From a virus (Duplodnaviria > Caudoviricetes), in the IMG/VR virus record IMGVR_UViG_3300032250_000458, positions 1 to 26,753 of that record: a stretch of 26,753 nt of DNA, one strand, 5' to 3'. Below the pieces are notes generated by a model. It was not told where the DNA came from. It searched no databases and was given only the letters and a program-made list of their open reading frames with translations. Every line of letters starts with the position of its first letter. Positions within the stretch are counted from its first letter, which is position 1. Shown here piece after piece: positions 1-26,753 of the stretch. A program made the position numbers and the translations under genes.

Positions 1-123
1 CGCGCCTCCACGCTGGTGGCAGGGTTCGCAGGGAATGTCACCGCGCTGATTTCCACCAAGTTCGCATCGGTGATGACGCGCAGCGGCTTCCCATCGGGTG
101 CCTTTTCATAACGCTCGCCGCGC
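1..123. repeat. 123-bp terminal direct repeat, copy 1 (circular assembly overlap)
   Basis: Identical to 26631..26753; the protease ORF continues in frame across the join, giving a 26,630-bp circle. Confidence 0.95.
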
Positions 124-467
124 ACATGGAACCCGAAGCTGCATTGGCTCACCACGCCGGAACGGATCAGGGAAACCGCGTCACGGCTCACGGCCGTGTC
201 AGGAAGCGTGGCCTCAAAACCAAGCCCCACCTCGTCGGTGAAGATTCGCAGGTTCCCAGCGCGCACGCGGGCCATCGGCTTGCTGGTGTCATGGTTCCAA
301 AGCAAAGCCACATCCTCGGGGGACTCCAGCGCCGCATCAAATGCGGATCGGTCGATGCGCTCCCATGAATCGGGGCCCATCGTGTACGGCTCCCATGTCA
401 CCGCATAGCCACGAATTTTCAGATCATTCGACGGTGCGACGGTGCCGCTCGCGCGTGTTTCGGTCAT
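1..467 (-). CDS. HK97-family prohead (maturation) protease, 5' part; continues across the circle join to the stop at 26579 (172 aa total)
   Basis: Missing from the ORF track; hand translation from ATG 467 (ATGA overlap with portal stop): MTETRASG..KIRGYAVTW..ERIDRSAFD..LLWNHD..GLGFEATLPDT..QCSFGF..LVEISAVTFPANPATSVEAR, the NH / SFGF / EISxVxxPA motifs of HK97-type proteases. Confidence 0.93.
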   Translation of the reverse strand, partial: MTETRASGTVAPSNDLKIRGYAVTWEPYTMGPDSWERIDRSAFDAALESPEDVALLWNHDTSKPMARVRAGNLRIFTDEVGLGFEATLPDTAVSRDAVSLIRSGVVSQCSFGFHVRGERYEKAPDGKPLRVITDANLVEISAVTFPANPATSVEA

Positions 468-2233
468 GGCTTTCCCTCCAGTAGTGGCGTTTGCATGATT
501 TCATGCTCAAGCATTTCCAGTAGTTCGGTTGTGGCCACGCTCGGAAGCGGCTTCCACCCATCGACCGTATCGGACAGCGCCGCGATTTTCCCAACAGCGC
601 CGCGCAGATGGCGAGCGTGGCGCAACAGCGCCGCGTTCAGCACATCGGATGCCTTGCCCTCATCGCCCATGATGCGCCCAAGCCCGGTGATGGTGTCGCG
701 CAGGTCACCCGCGATGCAATCGATTGGTGGTGCCCACTTATCCAGCTTCGCCTGGGTGCGCGTCTTCAACAGGTATTCGGAAACCCTGTTCAGGTGGCGG
801 CCATACGCGTTTTCGATGGCGGGGCGCACCGCGTCAACCGCGGCGCGGATAGCGATCAGTTTCTTTGCATTGTCTCCCGCCTCGTCTTCGGCCGGATCAA
901 CATCCACGCTATCGGGCACCTCATTCGGTGCCAGGTCAACGCTCGCGGGCACTTCCTCGGCCGGTGCGGACACAGGCTCGGCCGGTGCCACGCCACCAGC
1001 GGCGGGCTCCGGCGCGGCCGTGTTGAGTGGCAGGCGGATGGACTCGCCGCCTGCAACCGCTGGCAAACCTTCCCGCGCGCGGCATTCGTTCGGGCTCATC
1101 AGCCCGGACATAATCGCCGTGTTGTAGGCGCTGAACCTCACCGCCATCTCTGCGCGCAGCATCGAATCAAATGAAATCCGTGTGCAGTACGGCGCACCTC
1201 GCACGATCAACTTTCGGCTGGCCTCTTGCTCAAGTCGCGTGGCCCAGCTTGAAAGGGTGTGCTTGACTAGATGGGCATCACCGCTCTCGGCGCTTGCGTA
1301 GCTCTGCGCCTCGGTTGAACCGATGCGCGCCGCAGGCACACCGAACGCCGCGGCAATCTGCTGGCGGCAGAACTCGCGGATGGCTACCAAATCAGCATCC
1401 TTCATCGTGGATGCCATCGGTTCGTACTTCATCCCATCCTCAAGCACCGCCACGCGGCCCGCGTTGCGCGCGTTGTGGGCCTTCTGCCAGGCTTCGCGCA
1501 GCCGCTGCGATGCCTCGGGGGACAGTTTGCCGGGCAGGGATAGCGTGCCCGAAGGCACGGCATTGTTGGCCCAGTACTTGGTAACGAACTCCTGCACGAT
1601 CAATTCCAGCCCGATGGTTTCGCGCATCAGGTGGATCGGAGCGATGCCCAGCAGCCCTTCGAACGACGAGCCGCACAGGTGAAACACATCGTAGGGGCGG
1701 AAGCGGCGTGCCTTTTTCTCGGCATCCTTCCCGGTGTAGTTGCCCGTGTAAACCTGAATGTAGGGCTGGTTTGCACCGTCGCGCATCATCTGCACCATGT
1801 CCGGGCGCAGCAGTTCAAGCGAAACGGGCATACCGGATGCATCGCGCTGGATGTATGCGTATCCGTTTCCGGTCAGCAGCGCATTGGTGAGCAGCGTTTC
1901 ACGGAACACCAGCGCGCTGGTGTCTTCGTTCGGCTCCACATTCAGCAGGTTCGCCAGCGGGTGGTTAGGTTCAACCACCTTGCCTTCCGGAGTCTCGCGC
2001 AAAATCTGCCACTCTAGCTTCGCAATGCTTGACGCGATCAGGCGAACGCACGCGTACACGCTCGGGGACTCCATCGCGGTAAGCGGGTTGATGTTTGATC
2101 CGGTGAACGAATAGGAAGACACATAGGACTGCACCGCACCCGAAACAGGTTGCCCAATGGGTGTATTGTCTTCGTACTCGCTGCGCGGCGGCTGTGGCCC
2201 CAAGTACCTGCGGAGAATGTCGATTAGAGCCAT
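464..2233 (-). CDS. HK97-family portal protein with long C-terminal extension (589 aa)
   Basis: VYACVRLIASSIAKL, LLNVEPN, LLTGNGYAYI, GIAPI, AVLEDGMKY, IAAAFGVP, MSPNECRAREGLP motifs; lies between terL and protease. Confidence 0.95.
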   Translation of the reverse strand: MALIDILRRYLGPQPPRSEYEDNTPIGQPVSGAVQSYVSSYSFTGSNINPLTAMESPSVYACVRLIASSIAKLEWQILRETPEGKVVEPNHPLANLLNVEPNEDTSALVFRETLLTNALLTGNGYAYIQRDASGMPVSLELLRPDMVQMMRDGANQPYIQVYTGNYTGKDAEKKARRFRPYDVFHLCGSSFEGLLGIAPIHLMRETIGLELIVQEFVTKYWANNAVPSGTLSLPGKLSPEASQRLREAWQKAHNARNAGRVAVLEDGMKYEPMASTMKDADLVAIREFCRQQIAAAFGVPAARIGSTEAQSYASAESGDAHLVKHTLSSWATRLEQEASRKLIVRGAPYCTRISFDSMLRAEMAVRFSAYNTAIMSGLMSPNECRAREGLPAVAGGESIRLPLNTAAPEPAAGGVAPAEPVSAPAEEVPASVDLAPNEVPDSVDVDPAEDEAGDNAKKLIAIRAAVDAVRPAIENAYGRHLNRVSEYLLKTRTQAKLDKWAPPIDCIAGDLRDTITGLGRIMGDEGKASDVLNAALLRHARHLRGAVGKIAALSDTVDGWKPLPSVATTELLEMLEHEIMQTPLLEGKP

Positions 2234-3876
2234 TCAAGTTCCTTGGTTTCGTAGATGCTCGGCGCTGTGTGTTCCTCACCCTGAAACATCCAACCAGCCA
2301 ATGCGCTAACAAGGGCCGCTACCGGATCGATGCGTTCGGTGCTGGATGCCTTGCTCGGTTTGATGTTCCCGGCTGCATCTGTGTCCTGATCAATGACGGT
2401 GTTACTAACAGCCCAATTTAGCAGCGGGTTATCCGGATGGCGCAGTTTTTTGGATAGAACCAAGGCTTCCAGTTTCTTCGACGGTTCCGAAAGTGACCGG
2501 AAGCCTTGACGCACTTCCACCATCGGCACACCTTCGCGCAACAGCCCGGTTGCTAGTTGCGTTGCACCCCACGGATCGAATGCAACGCGCTTCACATGAA
2601 ACCGCTTGCACAGATTGCGGATGAAGCGTGCCACCTCGTCATAGTCAACGCACGGGCCTGGCGTTGGTCGCAACCAACCTTGATTCGACCAAACATCGTA
2701 TGGCGCTCGATCGCTTCGGCTTCGGCGGCGGATTCCTTCCTCGGGGCACCATGAGTAGGAATAAACATCCATGAAGCCATCATCGGATGGGAACACAAGC
2801 GAAAGGCTTGTTAGGTCTTTCGTGGTGGACAGGTCAAGCCCGGCCCAACACTCGCGCCCGGCTAGAGCTTCCTCGGTGATTTCCTTGGACGCGCACGCGG
2901 CCCATGCCTCAAAACCAATCCACGCGCGCTTGCTCTCCACCCATTGGTTTAGATACAGCGTGCGAAAGGTGTTTTGGTAACTCGGCAACTCCAACGCCTT
3001 CGCGCACTCGCTCGCTAGGAACTCTTCGCTGATGGTCACGCCCAGGCTGGGGTTCGCTTGCTTCCACACCTTGGGGCTTGTCCAATCCGCGTCCACCGGC
3101 GCGCCGAACAGCACGGGCAAGAATTGATGGTTCTTCACCAATCCATCGCGCACCTTCTCTGCTAACTGGTGCAGTTCGTAGCACAGGCTGTTCCGATCCG
3201 AACCCGCGGTGGTGATGCACAGTTTCAATGGCTGGCTGCGCGAACCTTGGCCGGTGGCCATCGCGTCATACAGGTCACGCCCATTTGGCCCGTAGGTGTG
3301 CAGCTCGTCAAACACGATGCATGACGGATTCTTGCCGTGCTGCGCTCCTGCATCGCTTGAAAGAATCTCTAACTTGCTGTTTCGGTAGTTGGCCACATTC
3401 CGGTACACGGTCACGAACTTCGACAGCGCCGCGTTGCTTTGAATCATCTGCCGCGCGCTATCACCGCACACCGCTGCTTGGTCACGAGTTGAGGCGCAGC
3501 AGTAGATTTCCGCTCCGCGTTCTGATTCAGAATCGCAAACCAGCATCCATAAGCAAATGGCGCTCATCAGCGTGGTCTTGCCGTTTTTGCGCCCAATCTC
3601 CGTATAGCACTCGCGGAACCTGCGCTTGCCATCGGCGCGCTTCCAGCACAGCAAGGTGGCAATGTAGTCCTCTTGCCAAGGGAGAAGCGTGAACGGTTTC
3701 CCGGCGAACTCGCCCTTTTGATGGGTCAGCGCGCCGAAGAAAGCCCGGATGCGTTCCCACTCCTGATCATCAAACCAATCCCCAGGCTCGGCGGTCTTGG
3801 ATGCGCTGAACCCGGCAACGGTTGCGTTTTTAGGATGCCTTCGCCGCGAGCATGCTTTGGAGGATGCTTTCGCCAT
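2224..3876 (-). CDS. terL: Terminase large subunit (~550 aa; start uncertain)
   Basis: LLPWQ, Walker A GRKNGKTT, Walker B IVFDELH, ITTAG, nuclease GLDLSTTKD and RIDPVAA motifs. Confidence 0.95.
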   Translation of the reverse strand: MAKASSKACSRRRHPKNATVAGFSASKTAEPGDWFDDQEWERIRAFFGALTHQKGEFAGKPFTLLPWQEDYIATLLCWKRADGKRRFRECYTEIGRKNGKTTLMSAICLWMLVCDSESERGAEIYCCASTRDQAAVCGDSARQMIQSNAALSKFVTVYRNVANYRNSKLEILSSDAGAQHGKNPSCIVFDELHTYGPNGRDLYDAMATGQGSRSQPLKLCITTAGSDRNSLCYELHQLAEKVRDGLVKNHQFLPVLFGAPVDADWTSPKVWKQANPSLGVTISEEFLASECAKALELPSYQNTFRTLYLNQWVESKRAWIGFEAWAACASKEITEEALAGRECWAGLDLSTTKDLTSLSLVFPSDDGFMDVYSYSWCPEEGIRRRSRSDRAPYDVWSNQGWLRPTPGPCVDYDEVARFIRNLCKRFHVKRVAFDPWGATQLATGLLREGVPMVEVRQGFRSLSEPSKKLEALVLSKKLRHPDNPLLNWAVSNTVIDQDTDAAGNIKPSKASSTERIDPVAALVSALAGWMFQGEEHTAPSIYETKELEWL

Positions 3877-4300
3877 TCTGCTTTTTCTTCGATGACTGCA
3901 AGCCAACCCGGCTGGCGGGGGATAAACCGAATTCGCGGCACAGGCGCGCAACCTCTGCGCGCGCATTGTCACGCACCTTCAGCGCCGGATTCAGGATTTT
4001 CCCTTGTGGGGTCACGATGGTCATGCCCTCGGACTCAATCAGCGCCTGCGCTTTCTCCCACTCCGCAGCGGCTAACGCGTAGTGGTTGTGGCTTACATAG
4101 TCCTCGGATGCGTAGAGCCCAAGCCCGCGCAGGTCATCCACCAGCCGATCGAAGTAGCGGCGCGCAATTTGGCACGCCATCACCTGGCTAAACAGGGTGG
4201 CTGGGCCATCGGTGTTGCCATCCGGCTCGGTCAGCCGCTCGGGCAAAAGCACAGAATTGCGCAATTTCAATGTGGGGGTAGGGGTTCGCCTAGGGGGCAT
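3830..4300 (-). CDS. terS: Terminase small subunit, P27-like (156 aa)
   Basis: PTPTLKLRN N-terminus, EG...NPA...EFGLSPASR C-terminal motif; directly upstream of terL. Confidence 0.88.
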   Translation of the reverse strand: MPPRRTPTPTLKLRNSVLLPERLTEPDGNTDGPATLFSQVMACQIARRYFDRLVDDLRGLGLYASEDYVSHNHYALAAAEWEKAQALIESEGMTIVTPQGKILNPALKVRDNARAEVARLCREFGLSPASRVGLQSSKKKQNGESILQSMLAAKAS

Positions 4301-4479
4301 TGCGTTTTGGTTCGTATCTGATACCGTTTCCGCGGTTCGAATCGATCCTGAAGCATCCTAAGGCCGTTTTAGGGTCATTCGTGGGATTGTTAGCCGCGTG
4401 CAACGCGGTCCCAACATTGGTCCTACCTCGCCTATCGCTCAAATCCGACCCTCCCCCCCGTTTTTAGCGCAAAAATGGC
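4301..4479. other. Probable cos/packaging-initiation region
   Basis: Non-coding gap between HNH and terS, where cos lies in HNH-terS-terL phages; G7 tract on the minus strand and repeated CGTTTT(T)AG-like words; exact cut site not determinable. Confidence 0.55.
4453..4475 (+). repeat. 23-bp dyad motif C7-G-TTTTT-AGCGC-AAAAA, copy A
   Basis: Reverse complement matches 13838..13860 at 22/23 positions. Confidence 0.85.
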
Positions 4480-4833
4480 CTATTGCTTGTTCGCCTTGCG
4501 AGCGATCAGGTCGCGCATGGTCTTCCGGTCATGGCACTCGCCACACAAACCTTGCAGGTTCGCGCGCGCGTTATCCCCGCCATCGCGCAGGGGCAGGATG
4601 TGGTCAACCTCCACCGCAGGCACAGGCACGCCCCGCGCCAGGCAATGGCGGCACAGGGGTTCAGCGTTCAGGATCACCAGCCGCAGCTTGCGCCACGCCG
4701 CGCCATAGCCACGCTGGCTGGCCGTGCCGCGCTTCTCATCGTGGCGCTGCTGCGCGTTCACCCAGGTGCGCGGCGCGGCTGCCTTGCCCGCGTTGATCCG
4801 CAGGCGGGGTGGGAACCGGCGGGGCTCGGTCAC
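4480..4833 (-). CDS. HNH endonuclease, terminase-associated (HK97 gp74-like; 117 aa)
   Basis: RGYGAAWRKLR..CRHC..VDHILPLRDGG..NLQGLCGECHDRKT; GTG start overlaps the upstream stop. Confidence 0.92.
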   Translation of the reverse strand: MTEPRRFPPRLRINAGKAAAPRTWVNAQQRHDEKRGTASQRGYGAAWRKLRLVILNAEPLCRHCLARGVPVPAVEVDHILPLRDGGDNARANLQGLCGECHDRKTMRDLIARKANKQ

Positions 4834-5117
4834 GCGTCCACCTTGCGATACCTGGCGCGCCACAGGGCGCGGGCTATGGCGCTCGCCGTGGCCTCTACGG
4901 CCGCCTCATCCAGCTCCGGCCGTGCAGCGTGTAGGCACTCATGCACCAGCACATCTAGCGCCCTCTGGCCGCGCAGGGCGCGCCGGACTTGGATGAGCGG
5001 GTGGCGGCCCGCAGGTAGCCAGCAGCGGCCCCAATCGGTTCCCATCACGCGTGCGGGTTCAAAACGCACACGCCAAACACGCCCGGCAATGCGGGTGCGG
5101 AACTCATCGCCCTTCAC
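4830..5117 (-). CDS. Small HEXXH (zincin-like) protein, 95 aa
   Basis: DWGRC..VLVHECLHA..E motif; coupled start/stop on both sides. Confidence 0.7.
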   Translation of the reverse strand: MKGDEFRTRIAGRVWRVRFEPARVMGTDWGRCWLPAGRHPLIQVRRALRGQRALDVLVHECLHAARPELDEAAVEATASAIARALWRARYRKVDA

Positions 5118-5869
5118 GGCATCACCTCTAGCCGCGCTTCCCAGTTGCGACCACGGCGGCGGCTCATGGGCTCGCCCACATCGATCACGATGATGGCGCT
5201 ACCCCATTGCGATGTGTCGCGGCGGCTCATCCACCCAGGCTGAAGCGGGCCGCAGGTACCCGCGTTCGCGTACCAGTAGGGCAGCGGAATGGATCGGGTG
5301 CGCCTGCATTGCGTTGGCGCAACTGGGCGGTGGGTATGCCCGCGGATGAACAGCCGGTGCGGGGCTCCGCCGGTGGCGTTGAAGAATTGCAGCGCCTCTA
5401 GTTCGTCGGAGTTCTGCCCCACATCGAAACCATGGGTAGCCACGATGGGGCCAAGCTCAAGGCACCCGTTCCGATCCTTGCGGTATGGGGTCCAATGCCA
5501 CCGCTTCGCTTCGGTTGCGAACGGTTCCGCGTGCATGAAATCGGCTACAGCCCGCAACGCACGCGGGATGCGGCGGGGGTCTTGGCTCCGCAAATTGTCA
5601 TCGTGGTTGCCTTCTGTGATATGGCACCGTGCTTTGCGCGGCAACACCTCACGGATCGATTTCAGGAACGCGGCCGCGTGCCTGTACTCGTCTAGCAGCG
5701 AATGCCCGGCCTCGTCGGGGTGAACGCTCGCCGCGCTGGCTTCGAACACATCACCAAGGTGGATGAAGTGCGTAAGCCCCTTCATATCGGCAAGCGTTTT
5801 GAGTAGCCAATGGTGCGTAGCCATTGGGGTGTGCGGCGAATGCGTGCAGCTAATCGCCGCAACTTTCAA
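5114..5869 (-). CDS. Calcineurin-like metallophosphoesterase (251 aa, TTG start)
   Basis: SCTH (DxH variant), HLGDVFE, EGNHD, THG, GHTH motifs in canonical order. Confidence 0.85.
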   Translation of the reverse strand: MKVAAISCTHSPHTPMATHHWLLKTLADMKGLTHFIHLGDVFEASAASVHPDEAGHSLLDEYRHAAAFLKSIREVLPRKARCHITEGNHDDNLRSQDPRRIPRALRAVADFMHAEPFATEAKRWHWTPYRKDRNGCLELGPIVATHGFDVGQNSDELEALQFFNATGGAPHRLFIRGHTHRPVAPTQCRRTRSIPLPYWYANAGTCGPLQPGWMSRRDTSQWGSAIIVIDVGEPMSRRRGRNWEARLEVMP

Positions 5870-6237
5870 GGCTCCGGCTCCGCATTCATGGGCGGGCGCT
5901 CGGCGATCATGGCGAGCAATCGGCGCGCGAACTCCGGCGCATCGCTGGGGCGCAGCATTACCGCCCATTCGGTGTCCCCGTCCTGGCGCATCATCACAAA
6001 TGGCACGGTTCCGGGTGTTGCATCGCGCTCCGCTTGCTCAAGGAACTTCAACGCGCCAATCGCCGCGTACCGCTTCACTTCGCAATGCAGGCCCGGCAGG
6101 CCCAGCAAATCGGCATCACCGGCGGCCCCACAAAACTGCTGCGCTCGGCGCGCCTCGGTGGCGTTCCAATGCTGTTGCAGCACCGCCGCTGCTTCGCGCT
6201 CGCCTGCCTTGCCCTTTTGCCGTGAATGGCTGCCCAT
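5866..6237 (-). CDS. Holliday junction resolvase, Hjc-like PD-(D/E)XK (123 aa)
   Basis: SRQKGKAGERE..DADLL..HCEVKR motif. Confidence 0.78.
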   Translation of the reverse strand: MGSHSRQKGKAGEREAAAVLQQHWNATEARRAQQFCGAAGDADLLGLPGLHCEVKRYAAIGALKFLEQAERDATPGTVPFVMMRQDGDTEWAVMLRPSDAPEFARRLLAMIAERPPMNAEPEP

Positions 6238-6259
6238 GCGGTCATCCTCTCACAGTTTT

Positions 6260-6541
6260 TCACGCGGGATGGAAATACGCTTCGCCACCGTCATCCCGGT
6301 AGCGCATCCGGCCGCTGTACCACCACACGCCTTGCTTGTCCGGGATGTAGATCGCCTCGGTGTAGACATCGCGCCCGATGTTCGATGGAAGTTCCTCGCA
6401 GCACACGCCCATGACCACAGGCACGCGGATTTCTAAATCCGTGCCATCGACCTGCACGCGGTCACCGTCACATGGGCCCCAGCGCAGTTGCACTTCCTCC
6501 ATGCCCGGCATTATCCCGCTGCCGCATTCGTGGCTCGTCAT
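6260..6541 (-). CDS. Hypothetical protein (93 aa; start may be later)
   Basis: ATGA-coupled to the upstream gene; GPCDG motif like small conserved phage proteins. Confidence 0.6.
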   Translation of the reverse strand: MTSHECGSGIMPGMEEVQLRWGPCDGDRVQVDGTDLEIRVPVVMGVCCEELPSNIGRDVYTEAIYIPDKQGVWWYSGRMRYRDDGGEAYFHPA

Positions 6542-6882
6542 TTCATCACCTCGCGCAGCTTCGCGCGCAGGTGCATCGCGTGCGCCTTGCGGAATATCGC
6601 GGCAACCAAGCGCGCGAACTCTCGCACCTCGTCAGGGTCGGGTGGCCGCCGGTGCAGGCTGCGCGTGGCGGTTTGGATGTCATCGATGCCCAGCGCGATG
6701 GCCGCGGCCGATGGTTCGACCTGGCACACCCGCACGATCACGGCTAGCGCGGTGATGCGCTCGCGCTGGTGGCGGCGCAGGTGATCCCGGTAGGCGGCCA
6801 TGCTCGCATCGTTCCCGTACCCGAACTCAAGGGACGCAAGCGCCATCACCACCTGCCACGGTTGTGCGCTTGTGGTTCCCAT
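6538..6882 (-). CDS. Hypothetical protein, possible degenerate DnaA domain IV-like HTH (114 aa)
   Basis: AAGGGA RBS; ERITALAVIVRVCQVEPSAAAIALGIDDIQTATRSL loosely follows the DnaA C-terminal pattern; adjacent to the putative origin. Confidence 0.5.
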   Translation of the reverse strand: MGTTSAQPWQVVMALASLEFGYGNDASMAAYRDHLRRHQRERITALAVIVRVCQVEPSAAAIALGIDDIQTATRSLHRRPPDPDEVREFARLVAAIFRKAHAMHLRAKLREVMK

Positions 6883-6900
6883 TTATGCATATTCCCTTCG

Positions 6901-7045
6901 ATTCCGATAACTGATCCGATAGGGCTGGGTTGTTTTTTTCTTTTTTCTCTCTCCCTTTAGGGGAGAGAAAAAGGAAATAAAACAGCCCTGCCGCCCTAAT
7001 TTCGCCATTTGAAATTGGGCCGAAAACCTAATTAGTATCGGACTT
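6901..7045. other. Putative replication origin: AT-rich long imperfect palindrome with flanking repeats
   Basis: AGGGCTG(6921)..TCTCTCCC-TTTAG-GGGAGAGA..CAGCCCT(6989); second dyad 6993-7020; TCCGATA at 6903, 6915 and inverted at 7036; immediately downstream of the primase-helicase. Confidence 0.55.
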
Positions 7046-7067
7046 TCCCTCATCGTGTTACACGCTG

Positions 7068-9071
7068 TTACGCGTCTCCGTTTGAATTATTCACGGCGGC
7101 TGGGTGGGTTCTGCGCACCCACACCACACCCTTTGTGCTGCCCTGCTTCTCAATCAACCCGCTACCCAGCGCCAGCGTTCGCAGGCTCTCGGCGCGGCCC
7201 TTGGTGAGTTTCATGGCCTCGGCGGTTGCTCGCAGCTCCGCGCCGCTCATGGCCTCACGATCCAGCCACACCGTGGCACCGTTGGCCTGCTTCGTCTCAA
7301 CCCGGAAGCATTCCTCCACGAACCGTTGGGCGCTCCACCCGTCATCGTCTGCATCTTTCTTGCCTGGCTTGGCCAAATCCTTGGGGTCAAGGTGCGGGGC
7401 CATGTGAAACAGGGGATAGGCCCAGCGCAGCACGCGCGGTTCGATGGGGGCGAACGAACGCACCGCCGCGTCCAGCACCACATGCCCTTCCTCCCGGTGG
7501 TGGCGCAGAATCAAATGGCTATCAGCGGCGCGGCTCATCGATCCAGCGCCCGCGCCCACATCGGTCACACCCTTACCGGCTTGATCGCCCTTGCTGGTGT
7601 GGTGGATCATCACGAACGCGCAATCCAGCGTGCGCGCCCACCTATCCACTTGGTTGTAGATGCGCGCCATGCTCCCGTTATCGTTTTCATCCGTGCGCGC
7701 TGGCAGGAAGCGGTAGAACGCGTCGAGGATCACCACCGTGTACTGCCCGGCCGCGCAATGGTCGAACAGGCGCGCGCCCAGCCCGTCAAAATCCACTAGG
7801 TCACCGCGCAGGTTCAGGATGTCCAAGCGATCCGCTAGGGACTCAAACGGAATGCCCTGCGCCGCGCACAGCTTCGGGATGCGGTCCGCGCTTGTCTCCG
7901 GGTGCAATTCGTTATCCACGATCAGGACTCGGCCCGCCTTCGGGATTTGGAAACCCATCCACGGTTCGCCCCTGGCAACGCACAGCGCCATTTGGTTCAC
8001 CATGAAGCTCTTGCCCATCTTTGGGCTACTGATCAGGTTCAGGGTTTCGCCCGTTCGTAGAAGCCCTTCGATGACCGGCCGCCGCAACTCCGGGCACCTC
8101 GCCACGAGGGCGCAGATGGGCACAGGCTGCAACCGCGCCGCCGGGGCGGCTGGCGGGGGCTCCAAGGCCTGCACAGCCTCTGCGGGGCCGCTCACGGCCT
8201 TCCGCTCGGCGGCGAACGCGTTCGGTATCTGCCGCTGGTTCAGGTCGATCAGTTCATCGGCGGTGAGGCCCAGCGTGGCCGCCCTAGCCATGATCCTCGG
8301 CCCGGCCTCGGCGATGCTCCACCCGCGCGCCTTCATGTCACAGGCCACCGTAAAGACGGTGGTGCGCCTGCCCTGGCGCATGATGAAACCTTCCTCTAGG
8401 AACCGCCTAGAAAGGTCTGAAAGCGATCCGGCTGCCGGTGTGGCCAATGGTGGAATCAACACCGTCCCGCCCTCCTGCGGGGCAGGGAACTCGTCTAGCG
8501 TCCAAATGTGATCCGCTTCGCTCTCATGCACCACGCACAGCGGTTGCTCGGGGTACTTCCAGTTGTGGAAGCCAGGCACGCGCATTACCCGCGGCGCATC
8601 GGTCACGCTGGAATCGGAACCCAGTCGGTGGGCGAGCGCCTTTTGGTAGCGCGTCCACTCGGCTAGGTCGGTCATCGGCTCCGCCAAGCGCCACCACGAA
8701 TGGATGCCACCGCCCGTCTTCACCACCACCGTGGGTTCGGGGATGTTGGCTTCCCTCCACGCCATCCGGGCTTGCTCAACCGTGGTGCCGCCATCAAAAT
8801 CGGCGAACAGGCAGCGGGCCAACGCCACATCGGTGGCCTTACCGCCGCGCCCGCTTCGCGGGTTGGCCCCGAAATACACATGTTGGCCCTTCGCCACCGT
8901 CGCGGCAAGCTGCGCGATGACGCGCGATGCCTTCGCCTGGGGAACCCAATCGCGCAGCCCACCAGCGCCGCCGATGGTGCGAAACTCGATCAGGTCATTG
9001 GCTTCGAAGATCAGGCCCAGCAGTTGATAGGCGGACTCAATCGCCGCGGCTGCTGCATCGGTGGTGGTCAC
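7068..9071 (-). CDS. Primase-helicase fusion: RepB-type AEP primase, PriCT-like linker, AAA_25/RecA-like helicase (667 aa)
   Basis: LFADFD, KTGGGIHSWW, DAPRVMRVPG primase motifs; SSPKMGKS Walker A, VILDAF Walker B, IHHTSKG..GAGS helicase motifs; GTGA-coupled start. Confidence 0.9.
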   Translation of the reverse strand: MTTTDAAAAAIESAYQLLGLIFEANDLIEFRTIGGAGGLRDWVPQAKASRVIAQLAATVAKGQHVYFGANPRSGRGGKATDVALARCLFADFDGGTTVEQARMAWREANIPEPTVVVKTGGGIHSWWRLAEPMTDLAEWTRYQKALAHRLGSDSSVTDAPRVMRVPGFHNWKYPEQPLCVVHESEADHIWTLDEFPAPQEGGTVLIPPLATPAAGSLSDLSRRFLEEGFIMRQGRRTTVFTVACDMKARGWSIAEAGPRIMARAATLGLTADELIDLNQRQIPNAFAAERKAVSGPAEAVQALEPPPAAPAARLQPVPICALVARCPELRRPVIEGLLRTGETLNLISSPKMGKSFMVNQMALCVARGEPWMGFQIPKAGRVLIVDNELHPETSADRIPKLCAAQGIPFESLADRLDILNLRGDLVDFDGLGARLFDHCAAGQYTVVILDAFYRFLPARTDENDNGSMARIYNQVDRWARTLDCAFVMIHHTSKGDQAGKGVTDVGAGAGSMSRAADSHLILRHHREEGHVVLDAAVRSFAPIEPRVLRWAYPLFHMAPHLDPKDLAKPGKKDADDDGWSAQRFVEECFRVETKQANGATVWLDREAMSGAELRATAEAMKLTKGRAESLRTLALGSGLIEKQGSTKGVVWVRRTHPAAVNNSNGDA

Positions 9072-9421
9072 TTGGATTCCCCAAAGCAATCCCAACCCTT
9101 CGAAGCTGCAAACGCGTTGGGGTCCATGTACATGCGCGCAAGAGTTCGGCGCAGCGCGTCACGGTCTGCACGCAATTCCGCCATCTCTTGGCGAATCTGC
9201 GCGGCCTTCTGATCGTCGTTCCGATCCGTTTGCACGCGCTCTAGGTAATCGTTCCGTTTCCTGAAATCTTCGCACCGCTCGCGCAGGTAGTCCGCGCGCT
9301 CTTCCCATGTTTTCGCTTGCTCGCGTAGGGTGGCAATGGCTGCGATGGCGCGGGCAATCAGCCCGTGCGGCTTGGTGCATACACGCTGCAAATCGCGCAA
9401 CAGCGCGTCATACGGTTCCAT
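9068..9421 (-). CDS. Hypothetical coiled-coil protein (117 aa)
   Basis: Fills the operon with overlaps on both sides; charged heptad-like sequence. Confidence 0.65.
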   Translation of the reverse strand: MEPYDALLRDLQRVCTKPHGLIARAIAAIATLREQAKTWEERADYLRERCEDFRKRNDYLERVQTDRNDDQKAAQIRQEMAELRADRDALRRTLARMYMDPNAFAASKGWDCFGESK

Positions 9422-9920
9422 TCGATTCCCTTTGCATGGTGTGCATCGGGTTCAACGCGTCACGCGGTACCCAATGCTCGGGCTGGTTGTAATAGGTTTG
9501 CAGGAACTCATCTTGCCGCGCCTCGTGGCCCCACATCCACCCGGCAAGCCTCACCTGGCCGTAGCTCTTGGTGAGGCTTGTGATGGCCAGCACATAGCGC
9601 CTATCTCCGTGATCGCGTGGACGCACCACCAATTGCCCGTTCATCCAGCCGGTGGAACGCACCTCAATGTCCGGCTCAACATCCACCGCGCCCTTCACAT
9701 ACTGCACAGATGGTTCATAGCCGCGCACGCCAAACCACTTGGCTACCGCTAGTTCCCCAGCAGCGCCGCCGAACTCGTGTTGCTCTCGCTCGGTGAAAAT
9801 CCGATCCATGATGCACGCGTGGTTCAGCCCGTTCGCTGCACCAAACGCCATGCGCGCCTCGGCCACGCGCTCGCATAGTTCGATTTCCGCGTCGGTAAGT
9901 TCCACCGTAACCATCGGCAT
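9408..9920 (-). CDS. Hypothetical protein, possible restriction-endonuclease-like fold (170 aa)
   Basis: GAAGELAVAK..VDV..IEVRS resembles an E..D..ExK catalytic pattern with K>R. Confidence 0.55.
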   Translation of the reverse strand: MPMVTVELTDAEIELCERVAEARMAFGAANGLNHACIMDRIFTEREQHEFGGAAGELAVAKWFGVRGYEPSVQYVKGAVDVEPDIEVRSTGWMNGQLVVRPRDHGDRRYVLAITSLTKSYGQVRLAGWMWGHEARQDEFLQTYYNQPEHWVPRDALNPMHTMQRESNGTV

Positions 9921-9968
9921 CCTTGCCGCGGATCGAATCCGCTACAGGTGTTGAGAAGTAACCCCATA

Positions 9969-9999
9969 GCCGGGGCGGCGAGAACTCAACCGCCCCGGC
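9969..9999 (-). promoter_or_regulatory. GC-rich RNA hairpin downstream of the DUF669 gene
   Basis: GCCGGGGCGG-N11-CCGCCCCGGC perfect 10-bp stem; no U-tract, so not called a terminator. Confidence 0.5.
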
Positions 10000-10014
10000 C
10001 TTTCCGGGGGTTCG

Positions 10015-10491
10015 TTAGAAGGGAATCCCATCCGCGCCGGGCTGCACCGCCTTGCGCCCAGGCTTCGCGGCCGTGGCCGTGCTGCGCTGCTGGGTGGGGC
10101 GGATGAAATCGCCCGCCTTGGCCTTTCCATTCTGCGAGTGCCACACGCGCAACAGGATTTCGCGCCCCTCAAGGTTCGCTTCCTCAAACCGCTGGGTGGC
10201 CTTGTCGATGTGCGGAAGAGCGCACGCGTCCAACAGTTCGTTCAGTCGCAGGATGCGCGTGACCGCGACATCTTCGAACACGCGGTAACGCTGGCCGCCG
10301 GTTTCGATGTCGAACCACAGGGAAACCACCAGCCCGCGTGGGTTGTCGGTGGTCTTCATGTTTTCGAATGGGCTTTCGCGGCCTTCCGCCTTGCTGATCG
10401 TGGCGGTGTAGGTGCCCTCGGGGCAGGGGCCGCCTGCGCCGCTCGACTTGCGTGCCTTGTCCTCGCTGCTTCCGTGAATTAGATCGATCAT
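10015..10491 (-). CDS. DUF669-like single-stranded DNA-binding protein (158 aa)
   Basis: PCPEGTYTATISKAE N-terminal motif and SSB-type C-terminus ADGIPF; follows the annealase gene. Confidence 0.75.
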   Translation of the reverse strand: MIDLIHGSSEDKARKSSGAGGPCPEGTYTATISKAEGRESPFENMKTTDNPRGLVVSLWFDIETGGQRYRVFEDVAVTRILRLNELLDACALPHIDKATQRFEEANLEGREILLRVWHSQNGKAKAGDFIRPTQQRSTATAAKPGRKAVQPGADGIPF

Positions 10492-11291
10492 TCCGAACCT
10501 TTCTCCAGGCGCTCGGCCTGCTGTTGAAGTGCCTTCAAAATCAACCCATCCACCTCGGATGGGTCAGTTCCCGCGTCAACGGTCTTTCTTGCCGCGGTCA
10601 CCGCCTGCTTTGCGCTCCATCGGATGCCAACCGATTTGGCTTTCTCGGCGATGGATTCGGCGAGCTGCTGGATGCGATCCGGCGCGCTCGGCGGCGGTGG
10701 CTGCTCCACCACCACCGCCGGTGCGCTGGGGAGCGATACCGTCGTTCGCTCCGCGGATTGGCTCACACGGGCATTCAGCGCCGCCAGCGCGCTATCTGCC
10801 TCCACCACGGTGGTGGCTTCGGCTAGTTCCTCATCGCCCTCGGTGGCACCGCTGAACCCGAAAGCGGCCTTCAGGCAATGCGCCTCTGCGCGGGTGCGGA
10901 GCATGTGCAGCGGCTGGGTGCGCCAGTTGGGGCTTGATCCCTTGAACTCCGAAAGCCAACAGGTGAACTCAAACTCCCCGCCTTCCGTGGTGGTCACCTT
11001 GAAGGTGCAGGAATCAACACTTCCGCTTGCATCTCTGTGATAAATACACACGCCGGAGTGGTAGCGACCCGATTCACGGGCCAGCCTGCGCCATCCGTCG
11101 ATGGAGACATACAGGCACAGGCGGCCGCCGAACGCCAGCGGGTACACCTCGCGCCGGAGCGGATCAAGCCCGTAGGTCTTCATCATCGCGGCCAGCGCCA
11201 TTCGATCCACCTGGCTTGCGTTGCGGGGCATGACCTGTTCGATGACGCGTTCGATGTGCGCCGCGTTGGGAACGGTTGCTAGGTCACTCAT
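10488..11291 (-). CDS. recT: RecT/Bet-family ssDNA annealing recombinase (267 aa)
   Basis: YGLDPLRREVY..VSIDGWRRLA..WRTQPLHMLRTRAEAHCLKAAFG. Confidence 0.88.
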   Translation of the reverse strand: MSDLATVPNAAHIERVIEQVMPRNASQVDRMALAAMMKTYGLDPLRREVYPLAFGGRLCLYVSIDGWRRLARESGRYHSGVCIYHRDASGSVDSCTFKVTTTEGGEFEFTCWLSEFKGSSPNWRTQPLHMLRTRAEAHCLKAAFGFSGATEGDEELAEATTVVEADSALAALNARVSQSAERTTVSLPSAPAVVVEQPPPPSAPDRIQQLAESIAEKAKSVGIRWSAKQAVTAARKTVDAGTDPSEVDGLILKALQQQAERLEKGSE

Positions 11292-12130
11292 CGTGCAAGC
11301 CCTTCCTCAAGTTGGCGGCGCGCCCAATTCGCAAGTCCGATGCGTTCGATGCGATCCGGGTAGCCGGGCCATGTCTCGGTTTCGTGGCACACCTTGTAAT
11401 CCGCGATCAGCCGCCGCATGTCCGCTTCGAAGTAGTCCATGTCGGAATCGTCCATGGCGTAAACAGCCACGCCGTGAGGCGCGGTGTTCTCCACGCACAG
11501 GAACGCGAAGCCACTCACATTGAGCCCGGCGATGCGCGCCACGCGTCGATAAAACGCGGCCTGCAACCCGTAGCCAAGGTTCCAAAGCGCAGACTTGAAC
11601 CCGGGGTATGACGCGTCGCGGCAGGTCTTCAGGTCGATCACCCAGCCGGTGGCGGGGTCATACCCATCCAGCCGCGCCTTCAACTGCGTTCCTGTGTGCG
11701 GGTCTTCCGCAAACACGGAAAGTTCACGCTGGGTAGCCATCTCCAGCATGGCGCGGCAAGAGTTCGACGCGTGAACCGCGGCAACCATGCCCGCCACCGC
11801 CTCGCCCTGGCTGGCATCAAGGATCAACTTGTGCCCGTTCAGGACTTCGAACGCGCGGAACTCAGCCTTGCCTGCGGTGGTGCGCTTGTCGCACTTCGGC
11901 GCTACCGCCACTTCCGCCGTGTACATGTCCGGGGTGAGAATCGCCGTATGCACAGCGGTGCCCATGTTCATCGCGTCATTGCTCTCGCCATTCTCCATTT
12001 GGTAGCGAGCGTGCAGCGGTGACTTGGCAAGCATCGCCTTCATAAAGGTGGAGGACAGGGCGGGCACCGCGTGGTAGTCCGCGGCGGGGATGTGTTCACG
12101 AACGCCAAGGGCGAAGGTGTTAGCGGCCAC
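11288..12130 (-). CDS. RecE/Exo VIII-like PD-(D/E)XK exonuclease (DUF3799-like; 280 aa)
   Basis: DYHA..LSST..GTAVHTAIL..ELSVF..KARLD..IDLKT..YGLQAAFY; GTG start behind GAGGAGG; paired with recT. Confidence 0.88.
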   Translation of the reverse strand: MAANTFALGVREHIPAADYHAVPALSSTFMKAMLAKSPLHARYQMENGESNDAMNMGTAVHTAILTPDMYTAEVAVAPKCDKRTTAGKAEFRAFEVLNGHKLILDASQGEAVAGMVAAVHASNSCRAMLEMATQRELSVFAEDPHTGTQLKARLDGYDPATGWVIDLKTCRDASYPGFKSALWNLGYGLQAAFYRRVARIAGLNVSGFAFLCVENTAPHGVAVYAMDDSDMDYFEADMRRLIADYKVCHETETWPGYPDRIERIGLANWARRQLEEGLAR

Positions 12131-12269
12131 AGCGCACCTCCTCGGCAATTGCCAACAAATCACGCTCGCGCTTGATCGCCTCGCGCAGCTTCGCAAGCGC
12201 CTTCTGCTCGTGGTACCAAACGGTCTTGGGATCGCAGCCCAGCACCTTTGCAACTTCAACAAGAGTCAT
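12120..12269 (-). CDS. Stand-alone sigma70 region 4-like HTH mini-protein (49 aa)
   Basis: Below the ORF-track cut-off; hand translation MTLVEVAKVLGCDPKTVWYHEQKALAKLREAIKRERDLLAIAEEVRCGR; GGAGG RBS and ATGA coupling; fits the TLxEIAxxLG...ExxALxKLR pattern. Confidence 0.75.
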   Translation of the reverse strand: MTLVEVAKVLGCDPKTVWYHEQKALAKLREAIKRERDLLAIAEEVRCGR

Positions 12270-12625
12270 CGGCCACCTCCCGCCAGCGAACGAATGACGC
12301 GAACTCCGCGCGTGAGAAGCGGTACCTCGGGTGCGGGCTCAACCTCATCTTCGGAAATGTCTCGGCGGTAATCACCCTGGCCCAGCGACAAGAGCGGCGC
12401 GCAATCCTTCCGGCGCTCCTGCTGCATCACGCTGTGCGCGGCCGCAAGGATGGCCACCGGGTGGATAGGGGTGGGGAACCCGTCAAGTTCCTTCGTGAGC
12501 GCGTACAGCTTGTGCATGGACACAAGGCGCACCCACTCCGCATCCTGCGAACATCCCCCAGCGTTCAGGCTTTGAATTGCTAGCCCGATGTCCTCAACGA
12601 TCTTCCCGTAGCGATTGCGATCCAT
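12266..12625 (-). CDS. Hypothetical protein, first early gene after attP (119 aa)
   Basis: AGGAG RBS; overlaps the int 3' end; coupled to the HTH mini-gene. Confidence 0.7.
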   Translation of the reverse strand: MDRNRYGKIVEDIGLAIQSLNAGGCSQDAEWVRLVSMHKLYALTKELDGFPTPIHPVAILAAAHSVMQQERRKDCAPLLSLGQGDYRRDISEDEVEPAPEVPLLTRGVRVIRSLAGGGR

Positions 12626-13889
12626 GCGATGGCTCCTGCTGCGTTAGCAGCATTTGCGCCTCGTGCATCAGCACCAATGCTTCCTTTAGGAAAGCGTGGT
12701 CTGTTAGCAATGAGGCTGCGGCTAAAAGCCGCCCCGCACGGGTGGGTAGGCTCACAGTTTCGAATCCTGTAGCGCCTACTGCAACTGTGTTGATGGAGCG
12801 ACCGCGAACACATCGAAGACTAGCGCGCGTGGTGGATTCAACGGCCGTAGGCGCGATGCGCGCGCTAGTCGCCGAAGTGTTCGCAGGGATAGTTGCACCG
12901 TTGGCCATTGCTGAATCCGTGCGTAACCTATCGACCGCACTAGTTTTCATGGGACAGTTTTTAGATATTTTTCCGCCGCGGCTCTCGGCAGCCTCGCGTA
13001 GCCGGGGTTCCCGGTGCCGGATGTAACGGTGCGTCTGCGATATATCCCGGTGGCGCACAAGGCGTTGAATCAGTTCCGGCGGGGTGCCGTTCTCAAAGGA
13101 TTCGGTGATGTAGCCGCAGCGGAACGAATGGAATCCGTACCTGCCGGACATCCCCGCGCCCTTCAAATCCGTGGCCAGCCCCTTGTAGGACACGGTGCGG
13201 GCAAACACCTTGGGCCCGGTCTTGGCCTTTCGCATCTCGCGCAGCAGTTCAACCGCCGCATGGGAAAGCGGAATGTGATCCCGGCGGCGCGATTTGTCCA
13301 GGCTCACCACCATTGTCCCGGCCTCTAGGTCAATGTCGCTCCACAACTGCGCGTGGGCTTCGCCTCGCCGGATGCCCGTAAGGGACAGCAGCCGGTACAG
13401 GTTGGCGCGGTTCTTGGCGCTGGCTCGGATGGCGGGGGATGCGCCCTCGGTGATCTGCTCGGTGGCGTGGTCGATTAGCCGCTGCACCTCGGCATCGCTG
13501 AACGCGTCGCGGCCTTGCCCAGCCCGGCCGCGCGGCCCTGGCACATGCGCCCACGGGTTGGATTCAATTAGCCCTTGGATCAGCATCCAGCCCGCAAAGC
13601 GGCGGCAGGCGCTCATGCGGTTCCGGATAGTTTGCGGTGCAAGGGTGCCGCCGCGGGTCATATCCCGCAGCCATTCAATGCAGGAAGCGGGGGAAATCTC
13701 GGCCGCGTGCGCCTTCACATGCTCGAGCCAATCCCGCACCCAGCGCGCAGCCTGGCGCACATGGTATTCGGCTTGCCCGTCAAGCTCGCGGGTAGCCACG
13801 ATCCACGCATCTACCTGCGCAAGTAGGTCTACCCCTGTTTTTACGCTAAAAACGGGGGGGGGGGGTATGCACGAGGTGTCTCCACACAT
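12594..13889 (-). CDS. int: Tyrosine integrase with no arm-binding domain and a ~130-aa C-terminal extension (431 aa)
   Basis: APQTIRNRMSACRRF..SNPW core-binding domain; catalytic TGIRRGE, DKSRR, HSFRCG, VRHRDISQTHRY. Confidence 0.93.
   Translation of the reverse strand: MCGDTSCIPPPPVFSVKTGVDLLAQVDAWIVATRELDGQAEYHVRQAARWVRDWLEHVKAHAAEISPASCIEWLRDMTRGGTLAPQTIRNRMSACRRFAGWMLIQGLIESNPWAHVPGPRGRAGQGRDAFSDAEVQRLIDHATEQITEGASPAIRASAKNRANLYRLLSLTGIRRGEAHAQLWSDIDLEAGTMVVSLDKSRRRDHIPLSHAAVELLREMRKAKTGPKVFARTVSYKGLATDLKGAGMSGRYGFHSFRCGYITESFENGTPPELIQRLVRHRDISQTHRYIRHREPRLREAAESRGGKISKNCPMKTSAVDRLRTDSAMANGATIPANTSATSARIAPTAVESTTRASLRCVRGRSINTVAVGATGFETVSLPTRAGRLLAAASLLTDHAFLKEALVLMHEAQMLLTQQEPSHGSQSLREDR
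12754..12779 (+). mobile_element. attP core: 3' end of a host tRNA (T-loop, T-stem, acceptor strand), probably tRNA-Val
   Basis: ACAGT-TTCGAAT-CCTGT-AGCGCCT-A-C; tRNA-like from the T-loop onward, with one mismatch 5' of the loop and no D or anticodon arm. Confidence 0.8.
13838..13865 (+). repeat. 23-bp dyad motif copy B plus G12 homopolymer in the 5' end of int
   Basis: TTTTT-ACGCT-AAAAA-C-G12 (G at 13854-13865); inverted copy of 4453..4475. Confidence 0.85.
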
Positions 13890-13901
13890 GGCTCCGAGGC
13901 C

Positions 13902-13910
13902 ACGGTATCA
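13902..13910 (-). promoter_or_regulatory. Possible extended -10 promoter for int
   Basis: TG-A-TACCGT about 12 nt upstream of the int ATG; no properly spaced -35. Confidence 0.3.
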
Positions 13911-14062
13911 CCCAAATCAATTTCAAAAGTCACCCGGACTTTCATTCCGTCGAAACCTAGTGCGTTCCGTAACTAGTTTGGGTTATTTGGCAAGTTATGC
14001 ACACCATCATGCATTTGGGGAGTTCAGAAAGGAACCGCACACACATCCCCAGTTCTAGTTAG

Positions 14063-14091
14063 TTGTATCGACCCGTCAAAATCACTATCGT
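14063..14091 (+). promoter_or_regulatory. Sigma70-type promoter for the single plus-strand gene
   Basis: TTGTAT-N17-TATCGT followed by GGAGG (14104-14108) and ATG 14116. Confidence 0.55.
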
Positions 14092-14115
14092 GCGCGCTCA
14101 TCCGGAGGATTCAGC

Positions 14116-14382
14116 ATGGCAACAGTTCAGGAAGATGGCGGGTTGAGCGAAGCGGAGCGGCGCAAGATTTGGGCGGAGGAACGCGAACGCACGCGCGCCA
14201 ACCTTGCCGCCCGCGGCGAAGCAATCGAAGCAATGGAACAGGCTGAACGCTCCGCGTCTTACGCGCGCACGCGAACGATGCTGAAGTGGACTGCGATTGC
14301 CATCGGCTTGCTGGTAACTGGGATGTTGCTGTGGAATGCATACGAACGCTTCGTGCTTCCCCAGCCACGGCACTTCCGCTAG
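14116..14382 (+). CDS. Single-pass membrane protein (88 aa), possible superinfection-exclusion/lysogen-expressed gene
   Basis: Own promoter and GGAGG RBS; charged helical N-terminus, TM segment WTAIAIGLLVTGMLLW; only plus-strand gene, convergent with the late operon. Confidence 0.75.
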   Translation: MATVQEDGGLSEAERRKIWAEERERTRANLAARGEAIEAMEQAERSASYARTRTMLKWTAIAIGLLVTGMLLWNAYERFVLPQPRHFR

Positions 14383-14897
14383 CCCAGCAGCCGCTTGGCT
14401 GTATCCACCACGCTGCTGGCCACGCCGGTGATGGCCTCGGCCACGGTGCCCAGGCTTGCGCCCGTGCCCTCTACGGGCTGCCACTTGCCCAGCGGGCAGG
14501 TTGCCCCGGCTAGGGTCAGTTTCACCGATAGCGCCGCGCGGCGGTTGGAACCGCACCCGCACTTGGTACACCAGCCGATGCCGCCGGGATCGGTAGCGCC
14601 CTCCACCACCTCGGCGCGGCCTTCGCACGCTCGGCAAATAGCCGCGCGCTCACCCTGCACTTGGACGCTGGCGGGGCCTTGGGTGGCGTGCCTGCGCTCC
14701 GCAGCTAGATATGCCGCGGCGCGCGATGCGAAACCGTAGTTGATCGTTTCACCGATGCCCATCGGCCGCTCGCCCTTGACCACGCGGTGCGGGCATTGGC
14801 CGCACACACCGATGCTGGGGCGGCCTCCGTAGTGGCCCGCGGCGCAGCATCCGCCGCCCAACACCTTGCATTCGCTCCAATGGTCGCAGTCGATCAC
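14379..14897 (-). CDS. Cys-rich protein with a DUF6171-like CxxC..CxxCGC..K..CPxxKW module (172 aa, 12 Cys)
   Basis: ERAAICRACE..WCTKCGC..KLTLAGATCPLGKW plus an N-terminal Cys/His cluster; GTGA-coupled. Confidence 0.75.
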   Translation of the reverse strand: MIDCDHWSECKVLGGGCCAAGHYGGRPSIGVCGQCPHRVVKGERPMGIGETINYGFASRAAAYLAAERRHATQGPASVQVQGERAAICRACEGRAEVVEGATDPGGIGWCTKCGCGSNRRAALSVKLTLAGATCPLGKWQPVEGTGASLGTVAEAITGVASSVVDTAKRLLG

Positions 14898-15586
14898 GAT
14901 ACGGAAAACTCCGTCACATACGGGCTAGACCCGCCAGCCTCTAGCGTCCATGATGCTTCGCGCGGATCACATGCTCCAGCTATGGTTGGTTTTTCCCATT
15001 GAGCGTAAAATCCGCCTGGAACTGCACATGTGGCATAGGTGCGATAGTCACACGGGTCGCAAACGATTCCTTCCTGTGTGCAATCTTCGGAAGAACAAAC
15101 GGTGCTTGAGGCAATCTCGATATTGCCCCTGAAACTGCATCTTGAGGATGTTTCAACGGTTGGATGTAGCACAACCGTCGCGTACAAAGAAAAGTCGTAG
15201 TCAACTGTGCAACACGGGCCAGCACCGTAGTTTTGGCACACAGAGTAGGAACTTGCTCCGGAGTAGAACTCTACTGCGTTTGCTATGAAAACTGCGCCAT
15301 CTGTTCGGTATGCAGTTTCGCAAGGGCAAACATTTGCTACCACAGACCCGGATATGGGGTAAAGACCTGTGCTTGTTTCTACACCTTGTGAACAGTTCCC
15401 GGGATTGAGTGGATCAGGGCCGCATGTGTAGGTGCTGCCTCCCGGCCCTGGTGTGATCAATCCACCAAAACACGATGGTGCGCCGCTGATTGTGAACGAA
15501 ACCAGCACGGCTGTTGGCGCGGTAATTGCAACGCAATGAGCGCATGTACACCCACCGCAGCAACAACCCGCCATCATCATCGACAC
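14894..15586 (-). CDS. Cys-rich protein (230 aa, 21 Cys, N-terminal GCCCGGCTCAHC), possible receptor-binding/tail-tip protein
   Basis: Ser/Thr/Gly/Cys-rich beta-type composition; visibly lower GC than flanks; function inferred only. Confidence 0.65.
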   Translation of the reverse strand: MSMMMAGCCCGGCTCAHCVAITAPTAVLVSFTISGAPSCFGGLITPGPGGSTYTCGPDPLNPGNCSQGVETSTGLYPISGSVVANVCPCETAYRTDGAVFIANAVEFYSGASSYSVCQNYGAGPCCTVDYDFSLYATVVLHPTVETSSRCSFRGNIEIASSTVCSSEDCTQEGIVCDPCDYRTYATCAVPGGFYAQWEKPTIAGACDPREASWTLEAGGSSPYVTEFSVS

Positions 15587-15589
15587 GGT

Positions 15590-15727
15590 TTAGCCCTTCG
15601 CGCCGCGAATCCATCCCGCGATGGTGCCCAGCGGAACGATGTGCCCCGCGATGTAGCCGATGGCAAGGCAAGCGAAGGCGGCCCAGGTCGAACCGATCAG
15701 GGATTCAGCGGTGGCAAGGTGGTACAT
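15590..15727 (-). CDS. Small hydrophobic membrane protein (45 aa), holin-like
   Basis: MYHLATAESLIGSTWAAFACLAIGYIAGHIVPLGTIAGWIRGAKG; GAGGA RBS. Confidence 0.6.
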   Translation of the reverse strand: MYHLATAESLIGSTWAAFACLAIGYIAGHIVPLGTIAGWIRGAKG

Positions 15728-16242
15728 GGCTTGGGTTCCTCGGTGCGCTTCCAAGCGGCTTCCCACACGGGATCGCTTGCGCGCTTTGCTGCAATGTATT
15801 CCCGGATCGTCGCGGGGTTGGAAGTTTCCATTACATCGCGGGCCAATGCTGCATCTCGCAGGCTCGGCCGCGGAATCCAACCCAGCGCCACGCGTATGGC
15901 TGCGCCTATTCCCGTCTGCCACAGGATGGCCGCCACGGCCACGAGGGCGGCCGCTGCTGCGATGTAACCAAGTAGCACCGCCCACCATGGAGTCTGATCC
16001 TCCACGCCCGGTAGCGCCTTGTGGATGGCTCCTGCGGCCGCTTCGATGTGCTGGGCTTCAACCACGATGGCGGCCGCATCGGCCACCACCTCGGTTTGGG
16101 TAGACACGCTCCCAATGTGCGTTGCCAGCCTGGCGATGGTTCCGGCACGCTCACCAGCCTCGGTAGCCGAAACCGCAATGGCCCGGCTAGGGCTGCACGC
16201 GGCGCAGGCGATCAGCAGCAGGAAGACCAAACAGCGGATCAC
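15697..16242 (-). CDS. Lipoprotein with internal TM helix, unimolecular-spanin-like (181 aa)
   Basis: MIRCLVFLLLIACAAC lipobox; Ala-rich helical segment; TM WWAVLLGYIAAAAALVAVAAILW. Confidence 0.6.
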   Translation of the reverse strand: MIRCLVFLLLIACAACSPSRAIAVSATEAGERAGTIARLATHIGSVSTQTEVVADAAAIVVEAQHIEAAAGAIHKALPGVEDQTPWWAVLLGYIAAAAALVAVAAILWQTGIGAAIRVALGWIPRPSLRDAALARDVMETSNPATIREYIAAKRASDPVWEAAWKRTEEPKPCTTLPPLNP

Positions 16243-16529
16243 CGGCGGCCCTCTAGCCGGTCAAGGCGCACCGCGATGCTGGTCAGGTTTTCTCCATGCT
16301 TGGAATCGTTTGCAGCGCCTAGCACCTGCGACTTGACCAAATCGCCCACGATTGCGCGCAGCTCCGTCAGGTCGCGGTCTTGCCTTTCGAGGATCGCATC
16401 TTTGCGGCCCATCGTTTGGAAGATGCCGCCCACGCCAACCACCAGTACCACCAGTTGCACCACGCTGATCACGGTGCCCAAGGTTGTGGGCTGCTGGTGG
16501 CGGGGGCCAATGGAGGGAACGGGGCTCAC
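16239..16529 (-). CDS. Membrane protein with one TM and a coiled coil, holin-like (96 aa)
   Basis: GTGA-coupled start; LGTVISVVQLVVLVVGVGGIF TM followed by heptads ending RLDRLEGRR. Confidence 0.65.
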   Translation of the reverse strand: MSPVPSIGPRHQQPTTLGTVISVVQLVVLVVGVGGIFQTMGRKDAILERQDRDLTELRAIVGDLVKSQVLGAANDSKHGENLTSIAVRLDRLEGRR

Positions 16530-17053
16530 GCGCAGGCTCCATCCACCGCGTTCGGCATACTGAAGAAAAACAGGTTTTCGCCAGTTGCGCGCGCGGTCGC
16601 GTACATCATCACCACGGTGTTGTTGGCGATGGCCTTGAAGCTGAAACCAGCAGGGATGTTGGCGGTGGTAATGCCAGGGCCAAGCGTGGTGGTAGCGCCG
16701 ATCATCTGCGGGCCTTCGCACCCATTGATGGCCTTTCCCTTGGTGGCGATCAGGGAAGACTTGCGGCGGTAGGTATCGCTGGTGTTGTAGGTGCCCGTGG
16801 TGGACACGCTCACCTCTTCCCAATCGTATTCCCACGCGACTGGCTGCGCGGCGGTGCCGCCGATGGTCGCGGTTTTACCCGCAATGGCCGTGCTGCCAGT
16901 AATGCGTGCCATGAAGACCACCACCGGCGGCGGTGCGCTCTTCGGCCCGCGTTGCCCCTCACCGTTTATGCGGTTGATGGTGTCCGCAATGGTGCGCACT
17001 TGGTTCGGTGACCAAGGGCCAACATTGCCACGGGTAACGCCGTTGACGAACAT
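16526..17053 (-). CDS. Putative tail-tip protein (175 aa)
   Basis: TGATG-coupled start MFVNG; short N-terminal helix, Pro linker, OB-like beta region (ARITGS..WEYDWEEV..KAINGCE); ends VDGACA. Confidence 0.6.
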   Translation of the reverse strand: MFVNGVTRGNVGPWSPNQVRTIADTINRINGEGQRGPKSAPPPVVVFMARITGSTAIAGKTATIGGTAAQPVAWEYDWEEVSVSTTGTYNTSDTYRRKSSLIATKGKAINGCEGPQMIGATTTLGPGITTANIPAGFSFKAIANNTVVMMYATARATGENLFFFSMPNAVDGACA

Positions 17054-17958
17054 CAGATGCCTACCATGCCGATGGAATAAAAATTGGCAGTGTCCTTGAA
17101 CGGCTGCCGGAAGAACACGCATAATGCGTTACTGACTTCGCCATCCGGAACGGTGGTTGGCGCGCTACCGCAGGAATCAGTTTTCTTGCCCTTGATCACC
17201 TGCCCATCTGGGCCGCGCTTGGCGATTTGGCGCAGGTGGAAACCATTGTCGTACACAAATTGGTAAACGATCTCATAGGTGGCCGCACCCACGCGCGTGA
17301 TGCTGCAACCCGTGAATAGCAGCGTGTCCTGCGGAAAGGTGTACGGGCCGATGACAAAGTCTGCATTGTTGCGCTTGTTGATGAATCCCACCGGCGGCGT
17401 TGGCCTGCCAGCGATCACATTCCGAACGCTCACCTTTGCAACATTGTTGAAATAGGTGATGGGCTCGCCGCCCGAATCAACCTTGGTGCCGCCGATGTCG
17501 GTATCGGCTGGGGTGGCCTTGCTAGCGGGTGCCGTTGCGCCGATCCGGTAGACATCCACACCCTCACCGGCAAGGCTGTATTCAATCGCAGTAAATCCAA
17601 CCTCTCGCTCTACCTTGTAATCCGTGTTGGTGGTTCCAGCGTCACCAGTAAGCGATTCAAATGAAATGGTTGCTTGCCATGCAAAGCCCCCATCATCGAT
17701 CATCGATAGTGAAAAACTGGGCTGCGTGATTAACGAATACCAATACGCTCCCTGATCGGTAATCGCGCCACCAGCGCCGCCGTACTCCGTGGGAAACAAA
17801 ACATCGGCGATGGTGCCATCGCTCAAGATGTCGCTGGCGGTAAGCCGCTGCCCAGCTGCTTCGGTAATCACATACTGGGTTTGGCCGCTCCACTTTCCGC
17901 GATCAAAAGTGAATGTGGTTCCACTGGCGCGCTGGGCAATGTTTATGGCAAGTGGCAT
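17053..17958 (-). CDS. Putative distal tail/hub protein (301 aa)
   Basis: Directly follows the tape measure; beta-rich composition. Confidence 0.6.
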   Translation of the reverse strand: MPLAINIAQRASGTTFTFDRGKWSGQTQYVITEAAGQRLTASDILSDGTIADVLFPTEYGGAGGAITDQGAYWYSLITQPSFSLSMIDDGGFAWQATISFESLTGDAGTTNTDYKVEREVGFTAIEYSLAGEGVDVYRIGATAPASKATPADTDIGGTKVDSGGEPITYFNNVAKVSVRNVIAGRPTPPVGFINKRNNADFVIGPYTFPQDTLLFTGCSITRVGAATYEIVYQFVYDNGFHLRQIAKRGPDGQVIKGKKTDSCGSAPTTVPDGEVSNALCVFFRQPFKDTANFYSIGMVGI

Positions 17959-19149
17959 TTACACGGCTCCCGTTGCTGCTGCGAGTTTCGCCAGGTGCGT
18001 TGCGCTGGCCTGCGTGGCCTTGGCGGTGGCCTCTGCGGGCTTCGCCAGTTTATCTAGCCCGCTGGTGGTGCCAGCCATTTTCACGCTGCCCACGGCGCTT
18101 TGGATGCTTTCGATGTTGGAAACCGCGGTGGTCTTGGATGCACTAGCTTCGGCTGCCTTCAGTTTCTCATTCAGCGCGCGCGCGTTCTCTTGCTCCTGCG
18201 CGTCAAGGCCAAGACGATCCATCTTCTTTTGGAACAACTCATCCTCTGTCATCGTGCGCTCGTCTAGCGCATCCTGCAAATCATCCATGAAGTTCATCAC
18301 GGATTCCTCGCGGCGCTCCTCGGCGGCGGCGCGCATTTCTGCGCGCTTCTCCGCATCAGCCTGGGCACGCTCTTGAGCCTTCGCCGCTTCTGCTGCAATG
18401 CGTGCGCGTTCCTTCTCCGATTCTGCGGCCTGATCGGCAAGCATCTTCTCGCGTTCCTGCCGCTGTATTGCCTGATCCTGCGCCGCGCTTGTGGCCTCAA
18501 ATGCCGCGCGCAGCTTGTCGCGGGCTGCGACGATCTCCGGACCCTTTGCGCCTTCCTTCGTCATCTGATCGTTCAATTGCTTTTCAAGTTCCGCCAGGCG
18601 CTGCGCTCGCTCAACGCGGGTGCGCTGTTCGTCGTTCACCGCTTCGGCTAGTTCGCGCTGCCTCTCCAAATCGGCAGCCATCTTGGAACCCACGGCAAGC
18701 ATCCGCTCATTTCGCGCGGCTTCCTCTCGGCTTGCTTGCTGCCGTGCTTCCTGATTCCCGCTTGCGTCGCTGGTCAACCCGATGGCATCGGTGGCCGAAC
18801 CCAAACCCTGCCCAATCCACTTGCCTAGGGTGCCAGCAACCGGGATGCTTTCAAGTGTCTTGGCGAATCCATCGCCGATGGCGTAGGCAATGTTCGCACC
18901 GGCATTGTTGAAGATTGGATTCTTGAGTGTTTCATCAATGGACTTCAGCAGCGTGTCAGCGAGTTGGATTCCAAGAAACCCGCTGATTGCTTTCCCCATT
19001 GAGTTACTCCAAGACTTCATGCCCTTGGAAATGGCCTTCTCAATACCGCTCACCTTGTCCGTGGTAGCGGATTCCACTTTCTTCCAACCAGCGATGTACT
19101 GATCGGATTCAAGCGTCATTCGCGCCTTGAATGCTGCAACATTACCCAT
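17959..19149 (-). CDS. Tape measure protein, unusually short (396 aa)
   Basis: Follows the chaperone pair; MGNVAAFKARMTLESDQY-type N-terminus; Ala/Glu/Lys helical composition. Confidence 0.8.
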   Translation of the reverse strand: MGNVAAFKARMTLESDQYIAGWKKVESATTDKVSGIEKAISKGMKSWSNSMGKAISGFLGIQLADTLLKSIDETLKNPIFNNAGANIAYAIGDGFAKTLESIPVAGTLGKWIGQGLGSATDAIGLTSDASGNQEARQQASREEAARNERMLAVGSKMAADLERQRELAEAVNDEQRTRVERAQRLAELEKQLNDQMTKEGAKGPEIVAARDKLRAAFEATSAAQDQAIQRQEREKMLADQAAESEKERARIAAEAAKAQERAQADAEKRAEMRAAAEERREESVMNFMDDLQDALDERTMTEDELFQKKMDRLGLDAQEQENARALNEKLKAAEASASKTTAVSNIESIQSAVGSVKMAGTTSGLDKLAKPAEATAKATQASATHLAKLAAATGAV

Positions 19150-19462
19150 GAGCGGCCTTCCCTTCGATCATTGCCCGAATGGCGGCAAGCGATGCTTCTA
19201 CATCATCCTTTGGTTTTTCTTCGTAGGGCATGAAATCCGCCACCTTGAAAGGTGTGCCGCTGGTGCGGTGGCAGTTGGCCACGGTGCTGGCGATGATTGC
19301 GGAACGCAAATCGGAGCGCGTATCACCGAATGGCTGGATGGCGTTGTATGCGATCCATTCGGTTAGTTCGCGGCTCGACATGGTTTCCTCTAGTTCCGCG
19401 ACCGTCTTCCCTAACGCTAGCGCCAGTTGGAACAGGAAGCGCCGAAGCGGTCGCTCAATCAG
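19142..19462 (-). CDS. Tail assembly chaperone gpT-like frameshift extension (translated as a G-T fusion)
   Basis: The -1 frame after the slippery site reads LIERPLRRFLFQLALALGKTVAELEETMSSRELTEWIAY..PFGDTRSDLRSAIIA..DFMP, typical of gpT. Confidence 0.85.
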   Translation of the reverse strand: MIERPLRRFLFQLALALGKTVAELEETMSSRELTEWIAYNAIQPFGDTRSDLRSAIIASTVANCHRTSGTPFKVADFMPYEEKPKDDVEASLAAIRAMIEGKAAHG

Positions 19463-19800
19463 TTTTTTTCAATTGCTTCCTTGTCCTTCGCACCCATGCC
19501 CGAAAGACGCGTTGCGATGTCGTACAACTCATCGATGACGGATGCGGGCATGTCCCCAATGGCTTCGATGTCCGCGGCGCTGAACATCGGAGCGTCACCG
19601 TCATACGCGCACATCGCCACCAGGCTGGCGCGGATGTTGGTGAGGGTCTTTCCCTTCGCGCTCCAAATGCGCTGTTCCCATTCGTCACGCTTTGCGGCTG
19701 TAAGTCCGCGCATCGTTACAACCCCCACTCCGGGCACCGTTACCAGCTCGCAAGGAACGGTGGCCCGGAGTGCAAGGAACTTGTTCTTCAAATCACTCAT
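19459..19800 (-). CDS. Tail assembly chaperone gpG-like (113 aa)
   Basis: VTMRGLTAAKRDEWE..RASLVAMCAYD..MFSAADIEAI..IEKN; between the major tail and tape measure genes. Confidence 0.85.
   Translation of the reverse strand: MSDLKNKFLALRATVPCELVTVPGVGVVTMRGLTAAKRDEWEQRIWSAKGKTLTNIRASLVAMCAYDGDAPMFSAADIEAIGDMPASVIDELYDIATRLSGMGAKDKEAIEKN
19462..19468 (-). promoter_or_regulatory. Programmed -1 frameshift slippery site A AAA AAC
   Basis: GAA AAA AAC TGA at the end of the chaperone gene; X XXY YYZ heptamer opening the downstream frame. Confidence 0.85.
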
Positions 19801-20210
19801 CAGGCGGTATCCGAGATGGTGAGAGCGCCAGTAACCTTCACGGTGAATGAGACCGTGAGAACTGAATCAATCCCAATTTTGGTTGAGAAATCAGTCACAA
19901 TACCGTTGCCGGAAATGGTGTACCCACCAGCAGCGGTAATGGAAAATGCCTTTGCAACTGGCGCGGTGGCTACAGCCGTGCTGCTGATTTGTTCCCACGC
20001 CTTGCTTTGCCCACCGGCGGTGTCGTAATTCGCCTCAACCGTGATGGTGCCTGAATCGATCACTCCGGCGGTGAATGTTCGATGGCGCTCGGCGATGGTG
20101 GTGGTATCGATGGCCGTAAGCTTTGCGCCATCCATCGAAATCGAAATGATGTTGGCGCTTGCGCCGCTATCGAAAGTAAAGGTAGAACCGAATCCGCTAA
20201 CGCCTGCCAT
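19800..20210 (-). CDS. Major tail tube protein (136 aa)
   Basis: IDTTT..RTFTAGVIDSGTITVEANYD..VSFTVKVTG; AAGGA RBS. Confidence 0.85.
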   Translation of the reverse strand: MAGVSGFGSTFTFDSGASANIISISMDGAKLTAIDTTTIAERHRTFTAGVIDSGTITVEANYDTAGGQSKAWEQISSTAVATAPVAKAFSITAAGGYTISGNGIVTDFSTKIGIDSVLTVSFTVKVTGALTISDTA

Positions 20211-20223
20211 GTTGATCCTTTCG

Positions 20224-20667
20224 CTAGGTGATCGATGTGGGGTTCACGGCCGCGCTTGCGTAGTACGCATCGACCGTAACTACCGTGATGTGAATGCCCG
20301 TTTCCGTGCCTTCCGCGCCAATATCATAAGTCGATGTGATGCCGTTTTCACGGATTTCCTGAATGGTTGTGCTGTTGGCCATGCCCTTTGCGCCGTGCAT
20401 TGAAACCCGAACTGCCTCGCCAATCGTTCGTGAATCTCCAAGGTTTCCAGCGATGCACTCAATGTCAATGGAGCATTTCCGAACCTGATCCTGGCGGTCA
20501 AGGGACGGGCTCAAAGCGATATCGGATTGCACAGCAAGAACGATGGCCGGAAGGCTTCCAACATCCAAGCGATAAGCGGAAGTGATGCGGCTGCTTGGAA
20601 CAAGCGTGGTAACGGCGGTGCTTTGAGTCAGAGCGGTTCGAACTGCTGCAATCACAAGGTTGCTCAT
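20224..20667 (-). CDS. Tail terminator/completion protein (DUF3168-like; 147 aa)
   Basis: AVRTALTQSTAVTTLV..RI..LPAIV..IDIEC pattern; canonical position. Confidence 0.75.
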   Translation of the reverse strand: MSNLVIAAVRTALTQSTAVTTLVPSSRITSAYRLDVGSLPAIVLAVQSDIALSPSLDRQDQVRKCSIDIECIAGNLGDSRTIGEAVRVSMHGAKGMANSTTIQEIRENGITSTYDIGAEGTETGIHITVVTVDAYYASAAVNPTSIT

Positions 20668-21209
20668 TTGACTCCATTTCTTGCAGCGGCTTTGGCCGCC
20701 AGGCGCTCAAATGCTTCCGGAAGTTTGCGGTTCAACTGGCTTTCGGCCGTATACCTAAATCGCTTCAGGATCGAAAACGCACCGTTGAACCCGGTGTATG
20801 GATTCTTGGAGTGGCGGCCGGATTCCATTAGGAACATGCCTGGGCCCCAAGCCTTGAGGCGCACTAGATAACCCAACCCGCGCTTGAGCTTGGCAACCTT
20901 GAAGCCCCAACCATCCTTTCCGTCACGCACCAACGCTTGGATGGCTAGGTTTCGCGTGAATCCAACCGGCAAGCCTTGCCTGCGATTCTTGTTCCACCAG
21001 CGGTGCTGTAGTGCGCGCCCAAGTCTTTCCCCATCGTGTTTGCCCGTGCGGGAATCGAAGTACTGGAGCAATGCCATTTGTGTTGGCTCGCCAATTTCCT
21101 GAAACACCTTAAGAACGGTGTCATCCAGTTCGCGGCCGGTCATGGTGAGGATGGTTTTCCGGAACTCCGGCAACCCTTCCACGATCATGCGTTGGCTCTT
21201 GCTGGGCAT
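20664..21209 (-). CDS. HK97 gp10-like neck/tail completion protein (181 aa)
   Basis: IVEGLPEF N-terminus, FLMESG motif, basic; TAATG-coupled. Confidence 0.7.
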   Translation of the reverse strand: MPSKSQRMIVEGLPEFRKTILTMTGRELDDTVLKVFQEIGEPTQMALLQYFDSRTGKHDGERLGRALQHRWWNKNRRQGLPVGFTRNLAIQALVRDGKDGWGFKVAKLKRGLGYLVRLKAWGPGMFLMESGRHSKNPYTGFNGAFSILKRFRYTAESQLNRKLPEAFERLAAKAAARNGVK

Positions 21210-21559
21210 TACTGCACGATCTCCATAGCCATGCAATCGATGAATTCGCGGCGCTCACGCCAGTTGGTAACGGTCACGATTTCCCAAACCCGGCGCGTCA
21301 TGCCGCCCTCGGTGGAAACCGTTTGAAGTTGGCTACGGTGGGTCACATCGGGATGCCACCGCATCCGTAGCCGGTGACTTACTGTCTGATCCAACTGCTT
21401 GTGGTTCATGCGCTCGCTAGGGGTTGCGTCACTAATCTCGGCAAACAGGATGGTTCCCGTACCTGCGGCGCTCACCGTGCGGATGGGCTGCCCGTAGGTA
21501 TCAAGCGCGGTGGTAGCCACCATCAATTCAAGCGCCACGCGCATGTTGCCGGGGTTCAC
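21209..21559 (-). CDS. Head closure (stopper) protein, SPP1 gp16-like (116 aa)
   Basis: MNPGNMR..LDTYGQP..FAEI..SHRLRMRWHPDVT..WEI. Confidence 0.85.
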   Translation of the reverse strand: MNPGNMRVALELMVATTALDTYGQPIRTVSAAGTGTILFAEISDATPSERMNHKQLDQTVSHRLRMRWHPDVTHRSQLQTVSTEGGMTRRVWEIVTVTNWRERREFIDCMAMEIVQ

Positions 21560-22143
21560 CAGTAGCCCCCGTCCTGATACTGCACGATCAACCGGCGCAC
21601 CGTCATGGGGATTTCGGCAGGCGATGAACCCATCGCCACGCTCACGCGATTGTCATACATGTGGGCGCATTGCAGCAGGCACGCGTGTACCAGGGCGCGG
21701 GGAATGTTCGCGGCCGCCGCACCATAGCCCGCCGTGAATGCCACGGACACATCAAGCGCCCCCTCACCAAGCGTGCTGGGCCACGATTGCGAACCCTTCA
21801 GGATCACCCGCCCAATGCCGTTGACGCTGAACGCGTTGTAGGCGCTCGCGGAAAGCGTCTGCGTGGCCCCGGCTGCGTCGGTGTAGGTGATGCTAGAAAC
21901 CGAAATGAATGGCGAACGCGGCAACACGATTTCGCCATCGGTGGGGAACGCCTCCAGCGAATAGGTGAACGAACGCGTAATGAGCGCCCGCCGCGTTTCG
22001 TTTTCGATCACCTGCGTGGCGGCTAGCACCATATCGCCCAGGGCGGTGTCATCTTGGGTATGGAAGATGCGCCCGAAAACTTTGAAATCGGCCACGCTGA
22101 TCGCGGTGGTAACTGCGCCGGTGTCGTTTAGGTTCGTTCTCAC
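21556..22143 (-). CDS. Head-tail connector/adaptor, gp6 / phiE125 gp8-like (195 aa)
   Basis: ISVADFK..RI..DDT..IENETRRALIT..LPRSP..FTAGYG..IPRAL..AHMYDNR. Confidence 0.88.
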   Translation of the reverse strand: MRTNLNDTGAVTTAISVADFKVFGRIFHTQDDTALGDMVLAATQVIENETRRALITRSFTYSLEAFPTDGEIVLPRSPFISVSSITYTDAAGATQTLSASAYNAFSVNGIGRVILKGSQSWPSTLGEGALDVSVAFTAGYGAAAANIPRALVHACLLQCAHMYDNRVSVAMGSSPAEIPMTVRRLIVQYQDGGYW

Positions 22144-22433
22144 GCCCAAACCCTCATGGGGGTAGATGGTGCAGGGTCAAGGATCGGAAGTTCCGCGGCT
22201 TGGGCCTCGGTCAGTTCGCCAGCCACGCGCAAGTTCGCATGAAATCGCGCATCTGTTTGGGTCTGTTCGGTCGCTGGGTCAGTCCATGTGACGGGGCCGA
22301 TCCATCCGATGTCGATCCGCTGACCATCAAGGCTGTTGCGTTCGCCATCAATGCGCTTTACCTCAACACCAATTGAAGCAAACGCCTCAACCATCTGCGC
22401 TTCCGTGTTCGTGCGTAGGTAATAGTCGGTCAT
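22140..22433 (-). CDS. Small partner protein of the head fibre (97 aa)
   Basis: MTDYYLR..IDIGWIG..FHANLR..PSTPMRVWA; ATGA-coupled to the fibre gene. Confidence 0.65.
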   Translation of the reverse strand: MTDYYLRTNTEAQMVEAFASIGVEVKRIDGERNSLDGQRIDIGWIGPVTWTDPATEQTQTDARFHANLRVAGELTEAQAAELPILDPAPSTPMRVWA

Positions 22434-23740
22434 GTGGTCAGGCTCTGAAGGGTTGCGTTTGGAAGAACCGATGGCCAATACTTGAAATGCGACACCCAAA
22501 CAGACCCAAAGTCGGTAGCCGCCGTATCGGTTGTGTTGTTGAATCGAAGCGAGCCGATTGTTGCAAGTGTTCCAGCCGTGCTGGTATCAACCAACGCAGA
22601 ACCGCCGTTGATCACATACGTCATCCGGGAAACTGATGGCTCAAGTGTCGTAGCAAACTTGAACCGTCCGGCAGGGCGCGTGTGGTTCGCGCTGTTGATG
22701 AGCGTTCCGCCTGCGGTATTCCACGCCGTTCCAAGCATTCGCAACAGGCCAGCGGATGTGTTATTCAGTCGAAGGAAGTTCCATCCTCGGCCCGATGGCG
22801 ATTGCTCAAACCCGGCGAAATGCGGAAAACTTCCTTGATCGCGTGGGTTTCCCTCTACCTGCATTAGCACCGTTCCGCCGCTTTGATTGAAGTTTAGAGC
22901 GGAAATGTTAGCCATCGTCATTTCATCCCTTGTTCGCGCCACTTGGCTTGCGACCGTAGGAATGAATGAACTTGCTGCGGTGCCCTGTTCCATTTGCGGA
23001 CCCCACCAATCCGCATAATTGTTTAGTTCGCCGTTGATTCCTGAACCAAGCCCAGCGAAATAGCCCGTTATTGTATTGCCAGACGTAACGCCGCTGGTGA
23101 CAGTTGCCGAGATGCGATACCAACCATTGGCATATGCAACCACGCTTGCCCCGGTGCTTCCGGTCACATAGGTGATGGAACTTGGATTGGTTGCGTTGAA
23201 ATAGAAGCGCAGCAAAATGGTTGCGGTTGTTGCATTTCGTACCGCAACGCTAGTGAGAGCGACATTGCTGCTTCCCGTTAATGTTCCATTCTTGAACCAA
23301 ATTGAAAAGGTGCATGAAGTGGCGTTTATCGTTACGCTCTGTTGCATCGAACAGGTCGCGCCGCTGTTTGAGTTGACCGTAAATCGGGTGGATGTGTTGG
23401 TTCCATCGGGTGAAGTTGCACCGGTTCCAAGCGTGTATCCACCCGATCCCCAATAACTACCAGTAGTAGCGATTGGGTTGCTGTAGAAAAAGAGATTGGT
23501 AGCCGCACCCTCAATCAGCAGCCCGCGCGCGGTCAGCGTGGTTGGGTCATAGTCAAAGCGTGGGACATTCGTTCCAGCAGTTGCAACTAGCCCGCTGGAG
23601 TTGATGTAGGTGCTAGTGGTGCTGCTACGCGTGAAGGTAAAGCGACTATCAAGCGTGTCACCCATCGCGGTGAAATCCAGCGAAAGCGTGGAGCCATCGC
23701 CGCGCCGCAGCATGAACGGAACATAGGCGTTGCCCTTCAT
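22430..23740 (-). CDS. Head spike/fibre protein with LamG/ConA-like and carbohydrate-binding-like domains (436 aa)
   Basis: LSLDF..FTFTRSS..TY..PRFDYDPTT..GLLIE..TNL, GWYRIS, WGPQMEQGTAASSFIPT..TR.D motifs; located in the head module. Confidence 0.72.
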   Translation of the reverse strand: MKGNAYVPFMLRRGDGSTLSLDFTAMGDTLDSRFTFTRSSTTSTYINSSGLVATAGTNVPRFDYDPTTLTARGLLIEGAATNLFFYSNPIATTGSYWGSGGYTLGTGATSPDGTNTSTRFTVNSNSGATCSMQQSVTINATSCTFSIWFKNGTLTGSSNVALTSVAVRNATTATILLRFYFNATNPSSITYVTGSTGASVVAYANGWYRISATVTSGVTSGNTITGYFAGLGSGINGELNNYADWWGPQMEQGTAASSFIPTVASQVARTRDEMTMANISALNFNQSGGTVLMQVEGNPRDQGSFPHFAGFEQSPSGRGWNFLRLNNTSAGLLRMLGTAWNTAGGTLINSANHTRPAGRFKFATTLEPSVSRMTYVINGGSALVDTSTAGTLATIGSLRFNNTTDTAATDFGSVWVSHFKYWPSVLPNATLQSLTT

Positions 23741-23928
23741 CGCTTGCCCTGGCCTTTCTGCTTTGGTGCCTCGCTAGGCGCAGCAGGAACCGCGTGGACG
23801 CGTTCCGCTATGCCTGCCACGCACCATTGCTGCGCGGTATCCGGATCGACCGTAGCCACCTCGCCCGGCCCCCAAACGCCCTTGGCGCTGGCCACCGTTT
23901 TGAGGATTTGGATTTGAACCATTGTCAT
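23737..23928 (-). CDS. Small post-capsid protein (63 aa)
   Basis: IQILK..GPGEVATVDPDTAQQWCVAGIAERV pattern usual directly after HK97-type capsid genes. Confidence 0.7.
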   Translation of the reverse strand: MTMVQIQILKTVASAKGVWGPGEVATVDPDTAQQWCVAGIAERVHAVPAAPSEAPKQKGQGKR

Positions 23929-23939
23929 GGTGAGGAAAT

Positions 23940-23967
23940 CCGGCGAGGGCCTTTCGGCCCCCGCCGG
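23940..23967 (-). terminator. Hairpin after the major capsid gene (attenuator or mRNA stabiliser)
   Basis: CCGGCGGGGGCC-GAAA-GGCCCTCGCCGG then AUUUCCU (weak U-tract). Confidence 0.6.
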
Positions 23968-23986
23968 TGTGGGTGCAGTTTCAGTA

Positions 23987-25276
23987 TCAGGTGCTGGCGT
24001 TGAAAGCCTTGAACGCCAGGGCGGGGAGCGAGAGCTGGCAATCCATACGCATGTTTGCGATGTAGCCCGTCTCATTCGTGTCCGCGTAACGCTCGCGCAG
24101 CACCTTCAATTCATAGTTGCCCGTGGTGCCGAAGTAGCAGTAGTCCCACGCGCCGATGATGCCGATCTTGGTAGCGGTGGTGCCGCTCGTCGGAAGCGAC
24201 GAAATGGCCGCGCTGGTGTACACCGGGATGCCCATGATGCGATCCGGCTCCGGAGCCTGGCCGCTGCCGCCCTTGGTGTAGCCGTTCTCCCAGAAGTAGT
24301 TGGTGACATTGGTGGAACCAGTAACGCCGCCCAGCTTGCGGAGGTATCCCAAGGTGGAATCGTTCACGATGATCGCGCAGCTAGGGTGCTGGCGGTACTG
24401 GCGGGGCAGGCTGTAAATCCAGTCGATCACCTTCTCCGCCGTGAACGCCGTGTAAGAGCCGGTATTGGTGCTGGTGAGGGAAGCATCATTCAGCAGCGAA
24501 ACCGGCGCGCCGGAAACATTGGAAGCGGCCAGCAGCGCAGTCTCTTCCGTCTGACTGAAAACACGCGCCATCTGCTCGGTGACGATGGAAGAAATCGACA
24601 TGTTGCCGCCGCGGGCATCGGCATCGGCCACCAGTTCGTTCGACACGCGCAGAAGGGCCGAAAGGCGCTTCGGGGTGAGCGTGATCTTGGAGAAGGTGGG
24701 CGCAGCCTCGGTGGGGGCGGTGGACTCACCAACCCAGTACGCGGCACCCGTGGCGTTTTCGAAAGCCACTTCGCGCGCGAACGAACCCAGCGAGAGCTTG
24801 CGCGCCAGGTTGCGAACGCTCGTCATCGTCTGCAACTTGGCCACGAGCTGGTTGTCGAACTCGGTGGGCGGGATCACGGTGCCACCGCTGGCCTCGGTCA
24901 GCGCGCGAAGCTCCGCGGGTGCGGTGTGCTCGCCGTTGCGGAGGTAGTTGTGGAACGCGTCGCGGTACTCATCGGTCTCGCGGCGCTCGCCAACCTTCGC
25001 GGCGCGCTCGGCGCGCTGGGCGCTGCGAACCTCGGGTGCGGCGGGGATGTCGCTGAACACGGCCTGCTGGCCATTGTCCATCGCCATCACTTCCTCGTTG
25101 CGCTCACGCTGCTTACGCAGGTTGGCGTACTGGGTCTTGAGGGCGGTGTACTTCGCCTCCATCTCGGGGGCCATTTCGCCGCCGTTGGTGTTTGCACCAT
25201 CGACCATCGACATCATTTCCTGATAGAGCGCACCCATCTTCTCAATGAGGGCCTTGTATGAACTGGGGACTGGCAT
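23987..25276 (-). CDS. HK97-fold major capsid protein with N-terminal delta (scaffold) domain (429 aa)
   Basis: AGGAAGGAAG RBS before MPVPSS; ~100-aa coiled-coil leader; GGTVIPP, YWVGE, FSKITLTPKRL..RVSNELVAD, IMGIPVY, RMDC. Confidence 0.93.
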   Translation of the reverse strand: MPVPSSYKALIEKMGALYQEMMSMVDGANTNGGEMAPEMEAKYTALKTQYANLRKQRERNEEVMAMDNGQQAVFSDIPAAPEVRSAQRAERAAKVGERRETDEYRDAFHNYLRNGEHTAPAELRALTEASGGTVIPPTEFDNQLVAKLQTMTSVRNLARKLSLGSFAREVAFENATGAAYWVGESTAPTEAAPTFSKITLTPKRLSALLRVSNELVADADARGGNMSISSIVTEQMARVFSQTEETALLAASNVSGAPVSLLNDASLTSTNTGSYTAFTAEKVIDWIYSLPRQYRQHPSCAIIVNDSTLGYLRKLGGVTGSTNVTNYFWENGYTKGGSGQAPEPDRIMGIPVYTSAAISSLPTSGTTATKIGIIGAWDYCYFGTTGNYELKVLRERYADTNETGYIANMRMDCQLSLPALAFKAFNAST

Positions 25277-25377
25277 CGTTTCTTCCTTCCTAGATTCCCG
25301 CCGCGTGTCGCTCGGGCCAACGCGGCCCGCAGGGACATTCGCGGCGGTGTGCGAATGCCCAAAGATTGAAACGCGCA

Positions 25378-26394
25378 CTAGGCGCGGTTGACATTCAGAA
25401 CAGCAAACTTGTTGGTGATCGATCCATCGCAACGGATCGAAGCCACGAAAATGGTTTCATTCGTATCGGCTGCCGTTTCGCTGTACCGCGCGACGCTGAA
25501 CGCGCCGAACGAATGGGCCAGCAGGTACTGGGCAGGGTTGAAGAAATGCACCAGCGTGTCACCGGCGGCCGGGGTGGTGGCGCTCAAGCGGTGGTAGACG
25601 GTTGGCAAGCCCTCAACCGTGGTGCCGTTGACCATTGTTCCGCGGAAGCTGGGGAACAGCACCGGGAAGAAACTCGGATCGAAAGATGCCACAAGGCGGC
25701 TGTTGATCACGGCCACGCTGTTGATCCACGATTCATACGGAAGCGGGGACAGGGCGCTATTCGTCGAACCCCACACCGCCGAAATCACATCCTTCATGGT
25801 GTTGGTGGTGGCCACGCCGGTTGATGCTGTGCGGCTGTAACCCTTGGCGCTGTTGAAGCTGCCTTGGCACTCGCTGGTGCCGTTGCCGATCAGAATTTGG
25901 CGGCCCACCTCAAAGATCAGCCCATCGACCAGCGCGCGGCGCAGGAACTCTTCCACATCCTGCGCGCCCTTCGAATCGTTCAGCAGTTCGTTGGACACCT
26001 TCACCCACGCGGTTACCTTCTTCTGCGCGAAGGTGTAGTAGGTACCGCTGGTGCCAGCGGTGGTGCCCTGCACGGGCTTGGCAAAGGTGGGGGAAGACTG
26101 GGTACCCAATGCGGACTCGGCCACATTGGTGTTCACCGTCAAATCCTCTGCGTAGATTGGCAGATTGAAAGCGGTGGGGGTTTCGATCTTCTGAACGCGC
26201 GACAGGATTGCGTCTTCTGCGATCTCCGTATCGATGTACTTCGACCAGGCGGTCGGGGCCAGCGCGGTGCCGCCGCTGCTGATCGTCAGCGCGCGCGCCT
26301 CCACATCGGTGAGCCCGCGCGCGCCGCGGCGCAGGAAGGTGCGGTAGATGTCGCTGTACTGTTCGGAATCGCGCGTGATCTTGGCTTCGCCCAT
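25378..26394 (-). CDS. Second HK97-fold capsid protein paralogue lacking the delta domain (338 aa)
   Basis: RALTISSGGTALAP, VAES, KKVTAWVKVSNELLNDS, ILIGNGT, VEGLPTVY, ADTNET..RCDG; collinear with the 429-aa capsid. Confidence 0.88.
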   Translation of the reverse strand: MGEAKITRDSEQYSDIYRTFLRRGARGLTDVEARALTISSGGTALAPTAWSKYIDTEIAEDAILSRVQKIETPTAFNLPIYAEDLTVNTNVAESALGTQSSPTFAKPVQGTTAGTSGTYYTFAQKKVTAWVKVSNELLNDSKGAQDVEEFLRRALVDGLIFEVGRQILIGNGTSECQGSFNSAKGYSRTASTGVATTNTMKDVISAVWGSTNSALSPLPYESWINSVAVINSRLVASFDPSFFPVLFPSFRGTMVNGTTVEGLPTVYHRLSATTPAAGDTLVHFFNPAQYLLAHSFGAFSVARYSETAADTNETIFVASIRCDGSITNKFAVLNVNRA

Positions 26395-26546
26395 AGTTCA
26401 ACCCTCAAAAGCGAGGGGCGCATGGCGCACAGCCTCGCGGATTCGGTGAGAAATCGCGTGGTCAGTTGCGCCACGAGGGCGGAACGGAAACCGTTACAGG
26501 TGGCGGCGCATCACTAGGACGCGCGCGGCCGTATTCAGTTGCGCCC

Positions 26547-26574
26547 ATTATCAGGGCGCGCAAGTGAATTGCAA
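26547..26574 (-). promoter_or_regulatory. Sigma70-like promoter for the capsid/tail operon
   Basis: TTGCAA-N16-GATAAT just after the protease stop; -10 sits inside the dyad GCGCCC-TGATAAT-GGGCGC. Confidence 0.5.
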
Positions 26575-26578
26575 CCGA

Positions 26579-26753
26579 TTACATCTCCGGTGGCAGGTAG
26601 TAACGCTTGCGCGCAGTGGGCTGCGCGTTGCGCGCCTCCACGCTGGTGGCAGGGTTCGCAGGGAATGTCACCGCGCTGATTTCCACCAAGTTCGCATCGG
26701 TGATGACGCGCAGCGGCTTCCCATCGGGTGCCTTTTCATAACGCTCGCCGCGC
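26579..26753 (-). CDS. Prohead protease, 3' end (joins 1..467 across the circle)
   Basis: ..EISAVTFPANPATSVEARNAQPTARKRYYLPPEM* with TAA at 26579-26581. Confidence 0.9.
   Translation of the reverse strand, partial: RGERYEKAPDGKPLRVITDANLVEISAVTFPANPATSVEARNAQPTARKRYYLPPEM
26631..26753. repeat. 123-bp terminal direct repeat, copy 2
   Basis: Identical to 1..123. Confidence 0.95.

Follow-up and report, generated by a model that had tools for sequence, protein, structure and literature searches.

How does a tailed phage that carries an integrase and an attachment site keep its lytic genes silent when no classical repressor gene is recognised in its genome? The expectation is that a temperate tailed phage requires a protein repressor, and phages without one are called lytic or defective by annotators. 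The question is raised by a stretch of 26,753 nucleotides (the window, to which all coordinates refer), for which a preliminary description had proposed a repressor-less switch: integration disconnects the whole lytic programme and excision turns it on. The window represents an HK97-like phage whose circular genome measures 26.6 kb, and the 123-nt terminal repeat and the CheckV value of 100% bear out the earlier view that it is complete. Pfam and PHROG matches identify terminase, portal, protease, two capsid-like genes, tail genes, RecE/RecT and a primase-helicase. As had been stated, the recognised genes run in one direction (minus strand), the sole exception being an 88-aa membrane protein gene at 14116..14382 on the plus strand.

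Sequences related to the window are present in lake and freshwater metagenome runs. Via the integrase we collected close relatives from 24 viral and 15 metagenome loci (five of these being the same contigs) and added 19 loci of deeper relatives; across both sets the gene order is kept down to about 45% Int identity. Scanning the genome collection with the Int alignment yielded no match, and a scan with the att pattern was discarded, generic tRNA genes of many phyla being among the matches listed.

For the repressor search 144 of the 310 ORFs of at least 35 aa on both strands were compared with Pfam (one entry is a 27-aa ORF), and ORFs below 35 aa were covered by six-frame family searches only. 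None of the 144 window ORFs matched HTH_3 or S24 and none gave a convincing RHH match; the 88-aa membrane protein shows a weak RHH_5 similarity (E 0.007) over 18 residues. Six-frame searches of five near-complete family genomes likewise returned no S24 (0/5) and no RHH_1 (0/5). HTH_3 matches were obtained in 3/5 and 3/5 genomes, and wherever their place could be checked they fell on a small HTH gene that is second in the early operon (12120..12269, minus strand). In the window this gene is sigma4-like (Sigma70_r4 E 0.002, below the cut-off), and its 12 PDB matches include sigma-factor region 4 and regulator chains. Orthologues with a varying recognition helix are present in most relatives, one of them exceeding the HTH_3 cut-off (24.1 vs. 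23 bits), and neither the HTH_3 nor the sigma4-HTH profile found a match in a 98%-complete and a 77%-complete relative. By its position the gene would be among those disconnected upon integration, and by its distribution it seems dispensable. The earlier statement that there is no CI/Cro-type HTH gene thus holds for the CI type in the Pfam and six-frame searches, but the sigma4-like gene had been overlooked; the absence of repressors from relatives, proposed as a test, was likewise found for S24 and RHH_1 but is qualified by the small HTH gene.

The divergent slot, where a repressor gene might be sought, had been described as holding a membrane protein, and this applies across the relatives, which have membrane genes or nothing there. 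The accessory gene at 14116..14382 is variable or absent: it is missing in five loci (L004, L006, L009, L152 and L154), one run contains a deletion joint at 14030-14374, and in deeper relatives the slot is empty or holds other membrane genes (zero, one or two, unrelated to each other). The first early gene (12266..12625, minus strand) encodes a family-specific protein of 119 aa with no known fold among the matches searched; it had no match in Pfam, PHROG, PDB or the ESM Atlas, and of its 19 relatives at E<=0.001 one is a spurious 829-aa match. A 114-aa protein (6538-6882) had no ESM Atlas match either, and our impression by eye of a DnaA-C-like HTH was not supported by profile searches. We also discarded an Rfam mir-3613 match at 6918-6998, which is a below-threshold hairpin similarity, and a 27-nt inverted repeat between the poly-C tract described below and the HNH-terS gap, considered as a conserved operator and missing from the clade-B gap.

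The attachment site lies within the tyrosine integrase gene int (12594..13945, minus strand; Pfam Phage_integrase E 1.5e-16). The attP core (12759..12781, plus strand) corresponds to the 3′ end of tRNA-Val and is kept in clades A and B. A lake-run contig that matches 12748-12782 and differs from the window on both sides has a tRNA-Val(TAC) anticodon arm before this segment and unlike DNA after it, and is a candidate attB. The first early gene (start at 12625) begins 133 nt downstream of the core, in agreement with the previous estimate of about 130 bp, and the int frame ends at 12594, which confirms the noted overlap with this gene and sets it at 32 nt. The C-terminal tail of Int comprises about 130 aa and covers both attP and the RNA element described below. 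Its last part, a helical ERLL segment encoded at 12594..12758 (minus strand) that reaches into the first early gene, would be removed by integration. With the tRNA-Val of a related host the integrated frame would stop after 11 codons (clade A) or 7 codons (clade B).

The position of attP in relatives had been named as a further test, and the int frame turned out to stay open for more than 60 nt beyond the core in 42/43 loci, the exception (L010) being due to a 16-nt deletion; shuffled tails gave an open frame in 0.7%. The core is visible in 136 of 141 Int proteins fetched, and 135 of these extend beyond it by a tail that in most cases has a helix of the ERLL type. The core is read in three different frames, and the open frame across attP occurs with three core reading frames as well as with two tRNA types. 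Compensating 2-nt indels around the core separate clades A and B, and in the clade A tail 11 of 25 variable codons are synonymous-only. The location of attP inside int is a family-wide trait.

Two candidate promoters lie on the int side of the core, both assigned by motif. A putative -10 box of the int promoter (13954..13959, minus strand), a consensus match only, is found 8 nt before the conserved int start, and the int mRNA would probably be short-leadered or leaderless; the hexamer resembles the internal box described next. The second candidate -10 box (12925..12930, minus strand) lies within the int coding sequence, in the AT-rich intragenic segment at 12900-12975 that had already been flagged, and would belong to an internal early promoter. 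This TAnnnT motif stands 5-6 nt before a leader element, X, in 41 of 47 distinct loci, while the other six (the deepest clade and the prophage G400 described below) have TTGACA at -35 spacing. The hexamer spans an AGG/AGA arginine codon, a codon type that accounts for 28 of the 346 Arg codons in the window, and in L152 it is kept although the codon there is ATG; the constraint therefore looks as if it acted at the DNA level and not on the protein. Within the 135 nt after the core TAnnnT is absent from all 43 loci examined, which are related to each other, whereas about one per locus would be expected from the base composition; the earlier remark that no convincing promoter lies between attP and the early gene fits this result. 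A consensus promoter scan of the window did not report the candidate promoters and gave only chance-level matches elsewhere, among them a sigma70 match at 26574-26547. If the assignments are right, both promoters would stay with attL after integration, and the early operon would lie on the attR side. The proposed disconnection of the lytic programme is supported for the 5′ end of the early operon, the geometry being found across 45-95% Int identity and in G400.

For integrated copies 401 genomes, taken from the order of a record titled Phycisphaerales, were searched with the Int profile. Matches were obtained in 14/401, one of them strong (G400, E 2.6e-94), and G400 shares its family with the single genome in which the tRNA-Val stretch occurs. 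A tRNA-Pro (attL) and a 23-nt repeat (attR) bound a 38-kb prophage in G400. Its Int is 48% identical and stops inside attL; at attR, which was read by eye, the rest of the frame is preserved and runs into the first early gene some 60 nt inside, the early genes all face inward and a terminator-like hairpin of the host lies just outside. The split predicted earlier, with a truncated int on the attL side and bare early genes on the attR side, is thus seen in a related prophage, although its head genes are of another type. A further point against is that G400 has an HTH_3-ImmA gene; it stands beside a second integrase in a patch of lower GC, which we read as a nested element. A second Int that ends at the core is P0096. 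Integrated copies are rare (1/401 and 1/304 genomes, being the same genome, and 1/136 Int proteins), and for the tRNA-Val clade to which the window belongs no attL/attR junction turned up in the contigs of 8 runs. Another genome, G205, shares the 5′ part of the tRNA-Val and lacks the exact 3′ end, and was therefore rejected as host.

Directly downstream of the internal box the int tail contains a predicted two-state RNA of about 125 nt (12795..12918, minus strand). Leader X (12910-12918) precedes an internal start codon (12906-12908) that is in frame with int, and a long hairpin (12859-12884 with 12804-12829) presents in its loop a segment X′ (12834-12842) complementary to X. Against 200 shuffles the hairpin has a z of -5.3. 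In folding calculations an RNA ending at the loop pairs its leader with the loop and buries the start codon, and the full-length RNA adopts the hairpin fold instead (9/9 loci folded in each case). When the loci were searched automatically, 46/47 had the X-X′ pair at a fixed spacing; in L008 the search picked the adjacent block, and in L018 and L204 it gave only 6-7 pairs. The pairing between leader and loop spans about 25 nt with bulges, and its register shifts between clades.

Covariation was scored on 23 loci picked to span the clades (22 distinct sequences), the deepest clade with its shorter version of the element being left out. The leader-loop helix is paired to 97.5% with compensatory changes in 6 of 9 pairs, and in the stem 12 of 23 pairs are compensatory; for two flanking blocks pairing is 80% and 92%, the compensatory pairs numbering 0 and 1, respectively, and slid controls reach 32-38%. 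In a shuffle test that ignores relatedness, four of the five measures were reached in 0/500 shuffles and the fifth in 97/500. Wobble counts do not favour RNA over DNA pairing (G-U vs. A-C: 9 vs. 13 in the leader-loop helix, 12 vs. 8 in the stem), and when whole genomes were scanned for duplexes the leader came out on top in 4 of 6 loci, the window and L208 being the other two. Rfam contained no match for the RNA of the window and of 7 related loci. A model of the RNA run on 151 genomes gave no credible new copy, two weak matches having no tRNA or phage gene nearby; the same model missed the deepest clade and G400.

The X types vary among phages whose Int is nearly identical (tree) and look like specificity variants. 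Among 13 clade-B loci we found no residue that tracks the two X types in the Int core, the first early protein, the HTH protein or the 114-aa protein, which argues against X being a protein-binding site. To sum up, the anatomy of the nested RNA is that of an antisense repressor, and on this evidence it likely does a repressor's job.

A further copy of X is present in the 5′ part of int in some clades. The deep loci without the poly-C tract (11/11) carry it at +28 to +30 of int, with scores of 9-12.5 as against 4-9 in control windows. In clade-A alleles that lack the tract (3/3 scored, 5/5 by motif) it lies near +110, and this difference in position suggests separate origins. No copy was found in this region in the 11 tract-bearing loci (0/11), and in the 6 loci scanned no second target was found downstream of the RNA after the core. 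The tract in question is a run of C residues at 13854..13865 (minus strand), 12 long in the window and 10-22 in relatives, and a candidate phase-variable switch of int. In this assembly the C12 tract throws the conserved start at 13945 out of frame, and the ORF that begins at 13889 uses a second ATG. In each of the 5 contigs that lack the tract the start at 13945 is in frame, and the same N-terminal strand motif opens 27 of 41 clusters of Int homologues (by eye); judged from these alignments the true start is 13945 and not 13889. The integrase had been called intact, which is correct for its catalytic part, the core being 90-98% conserved with intact catalytic motifs, but not for the conserved start in this assembly.

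The length of this coding homopolymer varies across frames, as expected for slipped-strand variation: among 14 pure-tract alleles assembled with both flanks, with lengths of 10-22, six are in frame, five at +1 and three at +2. The in-frame alleles themselves vary in length (10-15), and three alleles with an identical left flank are C10 (in frame), C12 and C14 (both out of frame). The tract is where unitigs of the probable source run break off, and the tract lengths in assemblies may be wrong. The tract would be a candidate for a reversible phase-variation switch of int. Presence of target or tract follows two or three lineages and not 25 independent events, and five deepest-clade loci have neither, which counts against the explanation that we favour. 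With this reservation the pattern suggests that antisense target and poly-C tract are two evolutionary solutions for limiting the integrase.

We propose that lysogeny is established by promoter separation together with a P4-CI-like antisense RNA repressor and without a protein repressor, and we give this an even chance of being right. What the sequences show is the layout, the conservation of the frame, the covariation and one split prophage; the promoters, transcription, action in trans and phase variation in vivo we infer. Upon infection a transcript would start at the internal promoter, and completion of the hairpin would free the leader and the start codon; ribosomes could then cross attP in the int frame and couple into the early genes, leading to lytic growth. 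As the hairpin RNA accumulates, its loop would pair in trans with the leaders of new transcripts and block their start codon, which would amount to superinfection immunity. Integration at attP would be the first lock, since the two candidate promoters would remain on the attL side and the early operon would have none at attR; the RNA from the internal promoter, still made from attL in the lysogen, would be the second lock as antisense repressor. Where int has a target copy its translation would be damped by the same loop; the window's subclade has lost this copy and has the variable poly-C tract instead, which would render Int, and with it integration and excision, stochastically ON or OFF. 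A trans-acting RNA would persist after excision, and excision may therefore be required and perhaps not sufficient for induction; we found no bypass of the persisting RNA. Thus of the earlier notion of a repressor-less phage with excision as ON switch, the geometry of promoter separation stands, but the covarying nested RNA, which may repress in trans, had been overlooked. That the whole switch is contained in int, with integration unplugging the lytic operon, the antisense RNA providing immunity and control of Int, and the poly-C tract acting as a coin toss in one subclade, we put forward more tentatively, as somewhat less than evenly probable.

The same data can be read in other ways. Integration alone might silence the operon and excision activate it, as first proposed, the RNA then being a folding timer or attenuator that works in cis and confers no immunity. 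The layout evidence fits equally well, both folds are available in cis, and there is no problem of a repressor RNA lasting past excision. Co-transcriptional folding by itself hardly accounts, however, for a covarying target of the loop that lies 1 kb off in the 5′ part of int, and the several X types in near-identical phages resemble specificity variants; we regard this reading as rather unlikely. A protein repressor, either the sigma4-like HTH protein or a 119- or 114-aa protein of unrecognised fold, might be expressed from an unseen promoter or by read-in from the host, and the widespread HTH gene with its varying recognition helix and the weak HTH_3 matches, one above the cut-off, speak in its favour. 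This HTH gene is, however, second in the operon on the disconnected side, past a core behind which no -10-like box is found, it was not found in the 98%-complete relative, and the X type does not follow the HTH type, all of which makes a protein repressor improbable in our view.

If X and X′ were instead DNA sites for Int or a host factor in an accessory role, the hairpin could be a replacement 3′ structure of the tRNA, and attP-in-int would serve to tune Int as in Mx8. X and X′ are indeed inverted copies 55-150 nt from the core, the wobble counts are neutral, and G400 has a U-tailed tRNA terminator in this region. Bulged pairing over some 25 nt with register shifts between clades, changes of X while the Int core is unchanged, and the location of X exactly at the predicted transcription start are difficult to reconcile with DNA sites, which we consider more improbable still. 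Finally, the window's clade could be mostly lytic, with integration rare or vestigial and the out-of-frame tracts due to assembly errors. The scarcity of integrated copies, the lack of a tRNA-Val clade junction in the 8 runs and the poor assembly of long G/C runs, at which the source unitigs break, would agree with this; the conserved Int core with its catalytic motifs, the complete related prophage and the differing lengths of the in-frame tracts (10-15) do not, and this reading appears to us the least probable of those considered. The proposed combination of promoter separation and antisense RNA can be compared with several known systems.

The lambdoid CI/Cro arrangement does not apply, as there is neither an XRE-HTH plus S24 repressor nor a divergent repressor gene. 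In Tn916 and ICEclc, conjugative elements that keep protein regulators, excision and circularisation join a promoter to genes at the other end; excision would do the same here, the element being a tailed phage in our case. In P1/P7 the antirepressor controlled by C4 stands upstream of the protein repressor C1. The C4 RNA itself is described as displaying in its loop an antisense sequence that blocks a translation start, its variants defining immunity groups (PMC12197685). C4 controls, in that account, an antirepressor (PMC12197685). The loop of our RNA is likewise antisense to a start codon and the X types might define immunity groups, but the searches of our phage gave no protein repressor, and its RNA folds into a single long hairpin. 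According to the account cited, the CI RNA of P4 is cut from the early leader, pairs with an upstream complement in the same transcript and stops expression of replication genes, with no protein repressor in that step; P4 is a satellite with targets on both sides, seqA and seqC (PMC4825925). Similarly, the loop described here can pair with a leader segment upstream of it, but the phage is autonomous, and no downstream target was found in the 6 loci scanned. Unlike P4 CI, moreover, our RNA lies within the coding part of int beside attP and has no Rfam similarity.

Phage Mx8 also has attP inside int, and integration alters the Int C-terminus (PMC6070905), as it would here, where G400 and P0096 show the truncation at the core; Mx8 has, however, an immunity gene imm and an HTH gene uoi, and the parts of its description cited here mention neither promoter separation nor a nested RNA (PMC6070905). 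In BPs attP lies in the protein repressor gene and integration removes a degradation tag (PMC4557955); there too integration itself sets lysogeny by cutting a gene at attP, but here this gene is int, and neither a degradation tag nor a repressor was seen. The phage is thus not a member of the P4 CI, C4, Mx8 or BPs systems. A literature search that covered few subscription papers and no supplements returned nothing on this phage family or on such an arrangement in a tailed phage; within the same limits it gave neither a repressor-less integrating tailed phage nor a phase-variable phage integrase. Each part has a precedent; neither the RNA nor a joining of the parts in one autonomous tailed phage was found in that search. 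These are phages of a bacterial group common in lakes, the RNA is new to Rfam, and its natural specificity variants predict immunity groups. If the proposal is true, one recombinase gene, one site and one RNA would make up a minimal switch, and lysogeny would be protein-free rather than repressor-free.

The tract, a poly-C run in the 5′ part of the integrase gene int (C12 at 13854-13865), and the HNH-terS gap have a 27-nt inverted repeat in common (4449-4475 and 13838-13864), which is composed of a G/C run and TTTTT-N5-AAAAA and which, on comparison of the relatives, is confined to clade A, a group of close relatives. Several related contigs stop about 35 nt beyond the G run of the HNH-terS gap, and this stop is likely a cos end. 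All tract-bearing alleles seen have a second ATG (13887-13889) in the +2 frame, which would give an in-frame integrase in the tract state of the window itself; its ribosome site is poorly spaced.

The leader of the membrane gene (14098-14115) resembles X, the leader motif (12910-12918) of the predicted RNA nested in int, and could pair with the loop of this RNA; this X-like leader is not conserved in clade B. Directly past the primase-helicase gene there is a near-perfect purine/pyrimidine hairpin (6918-6998), possibly an origin or a terminator, which overlaps a conserved 56-aa ORF (6883-7053).

Two HK97-type capsid-like genes are arranged in tandem (23987-25432 and 25378-26394), also in the relatives. 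The tape-measure-like gene (17959-19149) comprises merely 396 aa, and up to about 550 aa among relatives, and therefore the tail of the phage is likely to be very short. Two cysteine-rich late genes are located at 14379-15586. A 230-aa cysteine-rich protein encoded there retains its first residues while the rest is highly variable among relatives, with a counterpart of up to 961 aa in the related locus L020; we regard this protein as a candidate host-recognition protein.

The related prophage of the Phycisphaerales-order genome G400 carries a probable nested element (L180-L182; contig C4, 70100-73600) with a second integrase, a 201-aa gene and an HTH_3-ImmA gene. More distant integrases of this order (L166, L167 and L192, at tmRNA, tRNA-Leu and tRNA-Gly) likewise possess long tails, their frames reading into the att site, and among these three a TTGAC motif is found 3′ of the catalytic domain in L166 and L167.

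Follow-up and report, generated by a model that had tools for sequence, protein, structure and literature searches.

According to the accessible parts of the papers cited here, several elements place an attachment site within or beside a gene whose state it sets. In Mx8, the tyrosine integrase gene crosses attP, and integration gives it a new 3' end while the catalytic part stays whole (PMC6070905, PMC4383910). In Tn916, the Porf7 promoter and the activity operon flank att, expression occurs only in the circle, and canT and T1 are named among the elements involved (PMC11658703). The IsrK-orf45-anrP system of Gifsy-1 and seqA/CI/seqC of P4 have leaders that can take either of two folds, and the end of the leader ORF overlaps the gene that follows (PMC4825925). 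In BPs, Brujita and Charlie, it is the repressor gene that contains attP, and the repressor is stabilised by integration (PMC3694055), while in SSV-type elements att lies inside int, a tRNA is the target, the gene is interrupted by integration, and the integrase has a non-canonical R..KxxR..Y tetrad (PMC5861418).

The int gene of the phage analysed here, like that of Mx8, crosses attP after the catalytic domain. We propose that the 3' third of this gene may combine attP, a promoter, a two-state leader and a leader gene, and that integration would both trim Int and unplug the lytic genes, a reading to which we give roughly even weight. The DNA analysed (26,753 nt, called the window throughout) is a complete circular phage with a 123-nt terminal repeat and 26,630 nt of unique sequence. 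Pfam and PHROG searches recognised HK97-like head genes, RecE/RecT, a primase-helicase, RusA and HNH, and every recognised gene lies on the minus strand, bar one gene for a small predicted membrane protein (14116-14382). This sole plus-strand gene is variable or missing in relatives and is a possible superinfection-exclusion moron. Two neighbouring capsid-family ORFs (23987-25432 and 25378-26394) stand in different frames, a PHROG 'tail protein' follows them ahead of the connectors, and no long tape-measure gene was recognised.

The source runs are freshwater or unlabelled metagenomes, with long phage pieces in four of those examined, and the host is probably a member of the Planctomycetota. 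A Planctomycetes label was carried by two relatives (P0111 and P0260); the other taxon labels belong to four relatives, all on short contigs. Three MAGs holding phage-form contigs were labelled Rhodobacteraceae, Clavibacter and Pseudomonadota, and these short contigs are read here as putatively mis-binned; PF07596 had zero matches in the three MAGs and zero in the controls too. The neighbours of some tRNA-Val loci with a matching end are what we take to be Phycisphaerales-like.

The integrase frame and its attachment site

The positions of all features are collected in Table 1.

Table 1. Features of the phage discussed in the text, numbered from the first nucleotide of the window.
Feature	Position	Strand	Basis or remark
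attP identity block: tRNA-Val T-loop, 3' strands of T-stem and acceptor, discriminator, next bases	12759..12782	+	
int (tyrosine integrase; core-binding and catalytic domains)	12594..13945	-	profile searches, alignment, structure model
Run of 12 C, frame break in this assembly	13854-13865		5' part of int
-10-like hexamer of predicted leaderless int promoter	13954..13959	-	putative; 8 nt ahead of int start
Catalytic codons R174, K199, H254, R257, H280, Y289	13023..13370	-	invariant in 37 sequences
Predicted internal -10 (TAGGTT), predicted transcription start 12918	12925..12930	-	conserved motif
Internal in-frame ORF from M328, 104 aa, spanning attP	12594..12908	-	M328 invariant in 37 proteins
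Stem P1, arms 12918-12895 and 12854-12834	12834..12918	-	begins at predicted +1, encloses M328 codon
Stem P2, arms 12884-12859 and 12829-12804	12804..12884	-	interleaved with P1; z -4.7
Post-att tail, helices 381-397 and 401-416	12642..12749	-	model; predicted to be lost from Int on integration
First downstream gene, 119 aa	12266..12625	-	start overlapped 32 nt by tail ORF
49-aa HTH gene	12120..12269	-	weak sigma region 4 / MerR-like matches, all below cut-off
Rest of early block: RecE, RecT, primase-helicase, RusA, phosphoesterase, HNH	4480..12130	-	domain searches

The uninterrupted int ORF (12594-13889, minus strand) encodes 431 aa, and the true start is probably the ATG at 13945, which is out of frame with the remainder across the C run. 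In clade A and B loci this run is 12-33 nt long; among the nine loci showing both the run and the conserved int start, the two were out of frame in seven and in frame in two, and the run in the window was spanned by no contig of metagenomic run X1. Either Int is phase-variable or the assembly erred at this homopolymer. A 27-nt inverted copy (93%) connects 4449-4475, in the gap between HNH and terS, with 13838-13864 at the int 5' end, C run included. The HNH-terS gap is presumably the expected place for cos, and the int stretch holding the copy is missing from clade C proteins. Ahead of the int start, TAnnnT was seen by eye at a distance of 7-10 nt in most of the relatives listed.

The Pfam domain Phage_integrase (PF00589; E 1.5e-16) covers aa 134-293 and ends well ahead of att, in agreement with the statement of the earlier note that the site leaves the catalytic domain whole and that 54 aa (T378-R431) lie beyond it. 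Catalytic roles were given to the six residues of Table 1 according to what we take to be the tyrosine-recombinase consensus, and a fold search with Int returned significant E-values for tyrosine recombinases alone, with Brujita Int among three PDB hits. In the structure model the core-binding helices begin at residue 22 (relatives have just ~20-40 extra residues N-terminally), the catalytic domain ends at ~293-307, and the linker (308-378) is unstructured with a pLDDT under 50. The note had remarked that neither an arm-binding domain nor Xis was evident; the former is indeed missing from the model, whereas a small HTH gene two genes downstream weakens the latter part. Among the 36 homologues aligned (49-92% identity), the C-terminal extension was kept in all.

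Within this extension, the residues VGATGFE (V371-E377) are the antisense of 12759-12779, just as had been read from the sequence; these positions are the tRNA-Val 3' end proper, which lies antisense in int, 88 codons past the catalytic Tyr. The single mispair described between ACAGT (12754-12758) and CCTGT was also found. That the tRNA match begins at the T-loop holds for the strict block from 12759 on, but a looser likeness continues 5' over 12748-12758. The crossover had further been confined to the 7-nt T-loop; in relatives, however, the kept identity begins at tRNA position 55/56 and not at 54, and therefore the crossover is not assignable to that loop. An ARAGORN call of tRNA-Ile in L007 was taken as spurious, since it overlaps attP.

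If the extension were chance read-through, homologous int genes would be expected to stop ahead of attP. The frame was open through att in 48 of 49 loci, a count that includes the window and some near-identical loci; a total of 53 loci reach the catalytic region, and four of them (L041, L056, L058 and L059) end before att. The one broken locus, L010, has a short deletion near 1040-1064, just ahead of att, and a frameshifted tail; this deletion also damages the end of stem P2. The alternative frames contained 2-9 stops in 47 of 47 loci and the int frame none, and a 100-codon stretch over the site was open in 2.7% of 5000 shuffles. The att lies 247-322 nt downstream of the catalytic Tyr codon, in all three phases: 0 in clade A, 2 in clade B and 1 in clades C, D and E, with the tail in frame throughout. 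The att type depends on the clade: the 12 loci of clade A and the 11 of clade B carry Val-like sites, the 13 of clade C and the 12 of clade E carry Pro-like sites, and the single clade D locus has a fifth, unassigned type. In L053-L065 and L079-L081, a GC-rich hairpin stands right after the Pro-type att on the tRNA strand, followed in several by T-rich sequence, as if a terminator were supplied for the restored tRNA; a terminator scan on L057 did not call it.

The tail beyond att forms a helical hairpin in the model (pLDDT 80-85 for residues 381-410 and 71 for 411-420). Its dN/dS is 0.31 in clade A, 0.16 in clade B and 0.08 in clade E, and 1.06 in clade C, where tails are mixed; the tail is under purifying selection in clades A, B and E. 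No start codon of its own was found among the clade B rows listed, and the tail is probably read through att. A homodimer prediction for the tail scored 0.02, and the hairpin may be a part of Int, belong to a small protein starting at M328 (as a directionality factor), or serve mainly as a coupling device. Selection on the tail, five att types at one place, purged stops and the truncated relative P0111 (see below) all speak against a decayed relic, that is, a tRNA-like piece with chance read-through and no integration here. Such a relic would fit the lack of any prophage seen in clades A-C and the out-of-frame int at the C run in the window, and we regard it as most improbable.

A predicted promoter and internal start, and two interleaved stems

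In the linker between the catalytic domain and attP, dN/dS was 0.84-1.10 in clades A-C (core 0.08-0.21) and 0.32 in clade E, and linker dS in A-C was 2-4 times below that of the core. Since dN/dS is near neutral and dS is low, the linker is constrained mainly as nucleic acid, with the frame open. At the predicted internal -10, all 40 loci of clades A-C have TAG(G/A)(T/G)T, which lies 6 nt ahead of the first base of P1 and 16 nt ahead of the ATG of M328. At the same place, the clade D/E linker carries TTGACA, 17 nt, TCTnnT, 6 nt and an in-frame GTG in all 13 loci, and with either promoter type the predicted +1 is where P1 begins. A sigma-70 scan made no call at the promoter-like site of A-C, where a TTGACA -35 is missing, and a sigma-28-type promoter was rejected by eye against the consensus, its -35 spacing being a misfit. 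One 11-nt motif lies on both predicted promoters in opposite orientations (12937-12947, minus; 13953-13963, plus). It is possibly a common operator or Int site and is not above chance genome-wide; the pattern AAAMCYMGTGC was rejected as proof of an operator because it was picked post hoc and three chance matches are expected.

The two stems were examined in 33 distinct clade A-C sequences, in which 92.2% of cells were paired compared to 82.7% after shuffling (0/500); a slid control gave 30-39%, a comparison that is inflated because the structures were drawn from the same sequences. Double changes occurred at 23 of 44 pairs, in both stems. Nine clade D/E sequences that are not alignable to A-C had the same architecture (95.6% versus 89.8%), with covariation in P2 only and P1 invariant. 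With connecting strands of 10 and 5 nt, P1 and P2 would be unable to form fully together. Minimum free energy folding of the window sequence placed P1 over the start codon up to a length of 95 nt and P2 from 105 nt, P2 being predicted as the more stable final fold, and this switch from P1 to P2 was predicted in seven of the eight relatives folded; L065 keeps P1 and has no clear P2. These linker features (promoter-like site, internal start and two-state stems), which the earlier note does not mention, may chiefly account for the frame being kept open.

In clades A-C the wobble cells comprise 50 G-U and 59 A-C, which does not pick a strand, and in D/E they comprise 29 G-U and 13 A-C, which favours the int-sense strand. 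The inverted repeats could instead act as DNA, as a hairpin, a cruciform or symmetric sites for attP proteins, with no internal promoter and with a frame that is open merely so that int ribosomes reach the next gene. The repeats stand 20-160 bp from the att core, a region where accessory sites are usual, and A-C wobble pairs free of strand bias and the lack of an Rfam match would suit such sites. However, long-range compensatory changes in two interleaved stems, the sense-strand G-U excess of D/E and the canonical promoter spacing are not what DNA sites would call for, and we hold this account to be improbable.

A covariance search of 12300-14400 against Rfam (cmscan, E up to 5) gave one chance match (C0465, E 4.7) and none to the IsrK or C4 families, which also bears on the idea that the leader works as an immunity RNA of the P4/IsrK type. 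A short or processed leader would then act in trans on the nascent leader to set the lysis-lysogeny choice or to block superinfection, with integration secondary, an idea that is compatible with our preferred explanation. The 5' arm of P2 is looped when P1 is folded and is complementary to the 3' arm of another transcript, and a lysogen would keep promoter and leader at attL; IsrK-orf45-anrP, too, has two folds and a leader ORF conserved by nucleotides and not by residues, as given in the accessible part of its description (PMC4825925). Against this stand the absence of a terminator after P1, the missing Rfam match, and the three-part seqA/CI/seqC complementarity, which was not seen by eye here, and as the principal role of the leader we think RNA immunity unlikely. 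The stems would in any case make a compact, covariation-backed RNA element lacking an Rfam entry, and one that can be tested with a reporter in a standard host.

The tRNA target and the integrated form

The earlier note had named tRNA-Val as the target type, and this agrees with the ARAGORN results: of the 35 metagenome sequences that match the T-arm pattern, 29 were identified as tRNA-Val (TAC 21, CAC 7, GAC 1), and the other 6 received no call. A tRNA that ends in the exact acceptor strand of the phage, as the note would have it, was not found among these 35 matches; all carry the clade B acceptor strand, with C where the phage has T at 12777, a position where wobble pairing could serve. The best host-like contig, with a tRNA-Val(TAC) from runs X2 and X3, differs at 4 of 35 letters over 12748-12782, the one difference listed being at 12758. 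In five metagenome contigs (L084, L104, L107, L108 and L110), tRNA-Val 3' fragments occur with no 5' half and are probably the att ends of unrelated elements.

When 13 distinct whole Val tRNAs were read antisense in the clade A frame, 12 (TAC 7, CAC 5) gave a stop six codons past GFE, where the note had placed it, and the GAC one gave a stop eight codons past; in the clade B frame, all 13 give a stop after one codon. In tRNA-Pro, the antisense T-loop itself reads TGA, owing to T at position 55. This T55 was present in 23 of 23 tRNA-Pro-type matches, which came from 22 of 401 Actinomycetota genomes (not host genomes) and were tRNA-Pro in all ten cases fetched, and in none of 25 phage loci of clades C and E, which have G or A in all 25; the next residue at the Pro-type junction is C or W in 43 of 43 proteins. 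Since T55 makes an in-frame TGA and is missing from clade C/E phages, the stop has been purged at the junction. The predicted integrated C-terminus would gain six residues in clade A (ending in non-polar LAV), one in clade B and none in the Pro clades; a conserved ssrA-like tag created by integration was rejected, as the ends vary by clade.

We searched for the integrated form in several ways. Neither the 50 viral loci nor the 3 genome loci contained a prophage, be it of this phage or from clades A-C, no int relative stood beside the tRNA in the 35 metagenome tRNA matches, and three more viral pattern scans returned phage attP alone, or nothing. In run X2, a 43-nt contig of depth 4 has the same start as the tRNA contig and runs into the phage arm to 12788, which gives a hint of an attL-like junction, in a contig that is short and falls outside the bridging rule. 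Among the close relatives read, the only short form is P0111, a protein of 370 aa that matches the profile at E 6e-109 and comes from a Planctomycetota MAG contig of 821,817 nt. It ends in RGNRI-stop, and this end, known from the protein alone, is the exact place where antisense tRNA-Pro gives a stop. A query with P0111 found one viral locus, on the contig of L066, in the phage form.

More distant relatives were surveyed with 148 representatives, of which 73 had a mapped catalytic Tyr and 75 were dropped. An extension of 70 aa or more was present in 48 of the 73, and half of these (24) had a T-arm antisense motif 60-135 aa past the Tyr, compared to 2 in control windows; the 24 comprise 14 long tails and 10 short ends. 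The ten distant short forms, together with P0111, suggest an integrated form with another C-terminus, as judged from sequence, and the tail of Int is very probably swapped upon integration. If so, the integrated state would account for the unusual tails, antisense to tRNA, that many integrases of this family carry in databases. Many of P0113-P0258 carry the peptides MEPGGIEP, WSRGESNP or GAGGNRTP past the extension; the three are one RNA 3' end read in three frames, an end that we take to be tmRNA-like.

The swap could be all there is, as in Mx8, with the long, tailed Int integrating and a trimmed Int, possibly unstable through its LAV end, excising poorly; the motifs and stems would then serve int expression or the intasome, and a conventional, unrecognised repressor would silence the lytic genes. 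The tail is folded in the model and selected, the model has no arm-binding domain, and T-arm motifs in 24 of 48 distant relatives point to a family-wide swap for which the phage operon may not be needed; Mx8 itself offers the precedent, as far as the accessible text goes (PMC6070905). Left unexplained are the perfect TTGACA promoter with its in-frame GTG at +1 in 13/13 D/E loci, and the invariant M328 with a P1 that begins at +1, while the variation of the new C-terminus by clade makes a conserved degradation tag unlikely. We consider it doubtful that the swap is the whole story, and the suggestion of the earlier note that the two forms of Int set directionality gained no support from the analyses made here. 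By itself it is known from Mx8 and only moderately interesting.

The early operon, the proposed switch and known systems

The tail frame leads into the early genes. The first of these, the 119-aa gene, had no Atlas match, and the 49-aa HTH gene is a candidate for Xis, Cro or an activator. Between the tail and HNH, with small ORFs of our own choosing, successive ORFs are never more than 21 nt apart, which leaves no intergenic room for a promoter downstream; promoters within genes are possible. A simple scan of the minus strand over 9000-16000 found no terminator-like site. No cI-type protein was found by Pfam on 70 ORFs, or by PHROG on 50 of those, the ORFs being drawn from 212 with a length of at least 50 aa and from a few shorter ones, and none was seen by eye upstream of int in 21 loci, in several of which int comes right after the final structural gene and a divergent gene is absent altogether. 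In these domain searches the weak 49-aa protein was the only HTH of the early region, and the ORF from M328 had no HTH match. A repressor could be among the roughly ten small early genes that belong to no family.

In the switch that we propose, the layout, the open frame, the selection on the tail, the covariation and one truncated chromosomal relative are taken from observation. In the circular phage, the internal promoter would start a leader RNA at the predicted +1, 12918; the RNA would first fold P1 and hide the M328 start, and about 105 nt in would refold to P2 and free it. Ribosomes would then read 104 codons from M328 through attP into the helical tail, whose frame overlaps the first early gene, and so would feed a chain of coupled genes, while Int, made from its own upstream promoter, would end in the same tail. 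Promoter activity, the M328 start, the order of folding, the coupling and the silencing by integration are the predicted components of the model. Recombination with the 3' end of a host tRNA-Val would carry int to attL together with the promoter and leader, all pointing into the rear of the tRNA; there the frame would run on for six codons before a stop (for one codon in clade B and for none in the Pro clades). The tail and all lytic genes would be left at attR, promoterless. The integrated Int would keep its catalytic domain and lose the hairpin, and excision would restore the connection between promoter and operon.

We go further only tentatively. These 27-kb freshwater phages might practise lysogeny free of any repressor, in which one event trims Int and unplugs the only early promoter, and in which the leader is a folding timer, P1 giving way to P2 so that lytic translation is delayed and Int has time to act; in the lysogen, the leader may add RNA-based immunity. 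Jointly with this repressor-free reading, and at the same low confidence, the switch might have moved among tRNA targets in all three frames with the frame staying open. If true, this would be about the simplest possible lysis-lysogeny switch, with one gene holding the recombinase, the attachment site, the lytic promoter and an RNA leader, and with the state of the DNA, circle or prophage, as the switch itself. It would also bear on how lambda-like circuits may have grown from integration-dependent ones, a subject taken up in PMC3694055, of which part was accessible.

Our literature search found nothing on this phage family or on this combination of features; its coverage mostly excluded subscription journals. 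As for kinship with Mx8, no record named Myxococcus occurred among the tblastn matches listed, 15 of a total of 54 that includes two records named only 'Bacteriophage', and the best phage Int matches among those listed were integrases of Mycobacterium and Arthrobacter phages at 27-30% identity. The following comparisons rely on the accessible parts of the sources named. Mx8 has a separate immunity gene, imm (PMC6070905), and no internal promoter, two-state leader or disconnection of an operon is described in those parts for it (PMC6070905, PMC4383910). The likeness to Tn916, drawn from sequence, is that the predicted promoter and the operon would stand on opposite sides of att with an RNA element between them. 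Tn916, however, is an ICE in which a terminator insulates the operon and an antiterminator RNA overcomes it (PMC11658703), whereas this is a tailed phage in which no terminator was found, the promoter and att lie inside int, and the link is apparently translational. With the IsrK and P4 leaders, the element would share two leader folds over an overlapping leader ORF, as judged from covariation and folding prediction; no link of those leaders to int or attP is described in the portion of the source available (PMC4825925).

The BPs-type systems resemble the proposed switch in that recombination would make both regulatory states, attP lies in a coding frame, and Int has no arm-binding domain. They differ in that here it is the int frame that contains attP, and in that neither a repressor nor a divergent cro/rep pair was found. 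As to C-terminal proteolysis tags, a trait of the BPs type, the predicted integrated end is non-polar in clade A and different in B, C and E. SSV-type elements likewise have att inside int and target a tRNA gene, but the tetrad here is the canonical HxxR one and att follows the catalytic Tyr. The element is thus not a member of the BPs, SSV or Rfam families; by analogy, it would work like Mx8 and Tn916 combined, with an IsrK-like leader.
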